Positions 1 through 64,000 of a DNA stretch of 64,000 nt are shown here, piece after piece; the stretch's first letter is position 1; each line of letters begins with the position of its first letter. Source of the stretch: Pseudomonadota bacterium (GTDB taxonomy: Bacteria > Myxococcota > JACRCW01 > JAFGSX01); contig JBDRCO010000076.1 in NCBI GenBank assembly GCA_043821645.1, forward strand, positions 32,001 to 96,000, read 5' to 3'. Both the position numbers and the translations under genes were made by a program. The notes under the pieces were generated by a model. The model did no database searches. It had not been told where the DNA came from and saw nothing but the letters and a program-made list of their open reading frames with translations.

Positions 1-635
1 GCCTCCTGGTCGCGCGCGTTCACGATGGTCGCGCTGCTGCCTGGCGGGCGGGTCAGCAAGGCCCAGTTGTAGTCGACGATGCCGGGCTCGGTGGGCAGGA
101 CACTGGCAGCGGCGGACAGCGTCAGGGTCTGGCCCAGGCTGGCGCCGCGATTGTCACCGGCCTCGGCGTAGTACTGGTTGGTGACCTGCAGCAGCACGTG
201 CACGGTCGAGCTGCTCGCCATGCGCGCGTCCTGCACGAAGAGCAGGACCGTGTAGTTCCCGTCACAGGGTGGCGTGACCTGGAACAGGCTCTGGTTGGTC
301 ACCCCCTGGTGCGTGGTGCATTGGCTGGCGCCGGTCGGGCCCACCACCGACCAGAAGTAATACAGAGGGTCGCCATCGGGGTCCGACGAGCCCGTGCCAT
401 CCAGTTCGGCCAAGAACCCGCGCGGGTGCTGGACCTCGGATGGGCCGGCAATGACTGCGATCGGGGAGGAGTTGGGGCCGGCGTCCTGGCCCGCATCCGC
501 TGCGGTGGCGTCGGGTTTGGTTTCCGGGGGAGGTTCGGAGCAGGCAGCCACGACGGTCAGCAATGCGCACGCTGAGATCAGGACGGCACACCAGCCATGG
601 TCTCGAGTTGGTCGTCCCATCGCAAAGTGTTGCAT
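1..635 (-). CDS. PKD/Ig-like domain lipoprotein, runs off the window edge (3' end missing)
   Basis: Not in the ORF track; translated by hand from ATG 635 (alternative 620): ...LLTVVAAC lipobox, then PIAVIAGP..LDGTGSSDPDGDPLYYFWS, a typical PKD-like motif. Frame stays open to position 1. Confidence 0.75.
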   Translation of the reverse strand, partial: MQHFAMGRPTRDHGWCAVLISACALLTVVAACSEPPPETKPDATAADAGQDAGPNSSPIAVIAGPSEVQHPRGFLAELDGTGSSDPDGDPLYYFWSVVGPTGASQCTTHQGVTNQSLFQVTPPCDGNYTVLLFVQDARMASSSTVHVLLQVTNQYYAEAGDNRGASLGQTLTLSAAASVLPTEPGIVDYNWALLTRPPGSSATIVNARDQE

Positions 636-678
636 CCCGGCCTCGAGCGTTGTGCGCATCGCCGCTCGATCCAGCAGA

Positions 679-909
679 TCACGAGCCAAGGTCCACGTCG
701 ATGTCAAAGTCATCCTCCGGGTCCCTGGGGTGACTCGAACTCCACAACCCGCCGGGAGCCATGGTGACGACGGCGTCGCTGTCCTTGCTCCCGGGATCGG
801 GCGTCAGCGCCCACAGGGCGTCGTGGTCCCAGGCCGCCAGCTCGAAGACCGAGCCCAGGGCCATCGCCCTGCGAAGCCCGAGGGGCGCGAACCAGCAGGT
901 AACGTCCAC
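679..909 (-). CDS. small hypothetical protein (76 aa, acidic C-terminus DDFDIDVDL)
   Basis: Mostly G/C third codon positions, same strand as the downstream PKD gene; no recognisable motif. Confidence 0.4.
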   Translation of the reverse strand: MDVTCWFAPLGLRRAMALGSVFELAAWDHDALWALTPDPGSKDSDAVVTMAPGGLWSSSHPRDPEDDFDIDVDLGS

Positions 910-1092
910 ACCGCTTGAAGGCGCGCGCGAGAGACGGGGTGGATCGCAGCGCCAGCGGTGGGTTCACACCACCGCGAGGAAAACGACGCAGCGGCGCGCA
1001 TCTCGTCGCTGCGATACACGCAAACCGCCCTTCTTGCCTCGGCCGCGGCGACGCGGGTGGAAACCCGTGGCACGGCGTTGTAAAAAACACCC

Positions 1093-1548
1093 ATGACGCA
1101 GGAACACGAGACGCTCCTCGAGGAGTATCCCATCACGGTGCGCCTGCCCGTGCACTGGGGCGACATGGATGCCTACCAGCACGTCAACAACGTGGTGTAC
1201 TTCAGGTGGTTCGAGACGGCGCGGGTGTCGTACTTCGATGCCATGCACATCATGGGCGATCCCGCGGTCCCCGTGCGCCCCATCCTGGCCTCGGTCCAGT
1301 GCCGCTACAAGGCGCCCCTGTTACACCCCGACGTGGTGGTGGTGGGCGCCCGTGTCGACGGGGTTCAGGAGGATCGCTTTCGCATGAGCTACGCCGTGGT
1401 GAGCGAGGCGCTGGCGCGCGTGGCCGCGGTGGGCGAGGGACTGGTGGTGTCCTTCGACTACGCCGCCGGACACAAGGTGGCCCTGCCCGCAGCCTGGCGC
1501 GAGAGCATCGCGAGCATCGAGGCGCGCGCCTCGCACGACGCACCCTGA
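1093..1548 (+). CDS. acyl-CoA thioesterase (4HBT/YbgC hotdog fold)
   Basis: WGDMDAYQHVNNVVYFRWFETAR signature; 151 aa. Confidence 0.92.
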   Translation: MTQEHETLLEEYPITVRLPVHWGDMDAYQHVNNVVYFRWFETARVSYFDAMHIMGDPAVPVRPILASVQCRYKAPLLHPDVVVVGARVDGVQEDRFRMSYAVVSEALARVAAVGEGLVVSFDYAAGHKVALPAAWRESIASIEARASHDAP

Positions 1549-1585
1549 GCGATGTCGGCTCGCCACGGTACGGCCAAGGAGACCC

Positions 1586-2599
1586 ATGCCTGACGCACGA
1601 GGACAGTGGCACCTGCTGACGCTTGGCGACTCCATCCTGTGGGGACAGGGTCTGCGCGACGCAAACAAGATCGTGGTGCGCACGGCCCAGTCCCTGTCCC
1701 AGGCGAAGGGCGTCACCGTGAACCTTCACGTCTACGCGCACAGCGGGGCCTGGATCTGGAACCAGGTCGTGCAGCCTCCGCACCCTGACGACCCGAGCAT
1801 GGCCAGCCTTGCCCAGTCCGGTCGCCTGACCCTGCCGGGGAACGACAGCACCCGCGATTTCATCGGCGAGCGGCCGCTGCCCGAACCCTACGTGTGGAGC
1901 CAGCTCCACCAGGCCAGCCTGGACCTGGCGCACCTGGGCGTGAGCCCCGATGTGGTGCTGCTCGACGGAGGCATCAACAACATCGGTGTGTTCGAGATCG
2001 TCAATTCCACCCACGATGCTGCGTGGATGCAGCGCCAGGTGGACGCTCTGCGCGGATGGATGTACGAGCTTCTGCTGGGCGTGCACGGGCACTTTCCTGC
2101 CGCGCACCTCGTCGTCACGGGCTACTACCCTGTGTTCAGCAACCTGTCGTTTGCGCTGGGTGCGGACCTGGCGTCGCGGACATTCATTCACGCTGTCACC
2201 GGGCTCAACGCCTTCGGCGTGCTGCACCCCATGCAAGACCTGGTGGCCCTGTCGCGGACTTTCTCCCAGGGCATTCACGCCAACCTGAGCGCGGACGTGC
2301 AGCGCTTCAATGGCCAGGTCGGGGCCTCGGTGGCGGCCTATGCGCCGCCCCGATTCACTGCGGCCAACGCCTATGCGGCACCCCGCTGCCTGCTGTGGCA
2401 GCTCAACCTGAACCCACTGCATTTTCTCGAACCCATGGACGATGCGGTGGCTGAGCGCGAGGCAGCCCTCGGTGGCGCACAGGGTCTGGAACGGCAGGTT
2501 GGCTTGCGCTGCTCGGCCGGACACCCCAATCGCGAGGGCGCCGAGCGCTACCACGAGGCCGTGGTGAAGGCGCTGAAGGCACTCGGCGTGTTGCCTTGA
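1586..2599 (+). CDS. SGNH/GDSL hydrolase
   Basis: LGDSILWG (block I), AHSGA (II), DGGINN (III), GHPN (V); AGGAG upstream. Confidence 0.8.
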   Translation: MPDARGQWHLLTLGDSILWGQGLRDANKIVVRTAQSLSQAKGVTVNLHVYAHSGAWIWNQVVQPPHPDDPSMASLAQSGRLTLPGNDSTRDFIGERPLPEPYVWSQLHQASLDLAHLGVSPDVVLLDGGINNIGVFEIVNSTHDAAWMQRQVDALRGWMYELLLGVHGHFPAAHLVVTGYYPVFSNLSFALGADLASRTFIHAVTGLNAFGVLHPMQDLVALSRTFSQGIHANLSADVQRFNGQVGASVAAYAPPRFTAANAYAAPRCLLWQLNLNPLHFLEPMDDAVAEREAALGGAQGLERQVGLRCSAGHPNREGAERYHEAVVKALKALGVLP

Positions 2600-2679
2600 G
2601 CCTTGCACCCCTTGTGCGATCCTGCCCAACCGGGTGGCGTGCACGCGTGCACGGCCACTCATGCTCATGGAGGCGCGCG

Positions 2680-4521
2680 ATGTCTCGCTGGATCCATTCC
2701 GTGCTGGCTCTGTCGGCCCTGACCCTGGCGTGTCCCGCATCCAGGGATTCGTCCCCTGCGACAGCACCCTCCCCGGGAGAGACCGCTGCCACCCCGACGC
2801 CGACCCTTGCCGAGGCCGAGTTTTGGATGAAAGAGGTCGAGGCTGAATTGCTCACGCTCAAGGTGGCCCAGGAGCGCGCCATGTGGGTGCAGGCCACCTT
2901 CATCACCGACGACACCGACATCATCGTGGCCGACGCCCAGGTGGCGCTGATGAAGTTCGTCGGCGAGAAGGCCATCGAGGCCACCCGCTTTGATAGGCTG
3001 GATCTGCCCGCAGAGCTGAAGCGCAAGATCGAACTGCTCAAGCTCGAGCTCGACCTGCCCGCGCCCTCGGATCCGGCCCAGCGCCAGGAGCTGGCTGATA
3101 TCGCCACCCGCATGAAGAGCAGCTACGGCAAGGGGACCTACTGCTCGCCGCGCCACAGGGGCGCGTGCCTGAGTCTGGGCGAGCTGTCCCGCGTCCTCGC
3201 CGAGAGCCGCGACTGGGACACCCTGATCGACGCGTGGCAGGGCTGGCGCAGCGTGTCCATCCCGATGCGCCAGGACTTCCCGCGCTATGTCGAGCTGGCC
3301 AACGCCGGAGCACGCGAGCTGGGCTTTGCCGACCTGGGGGCGCTGTGGCGCTCGCGCTACGACATGCCGCCCGAGGCCTTCTCGGCCGAGGTGGAGAGGT
3401 TGTGGCAGCAGATGAAGCCCCTGTACGAGCAGCTGCACTGCATGGTGCGCGCGCGCCTGGCCACGCGCTACGGCGGCGACAAGGTCCCGGCTGACCAGCC
3501 CATCCCGGCGCACCTGCTGGGCAACATGTGGAGCCAGGAGTGGGGCGGCATCTACGATCTGGTGGCGCCCCCGAGCCAGGGCAGCCTCGACATCACCAAG
3601 CTGCTGGCGGCCAAGAAGACCGACGAACTTGGCATGGTGCGCCAAGCCGAGGCCTTCTTCTCGTCGCTGGGACTTGAAAAGCTGCCGGACACCTTCTGGA
3701 CCCGATCCATGTTCACCAAGCCCCGGGACCGCGACGTGGTGTGCCACGCCAGCGCCTGGGACATCGACTGGAAGGACGATCTGCGCATCAAGATGTGCAT
3801 CGAGCGCACCGCCGACGACTTCATCACCATCCACCACGAGCTCGGCCACAACTACTACCAACGCGCCTACAAGGACCAGCCCGTGCTGTTCACCAACGGC
3901 GCCAACGACGGCTTCCACGAGGCTCTGGGCGACACCCTGGCCCTGTCGGTGACCCCGACCTACCTGCGCCGCATCGGTCTGCTCGACCGGGACGTGCCCG
4001 ACAGCCTGGATCCGATGCTGCGTCTGGCCCTGGACAAGCTCGCCTTCATCCCCTTCGGCCTGGTCGTCGACACCTGGCGCTTCGACGTGTTCTCGGGCCA
4101 GGTCAAGCCCGAGCAGTACAACGCGCACTGGTGGGAGTTGCGGCGGCGTTACCAGGGTCTGCGTTCGCCCGTCGAGCGCAGCGAAGCGGACTTCGACCCG
4201 GGCGCCAAGTACCACGTGGCCGCCAATGTGCCCTACACCCGCTACTTCCTGGCGCTGGTGCTACAGTTCCAGTTCCACCGGGCCCTGTGTCGCGCGGTCG
4301 GGCACCAGGGCCCACTGCACCAGTGCACCATCCACGACAGCAAAGTGGCAGGCCAGAAGCTCGACGCCATGATGCGCATGGGTGCGAGCCGACCCTGGCC
4401 CGAGGCGCTGAAGGCGTTGACGGGGGAAGACACCATGGATGCCAGCGCCGTGATCGACTACTTCAAGCCCCTGCTCGACTGGCTGGCCGAGCAGAACAAG
4501 GACCAGAAGTGCGGCTGGTGA
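2680..4521 (+). CDS. M2 family peptidyl-dipeptidase (ACE-like), probable lipoprotein
   Basis: HHELGH zinc motif, GANDGFHEALGD, AHLLGNMWSQEW, FDPGAKYHV, PYTRYF; LTLAC lipobox; GGAGG before ATG 2680. Confidence 0.95.
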   Translation: MSRWIHSVLALSALTLACPASRDSSPATAPSPGETAATPTPTLAEAEFWMKEVEAELLTLKVAQERAMWVQATFITDDTDIIVADAQVALMKFVGEKAIEATRFDRLDLPAELKRKIELLKLELDLPAPSDPAQRQELADIATRMKSSYGKGTYCSPRHRGACLSLGELSRVLAESRDWDTLIDAWQGWRSVSIPMRQDFPRYVELANAGARELGFADLGALWRSRYDMPPEAFSAEVERLWQQMKPLYEQLHCMVRARLATRYGGDKVPADQPIPAHLLGNMWSQEWGGIYDLVAPPSQGSLDITKLLAAKKTDELGMVRQAEAFFSSLGLEKLPDTFWTRSMFTKPRDRDVVCHASAWDIDWKDDLRIKMCIERTADDFITIHHELGHNYYQRAYKDQPVLFTNGANDGFHEALGDTLALSVTPTYLRRIGLLDRDVPDSLDPMLRLALDKLAFIPFGLVVDTWRFDVFSGQVKPEQYNAHWWELRRRYQGLRSPVERSEADFDPGAKYHVAANVPYTRYFLALVLQFQFHRALCRAVGHQGPLHQCTIHDSKVAGQKLDAMMRMGASRPWPEALKALTGEDTMDASAVIDYFKPLLDWLAEQNKDQKCGW

Positions 4522-4593
4522 CGACGTGAACCAGCGGGTGGGCGCTTGCGGAAGACAGCCCGCGCCCGGCCATCTTTCACTCGACGCCCGCCC

Positions 4594-5652
4594 ATGACCG
4601 ACGCCAGCACCGTCAAGCTCCTGGTCCTGTCCGACACCCACCTCGGCTTCGATCTGCCGGCCCGCCCGCGCGTCGAGCGCCTGCGCCGAGGCGAGGACTT
4701 CTTTGCCAGCTACCAGCGGGCCCTGGCGCCGGCGCTGGCGGGCGAGGTGCACGCTGTGCTGCACCTCGGCGATCTGCTGTACCGCAGCAAGGTCCCGGCC
4801 TGGCTGGTCGAGCGCGCCGTGGCGCCACTTCGCCAGGTGGCCTCCCAGGGCGTGCCCGTGGTGTTGCTGCCGGGTAACCACGAGCGCTCGCACATCCCTT
4901 TCTCCTTGCTCGCGGCCCACAAGGGCCTGCACATCGTCGACAGGCCGCAGACCCTGGTGCTCGAGTTGGCGGGTCAGCGCGTGGCCCTGGTGGGATTCCC
5001 GAACTACCGCGACGAGGTCCGGCAGCGCTTCCCCTCGCTACTCGACGCCACGGGTTGGCAGCGAAGCCCCTGCGACCTCAGGCTGCTGTGTCTGCACCAG
5101 TGCATCGAGGGCATGACCGTGGGGCCCAGGAACTTCATGTTCACCACGGCGAACGATGTCATTCGCAGCCGTGACCTGCCCCGGGGCTTCGCCGCTGTCC
5201 TGGCTGGTCACGTGCATCGGCACCAGGTGCTGCGGCACGACCGACAGGGTCAGCCCCTGGCGGCTCCGGTGCTGGTGCCTGGCTCCATCGAGCGCACGTC
5301 CATGGCCGAGGCGGGCGAGGTCAAGGGCTACCTCATGGTCGAGTTCGTGCCCGGGAGTGGGGGAGGGCGACTGCGGAGCCACCGCTTCGTCGAGCTGGCC
5401 ACGCGCCCCCTGGTCGTGGTCCGGATTCCGGACTCCCTGATCGCTGCCGAGGGCCCGCTGACGACGTGGATCGCGACGACCCTGGCAGCGCTGCCCGCGA
5501 ACGCGGTGGTCACAGTGCGCTGGAACCAGCCCGCCGACGGCTTGCCGAGCTCTACTCTGCGCGCCGCCAGGCTGCGTGCCCTGGCGCCGCCCACCATGAT
5601 CGTCGAGCTGGCCAGGCCATCCCTTCGGGCGGACGGAACCAATCGCATCTGA
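4594..5652 (+). CDS. SbcD/Mre11-like metallophosphoesterase (putative DNA repair nuclease)
   Basis: Calcineurin-like motifs SDTHLG, GDL, GNHE, GHVH, plus PGSIER and KGY. Confidence 0.8.
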   Translation: MTDASTVKLLVLSDTHLGFDLPARPRVERLRRGEDFFASYQRALAPALAGEVHAVLHLGDLLYRSKVPAWLVERAVAPLRQVASQGVPVVLLPGNHERSHIPFSLLAAHKGLHIVDRPQTLVLELAGQRVALVGFPNYRDEVRQRFPSLLDATGWQRSPCDLRLLCLHQCIEGMTVGPRNFMFTTANDVIRSRDLPRGFAAVLAGHVHRHQVLRHDRQGQPLAAPVLVPGSIERTSMAEAGEVKGYLMVEFVPGSGGGRLRSHRFVELATRPLVVVRIPDSLIAAEGPLTTWIATTLAALPANAVVTVRWNQPADGLPSSTLRAARLRALAPPTMIVELARPSLRADGTNRI

Positions 5653-5677
5653 CGCCGAGGGATGCCGACCGAGGGCG

Positions 5678-7321
5678 CTAGAGCAGATCGATGGCCGCCG
5701 CCCAGGCCCACAGCTCCAGGCCAGCCAGGTCGCCGTAACGCAGATCCGCTCGCAGGCCCACCTCTCCCTTGCCCAGGAAGCGGAAGCTTCCGCGCAGGCC
5801 TGTTGTTCCCGTGGCCAGGATCTGGCGGCTCTGGTCCAGCAGGTAGACACCACCGGACTGGCTGAGGCCAAGCCGCAGGCCGTCGACGGGCTGCGTTCCC
5901 AGGGTCGCGCTGACCAGGTGGCTGCCGACGGGACTCCATTCGCCGCGATACAGCAGCTGCAGCGAGCTGGACCACCACGGCAGGCGGGTCCACAGCGAGG
6001 GCATCACCCAGGCACGGGGCCAGCTGCCGTCCTCGCTGACGCCGCCGCCACCCGCCAGCGAGGCGCCAGCGTACAGCGCACCCAGGCGGCCGCCCGCGTC
6101 CAGGGCCAGGCCTCCATCATAGAATGCAGCGTCGGGTGTGAGCTGCCAGGCACCCATCAGGTTGTCTGGCCACAGCAGGCGATGATCGAGGCGCCGGGCG
6201 TTGGCACCGAGCTGCACGGCCCCCAGTCGCCACGAGGCGCTGAGCACGGCGCGATCCGGCACCAGGGCCGGGCGACCCTTGCCGTCGTCGACGACCAGGA
6301 CGGTGCCCAGGTCCGTGGACAGGTGCCAGCCTGCATCGCCGTCGAGATCCAGGCTCAGCGAGGCCTCACCACCGTCGCTGCCACGACCGATGTCCCACAG
6401 GCTGCTCAGGTCGCCCTGGTAGCGCAGGGAGGCCCAGCCCCAGTGCGCCCCGCCGTCTACACCGAGGGCCGCCAGCGGTCGTTGCAGCGAGGGCACCAGG
6501 TCCGTGCGCGTGGGTTGCAGCCCGGCCACCAGGTGCAGGTGCGGACCGTCCTCGGAGGCGTGCCAGGTCACACCCGCGGCGTCGACGAGTCCATAGCGGA
6601 GCCCGGTCTCAGCGTGGCGGCCCAGCTGCACCGAGAGCGCGTCTATGGGTCTGTAAGCCAGCGTGGCGCGGTTCACTTCGAGCCAGCCCCAGGACCCCTG
6701 GCGAAAGCGGCCCTGCGCCGGGCTCACCGGCTGGCCGGCGGCCGACGCCAGGACGTCAAGCTGCCAGCGACCGGCGGTGTCCAGGGGCCCTTGCACGGCC
6801 AGGTCCAGCTGTTCGCGCTGGGTGATGCCATTGGCGGAACCGAAGGCGATCCAGGTGGCGCTGCGCAGGTGGGCGCTGTTGCGCAGGGGCGTCCAGGTCA
6901 CGATGGCGCGCTGGCCGGCAAAGCCGACCTTGGAGAAGGTCCCGGCGTCATGGACCCAGGTGCCGCTGGCGCTGGCTCGCAGCGATGTCGCCGGCTGCGA
7001 GGCCGCTTCGGCGACTGCGGTGCTGCGAAAGCTGACCGGCATGCCCGGACGGAGTGGTCGCTTCTGGTCGAGGACCCGGGCCACGGCGCTGTGCGGCGAG
7101 ACCTCCAGCACCTCGAGGCTCGCCACCTTCTTGCGATCCACCTTGACGACGAGACGGCTGCCGGGTTGCAGGCCGCGCTCGCTACCGAGGTCCAGGTAGG
7201 CCGCGTCGGTGGTGACGTAGGTGATGCTGCCGCGCACGGGCTGCGACCTGGCCTGTGCCAACGCCCCGGCGCACAGCAGCAGAACCGCACTCAGGAGCTG
7301 CAGTCGGTGGCGGTTCTTCAT
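5678..7321 (-). CDS. putative outer-membrane beta-barrel (porin) of the cytochrome cluster
   Basis: Signal peptide ending ALAQA, small N-terminal beta domain (YLDLGSERGLQPG), then alternating amphipathic strands; last gene of the multiheme operon. Confidence 0.6.
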   Translation of the reverse strand: MKNRHRLQLLSAVLLLCAGALAQARSQPVRGSITYVTTDAAYLDLGSERGLQPGSRLVVKVDRKKVASLEVLEVSPHSAVARVLDQKRPLRPGMPVSFRSTAVAEAASQPATSLRASASGTWVHDAGTFSKVGFAGQRAIVTWTPLRNSAHLRSATWIAFGSANGITQREQLDLAVQGPLDTAGRWQLDVLASAAGQPVSPAQGRFRQGSWGWLEVNRATLAYRPIDALSVQLGRHAETGLRYGLVDAAGVTWHASEDGPHLHLVAGLQPTRTDLVPSLQRPLAALGVDGGAHWGWASLRYQGDLSSLWDIGRGSDGGEASLSLDLDGDAGWHLSTDLGTVLVVDDGKGRPALVPDRAVLSASWRLGAVQLGANARRLDHRLLWPDNLMGAWQLTPDAAFYDGGLALDAGGRLGALYAGASLAGGGGVSEDGSWPRAWVMPSLWTRLPWWSSSLQLLYRGEWSPVGSHLVSATLGTQPVDGLRLGLSQSGGVYLLDQSRQILATGTTGLRGSFRFLGKGEVGLRADLRYGDLAGLELWAWAAAIDLL

Positions 7322-7323
7322 GC

Positions 7324-8082
7324 TCAATCGCCTGCCACGCCGCGGGGGTGACATTGCAGACAGAGAGGACTCTCGCAGCGGTAGTTGGCGACCTCCTGGT
7401 GGTGGCCATTGGTGATCGAGCACAGGTGCACGTGGCAGTCGATGCACGAGAAGCTGTCATAGCCGTTCACGTGGCAGTCGGTGCAGGCCACGTCGCGGTG
7501 TCGACCGCTGGCGATGGGGAACAGGGGATCGTGTGCGGCGCGGCTCATGGCCTCGCCGCGCGGGTGGCAGCGGTAGCAGGCGTCCGAGGCGTACTGGTAG
7601 CCGGACACGCCATTGTGCGCGGGATCCACGATGCTGGCCGCGTGGTCGTGGCAGTCGATGCAGGAGAAGCCCCGGTAGTCGGTCACGTGGCAGTTCTCGC
7701 AGGCCATGCCGCCGTGGGCACCGGTGACGATGGGAAACAGCACCTCGTGGTCGGCGCGGCCCAGGGCGATGCCCGACGGGTGGCAGCCGTAGCAGCCCGT
7801 GGCGTCGTACTCGTAGCCGACGACGCCTGCGTGGTGCGGATCCGTGCTGGCCTGATCGTGCTCGTGGCAGCTGATGCAGGTGAAGCGGGTGAAGGTCTCG
7901 AAGTCACCGTGGCAGGCGTCGCAGTCCGCACCTCCGTGGGCGCCCTCGAGCACCGGGAAGATGGGGGTGTGGGTGGCCCGGGTCACCCGCTCGCGCTGCA
8001 CCTTGAAGAAGGGCTCGTAGCAGCCGAGCACCCCGGTGACGACAAGAACCAGGCTCGCGGTGCGCACATGCCGGGCTGTCAT
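7324..8082 (-). CDS. 9-heme c-type cytochrome lipoprotein
   Basis: 9 CxxCH motifs in three 3-heme repeats; VLGC lipobox; ATG overlaps upstream stop (ATGA). Confidence 0.9.
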   Translation of the reverse strand: MTARHVRTASLVLVVTGVLGCYEPFFKVQRERVTRATHTPIFPVLEGAHGGADCDACHGDFETFTRFTCISCHEHDQASTDPHHAGVVGYEYDATGCYGCHPSGIALGRADHEVLFPIVTGAHGGMACENCHVTDYRGFSCIDCHDHAASIVDPAHNGVSGYQYASDACYRCHPRGEAMSRAAHDPLFPIASGRHRDVACTDCHVNGYDSFSCIDCHVHLCSITNGHHQEVANYRCESPLCLQCHPRGVAGD

Positions 8083-8858
8083 CGGCCCTCCTCGCCATGC
8101 GGATGGCACTCGTAGCACTTGCGCTGGGCGCACTGGTAGCCGGCCACGCCCTCGGACTGGTGCCTGCGGTCCATGGTGCTGCAGCGGTGGCAGCGGGTGC
8201 AATCCGCAGTGAAGCTGGCGCAGGCATTGACCGCGAGGGAGACCGGACCGCTGTGGCAGTTCTGGCAGGCGATGCCGCGGTGCGCGCCCGCGGCGATGGG
8301 GAAGCAACGATCGTGATCGGGGAACACCGCGAGCGTCCACCGCGTGGCGCTGTGGCAGCGGGCACAGTCCTCGCCCACCCCCGCTTGCTGGTGGTCGATG
8401 GAGCGACCCCGGGTGCGCAGCAGATCCTGAGCGTGGCAATCCTTGCAGCGGGCGGACAGCCCGCCCATGGCCCGGTCGGCGCGCTGCCTGTGGCAGGCAT
8501 CGCAGGGGATCACGGCGTGCCGGCCGTACAGCGGGAAGCGGCTGCGGGCGTGGGCGCGCACCCCGTCTCCCTGGCGGAAGTCGTCACTGTCGTGGCAGCG
8601 CGCGCACTCCCGGCCCAAGCTCCCGGCGTGCACATCGACGTGGCAGCTGCTGCACACAGGATCCAGCCGCAGGTGCGTCGCGTTGGCGTGGCAGGCGCGA
8701 CAGGGGATGCCCTGATGGCGACCTCGAAGCGGCAGGCGCGTCTGCTCGTGGTCGAACTGCACATCGGTCCAGCGGGTGGTCGTGTGGCAGGCGGAGCAGT
8801 CACCGCTCTGATTCGCAGGCTGGGCTGCCAGCCACAACAGGAAGGCGAGGCCGCTCAT
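8079..8858 (-). CDS. 10-heme c-type cytochrome
   Basis: 10 CxxCH motifs with FPLxGxH distal-His repeats; short hydrophobic N-terminus. Confidence 0.9.
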   Translation of the reverse strand: MSGLAFLLWLAAQPANQSGDCSACHTTTRWTDVQFDHEQTRLPLRGRHQGIPCRACHANATHLRLDPVCSSCHVDVHAGSLGRECARCHDSDDFRQGDGVRAHARSRFPLYGRHAVIPCDACHRQRADRAMGGLSARCKDCHAQDLLRTRGRSIDHQQAGVGEDCARCHSATRWTLAVFPDHDRCFPIAAGAHRGIACQNCHSGPVSLAVNACASFTADCTRCHRCSTMDRRHQSEGVAGYQCAQRKCYECHPHGEEGR

Positions 8859-10645
8859 CGGGCACCTCCGCCACCTGGCTGAGCATGCACGTCCTGGTGG
8901 CAGCCGTCGCAGCGCCGGGGCACGCCGCGGTACCAGGCCACGACGCTGCCGCCCTCAATCGGCACCGAGGGGTGACAGCGGGCGCAGGGCACGCGCGCAT
9001 GGGCGCCGGTCAGGGTGATGTCGCCGAACGCAGGGTCGCCGTGGACGAAGCGTGACGGCTTGAACTTCTGCGTGTCATGGCAGCGCTCGCAGGTGAGGTC
9101 GCCGAACTGGCCGCGGTGCACATCCGTGTGGCAGGTGGCGCAGACCCGGGCCGTGCCCCGGTACTCGACCCGCTCCTGCCGCCGCTGGTGGCAGCGGGCG
9201 CAGCTCGCCTCGCGGTGCTTTCCGGTCAGGGCAAAGCGGCTGTCCCGGTCATGGTCGAACCGAGGCTGGGCAAAGCTGTCGAGCTGGTGGCACGCACTGC
9301 ATGGCTTGACGGGCTCGCCGCGGGCGAACTGCCCACCGTGCACGTCGCGGTGGCAGCTGTCGCAGCGCGTCGACGTGACCTCGGGCCGGCGCAGGCGGGT
9401 GAAGTTGTACAGCTCGGTGCGGCGCACCGGCTCGGGCGCATCGCGCACGCTCGCTGGCAGCTTGGCCGAGAAGCGCTCGGGATCCGGCGGATGGCAGGCA
9501 TTGCAGGCCACCGCGCGGTGCGCACCCTCGAGCGGGTAGGGGCCCTTGTCGTGCCGCGCCAGGTTGTAGCGCGGAGGATAGAATCCCTGCTCGTCGTGGC
9601 AGCGTTCGCACGCCGTGCCGCGCCCGCCCTCGTCAGCGACCTGCCCGAAGTGCGCATCGCGGTGACAGTCGTCGCAGCGCTCGAAGGCGAGGCCCCGGGT
9701 CTGCAGGCCGCCACCCTTCTTGGCGGGATGGCAGGTCCCGCAGCGCGCGACCTCGTGCAAACCTCGCAGCGGGAAGCGACTCTTGTCGTGGAAGCTCTTC
9801 TGGGCCTTGCTGATGTGGGTGCGCGACCAGCTGGTCTCGACGTGGCAGCGCTCGCAGCGCTGGCCGAACTTGCCGCGGTGCACATCGCTGTGACAGGACG
9901 CGCAGCCTCGGGCTCCCACCCCGCGATAGTCCACCACCTGGGTCGGCTTGACCGGAGGCAGGATGGCCGAGGCCGTCGCCTCGACCTCCCGCGCCGGGTG
10001 GCACTTGAGGCAGGAGGTCTTGGCGTGAGCGCCGCGCAGTTTGTAGACGCTGGCGTGGTCGAAGCCCCGCGCTGGCGCAAAGGCCGTGGCATCGTGGCAG
10101 CGCTGGCAGGCCTTGCCCAGCTGGCCCCGGTGCTCGTCGAAGTGGCAGGCGTTGCAGCTTCGATCGAGCCCGAGGTAGGTCGCCGGCTCCTTGCCGTCGC
10201 CCAGACGCTTGCGCAGCTCTGGCGCGCGCACCAGGGCCGCCCGGTGGCAGGCCGCACAGGCTGCCTTGGCATGCTTGCCGTCGAGAGCCCAGCCACTGCG
10301 CTTGTGGTCGAACTGCTCGCGGCTCCCCTTCCACTCGGTCAGGGAGGCGTCGATCCCGCGGTGGTCGCGGTGGCAGCTCAGGCAGCCCTTGTCCTTGACC
10401 TCGGCCTGGGCGTGCATGCCGCGCTGGCGGGCGATGCCCTGCGCGAGATCCCGATGGCACTCCAGACACAGCTTGCCATCGACCTTGGCGCCGAGCTCGT
10501 GGCACTTCGTGCATTGCCGCAAGCCCTCAAGCTTGGTGTGGGGGCGGGCCAGGGGGCCCGGCGACAGCACCTGCGCCGACAGCGCGGCGGGCAGCACCAC
10601 CACGACGATCGCCAGGCCTCGGGCTGTGTGCTTCAGAAGATCCAT
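8855..10645 (-). CDS. 20-heme periplasmic c-type cytochrome
   Basis: 20 CxxCH motifs counted; signal peptide ending ALSA, then QVLSPGPLARPH; likely start ATG 10645. Confidence 0.92.
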   Translation of the reverse strand: MDLLKHTARGLAIVVVVLPAALSAQVLSPGPLARPHTKLEGLRQCTKCHELGAKVDGKLCLECHRDLAQGIARQRGMHAQAEVKDKGCLSCHRDHRGIDASLTEWKGSREQFDHKRSGWALDGKHAKAACAACHRAALVRAPELRKRLGDGKEPATYLGLDRSCNACHFDEHRGQLGKACQRCHDATAFAPARGFDHASVYKLRGAHAKTSCLKCHPAREVEATASAILPPVKPTQVVDYRGVGARGCASCHSDVHRGKFGQRCERCHVETSWSRTHISKAQKSFHDKSRFPLRGLHEVARCGTCHPAKKGGGLQTRGLAFERCDDCHRDAHFGQVADEGGRGTACERCHDEQGFYPPRYNLARHDKGPYPLEGAHRAVACNACHPPDPERFSAKLPASVRDAPEPVRRTELYNFTRLRRPEVTSTRCDSCHRDVHGGQFARGEPVKPCSACHQLDSFAQPRFDHDRDSRFALTGKHREASCARCHQRRQERVEYRGTARVCATCHTDVHRGQFGDLTCERCHDTQKFKPSRFVHGDPAFGDITLTGAHARVPCARCHPSVPIEGGSVVAWYRGVPRRCDGCHQDVHAQPGGGGAR

Positions 10646-12579
10646 CGGTACCCCAGCAGCAGCGATACCCCCACGTGCAGGGCGATGGTCAGTACCAGCA
10701 GCAAGGCCAGGGCCACGTGAAACAGCCGCCAGGCGCGCAGCAGCGTCTTGAACAGAGCGCTGCCCGCGGCGGCCATGCCAAAGCGATGGGTGGTCTGGAT
10801 GCGGCCGTAGATGAATCGCCCCACCACTCCCGTGGCGACGACGGCGCCAAGGGCGATGAAGGTGGCTTGGGCGATGAGGTTCTTGCTCTGAAAGGCCGAG
10901 TGAAAAGCGATCACCGCGGGCGTGAACAGGCCGATCACCGCGTGCACCGTGAGCCAGCGACGCAGCGAGCCGGTCCCACGTAGCAGAGCCAGACGCTTGC
11001 GTGCGGCATAGGTGAAGTTGGTCAGCATGACCAGGGTCGCCGCGATGCCGATGCCGTGTCCCCAGCTGCCGCTCGAGCGCAGCCGCTCGTGCAGGGGCGC
11101 AGCCTCGCGCGCCAGGACGTCCAGCACGTAGTAGTCGCGACCGAGCCAGGCCAGCGCCGAGACCACGGCCAGACCCAGGGCGGACAGGCCGAGGCCAAGC
11201 CAGGGACCCGCCTCGACGTGATCGCGCAGGTGCAGGTGCACACCCCGGGGCGCGTCCCGAGGCGGCTGACCGAACCAGCGGTCCGTGCGAATCCCGTGCT
11301 GCTCCAAAAAAGGCGTGGGCAGCTCGCCACCCAGGGCCGCGAGCACGAAATCGATGTCCTGGGCGCGCTCGCCGTCCGGGCCACGCAGCCGCACCTTGTC
11401 CGTCGTCACGGCCAGCACGTCGCTGCGCAACAGCAGCTGTAGCTGACCGGCGTCGTGCAGCGCCTCGACGCGCTGGCGGTTGGGCGCCTTGGCGCGAAAG
11501 AAGCTGTCTCCGCGATAGCACACGGTCACCCGGGCGCCGTGTTCGACCAGACTGCTGGCAGCCTCCAGGGCGCTGTCGCCACCCCCCACCACCAGCACCC
11601 GCTGCCCGCTGTACTGCTTGGGCTCGATCAGGTGGTAGGCCACGTGGGGCAGCCCCTCGCCGTCGACGCCCAGGCGTCGCGGTGTGCCGCGCCGGCCAAT
11701 GCCGAGCACGATCTTGCGCGCGGCCAGGGGCCCGGTCGAGGTGTGCAGCACGAAGTTGTTGTCCTCACCCTCGAAGCGTTCGAGCCGGGTTCCTGCCCGG
11801 ACCTCGAGTCGGGTCTCGGCCAGCACTTCCTGCCACACCTGCAGCAGCTCCTCCTTGGTCATCTCGGCGCGGTGTACCCGCCCGAACAGCGGCACGTCGA
11901 TGGGCTCGGTCATCACCAGCTTCTGGCGCGGGAAGTGGGCAATGGTGCCGCCCAGGGCGGGCTCCTGTTCGAGCAAGGCATAGCTCGCCCCGGCTTCCAG
12001 CGTGGCCAGCGCCGCGCCCATGCCCGCAGGTCCCGCGCCGACGATGGCGACGTCGACACAGCGTGCCGGTCGCGCACCTTCCAGGTGCCGCACCGCATCC
12101 TGGGCGGCGGCCACGCCCTGCAGGATGGCATTGCGGATCAGACCCATGCCGCCCAGTTCGCCGGCGATGTAGACGCCCGCTCGGCTGGTCTCGAACTGGG
12201 GTGTCAAGAAGGGGATGTCCTGGCCGCGCTCGGCGCTGCCGAAGACCAGGCGGATGGCGCCCACCGGGCACTCCACGGCGCAGCGACCGTGGCCGATGCA
12301 GGCCGCGCCGTGCACCAGGCGACCGGCCCCGCCGACGATGCCCAGCACGTCGCCTTGGGGGCAGGCGGCGACGCAAGCCTGGCTCGAGATGCAGCGATCA
12401 GTGTCGATGACGGGGTGCAGTGAGGCTGGAACGTGCAGGCCCGCAGCCTCGACCGCCTGCATGCGCTGACGCTCGGTGCGATCGCGCCGCCGCGCTCGCA
12501 GCAGCAGCAAGCCCGCGGTGACGACGAGGATCAGGGCCAGCGCCCAGCCCGCGACGAGGGTTTCGAACGACAGGTCCAT
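10633..12579 (-). CDS. membrane-anchored ferredoxin + FAD/NAD(P)H oxidoreductase fused to a His-containing polytopic membrane domain
   Basis: N-terminal TM; CISSQACVAACP and CIGHGRCAVECP; VAIVGAGPAG; VVGGGDSA; C-terminal TM helices with several His. Alternative start 12603. Confidence 0.85.
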   Translation of the reverse strand: MDLSFETLVAGWALALILVVTAGLLLLRARRRDRTERQRMQAVEAAGLHVPASLHPVIDTDRCISSQACVAACPQGDVLGIVGGAGRLVHGAACIGHGRCAVECPVGAIRLVFGSAERGQDIPFLTPQFETSRAGVYIAGELGGMGLIRNAILQGVAAAQDAVRHLEGARPARCVDVAIVGAGPAGMGAALATLEAGASYALLEQEPALGGTIAHFPRQKLVMTEPIDVPLFGRVHRAEMTKEELLQVWQEVLAETRLEVRAGTRLERFEGEDNNFVLHTSTGPLAARKIVLGIGRRGTPRRLGVDGEGLPHVAYHLIEPKQYSGQRVLVVGGGDSALEAASSLVEHGARVTVCYRGDSFFRAKAPNRQRVEALHDAGQLQLLLRSDVLAVTTDKVRLRGPDGERAQDIDFVLAALGGELPTPFLEQHGIRTDRWFGQPPRDAPRGVHLHLRDHVEAGPWLGLGLSALGLAVVSALAWLGRDYYVLDVLAREAAPLHERLRSSGSWGHGIGIAATLVMLTNFTYAARKRLALLRGTGSLRRWLTVHAVIGLFTPAVIAFHSAFQSKNLIAQATFIALGAVVATGVVGRFIYGRIQTTHRFGMAAAGSALFKTLLRAWRLFHVALALLLVLTIALHVGVSLLLGYRWIF

Positions 12580-12711
12580 ACCCAGTCCGTCCTCGCCGCT
12601 CATCCCCGCGGCCACGCCCCGAGTGTACGCGTCCGTCGGAGTCCCGTCCGCCACTTTTCTGAGGCTCACTGCGAGTGCGCCGTCGTGGATGGCGACTCCG
12701 GGGCCGGCGGC

Positions 12712-14595
12712 CTACAGGCCCTGCAAAACCTCGACGCTGGGCACGGGGCTGAGGACACCCGATCCCACATCCACATCGCTGAGCCTGGCAGCGCGCAGCA
12801 CCACCACCCCGGCCGAGCCGCCGCCACCGCCCGATCCGTCCTGGCTGTCCACACCGTCGAGCCCGCTCGACCGGTCACGCCAGCCGCCGTTGCCCCCGCC
12901 CGCGCCCGCCACGGCCTCGCGCGCGGCGAAAGGACCATCCTCGCCGTCCTGGACGGGGTAGCTCCCGGCACCACCACCCGCGCCACCGTTGGCCGCCAGG
13001 ATCGCGCCGCCGGAGATCTCGACCGCGGGGGCCTCGACGACAAGGCGTCCCCCTGCGCCGCCGCCTCCGCCACCGTCGTCGTAACTCGAGAACCGGTCGC
13101 CCTCGCCGCCGCCGCCCGAGCCATGAATGCCGGCGCCTGCGCCGCGAACGGTCACCCGAGTCCAGGACGCCAGCACGATGGCACCTCCACCGCCGCCCCC
13201 AGCACCTCCGTAGGCCGGGTTGGCCGTGGCGTTGGACCCCAGACCGCCACCGCCTCCGCCACTGCCCCCACACAGGGCGGTCGTGCCGACCAGGAGACCG
13301 CCCGAGCCGCCAAGCGTCGCCGGAGTACCTGGGTCGTTTCCTCCGCGGCCTCCGACGGCAGCGTGGCCGCCCCCACCTCCACCCATCTCGTCACCCCCGC
13401 TGGAGGAGTAGAAGCCCATGCCTCCACCCCCTCCACCCGGACCCGAACCCTGCTGTCCCGGGTTCTCGGCCAGGCCCCCCGCAAAGCCACCGGGTCCCGC
13501 GCAGGTGGCAGCGCTCGCCGCACACGCCGCGCGACCTCCGCTGACATCGATGACGCCTTCGATCAGGGCGTCGCCCCGTGCCACTAGCGCAGCCGCCCGT
13601 GTGCCACGCACGCGGACGCGTACGCCGACGGGAACGGCCATGTTCGTGAAGGCGAAGACGCCCACCTCGACGGGCTGTCCCGCGCAATCGGCCATGTTGC
13701 CAACGTGAAAGTCTGGCCAGGGCGCTCCAGCCAGGGTGCCCAGATCGGTGTCCAGGACCAGATCTGCGTCCGGGGCCAGGGCGGCGGTGGCCAGCCTCAC
13801 CCACTCCGGATCAATGCCACCGGAGAGCGCCGGCCGCTGGCAGCGGATCTCGCCACTCGCGCAGCCCAGTGGACAGTACTCGATGTTGATCCAGTGCTCG
13901 CTGCTGCAGATCTGGTTGAGGTTGCCCTGGCACTGCCGCGACGGCTCCACGCACTCCGGTGTGTACAGGTCCGGGAGGGCCTGATCTGGCTGCGCCAGGT
14001 CCGGCAGGGACGCGTCGCCAGGCAGCGCCGAGTCGACGCTGGCCCCATCCGCCGCATCGCTACCCAGGTCCGGGCTCCCGCTCTCCGCGTTGCTCGTGTC
14101 CGCGCTCGTTGCATCGACGGCGGACTGCAGGTCCCCCGGCAGAGCATCCAGGTCGACTCCGGCGTCACGAAAGGCGCCGTCATCCGGCGTCACGTCCGGG
14201 GCCAGGGCATCGGCAGCCTCGGCATCCGCACTGGCATCGCCCCCGGCATCCATCGGGCTGAGATCATTGGCCGAGGCAAGGTCGGCGACCCACAGGTCTG
14301 GCGGGCCGCCCTCGGGTGTCTCCAGATCCAGGATGGCCGAGTCCTGCGCGCCGCCCTGGTCCACCAGGTGGCGGTCCTGATGCGCGTCGACGGGTACACG
14401 CCGGCTGTCCAGCGCACCCGCATCCGCGAGCAGGGCGACAGCCACGCAGCGACCCGGCTTGCCATGACAGCGATAGCCCTGGGAGCAATCCCCGTCGATC
14501 TGACACTCGAACAGCAATTGATCCTGATCCACCGGAGAGGCGGGGCAGGCTGCCAGCAGCAGGAGAAGCCCGAGCTGTGTCCGGCGTGACGACAT
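12712..14595 (-). CDS. glycine-rich cell-surface lipoprotein
   Basis: LLAAC lipobox, Cys-rich EGF-like module, D-A-x low-complexity linker, GGGGGGAIVL-type Gly-rich repeats. Confidence 0.75.
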   Translation of the reverse strand: MSSRRTQLGLLLLLAACPASPVDQDQLLFECQIDGDCSQGYRCHGKPGRCVAVALLADAGALDSRRVPVDAHQDRHLVDQGGAQDSAILDLETPEGGPPDLWVADLASANDLSPMDAGGDASADAEAADALAPDVTPDDGAFRDAGVDLDALPGDLQSAVDATSADTSNAESGSPDLGSDAADGASVDSALPGDASLPDLAQPDQALPDLYTPECVEPSRQCQGNLNQICSSEHWINIEYCPLGCASGEIRCQRPALSGGIDPEWVRLATAALAPDADLVLDTDLGTLAGAPWPDFHVGNMADCAGQPVEVGVFAFTNMAVPVGVRVRVRGTRAAALVARGDALIEGVIDVSGGRAACAASAATCAGPGGFAGGLAENPGQQGSGPGGGGGGMGFYSSSGGDEMGGGGGGHAAVGGRGGNDPGTPATLGGSGGLLVGTTALCGGSGGGGGGLGSNATANPAYGGAGGGGGGAIVLASWTRVTVRGAGAGIHGSGGGGEGDRFSSYDDGGGGGGAGGRLVVEAPAVEISGGAILAANGGAGGGAGSYPVQDGEDGPFAAREAVAGAGGGNGGWRDRSSGLDGVDSQDGSGGGGGSAGVVVLRAARLSDVDVGSGVLSPVPSVEVLQGL

Positions 14596-14628
14596 CCGAG
14601 GATTGTAGCGCAGCACGCCAGGTCGCGC

Positions 14629-15834
14629 TCAGTCCTCGTCGCCGACCGCGCCATCCCCGTCGCTGGCGCCGAAGCCAATGACGCCCGGTCCGAACCTGTC
14701 CTTGAGCGCATCGATGGCACGCAGCACCTTCTCCCGTGGGCCTGCGTTCCGGCTGGTGGCATCGAACAGCGAGAGCTGGCGCGGCCTGTCCTCGTCGAAG
14801 CCGGTGAGACCCACGCCGATCAGGCGCACAGGTCGCCCCGCGAAGCCGCTCTCCTCGTACAGGCGCCACGCCTCGTCGAGCAGCTCGCGCTCGTCGTGGG
14901 TTGGCAGGTCACGGGTGAAGCGCCGGGTGTGGGTCTCGAAGCCAGGCAGGCGAATTTTCAGGGTCACGGTGCGGCCTTGCCTCTGCGTGCGCCGCGCCGC
15001 GCGCGCGATGCCCCCGGCCAGCCTGCGCAGGGTGTCCCGCAGCACGGCAGGGTCCGTGACGTCGTGTTGAAAGGTGCGTTCCTTGCTGATCTGCTTGCGT
15101 TCGCTGCCCACGCCGACGGTGGCAGAACCCAGACCCCGCGACTGCCGGTACAGCATCTCCCCCGGGTCCTCGCCGAAGCGCCGCTGCAGACGCTCCAGTG
15201 ACCAGCGCCGGATGTCGCCAACACTGCCCAAACCCGCATTCGCGATCGCCTGACCGAGCTTGGGTCCGACACCGCGCAACACGCGTACCGGCAGGGGATC
15301 GAGAAAAACCTCGACCTGCTCCAGAGGGACCACGGTCAGGCCGTCGGGTTTGTGGTGGTCGCTGGCGATCTTGGCGATCAATCGGTTGGGACCTATGCCC
15401 ACGGACATGCTCAGGCCGAGCTCCCGGCGCACCAGATCCTTGGCGTGGCGCCCGACCTCGACAGGAGCGCCGAGAAGCCGCTCGGTCCCGGCCAGGTCCA
15501 GGTAGGCCTCGTCGACGGAGACGGGCTCGACCAGCGGCGAGAAGTGCTCGAGCAGTTCCATCAGCCGATCGCTGGCCTCGCTGTAGCGGACGAAGTCGGG
15601 CGTCACGAACACGGCGTGGGGGCAGCGCTTGAACGCCTCGTTGATGGGCATGGCCGAGTGGATACCGAAGACCCGCGCCTCGTAGGAGCAGGTCGACACC
15701 ACGCCGCGGCCTCCAGGTTGGGCGCCGACCACCACAGGGCGCCCGCGCAGTTCGGGTCTGTCGCGCTGCTCGATGGCCGCGAAGAAGGCGTCCATGTCGA
15801 CATGCATGATGACCGTTGGTGGATCGAGGCGCAT
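14629..15834 (-). CDS. dinB: DNA polymerase IV (Y family)
   Basis: HVDMDAFFAAIEQ, CSYEAR, SVDEAYLD, AKIASD..KPDG and little-finger domain. Confidence 0.96.
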   Translation of the reverse strand: MRLDPPTVIMHVDMDAFFAAIEQRDRPELRGRPVVVGAQPGGRGVVSTCSYEARVFGIHSAMPINEAFKRCPHAVFVTPDFVRYSEASDRLMELLEHFSPLVEPVSVDEAYLDLAGTERLLGAPVEVGRHAKDLVRRELGLSMSVGIGPNRLIAKIASDHHKPDGLTVVPLEQVEVFLDPLPVRVLRGVGPKLGQAIANAGLGSVGDIRRWSLERLQRRFGEDPGEMLYRQSRGLGSATVGVGSERKQISKERTFQHDVTDPAVLRDTLRRLAGGIARAARRTQRQGRTVTLKIRLPGFETHTRRFTRDLPTHDERELLDEAWRLYEESGFAGRPVRLIGVGLTGFDEDRPRQLSLFDATSRNAGPREKVLRAIDALKDRFGPGVIGFGASDGDGAVGDED

Positions 15835-15942
15835 GACTGTGCAGCCTACAGCGTCGGCGCGATGCCGTCAGCGCGGTGTATACCCCCGGACCTGGCCGCT
15901 CAGCGTCCACCGAGGTGCAGAACGGGAAGGACGGGGTCCGGA

Positions 15943-16449
15943 CTACGCGAGCCGGAGCGAGGCCACGAACGCAGGAAGGGTATGCAGGCGGAAGTGGGTG
16001 ACCGAGCGCGACACCAGCTTGCCCGTGTCGACCTCGACCACGGTGCCGAAGCAGGTGGTGTGGGTGTAGGGCAGGTTCCACGGCCAGATATTGACCTTCT
16101 CGCCCACGAAGCGGTGGCGCCGACCCTGGGCGTCGAAATCGAAGCTGTAGCGCAAGGTACGATCGGCGAAGTAGCGCAGGGCGAGGCTGCCGCGGCAGGG
16201 CGCATTCTTGCACAGGAAGTCCACGCTCACCGTGCCCTCGAGCTCGTTGACCATGAAGTCGTCCCGGAAGGGATTGAGAAAACGCGTGAGGTCGCGCGGG
16301 CCCCAGCTCGCCACGAAGTGCATGTGGTGCCGCCCCTCGGGTCCACAGCCGGGTTCGAACACATGCTCACCGCTCATGACCTCGTCCATGCGAAAACCAA
16401 CGCGACCCTCGCTCAGCATGTTGACGATGCTCTGGATGCGACCTGACAT
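15943..16449 (-). CDS. hypothetical beta-rich protein (168 aa), probably co-transcribed with the SDR
   Basis: GGAGG upstream, GC-biased codons; F.M.E.M.G / G.K / TT pattern loosely recalls a domain fused to GMC oxidases (weak). Confidence 0.7.
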   Translation of the reverse strand: MSGRIQSIVNMLSEGRVGFRMDEVMSGEHVFEPGCGPEGRHHMHFVASWGPRDLTRFLNPFRDDFMVNELEGTVSVDFLCKNAPCRGSLALRYFADRTLRYSFDFDAQGRRHRFVGEKVNIWPWNLPYTHTTCFGTVVEVDTGKLVSRSVTHFRLHTLPAFVASLRLA

Positions 16450-16471
16450 GGTGACCTCCGACGAAGAATTC

Positions 16472-17275
16472 TCAAGCCTGGGCCCGCTTGCCCAGAAACA
16501 GATAGCTCGCGCGCGCGATGACCTCGGGCGCCAGGGGCACGAAGTTGGCGTAGTAGCCCAGCTCGTTGAGCAGACTGACCTTCTCGACCTTCTGGCGGCG
16601 CTTGACCGCCTTGAACAAAATGCGGCCGACGCGCTCGGGGCTCATCGAGTAGTAGGGCAACAGCTTCATGCTCAGGCGCGTGCCCCAGCTTTCACCCTGC
16701 ACGTCGTTGTAAAAACCGGTGTTGACCATGAAGGGGTACACCGTCGTCACGGTGACGCCATCGCGCTTGACCTCGTAGTGCAGGATCTCGCTGAAGGTCC
16801 CCAGGGCGGCCTTGATGCAGGCGTAGGCACCCCAGGTCGGCAGCTTGAAGAAGGCCTGGCCCGACGACACGTTGACGATGTGGCCGGTGTGGCGCGCCCG
16901 CATCTGCGGCAGGTAGGCGTAGACGTGGTACAGCGGTCCCCACAGGTTGACGTCGACCAGCTTCTTCCAGGTCGCCAGGGACGTGTCGGCCAGCTCGTTG
17001 GTGTAGCCGATGCCCGCATTGTTGATCAGGATGTCGATCTCGCCGACCCGGCCCGCCACCTCCTGCACCTGCTTGGGTTTGCTCACGTCGTAGCACTCGG
17101 TCTGCACCTTGGCGCCGAGCTTGCGGAGCTGGCGTGCGGCCTTCTTGAGTGCGCCCTCGTTGAGGTCGGTAATGATCAGCTCGCACCCCGCGCGCGCGAA
17201 CTCCTCGGCCGTGCACAGGCCAATGCCGCTCGCTGCGCCGGTGATGAGGACCCTCTTTCCATCGAGCCAGGACAT
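16472..17275 (-). CDS. short-chain dehydrogenase/reductase (SDR)
   Basis: TGAASGIG, NNAG, NVSS, YACIK; GGAGG before ATG 17275. Confidence 0.93.
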   Translation of the reverse strand: MSWLDGKRVLITGAASGIGLCTAEEFARAGCELIITDLNEGALKKAARQLRKLGAKVQTECYDVSKPKQVQEVAGRVGEIDILINNAGIGYTNELADTSLATWKKLVDVNLWGPLYHVYAYLPQMRARHTGHIVNVSSGQAFFKLPTWGAYACIKAALGTFSEILHYEVKRDGVTVTTVYPFMVNTGFYNDVQGESWGTRLSMKLLPYYSMSPERVGRILFKAVKRRQKVEKVSLLNELGYYANFVPLAPEVIARASYLFLGKRAQA

Positions 17276-17360
17276 GCCGCCTCCCCGCGCAGAAATGGAA
17301 TTGACGCAGTGCATTATCATGAATTGCCCGGGGATGCCACCGCTGCGAGGTGGCCGGCCA

Positions 17361-18146
17361 TCAGCGGGGTCGGCCGACTGCAGGGCGGGGACCGATGCCG
17401 AACAGGTGGAACGCGTTCTCCGTCGTCACCCTGGCAATCTCCTCGACGGAGTCGCCGCGAAGCTCGGCCAGACAGCGCGCCACGGCCGCCACGTGGCAGG
17501 GTTCGGTCTGCGCGGGTGGCACGCCGTCGAGGCCTATCGAGGGCGCGTCCGTCTCCAGCAGCAGGTGGCGTGCATCCACCGCGGCTGCCGAGGCCCGGGC
17601 GCGCTCGGCCCGGGGTCTGGTCACGGCTCCTCCAAAGGCGATGTGCAGGCCCAGATCGACGAAGCGTTGGGCCAGCTGCGGGCTGCGCGAGAAGGCATGG
17701 AGGACCCCTCGCAGATGCGGTGTGTGAGAGGTGAGGAGGGTGATCAGCTCCTCGAAGGCGCCGCGGCAGTGCAGCAGCACCGGGAGGTCAAGCTCCCGGG
17801 CCAGGTCGAGCTGGGAGCGCAGTACCGAGAGCTGGCGCGCACGATCCGCGTCGGGGATGGCGAAATCCAGGCCCACCTCGCCCACAGCCACGGCCTGGCT
17901 GTCGATGAGAGCGCGGCGCAGCACGGCCAGATCGAGGTCCTCGCCGGCGACCCAGGGGTGCAGGCCAAAGGCCAGGTGCACGCCGGCGCGACCTCGGAGG
18001 TCATCGAGCAGGTCCCACGACGCCACGTCGTAGGCCGGCACGACGATCTGCCCCACACCGACGTCCCGGGCGCGGGCGAGCACGCCCTCGAGGTCCTGCC
18101 ACAGCGGCGGCAGGAACAGGTGGCAGTGTGTGTCGACGAGTTCCAT
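17361..18146 (-). CDS. TatD family nuclease
   Basis: DTHCH, GLHP, GEVGLD, LHCR, LHAFS, ETDAP. Confidence 0.93.
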   Translation of the reverse strand: MELVDTHCHLFLPPLWQDLEGVLARARDVGVGQIVVPAYDVASWDLLDDLRGRAGVHLAFGLHPWVAGEDLDLAVLRRALIDSQAVAVGEVGLDFAIPDADRARQLSVLRSQLDLARELDLPVLLHCRGAFEELITLLTSHTPHLRGVLHAFSRSPQLAQRFVDLGLHIAFGGAVTRPRAERARASAAAVDARHLLLETDAPSIGLDGVPPAQTEPCHVAAVARCLAELRGDSVEEIARVTTENAFHLFGIGPRPAVGRPR

Positions 18147-18326
18147 TCCCTCGTCCCTCCCGGGCCGCGGACCTTGTCCTGACGGGCCAGGACCCCCGCA
18201 GAACGCACTGGCGCGGACCGTCCGGACACGCTATCTCATCCGGCGCCCCTTTCGAATCGCCTCCCACGCGTTCGATCGGCATCCACAGGAGGGCGCACCC
18301 CGGCCGGGTGCGTCAAGGAGCTTCTC

Positions 18327-18830
18327 GTGACCACAGCAGCGCGCATCGCAGACGGCACGATCGTCACCATCCACTACACCTTGACCGACGACACAGGAGA
18401 GGTTCTTGACTCGTCACGGGACTCCGAACCTCTGGACTACCTGCAGGGGGCGGGCAACATCGTGCCGGGGCTCGAGCGCAAGATGATGGGTCACGGCGTG
18501 GGCGACACGATGCAGGTGGTGGTCGCGCCCGCCGACGCCTACGGCGAGCGCGAGGAGATGGAGGCACAGAAGGTGCCACGCTCAGTGTTCCCGGCCGACG
18601 CTGAATTCGAGGAGGGCATGCCCATCGCAGCCGAGGGACCGGACGGCGAGATGACGCCGCTGTGGATCACCCACATTGACGACGAGGCCATCTACGTCGA
18701 CACCAACCACCCCCTGGCCGGGGTGACCCTGCACTTCGACGTCGAGGTGATGGCCATCCGCGCGGCCACCGCCGAGGAGATGGAGCACGGCCATCCCCAT
18801 GGCCCCGACGGGCACCACGACCACCACTGA
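18327..18830 (+). CDS. slyD: FKBP-type peptidyl-prolyl isomerase SlyD
   Basis: IHYTL..GEVLDSS, PGLE, AYGE, DTNHPLAG, His-rich tail HGHPHGPDGHHDHH. Confidence 0.93.
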   Translation: MTTAARIADGTIVTIHYTLTDDTGEVLDSSRDSEPLDYLQGAGNIVPGLERKMMGHGVGDTMQVVVAPADAYGEREEMEAQKVPRSVFPADAEFEEGMPIAAEGPDGEMTPLWITHIDDEAIYVDTNHPLAGVTLHFDVEVMAIRAATAEEMEHGHPHGPDGHHDHH

Positions 18831-18955
18831 TTCTTCCCGTCCCTGGCCGCACGCACGGGTCGCGCTCGTCATGGGGACTGGGACGGCGTCGTCCGCCTTG
18901 CGCTGCGAAAAAAAGGTCCTTCGCGATGGCTCGACCGATCTGACCTGAAAGCGGT

Positions 18956-21046
18956 CTAGCGCGCCTGTTGGATCTCTGCGATCCACAGCTGTCCGTCGAC
19001 GACGAAGGCGAGCGTCCGTCCGTCCGCCGACAGCGACGGGAACTGCTCGATCAGGCCCGGCGTGCGCGTGAGGTTCTCGGTGCGGTAGCGCGGATGGCGC
19101 AGATCGGTGCGGTGAAGATCGCTCCCGGTGAGCCGCTGTCCATCGTCCTCGCTGCGATCGAACACCAGCCATCGCCCATCCTGGCTGAAGCGGGCGTGGC
19201 TGCCCTGGCCCAGGGACACGCGGTACCCGTCGGCGATGCGCAGCACGAACAGCCCGGTCGAGATACCGCTGTACACGAGGTGCTGACCGTCGGGAGACAG
19301 CAGCGGTGCGAAGTACTTGTCATCGTCCGCTGCCACCAGGATCTCGTGCTTGTCCTCGAACAGCCACACGCTGTCCTCACGCGCCACGGCCTGCCTCGTC
19401 GGGTGGAGGGTGAGGGGCCCGCGGAATCGCCCCTGCGGGCTGACCAGCTCCAGGGGTTCTGCCGCGTGCGGTCTGTCCGCCAGCCGCAGCGCGATCGCCG
19501 AACCGTCCGCCGTCCACTCGGGGTGGTAACCCGCGCGTTCGCGCGTGCTCACCGTGGTCACCGTCCCGGCGGAGGTGTCGACGAGATAGAGACCGCGAAG
19601 GTTGTCCGTGGTGAAGGCGATCTGATCGCCGCGTGGCGAAAGCACCGGCGCGGTGACCTCGCCGTCGAGGATGAGCCGCGGGTGCACCAGCCTCGCGGAG
19701 GGCAGTCCGCTCGCAGCCTTGTCCACCGCGAAGGAGGGCGAGGCCAGGGCGACCACGGACACGGCAGCAAGCAACGAGCTGACGCGGCGCCGACGGGTGG
19801 TCCTTTGCAGAAGACCCAGGGCCAGCACTGAGAGCACCAGCCAGGTGGAACCCCCAGGCGCCGTCAGGTTGCTGCAACCCATGCCTTGCCCCAGCGCGAT
19901 CACCTCGGGTCCCTCGCTGTGCTCCTCCTCTCGCGGCCCTGAGAAAGGCACCATGCTGGGATCTGGCCAGAGCGTCGCGGCGAGGTCCTGACCGCCCTCG
20001 ACATCGGGCGAGGCTCCTGCGTCCGTCTCCTCGACAGGCGGGGCCGCCGGGGTCGCGTCCGTGGACGGGCTTCCTGCATCGGTGGCAGGCGGCGGTGAGC
20101 CGGGAAGGGGCGGTGTGGCTGGCGGTGGATCGGCGACGAGGCCCAGCGAGCACCACTCGGTGGCACCCGCTGCCACGGTACACGTGCGCTCGGCAGTCTG
20201 GTAGCCGCTCTTGCTGGCGCGCACGTGGTAGGTCGCAGGCGCGAGGGCAAAGCTCCACGCGGCATCGGTCGCCGAGGCTGCAACCTGGGCACTGGTCTCG
20301 GTGATGGTCACACTGGCGCCGGGCAGGCGCTCGCTCATGTCGGCCGTGCCGCTGCCGTGGTCGACGAAAACCACGCCCTTGGCATCGCCGGTGCTGGGAG
20401 CTGGCGGGGGAGAGGCGGGGGGCGGCGCGCTGGGCGTGCTCACGGACAGCCCGAGGTGGCGCTGAATGGCGTGCAGGTGGGCCTCGGCGGCGCGCTGGCG
20501 CTGGGCCGGGCTCCCCAGGTAGGTGGCGTCGGCGGAGCAGTTGACGATGAAGCCAAGCTCGCTCAGGGTCGCGGGCATGCTGGTGGCGGTGAGCACCGTG
20601 AAGTTGGCGGTCTTGCCGCCGCGATTGGCCAGGGGCCAGGTCGCCACCATCTCGCTCTGGATCTTGTTGCGCATATCAAACGAGTTGCTGGATCCATTGG
20701 TGGCGCAGAAGGTCTCGATGCCTGTGGCTGACGACGATGACGCCGAGTTGCTGTGAATGCTGACGAAGCGGTTGGCCGCGCGGGCGTTGGCGTATTCGGC
20801 GCGCGCGCTCAGGCCCACGGACACATCGGTCTCGCGGGTCATGATGACGCTGAGACCTGCACCCTGCAGCAGGGTGCGCAGCCTGAGCTGGGTGTCGAGG
20901 TTGATGCTGGCCTCGCGCAGGTTGCATCCCAGGGCTCCGGGGTCGCTGCCGCCGTGACCGGGGTCGAGGCAGATCTTGGTGGCATGCGCCGGTCGCGCCA
21001 GCCCGCTGAGGATCGCGATGGTGATCAGGGTCGGGAGCTTGGGCAC
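18956..21046 (-). CDS. N-acetylmuramoyl-L-alanine amidase + Ig-like domain + internal MYXO-CTERM-like segment + TolB/PD40-like propeller
   Basis: GTG 21046 with GGAG; signal ending AHA; DPGHGG, SIHSNS, SELGF amidase motifs; SPDGQHL, SQDGRWL, SADGRTL blades. Confidence 0.85.
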   Translation of the reverse strand: MPKLPTLITIAILSGLARPAHATKICLDPGHGGSDPGALGCNLREASINLDTQLRLRTLLQGAGLSVIMTRETDVSVGLSARAEYANARAANRFVSIHSNSASSSSATGIETFCATNGSSNSFDMRNKIQSEMVATWPLANRGGKTANFTVLTATSMPATLSELGFIVNCSADATYLGSPAQRQRAAEAHLHAIQRHLGLSVSTPSAPPPASPPPAPSTGDAKGVVFVDHGSGTADMSERLPGASVTITETSAQVAASATDAAWSFALAPATYHVRASKSGYQTAERTCTVAAGATEWCSLGLVADPPPATPPLPGSPPPATDAGSPSTDATPAAPPVEETDAGASPDVEGGQDLAATLWPDPSMVPFSGPREEEHSEGPEVIALGQGMGCSNLTAPGGSTWLVLSVLALGLLQRTTRRRRVSSLLAAVSVVALASPSFAVDKAASGLPSARLVHPRLILDGEVTAPVLSPRGDQIAFTTDNLRGLYLVDTSAGTVTTVSTRERAGYHPEWTADGSAIALRLADRPHAAEPLELVSPQGRFRGPLTLHPTRQAVAREDSVWLFEDKHEILVAADDDKYFAPLLSPDGQHLVYSGISTGLFVLRIADGYRVSLGQGSHARFSQDGRWLVFDRSEDDGQRLTGSDLHRTDLRHPRYRTENLTRTPGLIEQFPSLSADGRTLAFVVDGQLWIAEIQQAR

Positions 21047-21196
21047 GTGGCTATCTCCTGTGTGAGACGGGCTCGGTGGTCCCAGGATTCGCGCGCTGTG
21101 GCAGGCCTCACAGCCTCTCTCCTCGTACCGCATAAAAAGGGATCGCAAGTCGGACAGGAGGAGGATGCGCAGGCCGCGGAGTCGACAGATCCCTAT

Positions 21197-21310
21197 TGTG
21201 CACCGCGTCACAGACCTGGATTGTGAGCGGACGAGCTTCCGGCGCAAAGTAAAATAAACAGTAAATACAATTAGTTAAAATACGTGACACGGGTCACGAT
21301 AAGATATCTT
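21197..21310. promoter_or_regulatory. AT-rich divergent promoter region with CRP/FNR-like palindromes
   Basis: TGTGC-N6-TCACA at 21197-21212, CGTGA-N6-TCACG at 21283-21298, AAGATATCTT at 21301-21310, AT-rich tract 21246-21282. Confidence 0.5.
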
Positions 21311-21399
21311 GCCAGATGTGGCCAAATATCCTACACGGCGCCTACACTCAGCCAGAACCACAACCCGGCGCCCTCATGCGGCGCCCGGAGGCGGGCATC

Positions 21400-24300
21400 A
21401 TGCGAGCGCGAGCGGGGAGCGAGAGGCGATCCGGATTCACCACACTGCTGATCCTAGGGCTGCTGTCAGCCTGCGGGCCCATGACGGACCTGGAGCAGGC
21501 CGCAGAGCACAGCGCACCTTTCATGGAGCGCATCGACGCGCGTAACGACCCCAGCCGGGTGCTGCTCAGCCTCGACCTGGTCAGCGTGTTCGGGGACGCG
21601 GCGCTGCCCAGCGAAGGCGTCGCCGTGAAGATCCCGTACCCGGCCAACTGGTGGGCCCTGCGCAACGACGGCATCAACCGCCGCTGGGACGGCAACAACT
21701 TCTCACCCGCCGAGAAGTACGACCTGGCCTTCAGGGGCTGGTCGCCAGCCGCGGACTTCGCCAGCCTGCGCCCCTTCAGGGCCCCCGGGCAGAGCTACGA
21801 CGAGGCCTACTACGCCCAGCTCGGACCCGCGGGCAGCGCCGAGGCGCGCTACAGCGGCAACTGGCGCGCGCGCAACGGCGTCGACGACGACGGCGATGGC
21901 GAGATCGACGAGGCCGCCGACTGGGACGGCCTCGAGGGCTGGTGGGGCCACTGCAACGGCTGGGCGGCCGCGGCCATCATGGTGAACGAGCCCCTGCACC
22001 CCGTGGTCGACCGCGGCGTGCGCTTCGAGATCAGCGACATCAAGGCCCTGCTCACCGATCAGTGGTACTCGACGCCGTCGGGCTTCCTGGCCACGCGCTG
22101 CAACCGCCGCCCCCAGGACAGCGACCCGGCCCACGCCGACGACAGCAGCTACTACTGGAGCACGGACGAGAACGGGCGCGTGGTCGAGAGCGAGTGCCGC
22201 GACACCAACGCGGCGTCCCTCTACCTCGTCGCCACCAACCTGATCGGCCGCCACGGCCGGGCCTTCGTTATCGATAGCAACTTCGACTGGCAGGTGTGGA
22301 ACTGGCCCGTTTACAGCTACCGCATCCAGCAGCAGCGGCGCGTCGACAAGGCCGAGGCCATTCGTCTGCTCGGCGAGAGTGGCGATGACTACAAGTACAA
22401 CGCCGACGCCGTGGCCTTTGCCTACGTCGACATGAGCATCCAGTACGTGTCCGACGGCATCAACCCGCACAAGCAGCCCGTGGGACACAAGGTCGAGCGC
22501 TACAGCCACACGGACCGCTACACCATGGTCCTCGAACTCGACGCCAGCGACCGCATCATCGGCGGCGAGTGGGCGGGTGACAGCAAGACCAACCACCCGG
22601 ACTTCATCTGGGTGCCCTCGGCCTCGCGCCCCAATGGCAGCAACACCGGCGTGCGCTACGACGACGTCGAGAGTCTGCTCACCCGCAGCCGCTCGGGCCT
22701 GGGCGAGACCACCGCGGTCGCCGTCATTCCGCCCCGGGATGCCAACGGCGTGCAGCTCACCGTGCAGGTGCGCGACGCCGAGGCCGGCAGCAACAGGCTG
22801 CAGGTCTTCGTCGACATCGATCACAGCCAGGGTTCGCAGCTCGTGCTCGATCTCGTGGCGCCGGACGGTCGCAGCACGCGCCTGAAGCGCGGCGGCAGCT
22901 CGGTGTACGGCGGTCTGGTGGGCTGGTTCCCCTATGACCTGACGCCAGCCGAGGGCCTGGACGCCCTGGCCAGCGCCGGCAACGGGACCTGGACCCTGCG
23001 CGTGGCCAACGCCACGGGGACAGGCAGTGGCCAGGTGCGGCGCTTCTCCGTGGCCCTGTGGAGCGACGGTCAGGCGGCGGCGGACCGCGATGGCGATGGC
23101 GACCCCGACACCACGGACTGCGCGCCCGACGACGCCAGCGTGCATCACGCCGCGACCGAGCTCTGTGGCGACGGCGTGGACAACGACTGCCAGGGTGGCG
23201 ATGCGTCCTGTGACGATCATGGTGACGACTTCGCCTCGGCCACCGCGGTGACGCCGGGGCCCCGCATCGAGGCCCAGATCGAGCGCGGTGGTGACGTGGA
23301 CATGTTCACCTTCACCGCGCTCGCCGGTCGCGACTACGTGTTTCAGACCAGCCTGCTCGGGCTCAGCGACACGACCCTGACCCTGTTCGGTGAGGGCCGT
23401 ACCCAGATCGCCTTCAACGACGACGACGGCCAGAGCTACGCCTCGCGCATCGCCTGGAGCTGCGCTGCACAGCAGAAGGTCTACCTCCAGGTCGCGGCCT
23501 ACAGCGCCAGCCAGACCGGTCGTTACGGCCTGGCCATTACCGAGAGCGGTGGCACCACGCCGCCTGCAGACCGCGATGGTGACGGTGATCCTGACGCCAC
23601 GGACTGCGCGCCGGACAGCGCGGCGGTGCACCACGGCGCCACCGAGATCTGCAGCGACGGCCTGGACAATGACTGCGCGGGCGGCGATGCGGCCTGCGAC
23701 GACCACGCGAATACGCCGGCCGGGGCCACGGCCCTGGCGCCCGGACAGCAGCTCGCCGGCAGCATCGAGCGCGGCGGCGACGTGGACCTGTTCGTGGTCG
23801 CCGCCCGGGCCGGGGTCAGCTACACCGCAGCCACCGCCCTGGGCACGCTCGGCGACACCACCCTGGAAGCTCTGGCCAGCGACGGCAGCACCCGCCTCGC
23901 CTTCAACGACGACGCCGGCGGCACCTATGCCTCGCAGCTCGTGTTCAGCGTGCAGACGGACGGCCCGGTGTACCTTCGCGCCCGCGCCTACGGTGCCACC
24001 CAGATCGGCACCTACACCCTGCGCCTGAGCGCCAGCGGCGGCACACCGCCACCTCCGCCAGCCGGCGACGACCACGGCAACGACGCCGCCAGCGCCACCG
24101 CGGTGGCCAGCCCCTCGACCACGGCGGCCCGGCTCGAAGCCCAGGGCGACGTGGACGTGTTCGCGCTGCAGGTGGTGCAGGGCAGGGCGGTCACCGTGCG
24201 CACCCTCCTGGGTGACCTGCGCGACACGGTGCTGCAGCTGCGCGGCGCCGATGGCAGCACGGTGCTCGCCGAGAACGACGATGCGGATGGTGGGCTGGCC

Positions 24301-24402
24301 TCGCGCATCTTGTACACGCCGGCGGCCAGCGGCACCGTCTACGCCGTGGTGCGGGCCTACTCCAGCAGCATGACCGGGTCTTACCAGCTTCAGGTGGAGT
24401 GA
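21400..24402 (+). CDS. transglutaminase-elicitor (GP42-like) domain lipoprotein with P-domain, 2 MopE-like repeats and 3 PPC domains
   Basis: LLSAC lipobox; SPAEKYD, WWGHCNGWAAAA, DIKALL, VWNWPV, GEW..HPDFIW; DCAP..VH..A.E.C.DG.DNDC twice; DDH..DVD.F..NDD three times. Confidence 0.8.
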   Translation: MRARAGSERRSGFTTLLILGLLSACGPMTDLEQAAEHSAPFMERIDARNDPSRVLLSLDLVSVFGDAALPSEGVAVKIPYPANWWALRNDGINRRWDGNNFSPAEKYDLAFRGWSPAADFASLRPFRAPGQSYDEAYYAQLGPAGSAEARYSGNWRARNGVDDDGDGEIDEAADWDGLEGWWGHCNGWAAAAIMVNEPLHPVVDRGVRFEISDIKALLTDQWYSTPSGFLATRCNRRPQDSDPAHADDSSYYWSTDENGRVVESECRDTNAASLYLVATNLIGRHGRAFVIDSNFDWQVWNWPVYSYRIQQQRRVDKAEAIRLLGESGDDYKYNADAVAFAYVDMSIQYVSDGINPHKQPVGHKVERYSHTDRYTMVLELDASDRIIGGEWAGDSKTNHPDFIWVPSASRPNGSNTGVRYDDVESLLTRSRSGLGETTAVAVIPPRDANGVQLTVQVRDAEAGSNRLQVFVDIDHSQGSQLVLDLVAPDGRSTRLKRGGSSVYGGLVGWFPYDLTPAEGLDALASAGNGTWTLRVANATGTGSGQVRRFSVALWSDGQAAADRDGDGDPDTTDCAPDDASVHHAATELCGDGVDNDCQGGDASCDDHGDDFASATAVTPGPRIEAQIERGGDVDMFTFTALAGRDYVFQTSLLGLSDTTLTLFGEGRTQIAFNDDDGQSYASRIAWSCAAQQKVYLQVAAYSASQTGRYGLAITESGGTTPPADRDGDGDPDATDCAPDSAAVHHGATEICSDGLDNDCAGGDAACDDHANTPAGATALAPGQQLAGSIERGGDVDLFVVAARAGVSYTAATALGTLGDTTLEALASDGSTRLAFNDDAGGTYASQLVFSVQTDGPVYLRARAYGATQIGTYTLRLSASGGTPPPPPAGDDHGNDAASATAVASPSTTAARLEAQGDVDVFALQVVQGRAVTVRTLLGDLRDTVLQLRGADGSTVLAENDDADGGLASRILYTPAASGTVYAVVRAYSSSMTGSYQLQVE

Positions 24403-24605
24403 GAAGAGCCCTCCCGGGTCCTCGCTCCAGATCGATCCGCCCCGCGTCCCGTTCGATCTCCCTGCACGGGGTTTGACCTGTTTTGAATTCGCGTGGTAGG
24501 GATCTGCGCCACGTCGAAGGTGTTGTATTGATATGCACGCGTTCCGGTCGACGCCGAAATCACGGTAAACCGGACGCGCCCAACAGGACATGGGGGCATG
24601 ACGCC

Positions 24606-26177
24606 ATGACCTCACCCCGCCCGGGGCGCCGGAACATCCCGCGCTCCCTCCTCGTCGCCACCGCCCTGGCCGTGGCCCCATCCGCGCTGGCGGAAAAACC
24701 TGTCGTGTTGATGGTGCCCTACCAGCCCATCGCGCGGCAGGCCACGCCCGAGCTCGCGGCCCAGGTGACCAAGGCCCTGGCCAAGGAGCTGGCAACCGGC
24801 GAGACCTACACCATCAAGACCCTCGAGGCCGAGGCGCCAGCGCCGGTCGAGACCGACGGCGGCAGCGTCGACATGGACGTGGGCAAGGGCGACCTGACCA
24901 AGGCCTTCAAGGCGCTCAACACCGCCGAGAAGTTCATGAAGAAGTACCGCTTCGATCAGGCGATCGGGCAGTACCAGAAGGCCCTGGAGACCTTCGATGC
25001 CGCCGCACCCGCCCTCGAGGAGGTGGATGCCGTGGCCGACGCCTACATCAAGCTGGGCGTGGCCGCGTTCCGGCGCAGCAAGGAAGACCTGGCCGAGCAG
25101 GCGCTGGCCCAGGCCGTGGTGCTCGACCCCGAGCGCACCCTGGACCCGCGCGAGTATCCGCCCTTGTTGCTGCGCGTGTACGACGACATCTTTCGCAAGA
25201 CCTTGAGCAAGCCCCGCGGCACCATCGCCATCGAGGCCACCGTGAGTGGCGCCGAGGTCTTTTACAACGGCAAGTCGGTGGGGGCGACGCCCATCAAGCT
25301 CAACGGCGTGCCGCCAGGCCGTCACTTCGTGCGCGTGGTCAAGGAAGGCGCGGGCGTGTGGGGTCAGCGCATCGAGGTCAAGAGCGGCGAGACCGTCGAG
25401 ATCAAGGCCGAGCTCGGTGGCGGCGCCAAGGTAGCCACCGGAGGGAACGGCCTCACCGCCGTCGCCGCAGCCATCGGCGCCAACCGCGTCGACGTGGTGG
25501 TGGCAGATGCCGCAGCGGGCCTGGCCAAGGCCGAGGGCGCCCAGTTCGCGATGTTCGGGGGCCTGCGCAAGGGCGAGGCCTCGATCCCCGTGCACACCTT
25601 CCTGGTCGACGCGGAGAGCGGCGCTCTGTACCGCCTGATCGACCTCGACATCGACCTCGACATGCTGTCGCTGTCCATCGAGGCCTTCAAGCTGGGCGAG
25701 GACCTGAGCAACCTGGTGCAGGCTCCGGGCACGGACCTGGGTGCCGGGCCACACACCATCGTGCGCGGCGTGTCCAGCGAGGAGGCCAGCGCCGGTCCAG
25801 CCGAGGTCGATGTGGGCCCTCCGGTACCGGACGGCCGCAGCTCGCGCATCGCCACCGGTGGCGACGATGGACGGCGCCCGCTCAGCGGGGACACCGGTGA
25901 CGACGGTGACAAGCGGTCCGTCATCAACACCGGAGACTCCAGCGGCGGTCGCCGCCGGACCCTGTCCGACGACGGCAGTGCCTTCGACGGCGAGACCACG
26001 AAGCGTCCCACCATCGCCGAGCTCGATGAGCCCGACGAGTGGTACGAGAACCCCCTGGTGTGGGCGGGGGCCGGTGGTGGCGCGCTGTTGCTGGTGGGCG
26101 GTGCCACGGCGGGGGTGGTGGCCCTGCTCCTGCTCAGGCCGCCGACCGGGGTGACCGTTCAGGCCGAGTGGCCGTGA
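24606..26177 (+). CDS. PEGA and TPR domain protein with C-terminal membrane segment
   Basis: Signal ending ALA; helical TPR-like region; GAEVFYNGKSVGATP..PPGRHFVRV (PEGA); WYENPLVW followed by a TM. Confidence 0.8.
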   Translation: MTSPRPGRRNIPRSLLVATALAVAPSALAEKPVVLMVPYQPIARQATPELAAQVTKALAKELATGETYTIKTLEAEAPAPVETDGGSVDMDVGKGDLTKAFKALNTAEKFMKKYRFDQAIGQYQKALETFDAAAPALEEVDAVADAYIKLGVAAFRRSKEDLAEQALAQAVVLDPERTLDPREYPPLLLRVYDDIFRKTLSKPRGTIAIEATVSGAEVFYNGKSVGATPIKLNGVPPGRHFVRVVKEGAGVWGQRIEVKSGETVEIKAELGGGAKVATGGNGLTAVAAAIGANRVDVVVADAAAGLAKAEGAQFAMFGGLRKGEASIPVHTFLVDAESGALYRLIDLDIDLDMLSLSIEAFKLGEDLSNLVQAPGTDLGAGPHTIVRGVSSEEASAGPAEVDVGPPVPDGRSSRIATGGDDGRRPLSGDTGDDGDKRSVINTGDSSGGRRRTLSDDGSAFDGETTKRPTIAELDEPDEWYENPLVWAGAGGGALLLVGGATAGVVALLLLRPPTGVTVQAEWP

Positions 26178-26264
26178 GCGTGAAACGCAGCGGCCTCAGC
26201 ATCGTGTGACGACGAGGACCCCGCACCCCCCAGCGCAGCCCTGGGCCGTGCGATCGAGGAGCCG

Positions 26265-27851
26265 ATGATGCGTGCGACGACTGTCCTGCTCGGAGTGCTG
26301 GCGCTGGCGGCCATGGCGTGCGAGCCAACCATCGAGGTCAAGCTCACGGTGGTTCCACCCTGCGACCAGGGCGATGCCCTCGACGGCACCGGCACCATTC
26401 GCTTCGAGATCACCGGCACCGAGGTCAAGCCTCTGGCCAGCAACTTCTCGCGCGGCAAGAAGACCGGCGCCATCACGGGCTTGCCCCTGGGCGACGACAT
26501 CGTGGTCGGGGTCAAGGCCTACGCAGGCGACGTCGAGAAGACGCCCGACGTGCTCAACACGTCGCCCCTGGCAGCGGGCAGCACCCAGCCACGCGACTAC
26601 ACCGCCGAGAGCGAGCGTAGCATCGAGATCTCGGTGCCCGTGGGCAAGGTCGATACCTTTGCCAGCACCACCAATGCGGCCGAGAAGAAGTGCACCGCGA
26701 TGTCCACGCCGCGGCATGGCCACACCGCGACCTACCTGCCCAAGCTGGGCAAGGTGCTCATCGTGGGCGGCGCCAGTGTCGACGAGAACGGGCAGGACCG
26801 CATCCTGGCCACGGCGGAGCTCTATGACCCGGCCAAGGGGACCTTCGAGGCGTTGCCCGAGCCCCCAGGTGGTCCGCGTGTGTATCACGCCGCGGTGGCC
26901 CTGGCCGACGGACGCGCCCTGATCACGGGCGGCATCGGCATGATCAACAACAACCTGCAGACCCTGGGATCGGGCTTCGTGTATGACCCGGGCGTCAGCG
27001 GCAACCGCTCGCCCTACACGCTCGTGGTCATGCCCACGCACCAGGCCCGGGCGCACCACACGGCCACGCTCTCGGAGACCGGCAACGTGGTGCTGCTGGT
27101 GGGAGGCTGTACCAACTCCGCAGGTCAGGTGTGCACGCGCAGCTCGGCCAGCAACGCCTTCGAGACCACCCTGGTCTTCGATATCGCGCAGTTCGACGGA
27201 GGCAACACCGCGCTCACCCCCGGCCCCAATCTGCCGGGCGATGAAGGGCGGGTGTTCCACGTGGCCTTGCCTCTGCCTGATGGCCGCATCCTGATCGCGG
27301 GAGGCTCCACTGGTGGCGCGCAGCCAGCGTGCAAGCTGCTGATGTACGACTCGCGGCAGATGACCTTCCTGGCCGACTTCACGGACACCCTGTCCGGCGA
27401 CGGCTGCACATCCCATCTCGCCGGTGCCGTGTTTACCGACGGTCGCGTGGTGCTCAGCGGCGGCTACAAGAGCCTCAACCTCGACGGCTCGCCCCCGGCC
27501 AGTGCCACCGAGATCAGCGCGGCGACCACGGTGTGGGACAGCGCGCAGACGGTCCGCGTGTCCACCGGTCCGGCCCTGTCGGCGGGACGCGCCGAGCACG
27601 TGGCCTTTGCCCTGCTCACCGACGAGTTGCTGGTGGTGGGCGGGCAGGGCGGCAGCTCGGACGCCGAGCGCGTGGACCTCGTCGCGCAGCAGAGCGTGCC
27701 CACGGCCGGTGTGCCTGTGAGCAAGCGCCTTGCCATCGCGGGCGTCTCCCTGGGCAGCGGTCAGCCCTTGCTGCTGGGCGGAATTGATCCCACGGATGGA
27801 GCGAGCGGCGCCACGCAAGCCGCGGCCGAGTTGTTCTTTTACGCTCGCTGA
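26265..27851 (+). CDS. Kelch-repeat beta-propeller lipoprotein
   Basis: AAMAC lipobox; repeated R..H.A..L.DG..LI.GG and AELYDP. Confidence 0.85.
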   Translation: MMRATTVLLGVLALAAMACEPTIEVKLTVVPPCDQGDALDGTGTIRFEITGTEVKPLASNFSRGKKTGAITGLPLGDDIVVGVKAYAGDVEKTPDVLNTSPLAAGSTQPRDYTAESERSIEISVPVGKVDTFASTTNAAEKKCTAMSTPRHGHTATYLPKLGKVLIVGGASVDENGQDRILATAELYDPAKGTFEALPEPPGGPRVYHAAVALADGRALITGGIGMINNNLQTLGSGFVYDPGVSGNRSPYTLVVMPTHQARAHHTATLSETGNVVLLVGGCTNSAGQVCTRSSASNAFETTLVFDIAQFDGGNTALTPGPNLPGDEGRVFHVALPLPDGRILIAGGSTGGAQPACKLLMYDSRQMTFLADFTDTLSGDGCTSHLAGAVFTDGRVVLSGGYKSLNLDGSPPASATEISAATTVWDSAQTVRVSTGPALSAGRAEHVAFALLTDELLVVGGQGGSSDAERVDLVAQQSVPTAGVPVSKRLAIAGVSLGSGQPLLLGGIDPTDGASGATQAAAELFFYAR

Positions 27852-27902
27852 GGACTTCTGTAGGCTCTTCAATAACCTGAAATTAATATACAAATTGTCT
27901 TA

Positions 27903-27928
27903 TTCCAGGTTTCGCGTCGAACCTGGAA
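27903..27928. repeat. 9-bp perfect inverted repeat (terminator or operator)
   Basis: TTCCAGGTT-N8-AACCTGGAA following an AT-rich tract. Confidence 0.55.
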
Positions 27929-27946
27929 GAGGGCGGATCTGCACTT

Positions 27947-27976
27947 TTGGACTGCCGGCGGCACCCATCCTATACT
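27947..27976 (+). promoter_or_regulatory. putative sigma70-type promoter for the giant gene
   Basis: TTGGAC-N18-TATACT ending 28 nt before ATG 28005. Confidence 0.45.
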
Positions 27977-28004
27977 GTCGCCGCGGTGATCGCCCTGTCG
28001 AGCG

Positions 28005-31000
28005 ATGAACATGAAGCGGTCCAGGTCCTGGCAAGGAATGCGATGGATGGGGGCAAGCCTGCTCGGTGCCTCGCTCGTCCTCGCAGTTCCAGCACAGGCC
28101 ACGCTCTCGGGCACACCACCAGCCTACGTTACCAACTACCGCCTGTGGGGATCCGCCGCCGTCACCGGCAACACGCTGATGTACGACGACGGCACGGTGA
28201 ACTTCTCGCTCATCCCGGGTGGCACGGACGGCATCATCAACGAGCTGCCGCCGGGCGCCGAGGTCGAGGCGGCCTTCCTGTTCTGGTCCGGTACCTTCGA
28301 TCCGGTGGCGCCCAACTTCATCCCGGCGGATCGCGACCTGCGCTTCGCCATCCCCGCGGGACCGAGCTTCAACCTGTCGGTGGACCTGCTCGAACCCGGC
28401 GAGGATCCGGCGGCGGCCACCTTCAACCAGTGTCTGTCGGTCGAGGAACCCGCCTACGGCTACATGCAGCACTTCTTCATGTGCCGGCGCGATGTGACCT
28501 ACCACGTGCGGCAGGGAGGCAGCTTCCTCAACGGCGCCTACCACGTGGACGGCGTCGAGGCGCTGGCCGGCGATTGCAGCACGGACCCGCTGTGTCAGGC
28601 CAAGTACGCCGGCTGGTCGCTGATCGTGGTGTGGTCGGCACCCACGCAGCGGGTGCGCCGCGACGTGGTGCTGTTCGACGGCTTCTACCTGTTCGACGAG
28701 GAGGCCGGGCCTCCGTTCAGCTCGGGCGTCTCGCCCTTTTACACCCTGGACCATTTCGAGGTCGGTGACACGCCGCGGGGTTCGCTATCCATGTTCGCCC
28801 TCGAGGGCGACGAGCAGCTCGGGGTGCCACCTCAGAACCTGCAGGGTTGCACCACCTGCTACGACTTCTTCGAGGTGTACACCGAGCAGAACGCCGTTCG
28901 CACCAAGCTGTCGGACGACGTCAACCCGCCCGACAACGTGTTCAACGGCTCGCGCTCGCGCGGCGGTACGAGCCCGGGGGTGGACCTCGACACCTTCGAC
29001 GTGTCGAGCATCCTGCGCAGTGGAGATACCTTCCTGCGCTTCCGGGTCGGCTCCGGCGATGGCGTCGAGGGCGGCGAGCTCGGGGGCGGCGAGCTGGTGC
29101 TGCTCGGCTACGTCATCGTCAGCCTCGACACCTACGCGCCCAACCTCAACGACACCGCCACCTTCAAGAGCGTGGCCGAGGACACGGCGACTCCTGGCAG
29201 CGTGCTGCACTACACGATCCGCGTCACCAACCAGGATGGCTCTGCCGCGGCGCACAACGTGCGGGTGCGCGATGCGATCCCGGCGGGCACCAGCTACATC
29301 CCCGGCACCACGCGTGCCTGCGGCAGCGCCGTGGGGGACGTCGGCGGCACCACACCCCTGGCCACGACCCAGGGCCTCAACATCGGCACACTGTATGAGC
29401 GGCCGCCCGGGACCCAGAGCTGCGAGATCAAGTTCCAGGTGCGGGTCAACGACGCCACGGCCCCGGGCACCGACGTCGTCAATCGCGCCACCATCACCAG
29501 CGACGAGACCGAGCCCTTTGATCGGACGGCAGTGACGCGCATCGAGGGTGTGCGCCTTGCCACGCCGACCAAGAGCGTTCTCGACGTCAACGGTGGCGAC
29601 CTGGTCCCGGGCGACGTGGTCACGTACACCATCACGCTGCGCAACGATTCGGACGCCGCGGTCGCGGGTGTGGACTTCGACGACCCCTTGCCCGGGGAAC
29701 TCGAGAATACCTCCGTGCTGGTGGTGCCCTCGGGCGCGCAGAACCAGAGCTCGGCCGGCCGTGTCCGCGTCACGGGCATCAGCATCGGACCGCGCTCCAG
29801 TGCCAGCATCGTGTTCACGGGTCAGGTGCGCCTGGACGTGAGCAGTGGCACGCCCGTCGTGAACCAGGGCTTCGTGAGCCACAGCTCGTTGCCGACACCC
29901 CTGGCCACGGACGACCCGCGCACCAGTGCGCCGGACGATCCCACCATCATCAACGTCTTCTTCCGCATCGACCTGACCCGCTCGAGCAAGGCGGGCGTCG
30001 ACGTCAACGGCGGTGCCCCCGAGCCTGGCGATCTGCTTCGCTACACGCTCACCCTGATCAACAGCGGCTCCATCTCCGCCAGTGCCAACGTGCAGGACGA
30101 TCTGCCCTTCGGCGTCACCGGCTGCACCCTGACCTACCGCCCACCTGGCTCCACCGTGGCCTGCTATCCCGGTGGCGCCCAGGGTGCCGGCCAGGTGCGG
30201 GGCGATCTGGTGATCCCGGCCGGAGCCACGCGCCAGATCGTGGTCGAGACCCGCATCGCCACGAGTGCGCCTGCCGGTCTGCGCATCGAGAACCTGGCGG
30301 ATCTGACCTGGGCCGAACAACCCGGTGCCCTGGTACAGCTGCGCTCCAATGCCTTTGTCGTGGTGGCCAGCCCGGTGTTGACGACGAGCAGCAAGACCGT
30401 CGAGGACCTCGACGGCGCGCCGACACGGCCAGGCGACATGCTGCGCTACACCATCACCATCCTCAACACCGGCAATCGCGACGCCACCAACCTGCGCGTC
30501 ACGGACAGGGTCGACCCCAACCTCACGGATGTGGCTCCAGCCCAGGGTGGAGGCTACGACGGCACCCAGATCGTATGGGACTCCAGTACCACCCCCGGCC
30601 TGGTTCGCCTGGTACCCGGCGGCCGCATCACGCTCAGCTTCATCGCCCGGGTCCGCCCGGGAGTGCCGGACCGCACGGTCCTTCGCAACGCCGCAGACCT
30701 GACCTCGGCCGAGGTCACGACGCCCGTGGTGCTGCGCGCGGATCCTGTGCTGGTGCGTTCGGCACCCCGCCTGGTGCTGAGCAAGACCGTGCTGGATCTC
30801 AACCCCGCGCCCTACGAGCCCGGTGACCGCGTCCGCTACACCTTGACCCTGAGCAACACCGGAGACGCCGCGGCCACCAACGTCGTGCTGCGCGATCCCA
30901 TCGATGCCGCGCTCGAGAACGTGCTCCCCTCGGCGGGTGGCTCTGTCCTCGGCAGCGAGGTGGTGTGGAACGCCAGCACCACGGCGCAGCTGGCACGCCT

Positions 31001-34000
31001 CGACGTCAACCAGAGCGTGACCCTGCGCATCGATGCCACGATCCGCAGCCGCGTCGACGATGGCCAGGTGGTCAGCAACCAGGCCCAGGTAAGCAGCAGC
31101 GAGGTGACGACGCCTGTCTTCTCGGATGACCCGGCCCTGGGAGGCATCGCGGACCCGACCCTGTTCACGATCTCGGCCCACCCGTCGCTGGCGCTGAGCA
31201 AGACGGTGGTCGACGACAATGGCGGTTCCTTTGTGCCCGGGGAGCGTGTGACCTACACCCTGGCCATCGAGAACCGGGGTCGCGGTGCTGCCCTCGACGT
31301 GGTGCTGTCCGATGTGTTCCCTCCCCAGCTCGAAGATGTGCAGGCCACGCCTCCGCCCAGCCAGCAGGTGGGGAACGGCCTGCAGTGGACCTCGGCCGCG
31401 ACCCCGGCCCTGGCGCGCATCTGGCCTGGCGAGCGCGTCGAGGTCCTGGTCAGCGCCCGCATCGTGCGGCCCCTCGCGGACGGCAGTTCGGTGTCCAACC
31501 AGGGCGCCGTCGCGGCCCGCGGCACGGCAGCCGTCGCCTCGGATGACCCGGGCACGCCAGCGCCGCTCGATCCCACGGTGTTCTTCGTGCGCTCCATCCC
31601 CGTGCTCTCCGAGTTCACCAAGGCTGTGGCCGACGACAGCGGTGATGGTGTCTACCGCCCGGGCGAGCGCGTGACCTACACCCTGCGAGTGCGCAACAGC
31701 GGCAGCGAGGACGCGACCGACGTGGTGGTCCGGGACACCTTGCCCGCGCAGCTCACGGCCATCGCGGCGCCGGGAGGCCGGGTGAGCGGCAACCTGGTGG
31801 AATTCGATCGCACGACGTGGCCCGAGCTTTCGCGGCTGGCGCCGGACCAGGACGTGACACTGCTGATACAGGCCACCCTGCGCCGGCCCCTCGACCCCGC
31901 CACCGAGGTCCGCAACCAGGCCTCGGTGCAGGCCGTGGCCGTGGCACCGGAGCTCAGCGATGACCCCGCCACCGAGGACGTGGACGATCCCACGCGCTTC
32001 GTCGTCACCTCGGCGCCGGACCTGAGCAGCCTGAGCAAGAGCGTGCTGGATCCCAGCGGCGCGCCGGTGCGGCCAGGAGATGGACTCGACTACCGCATCG
32101 TGGTCGAGAACCGCGGAGATGCGGACGCCGTGGCCGTCGAGATCCGCGATGCGATCGACTCCAGCCTCACCGTGACAGCCATAGGATCGGGTGGTCGCCA
32201 GGTGGGCAACGAGTTGGTGTGGGACGCCAGCGCCGTGCCCGACTTCGCGCGCCTGGCCCCGGACAAGCGCATCACCTTGACCTTCAGCGCGCGGGTGGCG
32301 AGCCCCCTCGACAACAACACGCGCATCGCCAACCAGGCCATCGCGCAGGTCACGGGACTTCCTGCGCCGGTGCTCTCTGACGATCCCGCGACGGCGGCGC
32401 TGGACGATCCCACGGTGGTGTTCGTGGTCTCGGCCGCGGACCTGTCCAGCTCGACCAAGCAGGCGCTGGATCTCAATGGCCAGGTGCTGACCACCGCTCG
32501 CCCGGGGGACACCCTGCTGTACCGCCTGACCGTGCGCAACAATGGCGACGCGGTGGCGCGCGACGTGGTGGTCAGCGACAGCATCGACGCGAATCTGACG
32601 GTCGGTGCCATCAGCGATGGCGGTACCCTGTCCGGTGGCCAGATTCGCTGGACCTCGACGACGGTACCTGCCCTGGCTGCGCTGGCACCGGGGGGCCAGG
32701 CCACACTGAGCTTCAACGTCGCGCTGCGCTCACCGCTGGACAATGGTCTGGTCATCGCGAACCAGGGCAGCATGCTGGTCGAGGGAGCCGTCAATCCCTT
32801 CGTGACGGACGATCCGGCCACTGCCGAGCAGGGTGATTCCACGCGCCTCACGGTGGTGTCTGCGCCCGACCTCAGCGGTCTGCTCAAGACCTATGTCGAC
32901 CTCAATGGCGGCGAGGTGGAGCCCGGTGATCGCATCCGCTACGAGATCGTGCTCATCAACAACGGCGACGCTCTGGCCCGCGAGGTGGTGGTTGAGGATC
33001 TGCTCGATGCCATCGCACTCACGGCCATTTCGGCGCCCCAGGGTCGGCTGGACAGCGGACGCGTGATCTTCGACGCCAGCACGCTGCCTGGTCTGTCGGC
33101 ACTGGGCGTGGGGAGCAGCAACGCCATCCGCCTCGGTATCGACGCCGAGGTGGTGTTCCCCCTGGCGGACGGTACCGTGGTCAGCAACCAGGCCACGGCC
33201 GTGGCGCGCGATGTGGTGGCGGTGGCGAGCGACGATCCCACCACCGCGGCGAGCGATGATCCCACGCGCTTCACCGTGCGCTCGGTTCCTCGCCTGGTCC
33301 TGCGCAAGACCTTGCTGTCGCCACCGTCGCGGGTGGCGCCACCAGGCGGCGAGGTGCGCTATCGGCTCGAGGTCGAGAACACGGGTACGGCTCCCGCGAC
33401 GCAGGTCGTGCTGGTGGATCCTTTCGCCGCCGAGCTTGGATTCGTGGCAGCGGACCAGGGCAGCTATGACTCCCTGAGCCGCACCTGGACCTTGAACCTG
33501 CCGACCCTGGATGCACGGAGCCCCCCGCTGTCCATCCAGCTCGATGCCCGGGTGCTCGACGACGTGGTGGACGGCACGGTGGTGTCCAATCAGGCACGCG
33601 TCCAGGCCCAGGGGCTCGGTGACGTGGCCTCGGACGACCCGCAGACCCCGGTTCCGTCGGATCCGACGCTCTTCAGCGTGCGCGCCATCGTGGACCTGGC
33701 GGGTTCGACCAAGACCGTGGTCGACGTCGACGGTGATGTGGTGAGGCCTGGCGATCTGCTGCGCTACACCATCACGGTCTTCAACCAGGGCAACACCGCG
33801 GCTCGGGACGTGACGGTGATCGATGCCCTGCCCGGACTGCTGGTGCCCGATGCGGCAGCCACTGGCCACATCGATGGCCAGCGCATCACCTGGGACGCGG
33901 CGAGCGACCCGAGGCTCGCGCGCGTGGCCGTGGGTGAACCGGTGGACCTGGTGTTCACCGCGCGGGTTGCCCGCGATGTCGCCGATGGCACGGTGCTGCC

Positions 34001-37000
34001 GAACCAGGCGCGACTGGGTGACGCCCGGGCGCCCGAGGCCTTCGTCACCGATGATCCGTCGACGCCAGCCCAGCTCGGCGACCCCACCCTGGTCACGGTG
34101 CATGCTCCCGCCCTGCACCTCGAGAAAACCGTGGTCGACGAGAATGGCGGAACGGTACGCCCCGGCGACGTGCTGAGCTATCGCCTGCGTGCGCGGAATA
34201 CTGGAAGCGTGGCCCTGCGTGGTCTCACGCTGACAGATCCGGTGCCCGAGGGCACGGCGGTCGAGGCCCTGGCCGACGGTGCCCAGCTGCAGGGTGGAGC
34301 GGTCTTGTGGACCCCGGCCAGCACGCCCCGCCTGGGCCAGATCGAGGCCGGAGCCACGGTGGAGGTCGGCTGGCGCGCCCGGGTCGATGCACGCGCTCTG
34401 GGCGGCCAGCAGATTCGCAACCAGGCCAGCAGCAGCTCGGACGATCTGATCGACGATCTGCTCTCAGACGATCCTGGCACGTCAGCCCCGGCGGACCCGA
34501 CGGTGGTCGAGGTCGATGCCCGGGTCGAGCTGAGTCAGAGCCAGAAGCGCGCCATCGATCCACCTCAACCCGTGGAGCCTGGCAGTGAGGTTCGCTTCGC
34601 CATCGAGGTTCGCAACAGCGGGACCCAGTACGCCTTCGACGTCGAGGTGCGCGATCGCATCGATCCCGCGTTCTGGGCCTCGGTGGTCGCGGAGGAGGGC
34701 GGTCGGCTCGAAGGTGACACCCTGGTGTGGCGAGCGAGCACCACACCGATCCTGGCCGAGCTGGCACCGGGACAGAGCGTGGAGCTGCACCTGGTCGCCA
34801 CCGTGGTGGATGTCATCGCCAACGGCGCTTACGTGGAAAACGCCGCCAGCCTGCACGAGCGTGGCGGTACAAGCTTCACCACACCACCGGCGCGATTGCA
34901 GGTGGTGTCCCTGCCTGGTCTGTCGGCATCGACCAAGACGGTTGAGGATCTCGGCGGTGGCGAGGTCGAGCCTGGCGATCTCCTGCGCTACCGCCTCACG
35001 GTCCGCAACGCTGGTGGCGAGATCGCGCGCGCCGTGGTGCTGCGCGACGCGCCACCCGCAGGCACGCGCTATGTGCCCGGGAGCACCACGGTCGAGGATC
35101 TGCCTGTCGTCGACACCGAGAACGTCAGCGCCCTGGTCTCGGGCTTGCCGCTGGGTGACCTTGCGCCTCGAACAGAACGCCGCGTGAGCTTCGCGGTGCG
35201 TGTGCTCAGCGATGTCCTGCGCGGCACCGTGCTGTCCAACCAGGGTTTCATCACCGCTCGCGACCTCGCCGAGGTGGGCACGGACGACCCGTCGACTCCG
35301 GGCATCATCGGCGATCCCACCCGGGTGGTGGTCGGTGGCGGACCGGTGCTGGTGGCGGTTCTGCAAGCGGCACCGCGTCTCGTCGAAGCGGGTGGGGTGT
35401 TTACCCTGGTGCTGGGGCTGGATAACGGCGGCAGCCAGGACGCCCGGCAGGTCCGCGTGGAGTTGCCGCTGGCCGAAGGTGCCAGCGTGGTGCCAGGCAG
35501 CCTGACCCTCGACGGGACACCCCTGAGCGACGCGGTCGACGGTGACCCGGGAGAGGTCCTGCCCGACCGGCTGGTGTTCACCCTGCCCGATATGGCGTCC
35601 TACGACAGCCATCGTTTCACGGCGCAGTTCGGCGCGACCGGGAGCGTGCCGGTGCTGCGCTACCAGGGTGTGGTGAGCGCGAGCAACGCGGGAGCGGCCA
35701 CCCACACCGACGGCGATCAAGGCACGCCCGGTGAGCAGCCCACGGTCGTGGTGGTGGGCGAGGCGCGAGCGGACCTGTCCGCGAGCCAGCTCGGTGGCAC
35801 CGATCTCAATGGTGGCCTGCTCGAACCTGGCGACGAGGTCCGGTACCTGATCATGGTCGCCAACAGTGGCTCGGCAGCGGCTCATCTGACCTCTCCCCAG
35901 GGACTGAACCAGTCCCTGTCGCCGTGGACCGCACTGATCGAAGGATCCATCGAGGGTTCGCTCCCGCTGGTCTTCGACACCGAACGCCAGCTCTTGACCC
36001 TGGCTCGGGGCGTGGACCTGCAACCCGGTGAGCGCCTGAGCGCCACGCTGCGCGTCCGGGTTCTCGATGAAGCTGTGGCTGGCACGGCCGTCGAGAGCAG
36101 TGCGGTGGTGCGCGGTGATGAGCTGGACCCGGTACCGCTCGGACCGCACCGACTGGTCGTGGGTGGTCTCCAGGGCACCGCGCGGCTGCGCGGGCGGGTC
36201 TACGAGGATATCGGCGGCGTGGTCGGGCGCTTCGACCGCAACGTCGACGCGCTGATGGATGGCTTCCAGGTCCAGCTGCGGCGGCCCGGGAGCAGTGCCA
36301 CCCTGGGGACCCAGGTCGCCGACGCCGAGGGTCAGTACCTGTTCGCGGCTGTGCCCGCGGGAGGCGTCGAGCTGGTCGTGCTCAGCGAGACCGGTGCCCT
36401 GTTCAAGACCCTCGGACTGCCGGCCCTGGCAGCGGACGGCGAGGTGGAGCAGGACCTGCTCATCGATCCCAGTGGCGTGATCTACGACGCCACCACGGGC
36501 GCGGCAGTCAGAGGCGCCCAGGTCTTCGTGTACGTCGAGGACGACGATTTTGATCCGGCCAATGATCGCCTGGCGGGCCCAGACAGGGTGGCACCGGAGC
36601 AGCAGGGTCAGCTCACAAACCCCGACGGTCTGTATCGCTTCGACGTGAGACCCGGGCGCTACCGGATGGAGATCGTTCCTGCGGGGACAGCCCAGGTGTT
36701 CCCCTCGATCCTGATCCCGCCCACCAACGACGACGATGGCGAGCACCCCTACGGCTCCTTCGCCATCACCGACGAGCAGCACCGCGTGGTGCCAGCCGCG
36801 CGTCCCGACCTCAGGGGCGATACGCACTACTACCTGCGTTTCGATATCACTGGCGTGGCCGACGAGGTCCTGCACAACCACGTGCCGCTGGACCCGCTGT
36901 CCTCGCACGTGAGTTTGGTCAAGAGTGCCAACCACAGGCGCCTGTCCATGGGCGACATCGTCACCTACAGCGTGCGCTACACCAACCGCTCGGACCTGGC

Positions 37001-40000
37001 CCTGAGTGTGGCCAGCGACGGTGGGGTCGCTGTGGTGGACGCCATCCCCAAGGGCTTCCGCTACCTCAAGGGCTCGTCTCGCCTCGAGCGCATCGAAGCC
37101 GCCGGCGATGGATCCCGGCGTCGGCGCACGCTGTCCTCGAGCGATCCCGCGGGACATCGTCTGCTGGTGTTTGGCCCGCATGACCTGGTTGCTCACGGCG
37201 AGTACCTGCTGCGCTACCAGCTGGTGGTGGCCCCCGACGCCGAGGTCGGCGACCACGAGAACGTGGCCGTGTTGCGCACCGCTGGAGGTCAGATCGATAT
37301 CTCCAACCGCTCGGTAGCCCGGGTTCAGGTGGTGCCGGATCCGGTGTTCGACCTGGGAACCGTGGTCGGCAAGGTCTACTGCGACGTCGACGGCGATGGC
37401 TTCCAGGACCCGGGTGAGGCGCCACTTGGCGGCGCGGTGGTCTACGTTGACGACGGACGGCATGCCGAGAGCGATCTCGGAGGCAAGTTCCATTTCAGTG
37501 GGCTCAAGCCCGGCAACCACCTGCTCAAGCTGGACTGGCGGACCCTGCCGCCGGGCTCCCAGTTGACCACGCCCGAGCGCGCCAGCCTGTATGTGACTCG
37601 CGGTCTGCCATCGAGGCTGTCCTTCGGCGTACGCTGCATGCTGGCCGAGCTGGGACCATCGAGCGTGACCCGCGCTGCAGCCGCGCCGGTCGAGGACGCA
37701 GGACCGCCGCCCGACGACAGGGTGTGGATCACCGTGAGCGGCGTGGCAACGCAGCGCCGTGTGGTGTTCGACAACGCCGAGCAGGCCGTGGTGCGGGTGG
37801 ACCTGGGTCTGGGACTGGGCAGTGACGAGCGCGAATTCGGCAATGTCGACGGACCCAACCCGAGTCAGATCGACCCGGTGAGCGGGCTCAATCCGCCGCT
37901 GCACTTTTATCCCCGGGTGGTCACCGCCATGCCCGTGAGTGGATGGCGCCTGGCGCTGCGGACGACCGCCGGTGACGAGCTTTATGCATTCAGCGGTGAC
38001 GGACTACCTCCCGAGGACATCTCTTGGGACGGCCGTGGTAGCGCCACGGGCTCCGTCCTGCTGCAACGCGGTGGCGAGTATCGCGCCCAGCTCATGGTGA
38101 CCGCGCTCAACGGGGACTGGGGTGCGTCGGTGCCGCGCAGCTTTGGCGTCGGGCTTGGCGAAAGCGCTCAGCTCGCCGAGGGCTCCCTGACCCGCCTCGA
38201 CGAGGTGGACGGCGCGCTCTTCGACCGCCGGGGCAAGCCCACAGCACGCCTGCGCAAGGCGCTCGAGGCCGTGATCCGGGAGCTCAAGTCGCAGCCCTCG
38301 CTGCGTGCCGTGGTCGAGGTGCATACCGACGACAAGGCCGGGGATCGTGCCCTGTCCTTGACCGGTGCCCAGGCCGAACGGGTGCGCGAACTGCTGGTGC
38401 AAAAGGGTGTCGCCGCCGAGCGCATCGAGATCCATGGTCGAGCGGATCAGCAGTTGCTGGTGCCCAACATGGGCAAGCGCAATCGGGCGCGCAATCGCCG
38501 GGTCGAGCTGCGCACCTTGGTGCCGGCCAGTCGCGGCGCTCCCGTGCCCCACCTGGAATACGAAGGCCAGGTGGTGGTCAACGGCGTTCGCGTCGAGGAG
38601 GTCGAGGCCTCCAGCGCCTTCCGGCACACGCTTCGCGTGGCAGTGGGCGACATCGTCGTGGTGGACCTGACCGCGCCCTCGGGTGGGCGGGTCGTGCTAG
38701 CCAGAACCTACACCGGCGAACCCTTCGCCGAAGGCCCTCCCGCCATCACCGGCGTGCAGGGTGTTCAGGTGCAAGGCAGTGTGGCAGCACGCAGCCTGCG
38801 CTTCGACGACAGCGAACGCGGCATGGCCCTGCTCGACCTGCGCATGACACCCTCCAACCCGGCCACTGGACTCGAGCTGGGCGTCGTCGATGGCCGCCTG
38901 GAGGAGCCCCTGCGCCTGGCCGTGCGCGTGCCCCAGGGGGCTGCGCTGTCGTCGTGGCGGCTGCGCGTGTTCCGGCCGGCGAGTGCCACCACCCTGCATT
39001 CGACAGCGGCGGGCGGTGATGGGAGCGGCGGTGACGCGCCGGTGGTGGACGTGGGCATCGACGGTGGACGTGGCGCAGGTTCTTCCCTGGGTGAGGCGGT
39101 GGATGCGGGGCCTGCGTGGCGCTCCGGGGCGATCCGGGCTTTCGCGGTACCGGACCAGGGAAGCGAGAGCGCACCACCGGATCCCGTGGGGGTGCTGGTG
39201 CGCGAGCTCACGGGAGAAGGGGCACCACCCGAACTCGTGGAGTGGGCAGGAACCAGCGACAGCGGGCAGCTCGTGCTTGGCCCGGGCTGGTACGGTGCAC
39301 GGATCGAACTCGAGTCCGTCGACGGTGACCGTGCGATGAGTGCACCGCTGTGGTTCAAGGTCCGCGGTGCAGCGGTCAGCGACACGGCGACCCTCAAGGA
39401 CCCCTTCCCGGGTGAACGCAAGCGCCTGTCTCCCCGCGACCAGCGCGTGCTGCGCTTGCTGGTGGCGACATACCGGGGACAGGCCGTGCGCTACCGCGTC
39501 AGCGCGCACACCGACGACAGTGTGCCGCGAGATCAGGCCGCGGATAGCACGCGCCAGTGGGCGGACTGGGTGGCGGCAGCCCTAGCCGCCGAGGGTGTGG
39601 CTGCGGACGCCATCCGCGTGGCTGGGCTGGGGAGCAGCGAGCCCCTGGTTCCCAACATCGGCTCCCGCAACAGGGCACGCAACCGCCGCGTCATGGTGCA
39701 GGTGATGGGCGAGGACATGACTGCGCCGCCCCCTGTGCTGCCCGCACGTCGCCAGCCGTGGATCGAGGTGAATGGTGTTGCCCTGAGCGCACCTCAGGGG
39801 AGCTTCACCACCACCAGCTACCCCACGCGAGACGGTGTGATCCGGGTGCGGGCGGTGCTCGCCGACCTGGGCGAGGCAACCTGGCTGTACCGGGCACCCG
39901 CCCCCGAGGTGAAGGCCGTTGTTCCGCTTTCCGTCGACGCAGGCAGTCGATCCGGTGAGGATGCCGCGGCCCTGCCCGCGCCCGCCCTGGTCGCGGTGCC

Positions 40001-43000
40001 GGGTCTCGATGACTTCACCCCCTTCGATCCGACCGTGCTCGGTGCGCCGGTGCTGGTGACCGCTTCCGCGCCCGACGGTGGTTTCCCTGAGGATGGAGGC
40101 GGTGGCCTGCCCATGGTGTTCGTCACCGCGCCAGGAGCGGTGACCGATCCGACGATGGCGGCCGCGGAGGATGGAGGTCCTGGACGCGTCGACGCCGCGG
40201 GCATCAAGGCCGCGGAGTTGAGGGTGGCCATGCCTGACGGAGTGCTGCTACGTACGGCGCGTTTTGCTCTGCGCGGCACCACGCATCCGGGCAACACGGT
40301 GCAGGTCAATGGCGTCGAGGTGGCGGTGGACCCAGACAGCGGCGCCTTCGACGCCCTGGTGGAACTCCCCGAGGGTCTTTCGGTGGTCAAGATCGAGGCT
40401 CACGATGGTGAGGGCAACAGCGCCCTGGTGCAGAAGCAGTACGAGGTCGACACCACGGGTCTGTTCTTGCTCGGTCTGGCCGATACCGCGGTGGCTGGAC
40501 GCGGTGCGGATCTCCCGGAGTGGTCCGGCACCAATCACGTCAAGGTCGGTGGGGTCGCTCTGTACGGCCGTGGCGCAGCCCTGCTCAAGGCCCACTGGAA
40601 AGGTGAGACCCTGTTCAAGGACTACCACCTGACGCTGCACCTCGACACCGCGCGCTGGAACGAGGACGCCTTTGCCCGCGAGTACATAGACCCCGAACTG
40701 TACTACCCGGTATACGGAGACAGCTCCACCGAGGTGGTCGACGCGGACGCACGTTACCCGCTCTATGCCGAACTCAAGGCTGACCACTCCGTGCTGCGCG
40801 TGGGTAACTTCCGCACCGCCATCAGCGGCGGCGACCTGTTCCGCTACGACCGCGCTCGGTACGGAATGGTGCTACATTTTGACGAGCCCCTGCTCGAGCG
40901 CGAGGGTCTCCCTCCGTGGCTCGACAATGATCTCACGGGTTACGTGGCCGGCGGCGACGCGCCCCGGCGCCACGCCCGGGTGGAGCTTCGGGGCACCGGG
41001 GGTTCGCTGTACTACCTGGCCCACGACAACGTGGTCGAGGGCAGCGAGCGGGTGAACATCCTGGTCCGGGATGCCATCACCGGCGTGGAGCTGATGCGGC
41101 GTCCCCTGGCGCGCAACCTCGACTACAGCATTCGCTACCGCGAGGGCCGCGTGCTGCTCAACCTGCCGCTGTCGTCGACGGTGGAAAGCGGAATGCTCGC
41201 CAACCAGAACCTTTCGACGGTGGTGGCGGGGCATCCGGTGGCGCTGGAGATCGAGTACGAGCACGAGGCCCAGGGCGACTTCAACCAGATCGGCGCCGGT
41301 GTGTATGGCGAGGAGACGGTGGCCGGCCATGTCACGGTCGGTGGCGGCTACGTTTTCGAGGGCCGAACCGACGAGCGGCCAGCATTCCAGATGGCAGGCG
41401 CCAACCTCAAGCTGGCTTACAATGCGCGCACCTTCGTGCAGGGTGAGTGGGCCTGGACGCGCGCAGTGTCCATGGACAACTTCATCTCCACCGATGGTGG
41501 CCTGAGCTTCGATCGCCTGGGCCAGCAGCCCGACGATCCTTCGCTCCTCTACGGTCGCGTGCTGTTCCCCGCCGAGCGAGAGGGGCACGCCTTCAAGCTG
41601 CGCGGGCAGACTGCCCTGGCAGGGCTGTGGGGCGCCTCGCCCGAAGACCTGGCGCTGAGCGCCTACTTCCAGCGGATGGCGCCGGGATTCTCGACCGGAG
41701 TCTCGGCGATCGAGGCCGGTCAGACCAAGTACGGCACCGAGGGCCGCTGGCTCATCACCTCGCGCGACACCCTGCGCCTGCGCTACGACGGCATCTGGAC
41801 CGAGATCCCGGTGGTACCCCAGATCACCGAGTACCGCCGCCTGCACCGTGAACTGGCCAGCCTGCAGTACCAGCGTCGGCAGGATGACTTCACCATCACC
41901 GGCGAATACGCCTTCGCCTACAGCTGGGATTCGGGTTCCTTCGGCCAGAGCGCCTTCGACATGGAGCGCGAGGTCTGGGGCAACACGGTGGCCGCCGGAG
42001 TGGAGTACGACCTGACCCGACGCCTGGTGCTGGTGGGACGGCAAGAGGGCATCCTCACCGGAGATCCGCAGCAGCTACCCAACTGGAACGACCACCTGGT
42101 GACGACGGTCGGGCTGCGCTACCGCCTGCTCGACGACCTGCAGCTCTCAGCCCTGGAGTCGGTGCGCTGGTCTGGCGAGAACGCCACCACCGTGGGTGTT
42201 CAGACGCGCATCGACGACACCACGGATGTGTACGCCCGGGAGCGCTTCAACATGCGTGGTGGCTCCTGGGTGTCGACCTCGGTGGTGGGTGCCAGCAGCC
42301 AGGTGGCGCGGGGCATCAAGACCTTTGGTGAGTACCAGCTTGACGGCACCGTGGCGGGCAGCCAGACCCGCGCGGTCATGGGCCTGTCGACCTCGTGGAC
42401 CCTGATGAAGGGCCTCAACCTTCAGCTCGGCTACGAGCGCACCCAGGTCTTCGGAGGCAGCGGGACAGCCCCGGCCACGGGTCTGGTGCCAGCGGCGGCT
42501 ATCACGGACAGCTACGCCTTTGCGGCACCCGGCGCGGCGGGAGCGCAAGCCTTCTACGCTGGGAGTGGTTCGCGCGACGCCGCCAGCGCGGCCCTCGACT
42601 TCACCGCCCACAAGGCGCTCAAGGCCGGCCTCAAGCTGGAGCTGCGCTACGACGACCTCGACCAGAAACGCGGTGGGCAGGATCGCCTGCTCCTGCTGGC
42701 CCAGGGTGGCCTGACCTGGGCCTGGAACCGCGATCTGGCCGTGCTGGGACGCTTCAACCTGGCCAACGTCGAGAATCTGACCCTGGAGACCTCGGAGGCC
42801 GGGCTGCAGGACATTTCTCTCGGTGTGGCCTACCGGCCGGTGGACCACGAGTGGATCAGCGTGCTCGCCAAGTACGGCCGCCGTCTCGAGCACCGCCCGC
42901 TGTCCTTGCTCGAGGGGTCGTTCGAGGAGTACTCGGCCGACGTGGCGACCCTGGAGCCCATTCTCGAACTGCCCTGGCACCTGCAGCTCACCGAGAAGCT

Positions 43001-43340
43001 CGCCCTCAAGTATGCCCGGGAGCGCGTGGACGACCTGCCCACCGGCGAGGCCTGGACTCTGCTGTGGATCAATCGCCTCAACCTGCACCTGATGCGCATG
43101 GTGCGGCCCTGGGTCGACTTCTTCCCGGGCGACGTCGACGTGGGTGCCGAGTGGCGCACCCTGTGGCAGCTCAGCACGGCGACCAGCGAGCAGGGACTGC
43201 TGTTCGAGCTGACCTACGCACCCTACGAGTTCGTGCGCTTTGGCCTGGGCTGGAACTTCACCCGCTTCAGTGACGATGAGTACGCCCGCAACACCGAGGA
43301 TCACTCGGGCTTCTTCTTCAGGGTGGTGGGCCAGTACTGA
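28005..43340 (+). CDS. giant (5111 aa) adhesin-like protein: head domain, 18 DUF11-like repeats, SdrD-B-like domains, 2 OmpA-like domains, probable C-terminal beta-barrel
   Basis: Signal ending AQA; repeats K..D.NGG...PGD.L.Y.....N.G...A..V...D...NQA...SDDP.T; GKVYCDVDGDGFQDPGE; HTD...RARNRRV twice; ends GFFFRVVGQY. Confidence 0.9.
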   Translation: MNMKRSRSWQGMRWMGASLLGASLVLAVPAQATLSGTPPAYVTNYRLWGSAAVTGNTLMYDDGTVNFSLIPGGTDGIINELPPGAEVEAAFLFWSGTFDPVAPNFIPADRDLRFAIPAGPSFNLSVDLLEPGEDPAAATFNQCLSVEEPAYGYMQHFFMCRRDVTYHVRQGGSFLNGAYHVDGVEALAGDCSTDPLCQAKYAGWSLIVVWSAPTQRVRRDVVLFDGFYLFDEEAGPPFSSGVSPFYTLDHFEVGDTPRGSLSMFALEGDEQLGVPPQNLQGCTTCYDFFEVYTEQNAVRTKLSDDVNPPDNVFNGSRSRGGTSPGVDLDTFDVSSILRSGDTFLRFRVGSGDGVEGGELGGGELVLLGYVIVSLDTYAPNLNDTATFKSVAEDTATPGSVLHYTIRVTNQDGSAAAHNVRVRDAIPAGTSYIPGTTRACGSAVGDVGGTTPLATTQGLNIGTLYERPPGTQSCEIKFQVRVNDATAPGTDVVNRATITSDETEPFDRTAVTRIEGVRLATPTKSVLDVNGGDLVPGDVVTYTITLRNDSDAAVAGVDFDDPLPGELENTSVLVVPSGAQNQSSAGRVRVTGISIGPRSSASIVFTGQVRLDVSSGTPVVNQGFVSHSSLPTPLATDDPRTSAPDDPTIINVFFRIDLTRSSKAGVDVNGGAPEPGDLLRYTLTLINSGSISASANVQDDLPFGVTGCTLTYRPPGSTVACYPGGAQGAGQVRGDLVIPAGATRQIVVETRIATSAPAGLRIENLADLTWAEQPGALVQLRSNAFVVVASPVLTTSSKTVEDLDGAPTRPGDMLRYTITILNTGNRDATNLRVTDRVDPNLTDVAPAQGGGYDGTQIVWDSSTTPGLVRLVPGGRITLSFIARVRPGVPDRTVLRNAADLTSAEVTTPVVLRADPVLVRSAPRLVLSKTVLDLNPAPYEPGDRVRYTLTLSNTGDAAATNVVLRDPIDAALENVLPSAGGSVLGSEVVWNASTTAQLARLDVNQSVTLRIDATIRSRVDDGQVVSNQAQVSSSEVTTPVFSDDPALGGIADPTLFTISAHPSLALSKTVVDDNGGSFVPGERVTYTLAIENRGRGAALDVVLSDVFPPQLEDVQATPPPSQQVGNGLQWTSAATPALARIWPGERVEVLVSARIVRPLADGSSVSNQGAVAARGTAAVASDDPGTPAPLDPTVFFVRSIPVLSEFTKAVADDSGDGVYRPGERVTYTLRVRNSGSEDATDVVVRDTLPAQLTAIAAPGGRVSGNLVEFDRTTWPELSRLAPDQDVTLLIQATLRRPLDPATEVRNQASVQAVAVAPELSDDPATEDVDDPTRFVVTSAPDLSSLSKSVLDPSGAPVRPGDGLDYRIVVENRGDADAVAVEIRDAIDSSLTVTAIGSGGRQVGNELVWDASAVPDFARLAPDKRITLTFSARVASPLDNNTRIANQAIAQVTGLPAPVLSDDPATAALDDPTVVFVVSAADLSSSTKQALDLNGQVLTTARPGDTLLYRLTVRNNGDAVARDVVVSDSIDANLTVGAISDGGTLSGGQIRWTSTTVPALAALAPGGQATLSFNVALRSPLDNGLVIANQGSMLVEGAVNPFVTDDPATAEQGDSTRLTVVSAPDLSGLLKTYVDLNGGEVEPGDRIRYEIVLINNGDALAREVVVEDLLDAIALTAISAPQGRLDSGRVIFDASTLPGLSALGVGSSNAIRLGIDAEVVFPLADGTVVSNQATAVARDVVAVASDDPTTAASDDPTRFTVRSVPRLVLRKTLLSPPSRVAPPGGEVRYRLEVENTGTAPATQVVLVDPFAAELGFVAADQGSYDSLSRTWTLNLPTLDARSPPLSIQLDARVLDDVVDGTVVSNQARVQAQGLGDVASDDPQTPVPSDPTLFSVRAIVDLAGSTKTVVDVDGDVVRPGDLLRYTITVFNQGNTAARDVTVIDALPGLLVPDAAATGHIDGQRITWDAASDPRLARVAVGEPVDLVFTARVARDVADGTVLPNQARLGDARAPEAFVTDDPSTPAQLGDPTLVTVHAPALHLEKTVVDENGGTVRPGDVLSYRLRARNTGSVALRGLTLTDPVPEGTAVEALADGAQLQGGAVLWTPASTPRLGQIEAGATVEVGWRARVDARALGGQQIRNQASSSSDDLIDDLLSDDPGTSAPADPTVVEVDARVELSQSQKRAIDPPQPVEPGSEVRFAIEVRNSGTQYAFDVEVRDRIDPAFWASVVAEEGGRLEGDTLVWRASTTPILAELAPGQSVELHLVATVVDVIANGAYVENAASLHERGGTSFTTPPARLQVVSLPGLSASTKTVEDLGGGEVEPGDLLRYRLTVRNAGGEIARAVVLRDAPPAGTRYVPGSTTVEDLPVVDTENVSALVSGLPLGDLAPRTERRVSFAVRVLSDVLRGTVLSNQGFITARDLAEVGTDDPSTPGIIGDPTRVVVGGGPVLVAVLQAAPRLVEAGGVFTLVLGLDNGGSQDARQVRVELPLAEGASVVPGSLTLDGTPLSDAVDGDPGEVLPDRLVFTLPDMASYDSHRFTAQFGATGSVPVLRYQGVVSASNAGAATHTDGDQGTPGEQPTVVVVGEARADLSASQLGGTDLNGGLLEPGDEVRYLIMVANSGSAAAHLTSPQGLNQSLSPWTALIEGSIEGSLPLVFDTERQLLTLARGVDLQPGERLSATLRVRVLDEAVAGTAVESSAVVRGDELDPVPLGPHRLVVGGLQGTARLRGRVYEDIGGVVGRFDRNVDALMDGFQVQLRRPGSSATLGTQVADAEGQYLFAAVPAGGVELVVLSETGALFKTLGLPALAADGEVEQDLLIDPSGVIYDATTGAAVRGAQVFVYVEDDDFDPANDRLAGPDRVAPEQQGQLTNPDGLYRFDVRPGRYRMEIVPAGTAQVFPSILIPPTNDDDGEHPYGSFAITDEQHRVVPAARPDLRGDTHYYLRFDITGVADEVLHNHVPLDPLSSHVSLVKSANHRRLSMGDIVTYSVRYTNRSDLALSVASDGGVAVVDAIPKGFRYLKGSSRLERIEAAGDGSRRRRTLSSSDPAGHRLLVFGPHDLVAHGEYLLRYQLVVAPDAEVGDHENVAVLRTAGGQIDISNRSVARVQVVPDPVFDLGTVVGKVYCDVDGDGFQDPGEAPLGGAVVYVDDGRHAESDLGGKFHFSGLKPGNHLLKLDWRTLPPGSQLTTPERASLYVTRGLPSRLSFGVRCMLAELGPSSVTRAAAAPVEDAGPPPDDRVWITVSGVATQRRVVFDNAEQAVVRVDLGLGLGSDEREFGNVDGPNPSQIDPVSGLNPPLHFYPRVVTAMPVSGWRLALRTTAGDELYAFSGDGLPPEDISWDGRGSATGSVLLQRGGEYRAQLMVTALNGDWGASVPRSFGVGLGESAQLAEGSLTRLDEVDGALFDRRGKPTARLRKALEAVIRELKSQPSLRAVVEVHTDDKAGDRALSLTGAQAERVRELLVQKGVAAERIEIHGRADQQLLVPNMGKRNRARNRRVELRTLVPASRGAPVPHLEYEGQVVVNGVRVEEVEASSAFRHTLRVAVGDIVVVDLTAPSGGRVVLARTYTGEPFAEGPPAITGVQGVQVQGSVAARSLRFDDSERGMALLDLRMTPSNPATGLELGVVDGRLEEPLRLAVRVPQGAALSSWRLRVFRPASATTLHSTAAGGDGSGGDAPVVDVGIDGGRGAGSSLGEAVDAGPAWRSGAIRAFAVPDQGSESAPPDPVGVLVRELTGEGAPPELVEWAGTSDSGQLVLGPGWYGARIELESVDGDRAMSAPLWFKVRGAAVSDTATLKDPFPGERKRLSPRDQRVLRLLVATYRGQAVRYRVSAHTDDSVPRDQAADSTRQWADWVAAALAAEGVAADAIRVAGLGSSEPLVPNIGSRNRARNRRVMVQVMGEDMTAPPPVLPARRQPWIEVNGVALSAPQGSFTTTSYPTRDGVIRVRAVLADLGEATWLYRAPAPEVKAVVPLSVDAGSRSGEDAAALPAPALVAVPGLDDFTPFDPTVLGAPVLVTASAPDGGFPEDGGGGLPMVFVTAPGAVTDPTMAAAEDGGPGRVDAAGIKAAELRVAMPDGVLLRTARFALRGTTHPGNTVQVNGVEVAVDPDSGAFDALVELPEGLSVVKIEAHDGEGNSALVQKQYEVDTTGLFLLGLADTAVAGRGADLPEWSGTNHVKVGGVALYGRGAALLKAHWKGETLFKDYHLTLHLDTARWNEDAFAREYIDPELYYPVYGDSSTEVVDADARYPLYAELKADHSVLRVGNFRTAISGGDLFRYDRARYGMVLHFDEPLLEREGLPPWLDNDLTGYVAGGDAPRRHARVELRGTGGSLYYLAHDNVVEGSERVNILVRDAITGVELMRRPLARNLDYSIRYREGRVLLNLPLSSTVESGMLANQNLSTVVAGHPVALEIEYEHEAQGDFNQIGAGVYGEETVAGHVTVGGGYVFEGRTDERPAFQMAGANLKLAYNARTFVQGEWAWTRAVSMDNFISTDGGLSFDRLGQQPDDPSLLYGRVLFPAEREGHAFKLRGQTALAGLWGASPEDLALSAYFQRMAPGFSTGVSAIEAGQTKYGTEGRWLITSRDTLRLRYDGIWTEIPVVPQITEYRRLHRELASLQYQRRQDDFTITGEYAFAYSWDSGSFGQSAFDMEREVWGNTVAAGVEYDLTRRLVLVGRQEGILTGDPQQLPNWNDHLVTTVGLRYRLLDDLQLSALESVRWSGENATTVGVQTRIDDTTDVYARERFNMRGGSWVSTSVVGASSQVARGIKTFGEYQLDGTVAGSQTRAVMGLSTSWTLMKGLNLQLGYERTQVFGGSGTAPATGLVPAAAITDSYAFAAPGAAGAQAFYAGSGSRDAASAALDFTAHKALKAGLKLELRYDDLDQKRGGQDRLLLLAQGGLTWAWNRDLAVLGRFNLANVENLTLETSEAGLQDISLGVAYRPVDHEWISVLAKYGRRLEHRPLSLLEGSFEEYSADVATLEPILELPWHLQLTEKLALKYARERVDDLPTGEAWTLLWINRLNLHLMRMVRPWVDFFPGDVDVGAEWRTLWQLSTATSEQGLLFELTYAPYEFVRFGLGWNFTRFSDDEYARNTEDHSGFFFRVVGQY

Positions 43341-43586
43341 GCGTCGACCTCGCGGCATCTCCAGGGCCAGGGCATCACCGACACCGCCTTGCGGCATGAC
43401 CAGCACGTGCTGCACGGCGGTGGGTCTGCCTGATATACCGAATCGTGTCGATCGGTCCCGTTGTGGGGGACCCAGGTGTGTCTTTTCTTTAGAATGCGGG
43501 GACAAAGAGACTTGCCGGTGACGGCGGGGCCCCACGATGTGGTCGAATCAACGCGATCTGGTATTACTATGCCGAGGTCATGAGCC

Positions 43587-45560
43587 TTGACAGGGCGAGT
43601 CGTCGACTCCCCCGCAGCAGCGAGCCCCCCAGCGAGGGTGCGGTCTCGAGCAGGTCCGCGCGTGGCCCAGAGCCTTGGTGAGATCATCCTGCGCCTCAAC
43701 CGTATCGACGGGGATGCGGTGGAGGCTGCCGCGCGACATGCGCGCACCGCAGGCATGGATCTCGGCGAAGTCCTGCTGGCGCGTCAGCTGATCAGTGAGG
43801 ATCAACTTCTGGAAGCCGTGGCCGAACATCGAGGTCTGGACTTCCACGCCAGCATCCCGGTCACGTCGCTAGCACCCGGTCTGGCTCACGTTCTGCCACC
43901 GACCAAGGCCATCGAGCTGCACGCCGTACCCATTGCCATGGCGCAGGGCACCCTCATCGTGGCGACCTGCGACAGGAGGCACACCGGCAAGGAGCTGGCA
44001 CTCGGTCGTCTCCTGGGCCAGCCCGTGCAGCTGAGTCTGGCGCCACGCAGGGTCATCGAGCAGACCTTCGACGCGCTGTATTCGGCCGAGCGGCCGGTTC
44101 AGGACGTTCCGGACACAGGTGACGCGTTCAACGCCGACGCTTCGAGCGTGTTTCATGTCGGTCCACATACCCTCGAACAGATGCGGCAGCTGCGTTTTGG
44201 TTTTGGAGGCCAGGATGCCAGTGAGGCCGCGGGGGCTTCGACCCAGGTGGCGAGACGTCGTGGTCTCGCTCCTCCGCATGAGGACGAGGAGCCGCGGACC
44301 CAGCTCGATGGCGAGATTGGCAAGCACATCGAGGCTGAGCTCGACGCCTTCCTGGACGAAAACACCGAACCCATCGCAGAGGACGAACCCGACCTGTTCG
44401 GTCTCAATCCCTCGGCGGTGGTGACGCTGCCGCCCGAGCGCACGCTGGTGCTCACCGTGGACGATGAGTTCCGGGACGACGAGGTGATCTCCGAGGTGCT
44501 CGAGCTCATCGATGTGGTCGAGGAGGGCGAAGCGGGGGCCGCCCCGGAGCCCTCCGTGGGCGTCACGGATGAATGGTACGACACCACGGGCAAGACCGAA
44601 CTCATGCGGAGACCCGAGTTTCCAGGGCTGAGCACAAGTGGCGACGAGGGTGAGGTCTTTGGCGAGTACAGGCTGATCCGTCCCATCGGCAGGGGCGGCA
44701 TGGCCGAGGTCTTCGAGGCCAGACGCACCATGGTGGCGGGGGTCACCCGCACCGTGGCGGTCAAGCGCATCCTGCCCAGTTTCTCCCAGGACGAGGACTT
44801 CGTGACGATGTTCCTCGACGAGGCCAGGATCACTGCCCAGCTCAGTCACCCCGGCATAGGCCAGGTCCTCGATGTGGGCAAGGTCGATGATGATTACTTT
44901 ATTGCCATGGAATACCTGCACGGCCGCAACCTGGAGACCGTGTTCAAGCACTGCGTCGCCACCGGACTGCAGGTGCCCGTGGCTGCCGCGATCTACATCC
45001 TGCGCCAGGTCCTGGACGGGCTGGACTACGCCCACCGCAAACGCGGTGACGACGGCCGTCACCTGCACATCATCCACCGCGATGTGAGTCCGGCCAACGT
45101 GATCTGTTGCTTTGGTGGCGAGGTCAAGCTCATCGACTTTGGCATCGCCCGCGCCGCCAACAAGGTCTCGCAGACGCGCGTTGGCTTGATCAAGGGCAAG
45201 GTCTGCTACATGTCACCGGAGCAGATCCGTGAGCAGCCCATGGATCGCCGCTCGGACATCTTTGCCGCGGGTATCCTGCTGTGGGAATTGCTCGCCGGGC
45301 GGTCCCTGTTTGCCGGCAAGAACGATCGCGAGACCATCGCCAACGTGGCGAGGGTGGTGGTCCCGGCTCTGGGTTCGCTGCGACCTGACCTGCCGTCGGC
45401 CCTGACCACGCTGGTGCACTGGGCCCTGGAGCGAGACCCGGACCAGAGGCCGGAGTGGGCCTCGGACCTGAGCGATGCCCTCGGCAAGGTGGCTCTTGGC
45501 CTCGACGATACCGGCCCCAAGAGCCAGCTTGTCGCCTTCATGCTGGCGCACTTCGCCTGA
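43587..45560 (+). CDS. GspE-N/MshEN-like domain fused to a Hanks-type Ser/Thr kinase
   Basis: LGEVLLARQLISEDQL..; GRGGMAEV, VAVKRI, HRDVSPAN, DFG, YMSPEQ, DIFAAG. Start codon uncertain. Confidence 0.88.
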   Translation: MTGRVVDSPAAASPPARVRSRAGPRVAQSLGEIILRLNRIDGDAVEAAARHARTAGMDLGEVLLARQLISEDQLLEAVAEHRGLDFHASIPVTSLAPGLAHVLPPTKAIELHAVPIAMAQGTLIVATCDRRHTGKELALGRLLGQPVQLSLAPRRVIEQTFDALYSAERPVQDVPDTGDAFNADASSVFHVGPHTLEQMRQLRFGFGGQDASEAAGASTQVARRRGLAPPHEDEEPRTQLDGEIGKHIEAELDAFLDENTEPIAEDEPDLFGLNPSAVVTLPPERTLVLTVDDEFRDDEVISEVLELIDVVEEGEAGAAPEPSVGVTDEWYDTTGKTELMRRPEFPGLSTSGDEGEVFGEYRLIRPIGRGGMAEVFEARRTMVAGVTRTVAVKRILPSFSQDEDFVTMFLDEARITAQLSHPGIGQVLDVGKVDDDYFIAMEYLHGRNLETVFKHCVATGLQVPVAAAIYILRQVLDGLDYAHRKRGDDGRHLHIIHRDVSPANVICCFGGEVKLIDFGIARAANKVSQTRVGLIKGKVCYMSPEQIREQPMDRRSDIFAAGILLWELLAGRSLFAGKNDRETIANVARVVVPALGSLRPDLPSALTTLVHWALERDPDQRPEWASDLSDALGKVALGLDDTGPKSQLVAFMLAHFA

Positions 45561-45657
45561 TCCTGAATCGACGTCCGTGCCTCTGCGGCACGGGTCCAGA
45601 TCCACTGCTTCGCGACCCTGCTTCGCGAACCAAGTACCTGCAACGCGCGCGGTGGGC

Positions 45658-47070
45658 TCACATCTCGTAGCCACCGGCCTGGTCAAAGTCCGACGCGTCG
45701 ACCGAGATGATGCTGTCGAGGTGAAGCAGCGCGGCGGCGGCGTGGCTGAAGCGCGGCTCAGCCACGAGCGAGGTAGCGCCGAGGTCCGGATCGGTGTTGC
45801 CATCGCCGTGCATGCGCATCTGGGCCTGCAGACAGCTCTGTGGCTGGGACATGATGTTGAAGTAGTTGATGCCTCCACCCGTGGTGGTGTCGTGGCCGAG
45901 CTGCAGGGTGTGACCCAGCTCGTGCGCCAGGGTGGTGGCCAGGGCCTCGTCGAGGGTGATGTCTGGCAGCACGGGCTCCACCGGGCGCCCGCAGGCCGGG
46001 TGCAGGGCGTCGATGGCGTCGTAGTACACGAACACGCCGCTCTTCTCGATGTCCGTGGCGTGGGCCACGGTCTCGCCGCCGCGGGCCGTGTCGTCGGTGC
46101 GCCAGCGTGCCACGACCACGTGGATCATCCGGTCGAGGGGGAGGGGAGGGAACCCGCTGTCGACGATCTGCGGGCCATGGCTCGACAGGTAGGTCTGGCG
46201 CTGCGTGAACGATCCATCGAACTCGACGGCGGTCAGGTCCTGCTCATCGCGCACGATGTGGAGCTGCACCCCCTGGCTGCCGTCCACGTTGACCAGGTTC
46301 AGGTCCGCAAACACGCGGCCTGACGCGGCCAGCACCTCGTCGCTCAGATCGCGGCCAGCCATGCTGTCCAGCTCGACCAGCAGATCACGGCGCAGCGGAT
46401 GCGGTGTGCGGGTGACGTCGACGCGGGTGAACCGGGCAGCGGCGAGCTCCTGCAGGTTGGTCAGGCCATCACCATCTGGATCTTCGGCGCCGTCATCGGT
46501 CCCGTCGTTGTCCGTGTCCGCGAGCTGCCAGTCGAGCAGGCTGTCGTCTCCCGCCGCCCACTCCCAGGCGTCGTCGAGACCGTCGCCGTCCGTGTCTTGA
46601 CCCGCGGGCGGTCCGGAATCCGGACTTGCGGTATCGGCCGTGGCAGAATCTGCCGCAGTCGTCGCATCGGGAGTGGTGGTGCCCGCATCCTTCGCGGCGT
46701 CATCCCCGACGCTGGAATCCGGGCTCGATCCGCGATCGGTGGTCGCGCTGGCATCGTGGGGCGCCGTCACATCCGGGGCGGGCGCGGCATCGGTCACGGC
46801 AAGGTCGTGCCTGGCTGCGTCCACGAACGCCGCCGCATCGGCTCGCACATCCAGACCGGGCGCACCGTCTGGCACGACGCGATCTGCCGTACCACCGTCG
46901 ACGTGTTCGCAGTCCTGCGGTGCCGCGTCCGCAGGTGAAGGTCCCGCGTCCGGCTGGTGGACCTGGATTCCCGCCCCAGGAGCGCAGGACACGATCCCTG
47001 CAAGGTACACAGACAGGAGCAGGGGAGGTGCACCGCAGGCAGGTCGGGGTCGAGAGGCACGCACGAGCAT
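45658..47070 (-). CDS. metzincin-like zinc metallopeptidase lipoprotein with Ca-binding DxDxDG repeats
   Basis: IVSC lipobox; DA-rich linker; DTDGDGLDD; HELGHTLQLGH followed by NIMS (Met-turn). Confidence 0.72.
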   Translation of the reverse strand: MLVRASRPRPACGAPPLLLSVYLAGIVSCAPGAGIQVHQPDAGPSPADAAPQDCEHVDGGTADRVVPDGAPGLDVRADAAAFVDAARHDLAVTDAAPAPDVTAPHDASATTDRGSSPDSSVGDDAAKDAGTTTPDATTAADSATADTASPDSGPPAGQDTDGDGLDDAWEWAAGDDSLLDWQLADTDNDGTDDGAEDPDGDGLTNLQELAAARFTRVDVTRTPHPLRRDLLVELDSMAGRDLSDEVLAASGRVFADLNLVNVDGSQGVQLHIVRDEQDLTAVEFDGSFTQRQTYLSSHGPQIVDSGFPPLPLDRMIHVVVARWRTDDTARGGETVAHATDIEKSGVFVYYDAIDALHPACGRPVEPVLPDITLDEALATTLAHELGHTLQLGHDTTTGGGINYFNIMSQPQSCLQAQMRMHGDGNTDPDLGATSLVAEPRFSHAAAALLHLDSIISVDASDFDQAGGYEM

Positions 47071-47164
47071 GCTGTATTCCTAGCAGCTCGGCCGCCCCTG
47101 TCGCCACTGCCCCGAGGGTGGCAACCCGGCACTGCTCCGAACCGCGACGAGATATACTTGAGCG

Positions 47165-49279
47165 GTGAACGCAGCGCTGCATCGCCAGACGGATGGGCAG
47201 CTCCCAAGTTCCCTGGCTCACCTCGCCAGGCGTGCGTTCGTCTGCGCGACCTGTGGACTCGTGCTGAGCTCGGTCTCGTGTTTTCGGGGAGGTTTTTGGT
47301 CCTCGCGGACACAGGTGCAGAGCAGCGATGCAGCGGCAGGTGACGATGGTGGACTGCGCGACGTCGGCAGCCAGGATGGTGCGGGTGTGCTGGACGGAAG
47401 CCAGGGACCCGACGCAGCCATGGCAGACACCGCCCGTGCACCCCAGGTCGAGATCCGGGCACCCAACAACGGCAGCAACCTGACGACGCACCAGGCGGTG
47501 GTCACCGTGTCCGGGACTTGCTCCACGGATGTGGTGGCCTTGTCCGTCGGCCTGGGAGTGCTGGAGGATGCCGACTGCAGCGACGGCACCTGGTCGCTGC
47601 AACCCTACGCGATGGACTATCCTCCGCGGCCACACGACTTTGCGATCACGGCCACCAACGCGGCCGGAGCCCAGGCCAGCGACAGCCAGCGCATCACCTA
47701 CGCTTACGTCAGGCTGGAGGGTGGATCCGCTCATGTTCACCACCGCCAGAATCCTGCGCGCGTGTCCGGCTCCTGCGCGGACCTGGTGGTTGGCGTGGAT
47801 TTCAGCGATGGCACCGTGGTGGATGCCGACTGCAGCGACGGCGCCATCGAGGTGGAGCTTGATTTCCCGTCGGGGGAAGGCAGCTACCCGCTGGTGGCTT
47901 CGGCCCGCGACGCCCAGGGGCGCGAAGAGAGCGTGACCCTGCAGGTCCACTACGACATCACAGCCCCCGATGCGGTGACCTTGGTCGAGACCTTTCCGCC
48001 ATCGCCCTCGCAAGACAACTTTCCGCGGGTGCGTGGTGACGCCGAGGCCGAGGCCAGCGTTCAGCTTTTCGCGGACGCGGTATGCAGCGTGGCTTTGACC
48101 GGTACCACGGCAAGCTGGGACCACAGCTTCTGGACCACGGGGCTCCGCATCGCCGTGCTCGACGCGAGCACCACCCACATCCACGCCCGGGCGCGGGATC
48201 TGGCGGGCAACCTCTCCCCTTGCAGCACAGCCGTCTTCGAGTACACGGATGCGTCGCCGGGCAGCCTGCCACCCTGCGACCTGCTGGTGGGAGCCGACAT
48301 GACCTTCGCCAGCCTGCAACAGATCCTGGATGACACCGAGCTGCACCGCGACCTGTATCTGGCGGATGGAGTCGTGACCCTGTGCCTGGGCAGCGGTGTG
48401 GTGGTGAGTACGACAGGGAGAGCCGAGGGAGAGCGTCTCGAGATTCCCGGCGACGACTTCCGTCTGCTCGCGCCTGCAGGCCGAGCGACCCTTCACAACC
48501 TGCGCGACGATGCATTTCCGAGCTCGGAAGAGGCGAGGGGTGTGCTGAACGTGCAAGGTCGGCTGAACTTCGCCATGGCGGGCCTGGACCTGGTCAGCGA
48601 CGGAGATGGCGGTGTCGCCTTGCGCATCGAGGATTCGAGCGTGGCCTTCCTGCGCAACCTGGGCCTACGCGGGAGCGACCAGGGAGGCACTGCGCTGCGC
48701 TTGCCGGTGGAGACCTCCACGGTCTGGTTGGCCGAGCTGAGCGGCAGCACCTTGCAGGGAAGTACGGCCTTCCACACTCGCAACCTGAGCCTGCGCCGCA
48801 TCGCGCAGACGGGTTTCCGTTTTCATGGCGGTATCGGGATCGATCTGCAGAACTCCAGCATCCTGGTCAGCGAGATCCTGGACTCCGTGGTCTCGTCGGA
48901 TCATCCGACCCAGGGGGGCACGGGTATTCGTCTGTGGTCCGCCAATCGCAGTGTCTCCATCCAGCGCCTGTCCGGGTGCACCGTTCGCCGCGGTCCCGAC
49001 GCCACGGTCACGGATGGTCGCGCCCTGGCCTTCTCGAACTACCCAGGCGATGCGACCTATGTGCGCACCCAGAATGTCGTCGACAATACCTTCTGCTGGG
49101 CCGGGACTGGGGAGTGGGCCGTCCTGCTGGATACCGCAGGTTTGCCCACCACTCCCTACGACTCTCAACGCAACAGCGAGACCAACGGGGCGGCCAGCTT
49201 TCCCTGGGGCGATGCTTCGGATGGTGCCGATAATCCCGGCTCCAATGTGCAGGCTCTGTGGGGTGGTCCCTGCCCGTGA
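47165..49279 (+). CDS. surface lipoprotein with Ig-like domains and probable beta-helix
   Basis: SVSC lipobox-like; repeated SG.C..D...DADCSDG; ARDLAGN; G..I.L-type beta-helix repeats. Confidence 0.65.
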   Translation: MNAALHRQTDGQLPSSLAHLARRAFVCATCGLVLSSVSCFRGGFWSSRTQVQSSDAAAGDDGGLRDVGSQDGAGVLDGSQGPDAAMADTARAPQVEIRAPNNGSNLTTHQAVVTVSGTCSTDVVALSVGLGVLEDADCSDGTWSLQPYAMDYPPRPHDFAITATNAAGAQASDSQRITYAYVRLEGGSAHVHHRQNPARVSGSCADLVVGVDFSDGTVVDADCSDGAIEVELDFPSGEGSYPLVASARDAQGREESVTLQVHYDITAPDAVTLVETFPPSPSQDNFPRVRGDAEAEASVQLFADAVCSVALTGTTASWDHSFWTTGLRIAVLDASTTHIHARARDLAGNLSPCSTAVFEYTDASPGSLPPCDLLVGADMTFASLQQILDDTELHRDLYLADGVVTLCLGSGVVVSTTGRAEGERLEIPGDDFRLLAPAGRATLHNLRDDAFPSSEEARGVLNVQGRLNFAMAGLDLVSDGDGGVALRIEDSSVAFLRNLGLRGSDQGGTALRLPVETSTVWLAELSGSTLQGSTAFHTRNLSLRRIAQTGFRFHGGIGIDLQNSSILVSEILDSVVSSDHPTQGGTGIRLWSANRSVSIQRLSGCTVRRGPDATVTDGRALAFSNYPGDATYVRTQNVVDNTFCWAGTGEWAVLLDTAGLPTTPYDSQRNSETNGAASFPWGDASDGADNPGSNVQALWGGPCP

Positions 49280-49316
49280 CGTCGTGAAACCGAGCCCATG
49301 CGGCGCGGAGACCAGC

Positions 49317-49967
49317 TCAGTGGCCCTGGCGGGTGAGATGCTCTGCCTGCCAGGCTTCGATGCGATCGCTGTACACCTCGGCCAGGGTCGCCAGCATCTC
49401 CTCGAAGGGAAGGTCGGCATAGGTGCCCCGGTCGCGCACGTACTCGATGAAGGGATGTCCCTGCGGATCCACTGGATGGAACATGGCATCGTTGCTGCCG
49501 TCGAGTTCCACGGGCAGCACTCCGGCGCGACGTGACACCTCGGGGTCGAAGGCTGGGGTGGCCTTGACCCAGCGCCCGTCGAGAAAGAACTCCACGTAGC
49601 CGTGGAACACGAACAGGTTGGTCCCCATGAGCGCCAGCATCTTGGGAGACGCCTTGTGGTTGCGCACGTCGGCGAAGCCCAGGCGAGTGGGGATGCCGAG
49701 CGCCCTGGCCAGGGCTGCCAGGAGCAGGGCCTTCTGCACGCAGTGACCTCGACGACTTTCCAGCACGGCGCTGGCGCGATAGCTCGGTCTGTCGGCGATG
49801 GCCACGTAGGGGTCGTAGCGCACGTTGTCGCGAACCCAGTCGAACAGGGTCACCGCGGTGGCTTGTGGCGTGCTTTGTTTCAAGGACTCGGCCAGGCGCT
49901 GGATCGAGGGTTCGCCGCAGTCCAGAAACTCCGTCGCTGCGAGATAGATGTCGAGGTCATTGGACAC
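49317..49967 (-). CDS. transglutaminase-like superfamily protein
   Basis: GHCVQKA, LGIPTRLGFADVRNH, FHGYVE, WVKATPAFD; GGAGG before GTG 49967. Confidence 0.9.
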   Translation of the reverse strand: MSNDLDIYLAATEFLDCGEPSIQRLAESLKQSTPQATAVTLFDWVRDNVRYDPYVAIADRPSYRASAVLESRRGHCVQKALLLAALARALGIPTRLGFADVRNHKASPKMLALMGTNLFVFHGYVEFFLDGRWVKATPAFDPEVSRRAGVLPVELDGSNDAMFHPVDPQGHPFIEYVRDRGTYADLPFEEMLATLAEVYSDRIEAWQAEHLTRQGH

Positions 49968-50034
49968 GTGGCCTCCTGCGTCCCCCTCGGGGGGGCAACA
50001 TAGCACGTGGCATCGGGATTGCCCTGTCGCCGCG

Positions 50035-51378
50035 TCAGGGACCAGCCTCCCTCACCAGGCTCCCCTGCGTGGCGCCCAGGCCCTCGCACAGCCCGTCGGC
50101 GAGGCTGGCGAGGATGTCCCCGGCGCCGGGTCCGTGAAGTTCGAGAGCCGCCTCGGGTCCCGGTCCCTGGTAGCCCCTCGCGGGCATGAAGTAGCCCGCG
50201 TACATCCCGTTGTGCGAGGTGAAGACCAGGTGCCAGCCCAGGGCTTCGCAGGCCTGCCGCGACGCCAGGCTCAGCTCTGCAGACAGCTCGCCCGGCAGTG
50301 CCATCAGGATGACACGACCCACGCGCACCACGTCGACTGGAAGTCTCTGGGGCACCAGCAGCCTGGAGAGCCAGGGCCGCAGCGCCAGGTGGCGCGGGAG
50401 CGGTACCAGGGGTGCTGGCATGGTCCACCACAGGCGCTGCCAGGCCAGGGCTAGTTCGGCGTCACCGGCGCGCAGAGGGAGATTGTCGACGACGCTCGCC
50501 AGGGTTCGGCCCATGACCTCCGCGGGATGCGCGGGATCCAGCCGCGGCGCTGAGGCGCTGCCCGTGGCTCCGGCCGCAAACAGCACGGGGCTGCCGTCGA
50601 GCTCAGCCAAACTCTGGCGCAGTGCACCGGGGTAGTCCGGGTCCAGGCGATCGCGCGCGCCGATCAGCGTGGCGTGTGCGTTGAAGGTGACCAGGCGTCC
50701 GATCAGCCGTTCCCTTCCAACCAGGGCCAGCACGTCCAGGGTGCCATCGATGGGCTGCTCGGCCCAGGTTCGATTGACGACGAGCTCGCGAACATTGCGT
50801 TGACCATCGAGCAGTTGCGCGGGGGCCTCTGCCGCGCGGGCCTGCGCCAGGGCATCGAGGTGGGCGCGCGCCAAGGTGTCGAGCAGCGCCTCATCCCGGG
50901 GACCCATGAACAGCATCTCGAGCAGACCGTGGCTGCAGCCGCCCGGTCCCGAGTGGCTGTGGCTGGCACTGGTGATCAGCGCCGTCCACCCGTCGAGCTG
51001 CTGGTGGATGCGCGCATACAACGCCGGCGCGATGGTGACCGCGTCGAGACCCGTGATGCCGATCCGGGCCAGCGGTGTGGACAGAGAAAGAGCAGTCACC
51101 GCGATCTGGCCGCCGTTGGCGCTGCGGCGCGGCCACAGGCTGGCGTAGCCGCCCAGCAAGGTTCCGGCAGGCAGTTCAAGCTGCACCTGCGCCGCTCCCG
51201 CTCGAAAGGGGCCCGGTGGTGCGCGCAATAGGGCCTGCGCCAGCTCCACACCGCGGTCGTGGGCCCGCACGCTGTCCTGCGCGGGCCAGGCCGAGGGCGA
51301 CGGGGCAGAGGTCACGGTGCCGAGGCCAGCCAGGGCGAACAGGGCCACAGCGGCCACGGCGACGATCCAGCGGCGCAT
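50035..51378 (-). CDS. neutral/alkaline ceramidase N-terminal domain family hydrolase
   Basis: FRAGAA, LGGY, SASHSHSGPG, FNAHAT, DYPG, PGELS; hydrophobic N-terminus. Confidence 0.75.
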   Translation of the reverse strand: MRRWIVAVAAVALFALAGLGTVTSAPSPSAWPAQDSVRAHDRGVELAQALLRAPPGPFRAGAAQVQLELPAGTLLGGYASLWPRRSANGGQIAVTALSLSTPLARIGITGLDAVTIAPALYARIHQQLDGWTALITSASHSHSGPGGCSHGLLEMLFMGPRDEALLDTLARAHLDALAQARAAEAPAQLLDGQRNVRELVVNRTWAEQPIDGTLDVLALVGRERLIGRLVTFNAHATLIGARDRLDPDYPGALRQSLAELDGSPVLFAAGATGSASAPRLDPAHPAEVMGRTLASVVDNLPLRAGDAELALAWQRLWWTMPAPLVPLPRHLALRPWLSRLLVPQRLPVDVVRVGRVILMALPGELSAELSLASRQACEALGWHLVFTSHNGMYAGYFMPARGYQGPGPEAALELHGPGAGDILASLADGLCEGLGATQGSLVREAGP

Positions 51379-51464
51379 GGACGGGTTGTAGCGCGTCGGT
51401 GCGATCCGCGCGAGGTGTGCGGCAGAATGTCGACAGTTCGGGCCGTGCATGAAAATCTGCGGCG

Positions 51465-52130
51465 ATGAAGCAGTGGCTGCTCACCCACATCACGTTGCGG
51501 CCCGACGATCCGCCGGCCGAGGAGAGGGCCAGCGGCCTGACGCACCTCGTCGGCGCCATCCTGTCCGTGATCGGCACCGCCTTCTTGCTGCTGCGCATGC
51601 TGCGCGAGGGCGAGCGCAGCGACGTACTGGCCTCGGCGGTGTTCGGGCTGAGCATGATCGTGCTGTACAGCTCCTCGGCGGCCTACCACCTGAGCCACGA
51701 CCCCGTGCGAAGGCGTTTCTTCCGGGTCATGGATCACGTTGCCATCTTCCTGCTCATCGCCGGCACCTACACGCCCCTGGCCCTCGGCATCGGTGGGCGC
51801 GTGGGCTGGAGCATGTTCGCAGCCATCTGGACCGTGGCGTCGCTGGGCATCACCTTCACCTTCGTCTTCTGGGGGCGACTGCGCTGGCTCCACGTGATCG
51901 TGTACGTGGCCACCGGCTGGACCGTGGTGCTCTTCTGGGAACCGGTGATGGCGACCGTACCCCGCGAACTGTTCGGCTGGACCCTGGCCGGAGGCCTGGT
52001 CTACACGGTCGGCGCCGTGGTTTACGCCGTGAAACGTCTGCCTTACCACCACGCACTGTGGCACCTGTTCGTCCTCGCCGGCAGCACCTGCTTCTACGTC
52101 GGCATGTATCGCTGTGTGCTGCAGCTTTGA
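51465..52130 (+). CDS. hemolysin III / PAQR family membrane protein
   Basis: EE.AS..TH, SSAAYH, DH..IFLLIAGTYTP, HALWHLFV; about 7 TM. Confidence 0.93.
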   Translation: MKQWLLTHITLRPDDPPAEERASGLTHLVGAILSVIGTAFLLLRMLREGERSDVLASAVFGLSMIVLYSSSAAYHLSHDPVRRRFFRVMDHVAIFLLIAGTYTPLALGIGGRVGWSMFAAIWTVASLGITFTFVFWGRLRWLHVIVYVATGWTVVLFWEPVMATVPRELFGWTLAGGLVYTVGAVVYAVKRLPYHHALWHLFVLAGSTCFYVGMYRCVLQL

Positions 52131-52282
52131 GCACCTGGCCGTGCTGTGGTGGACCTGGTCCCGGCACCTGCAGCCAGGGCGTCTCGGCGCTTGAGCAGGA
52201 CGCTTCGCAAGGCTAGATTGCCGCCGCAACCGCGCGCTGTGCCGGTCCGGACCGGCATCGACGCGTGGGGGAGGGCAGGAAC

Positions 52283-53383
52283 ATGATCTTCGAGCAACTG
52301 GCACAGCACGGGCACGAGCAGGTGCTGTATTGCCACGACGCGCACTCGGGCCTCCGCGCCATCATCGCCATCCACAACACCGTACTCGGACCGGCGCTGG
52401 GTGGGGCACGTATGCGCGAGTACCAGAGCGACGAGGACGCCCTGACAGACGCCCTGCGACTGTCGCGGGGCATGACCTACAAATCGGCCGTGGCCGGTCT
52501 CAACCTGGGCGGCGGCAAAGCCGTGATCCTCGGTGACCCCAAGCAGCACAAGACCGAACCCCTGCTGCGCGCCTTCGGACGCTTCGTGCAGAGCCTGGCA
52601 GGTCGCTACATCACGGCCGAGGACGTTGGTACCACCGTGCGCGACATGGAGATCGTGCGCATGGAGACGGATTGCGTCACCGGCATCTCGCGCTCCCTTG
52701 GGGGTTCGGGTGACCCATCGCCGGTCACCGCCCTGGGGCTGTTCGAGGGCATCAAGGCCTGCGCGAGGCAGCGCTGGGGCCGGGACTCCCTCGAGGAGCT
52801 GACCGTGGCCGTGCAGGGTGTGGGACACGTGGGCTTTCACCTGTGTCAGCACCTGTACCGCGAGGGTGCCAAGATCAAGGTGTCCGACGTGGATCCGGAC
52901 AATCTCAGGCGGGCTGCGGATAGCTTCGCGGTGACCGTGGTCGCCCCCGACGAGATCTACGGCACCGAGTGCGAGATCTTCTCGCCCTGCGCCCTGGGTG
53001 GTGTGCTGGATGACAACACCATCCCACGCCTGCGCTGCGAGATCGTGGCGGGCGCTGCCAACAACCAGCTCGCCGACGAGCAGCGGCACGCGAGCCTGCT
53101 CGCCGAGCACGACATCCTGTACGCACCAGACTACGTCATCAACGCGGGGGGCCTGATCAACGTGGCCAACGAGCTCGAGGGCTACGACCGCGAGCGCGCA
53201 GTGCAGCAGGCCGCTGGCATCTTCAACATCGTGACCGAGATCCTCGCCAACGCCGTACGCGATGGCACGACCACGGTGCAGGCGGCCAATGCGCTGGCCG
53301 AACGTCGCATCACCGCCATGCGCGATGTCACTCGAACCTACCTGGGCGTGCCGCGGCTCAAGCGCGGGCGCGGCCTGGGCTGA
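52283..53383 (+). CDS. Leu/Val/Phe dehydrogenase
   Basis: IAIHNTVLGPALGG, GMTYK, GGGKAV, TAEDVGT, QGVGHVG, GAANNQL, NAGG. Confidence 0.94.
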   Translation: MIFEQLAQHGHEQVLYCHDAHSGLRAIIAIHNTVLGPALGGARMREYQSDEDALTDALRLSRGMTYKSAVAGLNLGGGKAVILGDPKQHKTEPLLRAFGRFVQSLAGRYITAEDVGTTVRDMEIVRMETDCVTGISRSLGGSGDPSPVTALGLFEGIKACARQRWGRDSLEELTVAVQGVGHVGFHLCQHLYREGAKIKVSDVDPDNLRRAADSFAVTVVAPDEIYGTECEIFSPCALGGVLDDNTIPRLRCEIVAGAANNQLADEQRHASLLAEHDILYAPDYVINAGGLINVANELEGYDRERAVQQAAGIFNIVTEILANAVRDGTTTVQAANALAERRITAMRDVTRTYLGVPRLKRGRGLG

Positions 53384-53388
53384 GGTCC

Positions 53389-54186
53389 ATGGTGCTGTCC
53401 TCCACCTTGCTCCTGGCTCTCGTCGTCAGCACGGCGCCCCCCGTGCCGGTGCCCGTGCTCACCATCGGTCAGCCCACGCCCCTGGCGCGACGACCGGTCA
53501 CCTTGCCTGCCCTCTCGGCCGAGTTCTCGTTCCGCTATGGCCTGGTGGGCAATGGCCCGACCCGCTTCGTCAACGACATCCGCTTTGCGCCCCTGGACTG
53601 GCTCGAGCTCCGCACCTCGCTGGGGCCCATCCCCGAGAGCTTGATGGTGCGCGTGGCGCTGGGGGACCTGGACCGTCTCGGGGTGTTCTCCGTCGACGGT
53701 GGGCTGTACAAGCTCGACCTGGGCTTTCGTCTTGATCCCACCGAGGCCGAGAGCGTGCGCGGGGTCGTCGCCCTCAATCTCGAGACCGGCATCGCCTACG
53801 ACCACGCCGTCACCTCGCGTGGCCGCGTGCATGTGAGCGGTCGCGCGCAGCAGCGCTGGTCCAACATCGACGGCTGGGATCAGACCACCGTCATGGGCGC
53901 GCTGTGGGGCGATGTGGATCTGACTCACTACCTCGGTCTGTCCGTGGGGGCTGGCTACGGTCAGGTCGTGGCAGGCCAGACACGCGACTTCACGATCAAC
54001 TTCTCCGAGCTGGGGCGCTCTGGCTTCTCGACCTTGCTGGACCACGACAACGACCGCGCGGCGTGCACCTCGGTGGGCATGACCTATGCGCGCACCGAGA
54101 GCTTCGACGTGGACCTGTTTGCTACCCTGCGTGTCTGGCCCGAAGTCGGTACTCTGTTCGGCGCTGGCCTGCGCTGGCGAATCTGA
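53389..54186 (+). CDS. hypothetical exported protein, possible outer-membrane barrel
   Basis: Hydrophobic N-terminus, alternating beta strands, ends FGAGLRWRI. Confidence 0.55.
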   Translation: MVLSSTLLLALVVSTAPPVPVPVLTIGQPTPLARRPVTLPALSAEFSFRYGLVGNGPTRFVNDIRFAPLDWLELRTSLGPIPESLMVRVALGDLDRLGVFSVDGGLYKLDLGFRLDPTEAESVRGVVALNLETGIAYDHAVTSRGRVHVSGRAQQRWSNIDGWDQTTVMGALWGDVDLTHYLGLSVGAGYGQVVAGQTRDFTINFSELGRSGFSTLLDHDNDRAACTSVGMTYARTESFDVDLFATLRVWPEVGTLFGAGLRWRI

Positions 54187-54196
54187 GGACACCGGC

Positions 54197-55561
54197 GTGA
54201 TCCCGCGCCTGGGGACTCTGTTCGCGCGCTGGGCCCGGCTCCTGATCCCGGACCCCATGGTGATCGCGGTAGGGCTCACCGCCCTGACCGCCGTGCTCGC
54301 CCTGCTACTCACCGCGGCCGGTCCCGTCGACGTGCTGCGCGCCTGGGCCGGTCCTCGCGGGGTGTTCAACCTGCTCGGCTTCGGCATGCAGATGTGCTTG
54401 ATCCTGGTCACGGGCCACGCCCTGGCGTCGAGCCGTCCCGTGGCGTGGGCCCTGGCCTGGTTGGCGGGGTGCGGCCACGGTGCGCGTCAGGTCACGGCCC
54501 TGACCGCTCTGGTCGCCGTGACCACGGGACTGCTCAACTGGGGCCTTGGCCTCATCGTGGGAGCCCTGTTTGCGCGCGAGGTGGGCCGACGTGCTCAGGA
54601 GCGAGGCCTCGTTGTGCACTACCCGCTGCTGGCGGCCGCTGGCTACACCGGACTGCTGGTGTGGCACGGTGGTCTGTCGGGCAGCGCCCCGCTCACGGTC
54701 ACCCGCCTGCCCGATGTCGAGAAGCTGCTGGGCTCCGAGCTCGCTGCACGGGTCGGCGAGATCGCGCTGTCGCGGACACTGCTCAGTCCCATGAACCTCG
54801 TCGTGGCGGTGGCTCTGATCGTGCTCGTGCCGCTGCTCTGTGCAGCCCTGGTGCCCGCGGTGGAGCAGTGCCAATCCGCGGCGGACTTCATTTCGACCAG
54901 GGACGAGGTGCCCGCTGTCGAAGAGCCCATGACCGGGTTTGCAGCGAGGCTGGACCACAGCCGGGGCGTGACCGCGATCCTGGTTGTGATCGTCGCAGCA
55001 GGAGCGGTGCTCGGTGTGAGTTCCTCGGGTTTCATGCGCTTGGATCTGAACATGGTGATCCTGATCTTCCTTGCCCTGGGCCTGGCCCTGCACGGCACGC
55101 CGCGGCGCTATGTGGGAGCGGTGCAGGGCGCCATCGGAGGCACCGCGGGCATCGTGCTGCAGTTCCCGCTCTACGCCGGCATCATGGGCATCATGGCAGG
55201 CACCGGGCTGGTAGACGTGTTCGCCCACGGCATCGTGTCCGTGGCCAGCGCGCGCAGTTTCCCAGTGTTCAACTTCTTTAGCGCAGCGGTGGTCAACCTG
55301 TTCGTGCCATCGGGCGGCGGACAGTGGGCGGTGCAGGGGCCCATCTCGGTGCAGGCAGCGCTGCAGCTCGGGGTTCCCGTCGAGCGCGCGGTCATGTCCC
55401 TGGCCTACGGCGACCAGCTCACCAACATGCTGCAGCCCTTCTGGGCTCTGCCCCTGCTCGGCATCACGGGCGTCAAGGCCCACCATGTCATCGGCTACAC
55501 CGCGGTGCTGATGCTGCTCACGGTGCCGCTGTTCGTGCTGGCCTTGCTGGTCCTGCCGTGA
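54197..55561 (+). CDS. atoE: short-chain fatty acid transporter (AtoE family)
   Basis: PDP, FGMQM, LNWG, HYPLL, WHGGLSGSAPL, QFPLYAGIMG, VPSGGGQW, QPFWALP. Confidence 0.9.
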   Translation: MIPRLGTLFARWARLLIPDPMVIAVGLTALTAVLALLLTAAGPVDVLRAWAGPRGVFNLLGFGMQMCLILVTGHALASSRPVAWALAWLAGCGHGARQVTALTALVAVTTGLLNWGLGLIVGALFAREVGRRAQERGLVVHYPLLAAAGYTGLLVWHGGLSGSAPLTVTRLPDVEKLLGSELAARVGEIALSRTLLSPMNLVVAVALIVLVPLLCAALVPAVEQCQSAADFISTRDEVPAVEEPMTGFAARLDHSRGVTAILVVIVAAGAVLGVSSSGFMRLDLNMVILIFLALGLALHGTPRRYVGAVQGAIGGTAGIVLQFPLYAGIMGIMAGTGLVDVFAHGIVSVASARSFPVFNFFSAAVVNLFVPSGGGQWAVQGPISVQAALQLGVPVERAVMSLAYGDQLTNMLQPFWALPLLGITGVKAHHVIGYTAVLMLLTVPLFVLALLVLP

Positions 55562-55571
55562 ACTGGAGCCG

Positions 55572-55597
55572 CCGCGCGGGCCGTGCGCGGTCCTTTT
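55572..55597 (+). terminator. possible intrinsic terminator after atoE
   Basis: CCGCGCG-GGCCG-TGCGCGG stem followed by TCCTTTT. Confidence 0.4.
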
Positions 55598-55775
55598 CCG
55601 AGGACTTGCTGGACGTCGCAGCGGACTGCTGCGGAATCTGGTGGAACCGTCCAGGTGTGCGGCACCAGGGCGATACTTTTTTCTTGAGCTTGCCGAGGAC
55701 AGGAAGAGTCACCGACGAAGGCGGGGGTCCACGACCGATCTTGCCCCACCGGATCTGATATCGGAGGCGCCGGTC

Positions 55776-58094
55776 TCAGGTGCTCTTCCCGGACTCCGTG
55801 CCAGCAGGACCCGTGGCGCTCGACGCTACCCTCGCGGGCGACGGCAGATTGGCGCCAGTCTGCACGGGCCTGTCACCCACCAGTTCGCCCATGAAGAGGC
55901 TGGCGTTCTTGACGAAGAAGAAGGTTTGCAGGCCCTCGGCCAGCTCGATCAGCCGTTCGGCGTAGGCCTTCTCCTCGCCCTCGGGTGGCGTGGCCAGCCC
56001 CAGGAACACCGCATCCGCCAGCCCGCTCTGGGCATGAATGATCTCGCGGATGGTCTGATCCTTGGGCTTGAGGATCACCTGCACCTCGGCGTGGATGCGG
56101 ATCTCCGGCATCAGCCGAGCCAGGGCTGCCTCGGTGTTCTGCTTCATCAACTCGCTCGACGCCACGCTGAGCACGGTGATGCGCCCGCCCCGCCATTCGC
56201 GATTGCGCGTCAGCAGGTGGGCCAGCAGCAGCATGAGGTCGCCATTGCGCTCGAGGCCGCCCCACCACACGTGCACGTTGCGGCGCTGGCGTTCCCGCGG
56301 CCAGGCATTGAGCTGCGTGCGCCCGATGAGCACGTTGCGGTGCAGCCGCTCCAGACGTCGCATCACGCTCAGCATCTCACCCAGCCGGTCCACGTCCGGT
56401 TGCCAGCCCAGCAGCACGGTGTTGCTGTCCAGACCGGCGAAGCCATTGGTCTGGGCCACGTCGACGATGCCGTGCTCGATGCTGCTCACGACGTGCACCT
56501 CGGGGAACACGGGCAAGCCTTCGTTGAGCAACACTCCCTCGAGCACGCGCTGCCTCTCCAGTGGCTTCATGTCGTCGTCAAGCAGGTCTCCCTGCATCAG
56601 CTCGCAGATCGTGACCACACCGCGCCCCTGGGCGAACCAGTCGCCGAACTGCACCAGGTCGAGGCGCTTGAGGGCATCCTCGACGAAGACCAGCACATGG
56701 GGCCTGAAGTTGCGAGCGGTCATGGGGCGCTCGCGCAGCCGGAACAGGGCCCAGCGGATCAGCGCCTCGTACACGTCACGCCGGGAGTCGCCCCAGTCAG
56801 CCTGTCGCTCGCGGCGCTTCAGGGCGAGCCACAGCACGATCTCGATGGCGATGGCGAGGACGCTGGCGGCGGCGTTGATGAGGAACATGACGGCGAAGCA
56901 TCCCAGGGCGCCGGCCAGGCTGAGCCACCATGGCGGCCGTATCCTCGGGCGCCAGGCGATGTTGCCGGACAGGGACTCCAGGGCGGCGGCGAGGTTGACC
57001 ATGCCGTACACGGTCAAGAAGAACATCGAGACCACGGTGGCCACCTGGTTGAGGTCGCCGATGAGCACCGCGCCAAGGGCGATGACCAAGGTGACCACCA
57101 GGCCGAAGATGGGCTCCTGGCCATCCTGTGGCTTGCTCGCGAGCTTGCGCGGCGCCAGGCTGTCCATGGCCAGCGCCTGCAGCGTGCGTGGGGCACCCAG
57201 CATCGAGCCCACGGCCGACGAGAAGATGGCGCCCCACAGCCCTGGTAGAATGAGCAGAGGGCCAAGCGGGGCGATGCGCGCCCACACCAGGGGATCGCTG
57301 CGCAGCACCGCGGGATCCGCACCGAAGGACAGCAGCACAGGCACGACCAGATAGACCGCAAGGCCCACGACGGTTGCCGAGATGGCTCCCAGCGGGATGG
57401 CGCGCATCGGGTTGGCGAGGTCGCCAGACAGGCCGAGCCCGGCCATGATGCCTGTCACCGCCGGGAAGAACACCGCGAACACGATCCAGAACGACTGCTC
57501 GCCCGACGGCGCCATGGCAGCCGGGCTCAGCTCAAGCCCTCGGTTGGCCGCACCGAGACCCAGGGCCACCAGTGAGATCGCGATGAGCGCCATGACCGGG
57601 AGCTGGACCTTGAGTGCCAGGGTCGCGCCCTTGAAGGATAGCGCCCCCACAGCAACCACGATGACAAAGGCCACAGGCTGCAAAGGCACCTCTGGCCACA
57701 CGATGCGAAAGGATTCGGCGAGACCGAAGCTGTACAGGGTGACCGAGAAGGCCTGCGACAGGAACAGCGGCAGACCGATGGCGCCACCTATCTCGACACC
57801 CAGGCTGCGTGAGATCATGAAGTAGGCGCCACCGACGCCGACCCGCGAGTTGGTGGCGATGGCCGAGAAGGACAGCGTCGTGATGAGGGTGATCGAGTTG
57901 GCCATCACGACGATCAGCAGTGTCCCGGGTAAGCCCACGTGGCCCAGCACCCAGCCAAAGCGCAGGTACATGATCACGCCGAGGATGGTCAGGACGGTGG
58001 GCGTGAACACGCCCAGGAAGGTGCCGAGGCCGGCCGGGTTGACCGGATCCGTGGTCCGGGTGTTGCGCCAGCGATCGAACCAGTCGCGCAACAC
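55776..58094 (-). CDS. cation-chloride cotransporter (SLC12/CCC-like)
   Basis: LGTFLGVFTP..TILGVIMYLR, GGAYFMISRSLG.E.GG, FFPAVTGIMAG..LSGDL, NFRPH, VWW..NGDLMLLLA. Confidence 0.92.
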   Translation of the reverse strand: MLRDWFDRWRNTRTTDPVNPAGLGTFLGVFTPTVLTILGVIMYLRFGWVLGHVGLPGTLLIVVMANSITLITTLSFSAIATNSRVGVGGAYFMISRSLGVEIGGAIGLPLFLSQAFSVTLYSFGLAESFRIVWPEVPLQPVAFVIVVAVGALSFKGATLALKVQLPVMALIAISLVALGLGAANRGLELSPAAMAPSGEQSFWIVFAVFFPAVTGIMAGLGLSGDLANPMRAIPLGAISATVVGLAVYLVVPVLLSFGADPAVLRSDPLVWARIAPLGPLLILPGLWGAIFSSAVGSMLGAPRTLQALAMDSLAPRKLASKPQDGQEPIFGLVVTLVIALGAVLIGDLNQVATVVSMFFLTVYGMVNLAAALESLSGNIAWRPRIRPPWWLSLAGALGCFAVMFLINAAASVLAIAIEIVLWLALKRRERQADWGDSRRDVYEALIRWALFRLRERPMTARNFRPHVLVFVEDALKRLDLVQFGDWFAQGRGVVTICELMQGDLLDDDMKPLERQRVLEGVLLNEGLPVFPEVHVVSSIEHGIVDVAQTNGFAGLDSNTVLLGWQPDVDRLGEMLSVMRRLERLHRNVLIGRTQLNAWPRERQRRNVHVWWGGLERNGDLMLLLAHLLTRNREWRGGRITVLSVASSELMKQNTEAALARLMPEIRIHAEVQVILKPKDQTIREIIHAQSGLADAVFLGLATPPEGEEKAYAERLIELAEGLQTFFFVKNASLFMGELVGDRPVQTGANLPSPARVASSATGPAGTESGKST

Positions 58095-58160
58095 GGGGTC
58101 CTCCTGGGGTCGGGATGGTGGCGCCGCACTGCCCGCGCGCGCCGCGACGAGGCGGAGGTG

Positions 58161-58739
58161 CTAGCGCGTCATCCAGGGAGACAGCTTGGGCCGCGTCTCC
58201 ACATCCTGTCCCTGGCGCTGGGTGCGCTTGCTGCGCCAGCCCTCGAGCGTGTCGTCGGCCACGAACTCGCGGACGCGTTGCAGCGTTTCCTCGAACAGCA
58301 GACGACGGTCCTGCTCCGGGATCTCGCCCTGGTACACGGCACCGGCGCGGGTGACAGGGCAGGGCTGCAGGTTCGCCAGTTCCTCGAGGAAGCTGGTCGC
58401 ACCCTCGCCACCCAGATAGCCCAGGGCATGCAGGCAGCCGTCGAGGGTCCAGAAGCTTTCGTCGTCCGTGACATGCAGGGTGCGGAGCTTGTCGATGAGG
58501 TAGGGTGTGGCGATCTGGGCCTGGCGGCCAAACGCGGCCAGGGCCTTCGCCAGGTGATCGATGGTCCCCGGTGCCTCGGAATCGATGAGGCAGGCCACCA
58601 GCAGGGGGATCACCTCCTCTGGCAGCTCACCGGCTCGAGCCTTCTCGCGCAGGGCCAGGGCCGGGATGATGGTGTGCTCGGGTGCGTCCTGCAGCAGGTC
58701 GCCAAAGAGCCACAGCAGATCGCGCCAGCTGAGGGCCAT
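58161..58739 (-). CDS. hypothetical helical-repeat protein
   Basis: HEAT-like pattern (LAKALAAFG, LHALGYLG); start 58739 or 58769. Confidence 0.65.
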   Translation of the reverse strand: MALSWRDLLWLFGDLLQDAPEHTIIPALALREKARAGELPEEVIPLLVACLIDSEAPGTIDHLAKALAAFGRQAQIATPYLIDKLRTLHVTDDESFWTLDGCLHALGYLGGEGATSFLEELANLQPCPVTRAGAVYQGEIPEQDRRLLFEETLQRVREFVADDTLEGWRSKRTQRQGQDVETRPKLSPWMTR

Positions 58740-58934
58740 GCACTGACTATGCAGCACGCTCACTTCCATGTGGCGAGGTTACACCGGTTGGCCTGGCCAC
58801 AACAATGGACAGCAGGATCCAAATTCTGGGCAGTCGAGCTATAGTAACTGCCTCGATCAGGAGTACCGCTGTGCACCGGGGCGGGTCGATCACGTGACAC
58901 GGAGCAGGTCCGGGAGCCTGCCAGGAGGTTCGAG

Positions 58935-59366
58935 ATGAAGATCGTTGGCAAGGGCAACAAGGTGATCGATGCGGATCTGCTGGCACGCCTCGCGGTGGAC
59001 AAGCAAAGCGGCTCCACGGTGAGCAAGGCCGAAGCCGAGAAGGCCATCAAGTCGATCACGACCGAGCTCAAGGACGACTTCGAAACCAGCACGCGTGGCC
59101 TGGCTCGCGCAGAGCAGGCGGTGACCAACACCCTGAGCCTGGCCCTGACGAGCGGCTGGTTGCGCTCGGGCTCCGCGGCCAACGTGATCAAGGCTTTCCT
59201 CGACGGCACGGGCAAGGGCAGCCTGAGTGAGGCTGTCAAGAATGTGCGAGACAGCGTGCGCACCTCACGTCCTCCCCGGGGCCGAACCTACGGCGGCTAC
59301 CAGCCCAGCACGACGCCAACTCGTCCTGCGCCGAGGCCGTCCCGCACGCGCCCCGCTGGCACCTGA
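58935..59366 (+). CDS. small hypothetical protein (143 aa) with an Arg/Pro/Ser/Thr-rich basic tail
   Basis: AGGAGG RBS; GC-biased codons; tail RTSRPPRGRTYGGYQPSTTPTRPAPRPSRTRPAGT. Confidence 0.8.
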   Translation: MKIVGKGNKVIDADLLARLAVDKQSGSTVSKAEAEKAIKSITTELKDDFETSTRGLARAEQAVTNTLSLALTSGWLRSGSAANVIKAFLDGTGKGSLSEAVKNVRDSVRTSRPPRGRTYGGYQPSTTPTRPAPRPSRTRPAGT

Positions 59367-59395
59367 GAGACTCTCCGACCGATGTTTCCTTCCAC

Positions 59396-61132
59396 GTGAG
59401 TTCCCCGGCGTACAGGCAGAACCTTGCGCGCATACTGGTGCGCGAGCTGTGCCGGATCCATTCTGGCCTCGGATCGCCAGGCACCTTGAAGGAACTCCCT
59501 CCCAGCGCGGGAGCGGCCAACACGCTATGGCGCGTCTCCCTGCCCGACTGCGACGCCATCCTCAAGGTGCGTGCCGATCCCGGCTGGGACGTCAAGCGGG
59601 AGGCCTGGGCCCTGCGCCAGGCAGGCGCGAGGTCCACACCCGAACTCCTCGCCACGGTACGGATCCAGGATCTGATGGAGCGCGCGATCCGCAGGCGCGA
59701 TCTGGACACCGCGTGCGCCCTGGATGGCGGGCTGGGTGATCTGCTGCTCCTGCGCTGGTGTCCGGGCCACCTAACGTCGTCTGCCATCAGCGACGCTGGC
59801 ATGGCCAGCGTGGGGCGTGCCATCGCTGACCTTCACGTGCGGCGTCCCCGCTCGGGCCCCCGCAGCCTCCTGCCCTCGTCGCCACGTGCCCTGTCCGCGC
59901 TGGCGCGCGATCTCGTGCAACAGGTGAGCGACCGCGAGCTGCTGCCGTCCACCGGCCTCGCCAGGGTGCAACGGGCAGCGACCGCCGCGCGGCGCCACCT
60001 TGAAACAACCGTGCGGGCGACGACCTGGCATCGTGTGCGCACGCTCTGCCATGGCGACCTGCGCTGGCACAACATGCTGCTGCAGGGTTCCAGGGTCTGG
60101 CTGCTGGATCTCGAGCACGCGGGCATCGGTGACCCGGCTCTCGATCTCGCGCTCATGGCCTGCCGGACTCCGCTCTCCTCCCACGACGAGCTCCGCGTGC
60201 TCGACGCCTACCTGGCGTGCACGCGCGCGCCCGGTCTCCTCGATCGCTACTTTGGGCTCAAGCCGCTGGTGGGTGTGGTGGCAGCCCTGGCCGGGGTCAT
60301 CGATCTCGCGGACCTGCGCGATGGCGCCCGCTGCGCTGCTCCGGATCCCCGCGCACACCTGCAGCAGCGCGCGCCACTCGTCGCGGCGGAGCTCGGCGCT
60401 GCCCTGGAGCGCGCACTGGGTCGGCCCACGCCTGCCCTGCGTCTGCGTGTGACAGCGTCCCGTCGACCCGTGTTGACCGCACCCGGCCCCATCGCCATCG
60501 ACGGCACTGCTGCCAGCCAATGCTCTCCCCTGGCGCGTCGGCTGGCAGAGATCACGCACTGGGCACACGTCGACACCGGTGCCCTCTACCGCTACGCCGC
60601 CCTCCTGGCCTGGTCGCTGGGCCTGCATTCCCGGCGCACTGCACACTGCCAGCTCCTGGTGCGGCGATTCCTCGACAGCGGCGTGCGGGCAAGTGCCGAT
60701 GGCGCGATCCTTGTCCACGGCCAGCGCCTCGAGGCCGTGCTGCAGAGCACCGCCGTGGAGATGCGTGTCGCAGCCTGGGCTGCCCTGCCTGAGCTCCGCG
60801 CCGCCGTGCAAAGCCTGCTTCGCCCCTGGCTGCACACCCGGCGAGCCATTGTCGAGGGGCGTGACGTCGGGGCTGTGCTGCTGCCCCACGCTCCACTCAA
60901 GGTCTTCGTGGATGGACCGCGCGCCGAGCGGGCTGCCCGCCTGGCCGCGCGGACGGGGTATGCACTCACACGGGCCCAGGCCCTGCTCGCCGAACGCGAT
61001 GCGCGAGATCGTGCTCGCGCAGTGGCACCGCTGCGGGAAGGGCCTGGCTCTCTGTGCTTACGCATCCGCGACGGCGCCGTCGAAGCGGCGGCCACAACCG
61101 TTCTCGACGCGCTGCTGAGGCTGTCGTGCTGA
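59396..61132 (+). CDS. APH/choline-kinase-like phosphotransferase fused to a cytidylate-kinase-like domain
   Basis: ILKV, REAWAL, HGDLRWHNMLL, LLDLEHAGIGDP; then IAIDG...DTGALYR, EGRDVG, RD.RD..R..APL. Confidence 0.8.
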   Translation: MSSPAYRQNLARILVRELCRIHSGLGSPGTLKELPPSAGAANTLWRVSLPDCDAILKVRADPGWDVKREAWALRQAGARSTPELLATVRIQDLMERAIRRRDLDTACALDGGLGDLLLLRWCPGHLTSSAISDAGMASVGRAIADLHVRRPRSGPRSLLPSSPRALSALARDLVQQVSDRELLPSTGLARVQRAATAARRHLETTVRATTWHRVRTLCHGDLRWHNMLLQGSRVWLLDLEHAGIGDPALDLALMACRTPLSSHDELRVLDAYLACTRAPGLLDRYFGLKPLVGVVAALAGVIDLADLRDGARCAAPDPRAHLQQRAPLVAAELGAALERALGRPTPALRLRVTASRRPVLTAPGPIAIDGTAASQCSPLARRLAEITHWAHVDTGALYRYAALLAWSLGLHSRRTAHCQLLVRRFLDSGVRASADGAILVHGQRLEAVLQSTAVEMRVAAWAALPELRAAVQSLLRPWLHTRRAIVEGRDVGAVLLPHAPLKVFVDGPRAERAARLAARTGYALTRAQALLAERDARDRARAVAPLREGPGSLCLRIRDGAVEAAATTVLDALLRLSC

Positions 61133-61785
61133 ACCAGTTCCCTCGCATCGCTCACTTCCAGGGCAGCCACGCCGACGACGGTGATCTGTGGCTGGCCCGG
61201 GAGGACGAGCAGCACCTGCTGCATGTGCCGGTGCAGGTGAGCGAGAAGCTGGATGGCATCAACGTGGCGATTGCCCATCACCGCAGCGGTTTCGAAATCG
61301 ACCTGCGCCCGCCGTGGAACCGTTCACTCGGCGGCGCGGTGGCACGTGCGGTGGAGATCTACGTCCGGCAGCGAGCCACACGTTTCCAGACCCTGCTAGG
61401 GCCCCACGACGTCGCCTACGGCGAATGGCTATGGCACTGCGTGTCCTTGCGCTACCAGGCCCTGCCCGACGTGATGGTGATTCACTCGCTGTATCGCGAC
61501 GGTCACTGGCTCTTTCCGCAGCAGCTGCAATCCCAGGTGGCGTGCGTCGGTCTGACGCCGCAGGTCGCGCAGTGGCAGGGCGTGCTGGGCCAGCTGTCCG
61601 CGCTGCAACGCCGGGTCAGACCTTCTGCGCACGGCGCTCCTTTCATCGAGGGCCTTGTCATCGAGCGCCTGGGGCCTGGCCCTGGCCCGCGTTGGGGCAA
61701 ATGGGTTCACCGCCGCTACCGCCACATCGAGCCCGGTGTGCTCAAGGGCGATCACAATGTGCTGCGCCGGACAGGTGAGGGGTGA
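61126..61785 (+). CDS. ATP-dependent RNA ligase family nucleotidyltransferase (219 aa)
   Basis: FPRIAH N-terminus; motif I SEKLDGIN, YGEW, EGLVI, GKWV; GTG overlaps the upstream stop. Confidence 0.8.
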   Translation: MLNQFPRIAHFQGSHADDGDLWLAREDEQHLLHVPVQVSEKLDGINVAIAHHRSGFEIDLRPPWNRSLGGAVARAVEIYVRQRATRFQTLLGPHDVAYGEWLWHCVSLRYQALPDVMVIHSLYRDGHWLFPQQLQSQVACVGLTPQVAQWQGVLGQLSALQRRVRPSAHGAPFIEGLVIERLGPGPGPRWGKWVHRRYRHIEPGVLKGDHNVLRRTGEG

Positions 61786-63810
61786 TCAGTCGTCGCCCTC
61801 GGTGAGCAGGGCCACCAGCTCGCGCATGGCTTCATCCTCGGGGTTCGAGCTCAGGGCCAGGCGCGCATGCTCCAGCGCGTCCTCTCGTTCCCCGGTACGC
61901 AGACTCACCATGGCCAGCGAGGCCCGAGCCTCGAACAGGGAGGGAGCGCGTTCGAGGGCACGGAGCAAGATCTCTCGCGCCAGGTCCAGCCGGTCGGTGT
62001 CGACGTAAGCGCGACCCAGGTTGACCAGGATGGTCGGGTCGTCAGGGGACAGCGCCGCAGCGTGCTCGAAGGCGCGCACCGCAGCTTGACTGGCGCCCGA
62101 ACACTGGTAGGCCACACCCAGGCTGTTGCTGGCGTCGGCATCCTCGGGCAGTGCCCGGACGGCGCGCTCCAGAAAGCCAGTTGCTCGATCAAAGCGACCC
62201 AGGTCATTGAGGGTGCGGCCGAGCAGGAGATTCAGCTCCCCGTCCTCGCGGTCAAAGCGCAGGGCGCGGGAGAAGCACTCCACGGCCTTCTCGGAGCGGC
62301 CCAGGAGTTCGTAGCACAGCCCGCGGTAGTAGGACGCACGGCCCGGCGCGTCGCTGGGATCCCCCATGTCCGCACGATCGCGCAGCTCGAAGTACACCCC
62401 CGGCACCTCGCAGAGCTCGGCCGACCCCTGGGCGGCATCATCCAGCCACATGCAGAGGTCCAGGCTGAGGGTGTCGCCGGCATCGTCGCTGAGGTCGGTC
62501 AGAAGTTGATGCAAGGTGTCGAGTAGCACCTCCAGGGCTTGCGGCACCACGTCGGGATCCGAGATCACCAGGCCGCGCTCATGACGCGAGCGCACCTGCA
62601 CCCGAGATGGTTGCCAGCCCGCAGCGGCCAGCACACCCGCCAGAAGCGCAGGATCGGCGGTGAGCGATGCGGCCTGCTCACCGGCCAGGCAGATCGCCTG
62701 TGATGCACCAACCTCGACCCTGAACAGGTGTCCCTCGAAGCGATGCTTGGTCAGCGAGGCCGCGCGCAGCAGCTGCAGGTGTTGCTCACGTTCGGGCGGG
62801 TCGCCCGAACTCCGTTGCACGTAATGGGTCCCGTCGTCGTCGTCGCGCGCCAGGACCTCGACAAAGGTCTGGCAGTCTCGCACGTAACAGTCCGGGTACG
62901 CGGCCACGAAGGCGGGAGCCTTGATCTTGAGGTGGACGGGCCGCAGGTCGACGATGTCCGAGAACGTGCACCGCGCCAGGAACGCGTCGGGTTCGAGCCC
63001 CCTTTGCCGGCACGCACGAACCAGGCTGCGATAGGGCACCTGACCGACGACACCGTCGAGGATCAGGAGCCACGACCCCGGTTCGACAACGAGGTCCAGA
63101 CCCGGCGAGCGGCGAACCAGAGAAGAGGCCATGCTGCCGTCATCGACCGCGAGGTCCAGATCCGGGAATCGGCGCATCAGAGCCGCAGCCATGCTGCTGT
63201 ACGCGGCGAACTCGAGGGGAACCACCCGGGCACGATCTGCCGCTACCTCCTCGATGCCGCGCATGGTCCACAGTGTCTCCACAAGCAGCGCCTCGAGCCC
63301 GATGTCGAGCAGGTATCCGTTGTGGTGGACGCGCACCGTGGACTCTCCGGGGAGGCGCTTCGCCCAGTAGTCCGCCCGCTGGATGGCGTCGCACAGGCTC
63401 TGACCCACGGCTTCGAGATCCACGAAGAAGACGATGCCAATCTCGCCGTCCAGCAAGCCCGCATGTGGACCTGCCCAGCTGCGAAAGCTCGGCTCAAAGC
63501 TGGGATCGGCCTTCAGCAGAGCGGACCAGGTCAGCGATGCGACGTCGTCGGGGCTCGACGAGAGCTTCTCGAGACAGGCATCGATACCCGCGTGGTGTTG
63601 TTCTGGGCTGACTCGCGTGTCGAAGGGAGGGACGACCAGGCAGAAGATCTCGGGTGAGAGTTCCCGGCAGCAGGCCTCGCCGGACCGCACGGCCTGGTCC
63701 AGGGCATCGCCAAAGGCCTCGCGCAGACTCACCTCGGGCATCGACGGCACGGTCTCGCCCCCGCGTCGTCGCTGCAGCCAGGACCACAATGCGTGCATCC
63801 AGCCCGTCAT
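61786..63810 (-). CDS. TPR-repeat protein with an uncharacterised N-terminal region
   Basis: About 5 C-terminal TPRs (YYRGLCYELLG, NSLGVAY, NLGRAY). Confidence 0.82.
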   Translation of the reverse strand: MTGWMHALWSWLQRRRGGETVPSMPEVSLREAFGDALDQAVRSGEACCRELSPEIFCLVVPPFDTRVSPEQHHAGIDACLEKLSSSPDDVASLTWSALLKADPSFEPSFRSWAGPHAGLLDGEIGIVFFVDLEAVGQSLCDAIQRADYWAKRLPGESTVRVHHNGYLLDIGLEALLVETLWTMRGIEEVAADRARVVPLEFAAYSSMAAALMRRFPDLDLAVDDGSMASSLVRRSPGLDLVVEPGSWLLILDGVVGQVPYRSLVRACRQRGLEPDAFLARCTFSDIVDLRPVHLKIKAPAFVAAYPDCYVRDCQTFVEVLARDDDDGTHYVQRSSGDPPEREQHLQLLRAASLTKHRFEGHLFRVEVGASQAICLAGEQAASLTADPALLAGVLAAAGWQPSRVQVRSRHERGLVISDPDVVPQALEVLLDTLHQLLTDLSDDAGDTLSLDLCMWLDDAAQGSAELCEVPGVYFELRDRADMGDPSDAPGRASYYRGLCYELLGRSEKAVECFSRALRFDREDGELNLLLGRTLNDLGRFDRATGFLERAVRALPEDADASNSLGVAYQCSGASQAAVRAFEHAAALSPDDPTILVNLGRAYVDTDRLDLAREILLRALERAPSLFEARASLAMVSLRTGEREDALEHARLALSSNPEDEAMRELVALLTEGDD
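63083..63197. repeat. diverged 60-bp in-frame tandem duplication
   Basis: GAGGTCCAGA at 63091 and 63151; GCCATGCTGC at 63128 and 63188. Confidence 0.75.
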
Positions 63811-63967
63811 CTACCTGCCGCCTCTTGGACGTCCTCCAGCCAGCACGATACTACACCCGGGGTGCCGTATGCATCTGCACCGGGGGCCGCCTCTGGCGGG
63901 TCGTGCGCTGGATGCTCACGGTCTTGAATTCGCCTGGTTTCTCGTCTGTTTATCCTCGGTCATTAGA

Positions 63968-63996
63968 TTGACCCGTCCAGGAGGCATCCTTATACT
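63968..63996 (+). promoter_or_regulatory. sigma70-type promoter pointing out of the window
   Basis: TTGACC-N17-TATACT. Confidence 0.65.
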
Positions 63997-64000
63997 CGGG

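Follow-up and report, generated by a model that had tools for sequence, protein, structure and literature searches.

We found that a HEAT-repeat protein, a small protein with a basic tail (g1), an APH-fold kinase (g2) and a minimal Rnl2-like ligase (g3) are encoded together as a rare conserved four-gene module of myxobacteria. The copy described here lies in a window of 64,000 nucleotides, which is the whole stretch of DNA that was analyzed (Table 1). The original prediction for this site was a three-gene operon. That operon is real and tightly linked across genomes; the module nevertheless has four genes, with the HEAT-repeat gene as the fourth. The operon had also been called unexplained, and we found no description of it in the literature and databases searched. 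An APH-fold kinase beside an RNA ligase is likewise not described in the searched literature; Burroughs and Aravind 2016, which was outside this literature, may cover this neighborhood.

On the + strand, g1 and g2 correspond to two entries of the ORF list (143 and 578 aa). The frame containing g3 spans 61054-61785, and reading it from the GTG at 61126 gives a protein of 219 aa. Both the ORF list and the sequence bear out the prediction of three co-oriented genes, with a gap of 29 nt between g1 and g2 (59367-59395) and an overlap of 7 nt between g2 and g3 (61126-61132). The strong ribosome-binding site predicted for g1 is present as AGGAGG, located 6 bases 5' of the ATG. Searches of positions 58000-62200 for a sigma-70 promoter consensus and for a terminator consensus returned 0 and 0 matches. 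Homologs whose alignments cover residues 8-30 back the long start of g2 (GTG 59396); one database entry uses a 548-aa form. Together, the four genes occupy about 3.6 kb.

Table 1. Features of the four-gene module, in positions of the window.
Feature	Position	Strand	Basis or detail
HEAT-repeat protein, 202 aa, fourth module member	58161-58769	-	Pfam HEAT_2, structure search, neighborhoods; divergent from g1
Divergent intergenic region	58770-58934	.	Sequence; carries g1 ribosome-binding site AGGAGG (58923-58928)
g1, small protein, 143 aa	58935-59366	+	Five-helix domain (residues 1-111), then disordered basic Ser/Thr/Tyr/Arg/Pro tail (112-143)
Tyr119 codon of g1	59289-59291	+	Nearly invariant tail tyrosine in R-x-x-R-x-x-Y-[SG]-[SG]
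g2, APH-fold kinase fused to Cmk-like P-loop domain, 578 aa	59396-61132	+	Pfam and NCBIfam
APH/choline-kinase-type kinase domain of g2 (about residues 31-345)	59486-60430	+	Catalytic loop HGDLRWHN at 60050-60073
Cmk-like domain of g2 (residues 366-559)	60491-61072	+	Degenerate Walker A DGTAASQCSP at 60500-60529
g3, minimal ATP-dependent RNA-ligase-type nucleotidyltransferase, 219 aa, single domain	61126-61785	+	K41 of EKLDG at 61246-61248

The set of HEAT-repeat protein, g1, APH-fold kinase and minimal Rnl2-like ligase was found in 15 loci of Myxococcota. The gene-neighborhood search that had been suggested as a check thus places the same genes together in 15 loci of other genomes. Four loci have g1, g2 and g3 adjacent to one another, and HEAT homologs adjoin the module in these four and in a fifth; another locus, located at the start of a contig, has g2 and g3. 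Around ligases of the module clade we found 11 more loci, with g1, APH and ligase together in 10 of the 11 and HEAT in 9 of the 11, the exceptions being loci cut by contig ends. In a sample of 401 Myxococcota genomes, the g1 profile matched 12 and the module ligase clade (E below 1e-59) was also present in 12, with 11 genomes in common. Chance juxtaposition of the genes is ruled out by these linkage counts. The 12 ligase-clade genomes are spread over 7 numbered families, a patchy distribution, and one genome (G072) contains two copies of the module, one with the Cmk-like domain of g2 and one without.

The KxDG adenylation motif that had been recognized in g3 is EKLDG; 42 sequences show no variation at E40, K41 or D43 and almost none at G44. 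The same 42 sequences share invariant E100-W101 (GEW), E175-G176 (EGxxxE) and K192 (AKWV), which we take to be nucleotidyl-transfer motifs III, IV and V. The AF2 model of g3 (pLDDT 94.8) forms one domain. Using Foldseek we obtained 37 matches at E up to 0.001, with the matches listed all being RNA or DNA ligases and a probability of 1.00 to NgrRnl (6vt4), TbREL1 (1xdn) and T4 Rnl2 (2hvr). The best mutual coverage was with the nucleotidyltransferase domain of T4 Rnl2 alone (1s68; TMq 0.61, TMt 0.58). This domain, Naegleria NgrRnl and T. brucei REL1 share with g3 the fold, the KxDG lysine and conserved acidic and basic motif residues, but identity is only 11-18% and g3 has no extra C-terminal domain as in Rnl2 and REL1 or N-terminal domain as in NgrRnl. 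RNA ligases of classes Rnl1-4 carry their appended domain at the C-terminus and Rnl5 carries it at the N-terminus; such a class-specific domain is absent from the 219-aa, single-domain model of g3. Thus, g3 keeps every nucleotidyl-transfer motif without an appended substrate-binding domain. Its match to Pfam RNA_ligase (PF09414; E 2.7e-5, 24.8 bits) is below the 27-bit cut-off, which ligases of other clades exceed (for example, 109 bits in L074).

As predicted, g2 has an intact APH-type catalytic loop, HGDLRWHN, along with the motif DLEHAGIGD. Residues H219, D221, N226 and D238 are invariant in 16/16 family members, as are C218, G220, G245 and D246. Sixteen homologs of the g2 fusion were found at 34-42% identity; 14 of these carry PF01636 as a precomputed annotation, and g2 itself gave only sub-threshold Pfam matches (TCAD9, EcKL, RIO1 and choline kinase). 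Among solved structures, the kinase profile matched the corramycin phosphotransferase 8agy (5.3e-6), choline kinases and APHs, and in NCBIfam g2 matched LxmK (2e-9) and GntI (4e-9), both far below their cut-offs. With LxmK (the class V lanthipeptide kinase), 8agy and choline kinases, g2 shares the H-G-D-x4-N loop and the metal-binding Asp motif. It differs from LxmK in scoring 37 bits against a cut-off of 315, and no lanthipeptide or antibiotic genes are linked to it.

The second domain of g2 had been described as a dead CMP-kinase. Its Cmk-like nature is clear from the match to Pfam Cytidylate_kin (PF02224; E 5.8e-31, 108.3 bits against a cut-off of 26) and from the match of the family profile to solved Cmk structures (for example PDB 1q3t and 1kdo; E 5.5e-46). 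Unlike bacterial Cmk it is fused behind a kinase, scores below the TIGR00017 equivalog cut-off (96.7 against 135.55 bits) and has lost the Walker-A lysine in the window. The pattern GxxxxGK[ST] does not match the window sequence, GTAASQCS, whereas relatives have GKS or KS/KT; K376 is kept in 15/16 family members and is Cys in g2 of the window. The domain is present in 10/15 module loci and absent in 5/15, making it an optional or accessory part of the module. Nine of the Cmk-bearing loci are readable at this position, and seven of them retain the lysine; it is lost in the window copy and one other locus. "Dead" is therefore apt for the Walker A of the window copy but not for the domain in most loci that carry it. 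In the window copy the residues common to two ordinary Cmks are kept (D369, G370, G395, Y398, R399, E487, G488, R489, R534, D535, D538 and R541) while the Walker-A lysine is lost, and the domain is therefore more likely to bind CMP or another cytidine nucleotide, or to be regulatory, than to be a working kinase. A separate ordinary cmk (236 bits) is encoded on contig C70 of the same genome.

The likeness of the kinase to choline, thiamine and antibiotic kinases, together with a Cmk-like domain that keeps the residues of real Cmks, could point to the synthesis of a phosphodiester other than a nucleic acid. The kinase would phosphorylate a small alcohol, and the ligase-like enzyme, possibly using CTP, would turn the product into an activated nucleotide diphosphate ester for transfer to an acceptor, perhaps the g1 tail, with the Cmk-like domain recycling or sensing CMP. 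We give this scheme the slimmest chance of the explanations weighed here, given that the genes linked to the module include none for glycans, lipids or the cell envelope, and that the Cmk-like domain is missing in a third of the loci and without its lysine in two more.

The translation of g1 confirms the predicted Ser/Thr/Tyr/Arg/Pro tail at its C-terminal end. In the AF2 model (mean pLDDT 77, tail below 60), helices are at residues 13-24, 31-48, 56-73, 80-90 and 97-111. The family is small, with only 26 matches in 1.84 billion representatives, and no family in Pfam, NCBIfam, PADLOC or PHROGs matched it. Foldseek against the PDB gave no match for g1 at E up to 0.001 and an Atlas structure search gave nothing usable. 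The best VIA-align score in wide mode (Z 8.9) was with designed helical repeat proteins and falls in a range common for helical bundles. T4 Rnl2 was absent from the best 50 VIA-align rows, and a reading of g1 as a detached Rnl2 C-domain is therefore unsupported. In 22 g1 sequences Y119 is nearly invariant (at least 90%), and all 14 distinct g1 proteins from the loci have a Tyr within the last 1-25 residues. Short forms stop directly past this Tyr, as in YGG, YTYHG, YSYWG and YTYYG. A link between tail length and the Cmk-like domain was considered and rejected; short-tailed g1 occurs with Cmk in two loci (L055 and L058). At the module loci g1 is always immediately upstream of the kinase.

The HEAT-repeat protein matched Pfam HEAT_2 at E 5.5e-6 and 27.0 bits, just below the cut-off of 27.7, and the Atlas structure search with this protein returned HEAT/ARM repeats. 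Seven of its residues (R45, K75, D103, W107, D110, R155 and W178) are invariant in 12 sequences. A complex prediction that combined this protein, the ligase and the APH domain (31-345) with g1 as the partner gave an ipSAE of 0.00 in both runs; made without controls, these runs speak neither for nor against a complex.

We examined the relationships of the ligases in a tree of 45 sequences. The 14 module ligases among them are set apart from the rest by a branch with 100/99 support. A clade of 12 ligases adjoins the module clade, and 10 of these are beside an HD + AAA_33 protein; Pfam confirmed both domains in 4/4 neighbor proteins tested. Another clade, of 10 ligases, also adjoins the module clade, with 9 of the 10 beside a HEC-03B-like ATPase. 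The HEC-03A and HEC-03B candidates at these sites were matched by PADLOC at 6.9e-30 and 1.2e-108. The related minimal ligase follows HEC-03B and HEC-03A, a candidate defense pair, in 9 loci; unlike this arrangement, the window module has no HEC-03 proteins.

The attachment of a neighboring ligase clade to these candidates, the patchy distribution of the module and its two copies in one genome are consistent with a role in conflict or stress. The module would then mend RNA that ribotoxins or the defense nucleases of the cell itself have cleaved, or act in conflicts with phages or competitors, and such a role is compatible with end-joining chemistry. We consider it decidedly unlikely. PADLOC and PHROGs gave nothing for the four proteins (PADLOC-DB v2: 0 families at E up to 0.01), and the module includes no nuclease or toxin. 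The flanks of six module loci and of the window contain housekeeping genes (transporters, citrate synthase, fumarase, Tex, peptidases and the like), with no integrase, transposase or known defense gene among the 36 flank proteins scanned. This argues against a known or island-borne defense system.

Two RNA repair systems resemble the module. In Runella slithyformis, excerpts of PMC6097658 describe a ligase followed by HD-Pnk as a putative RNA repair cluster. The Runella ligase formed enzyme-AMP and sealed no tested 3'-OH/5'-PO4 substrate (Munir and Shuman 2017, as cited in these excerpts), so that even "canonical" neighbors of the module may not be ordinary RNA sealers. By gene arrangement, as far as the excerpts give it, the two are alike in having a small ATP-dependent ligase translationally coupled to a kinase-containing enzyme, and it is the ligases beside HD + AAA_33 proteins, in the same gene order, that form one of the clades adjoining the module clade. 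By contrast with the excerpted cluster, the module replaces HD + P-loop Pnk by a kinase of the APH fold that may or may not carry a Cmk-like domain, has no 3'-phosphoesterase, adds the conserved g1 and HEAT proteins, and has no Tpt1 or MTase-HIT genes linked to it. In the Pnkp1-Rnl-Hen1 system, RNA repair needs all three proteins according to excerpts of PMC4411300. The module is similarly an operon of a kinase, a stand-alone ligase and accessory proteins, and the partner dependence described for Pnkp1-Rnl-Hen1 may be a precedent for it. It differs from the system in those excerpts in having no Hen1 methyltransferase, no phosphatase and another kinase fold.

Classic ATP-dependent RNA ligases are known to have P-loop kinases and phosphatases as healing partners. 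The original prediction that a P-loop Pnk and a phosphatase are missing here was correct; the sister ligases, in contrast, are accompanied by an HD + P-loop kinase. The only P-loop domain of the module is the Cmk-like one, which is optional and without its lysine in the window, and there is no P-loop 5'-OH polynucleotide kinase. Our preferred explanation, held tentatively and as somewhat short of probable, is that the module phosphorylates and then ligates RNA ends, with the APH kinase replacing polynucleotide kinase and with g1 and HEAT as binding subunits. The APH-fold kinase would add a 5'-phosphate to the end being joined, and the ligase would self-adenylylate at K41, activate this phosphate and seal it to a 3'-OH. 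The helical domain and basic Tyr/Ser/Arg tail of g1 and the Arg/Lys/Trp-rich HEAT protein may bind the RNA or another target in trans, standing in for the extra domain of other RNA ligases. The module has no 3'-end healing enzyme, so the ends would have to carry a 3'-OH already or receive outside help.

Several observations count against such end-joining. No 3'-phosphoesterase (HD, metallophosphoesterase or 2H) was found in the four proteins with Pfam and NCBIfam, and neither g1 nor the HEAT protein showed an RNA-binding domain family. We know of no APH-fold kinase that phosphorylates polynucleotides, and the nearest sequence relatives of the g2 kinase act on peptides or small molecules. Kinases of the g2 type also occur apart from any ligase, at two loci (L005 and L006) and as a paralog in the same genome (L023). 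If the kinase does act on RNA ends, it would represent a new class of polynucleotide kinase.

The main alternative, which we judge unlikely, makes the g1 tail the substrate. The APH-fold kinase would phosphorylate the tail Tyr (or Ser/Thr), and the ligase would adenylylate the phosphorylated residue and link it to a hydroxyl, for example the 3'-OH of an RNA; by another route, a tail hydroxyl would attack adenylylated RNA. The product would be a nucleotidylated or RNA-linked protein, with HEAT binding the (phospho)tail. The near invariance of Y119, the short forms that end past it and the constant position of g1 before the kinase all favor this, as does the presence of the peptide kinase LxmK and the peptide-antibiotic kinase 8agy among the best named relatives of the kinase. 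A phosphomonoester on a protein should be chemically equal to a 5'-phosphate as an acceptor. On the other hand, to our knowledge no ligase of this superfamily acts on a phosphoprotein, and basic Gly/Arg/Ser/Tyr tails are also typical of RNA binding. A narrower version is very unlikely in our estimate: the kinase would phosphorylate the tail tyrosine, the ligase would adenylylate the phosphotyrosine as if it were a 5'-phosphate and join it to an RNA 3'-OH, or a tail hydroxyl would replace the 3'-OH, and the protein-RNA conjugate would then be read by the HEAT protein. If true, the cell would deliberately make a covalent protein-RNA conjugate. The RiPP-like system that had been proposed does not hold in the strict sense, since g1 has a conserved folded domain of 110 aa and no lyase, protease, cyclase or exporter is linked among the conserved genes and flanks. 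Should the kinase act on the g1 tail, the ligase would perform its chemistry on a protein. Action on either RNA ends or the tail would help explain "orphan" ligases, such as the Runella enzyme in the excerpts, that self-adenylylate yet seal no standard substrate.

A second ligase clade bears on the role of the tail. In four genomes of one genus, its ligase and an APH-type domain are fused in one ORF. This domain matched Pfam APH at 1.9e-15 in one of them (L084) and the g2 kinase profile at 5e-13 to 7e-7 in all four. In 4/4 loci, the gene upstream of the fusion encodes a small protein other than g1, which is partly helical and has a tail made of GRSTG[IV][ST]TG repeats. Its analogy to g1 supports modification of the tail, but the four loci, being from one genus, amount to about one observation, and its homology with g1 is unproven (hhalign gave a probability of 6.9% and E 0.005 over 45 columns). 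The tyrosine tail of g1 and this second tailed protein would be more naturally explained by the tail being a substrate than by the end-joining that we prefer. The coupling of an APH kinase with an RNA ligase recurs, as an operon in the module and as a fusion in this second clade, and in both settings it is accompanied by a small protein that has a hydroxyl-rich basic tail.

The three open reading frames called g1 (small tailed protein), g2 (APH-fold kinase with a Cmk-like domain) and g3 (minimal Rnl2-like ligase) were confirmed on the sequence as described in the original prediction, with a 29-nt gap between g1 and g2 and a 7-nt overlap between g2 and g3. Together with a gene for a HEAT-repeat protein, which across loci is kept beside them on either side, we refer to them as the module. 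The downstream TPR gene is not conserved beside the module elsewhere, and the two upstream transporter genes are unlinked to it in other genomes. The stop codon of g3 (TGA, 61783-61785) directly abuts that of the TPR gene with zero intergenic bases, and no terminator-like hairpin was found at this junction (61783-61788).

Coordinates of the module genes, their neighbors in the window and the ligase-APH fusion loci
Feature	Coordinates	Length (aa)	Remarks
g1	58935-59366	143	AGGAGG upstream at 58923-58928
g2	59396-61132	578	
g3	61126-61785	219	GTG start at 61126
HEAT-repeat protein	58161-58769	202	strand opposite g1; directly upstream of g1
TPR protein	61786-63810	674	minus strand; downstream, convergent with g3
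Short-chain fatty acid transporter homolog	54086-55561		PF02667, 3.8e-114; upstream of module
Amino-acid permease / SLC12-type transporter	55776-58094		upstream of module
Ligase-APH fusion locus	L084:5416-7372		
Ligase-APH fusion locus	L087:3305-5209		
Ligase-APH fusion locus	L088:3451-5379		
Ligase-APH fusion locus	L089:2766-4670		

Scanning one genome per species for relatives of g2 yielded eight loci. The three families that had been proposed to form an operon were found adjacent by tblastn in four of these (L002, L003, L004 and L007). L001 contains g2 and g3 only, placed at the start of a contig, and L008 contains an APH-only kinase, g3 and a g1-like reading frame that was spotted by eye and then aligned. 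The ligase and g1 were not found in the available DNA of L005 (APH only) and L006 (APH-Cmk). A ligase profile search of 401 sampled Myxococcota genomes (cut-off 1e-10, three score tiers) gave matches in 79, and 11 top-tier loci were fetched for neighborhood reading. Ten of the 11 contain g1, the APH kinase and the ligase, the eleventh being interrupted by the end of its contig; HEAT is present in nine, the other two lying on short or cut contigs. The g1 profile matched 12 of the 401 genomes; a top-tier ligase likewise occurs in 12, and 11 genomes belong to both sets. The mismatches are G105, a genome with a ligase locus and a weak g1 match only, and G132, where g1 was matched in an assembly of 1670 contigs. 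One small contig of this fragmented assembly carries two tandem g1 copies (G132:C427:1005-1968). No further conserved neighbor gene was found beside the module in the loci compared. The flanks of six module loci and the window consist of ordinary chromosomal genes, and no integrase, transposase or defence family was found among the 36 flanking proteins scanned. A role of the module in conflict is possible, but gained no direct support from this analysis.

A Pfam/NCBIfam scan of g2 identified a Cytidylate_kin domain (residues 366-559, 5.8e-31) and weak protein-kinase-like/APH matches around HGDLRWHN. Searching 5.8 billion proteins returned 16 APH-Cmk fusions at 34-42% identity to g2, with source names denoting Myxococcota or Deltaproteobacteria MAG proteins. 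Kinase residues C218, H219, G220, D221, N226, D238, G245 and D246 are invariant in all 16 fusion-family members. When two ordinary Cmks were added to the alignment as outgroups, D369, G370, G395, Y398, R399, E487-R489, R534, D535, D538 and R541 were common to them and the Cmk-like part of g2, and the g2 family profile matched Cmk among solved structures at 5.5e-46. The CMP-kinase part had been predicted to be dead. This holds for the window copy, which reads SQCS at the Walker A, and not for the family, because the Walker-A lysine is kept in 15 of 16 members; a second locus without it is L007 (also fetched as L062), which reads GSGSS. Thus, the Cmk-like domain of the window g2 is probably not a kinase. 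This domain is present in six of the 11 fetched top-tier loci and missing from five, or, when the window, L001, L002 and L003 are included, present in ten of 15 distinct loci and absent from five; it is dispensable for the module. An ordinary cmk is encoded elsewhere in the source genome (contig C70, 236 bits). Contig C22 of this genome encodes a second, degenerate fusion of APH-like and Cmk-like parts, a paralog of 585 aa (L023:394-2151) with no adjoining ligase. Here HGD is changed to HGA and the Walker A is intact (GKT), the reverse of the window g2 with its intact kinase loop and degenerate P-loop.

The RNA_ligase match of g3 falls below the Pfam threshold (24.8 bits versus 27). Its AF2 model, built with 42 aligned sequences, forms one domain with a pLDDT of 94.8. 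The top Foldseek matches are RNA ligases (NgrRnl, TbREL1, T4 Rnl2, archaeal Rnl3 and the Trl1 LIG domain), and mutual coverage is best with the isolated Rnl2 nucleotidyltransferase domain 1s68. E40, K41, D43, E100, W101, E175, G176 and K192 are invariant in the 42 sequences. From this model, the fold matches and the invariant motif residues, g3 looks competent for nucleotidyl transfer although, unlike other RNA ligases, it has no extra substrate-holding domain.

A maximum-likelihood phylogeny was computed for 45 ligases, covering every fetched locus that has one, with none dropped. The 14 module ligases form one side of a branch with support of 100/99. Modules with and without Cmk are interleaved among them, indicating that the domain was lost or gained repeatedly. 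As the tree has no root and its long branches come together at a clade of ligase fusions, no order of events is drawn. In an adjoining clade of ten, nine ligases are beside an ATPase with AAA_15/21 and DUF3696 that matches HEC-03B of the candidate defence pair HEC-03 (PADLOC, 1.2e-108), and the adjacent 174-aa protein matches HEC-03A (6.9e-30). We found no Pfam family in the 174-aa protein, and its N-terminus, VVDTNV, is, we presume, reminiscent of PIN nucleases. The minimal ligase is the third gene, behind HEC-03B and HEC-03A, in nine Myxococcota loci (L066-L074; e.g. L074:4091-6695) and may belong to HEC-03 in this phylum as a third component that is not yet listed. In another adjoining clade, ten of 12 ligases are beside an HD + AAA_33 protein by BLAST, with both domains confirmed by Pfam in all four neighbor proteins tested. 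The ligase gene overlaps the start of the gene for this protein, AAA_33 being a P-loop kinase domain, in L078, L080, L081, L086 and, by BLAST, seven more loci. This is the gene order of the Runella HD-Pnk cluster, a putative RNA repair cluster in which the ligase forms enzyme-AMP and seals none of the tested substrates (PMC6097658).

The fourth clade, from four genomes of one genus, is on a long branch, and its ligase is fused to an APH-type kinase in a single reading frame of 477-538 aa. Immediately upstream at all four loci is a gene for another small protein, whose conserved part spans 105 aa and whose tail consists of GRSTG[IV][ST]TG repeats. The four genomes are close kin, and this protein is set beside g1 by architecture, with homology to g1 unproven. 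Among the hints that the tail is important to the kinase-ligase pair, this recurring tailed-protein architecture is the strongest.

Constant across these arrangements is a kinase beside a ligase that requires a phosphomonoester. Drawing on sequence, predicted structure and gene order, as all readings here do, we rate highest, though tentatively, an RNA phosphorylate-and-seal system, because the nearest ligase clades are found either with partners classic for RNA end healing or in a context of the defence type. The APH-fold kinase would stand in for Pnk, and g1 and HEAT would be binding subunits acting in trans. R45, K75, D103, W107, D110, R155 and W178 are common to 12 aligned HEAT sequences, which have no conserved histidines; this residue set fits a binding protein better than a phosphoesterase. 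A small-molecule pathway is the least supported reading.

The g1 protein has no Pfam or NCBIfam match and belongs to a rare family, with 26 matches in 1.84 billion representatives; the ten looked up were all nameless singletons. AF2 predicts five helices (residues 1-111, pLDDT about 85) followed by a disordered tail, and structure searches found no informative fold match. Aligning 22 sequences showed that E33, S52, T66 and Y119 are nearly invariant, with Y119 in the motif R-x-x-R-x-x-Y-[SG]-[SG]. That the tail is a substrate of the kinase or ligase would account better for this tyrosine than the phosphorylate-and-seal reading does, but we rate it second, as the less likely of the two, and it calls for chemistry for which we know of no precedent. 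Short forms of g1 stop just past Y119; long forms continue with a Ser/Thr/Arg/Pro/Tyr stretch. Two C-termini are conserved: [YWF]-G-[TS], with which many g1 proteins, often the long forms, end, and W-x-x-R, frequent in HEAT from the window and its orthologs (SPWMTR, KAWDVR and KAWMTR).
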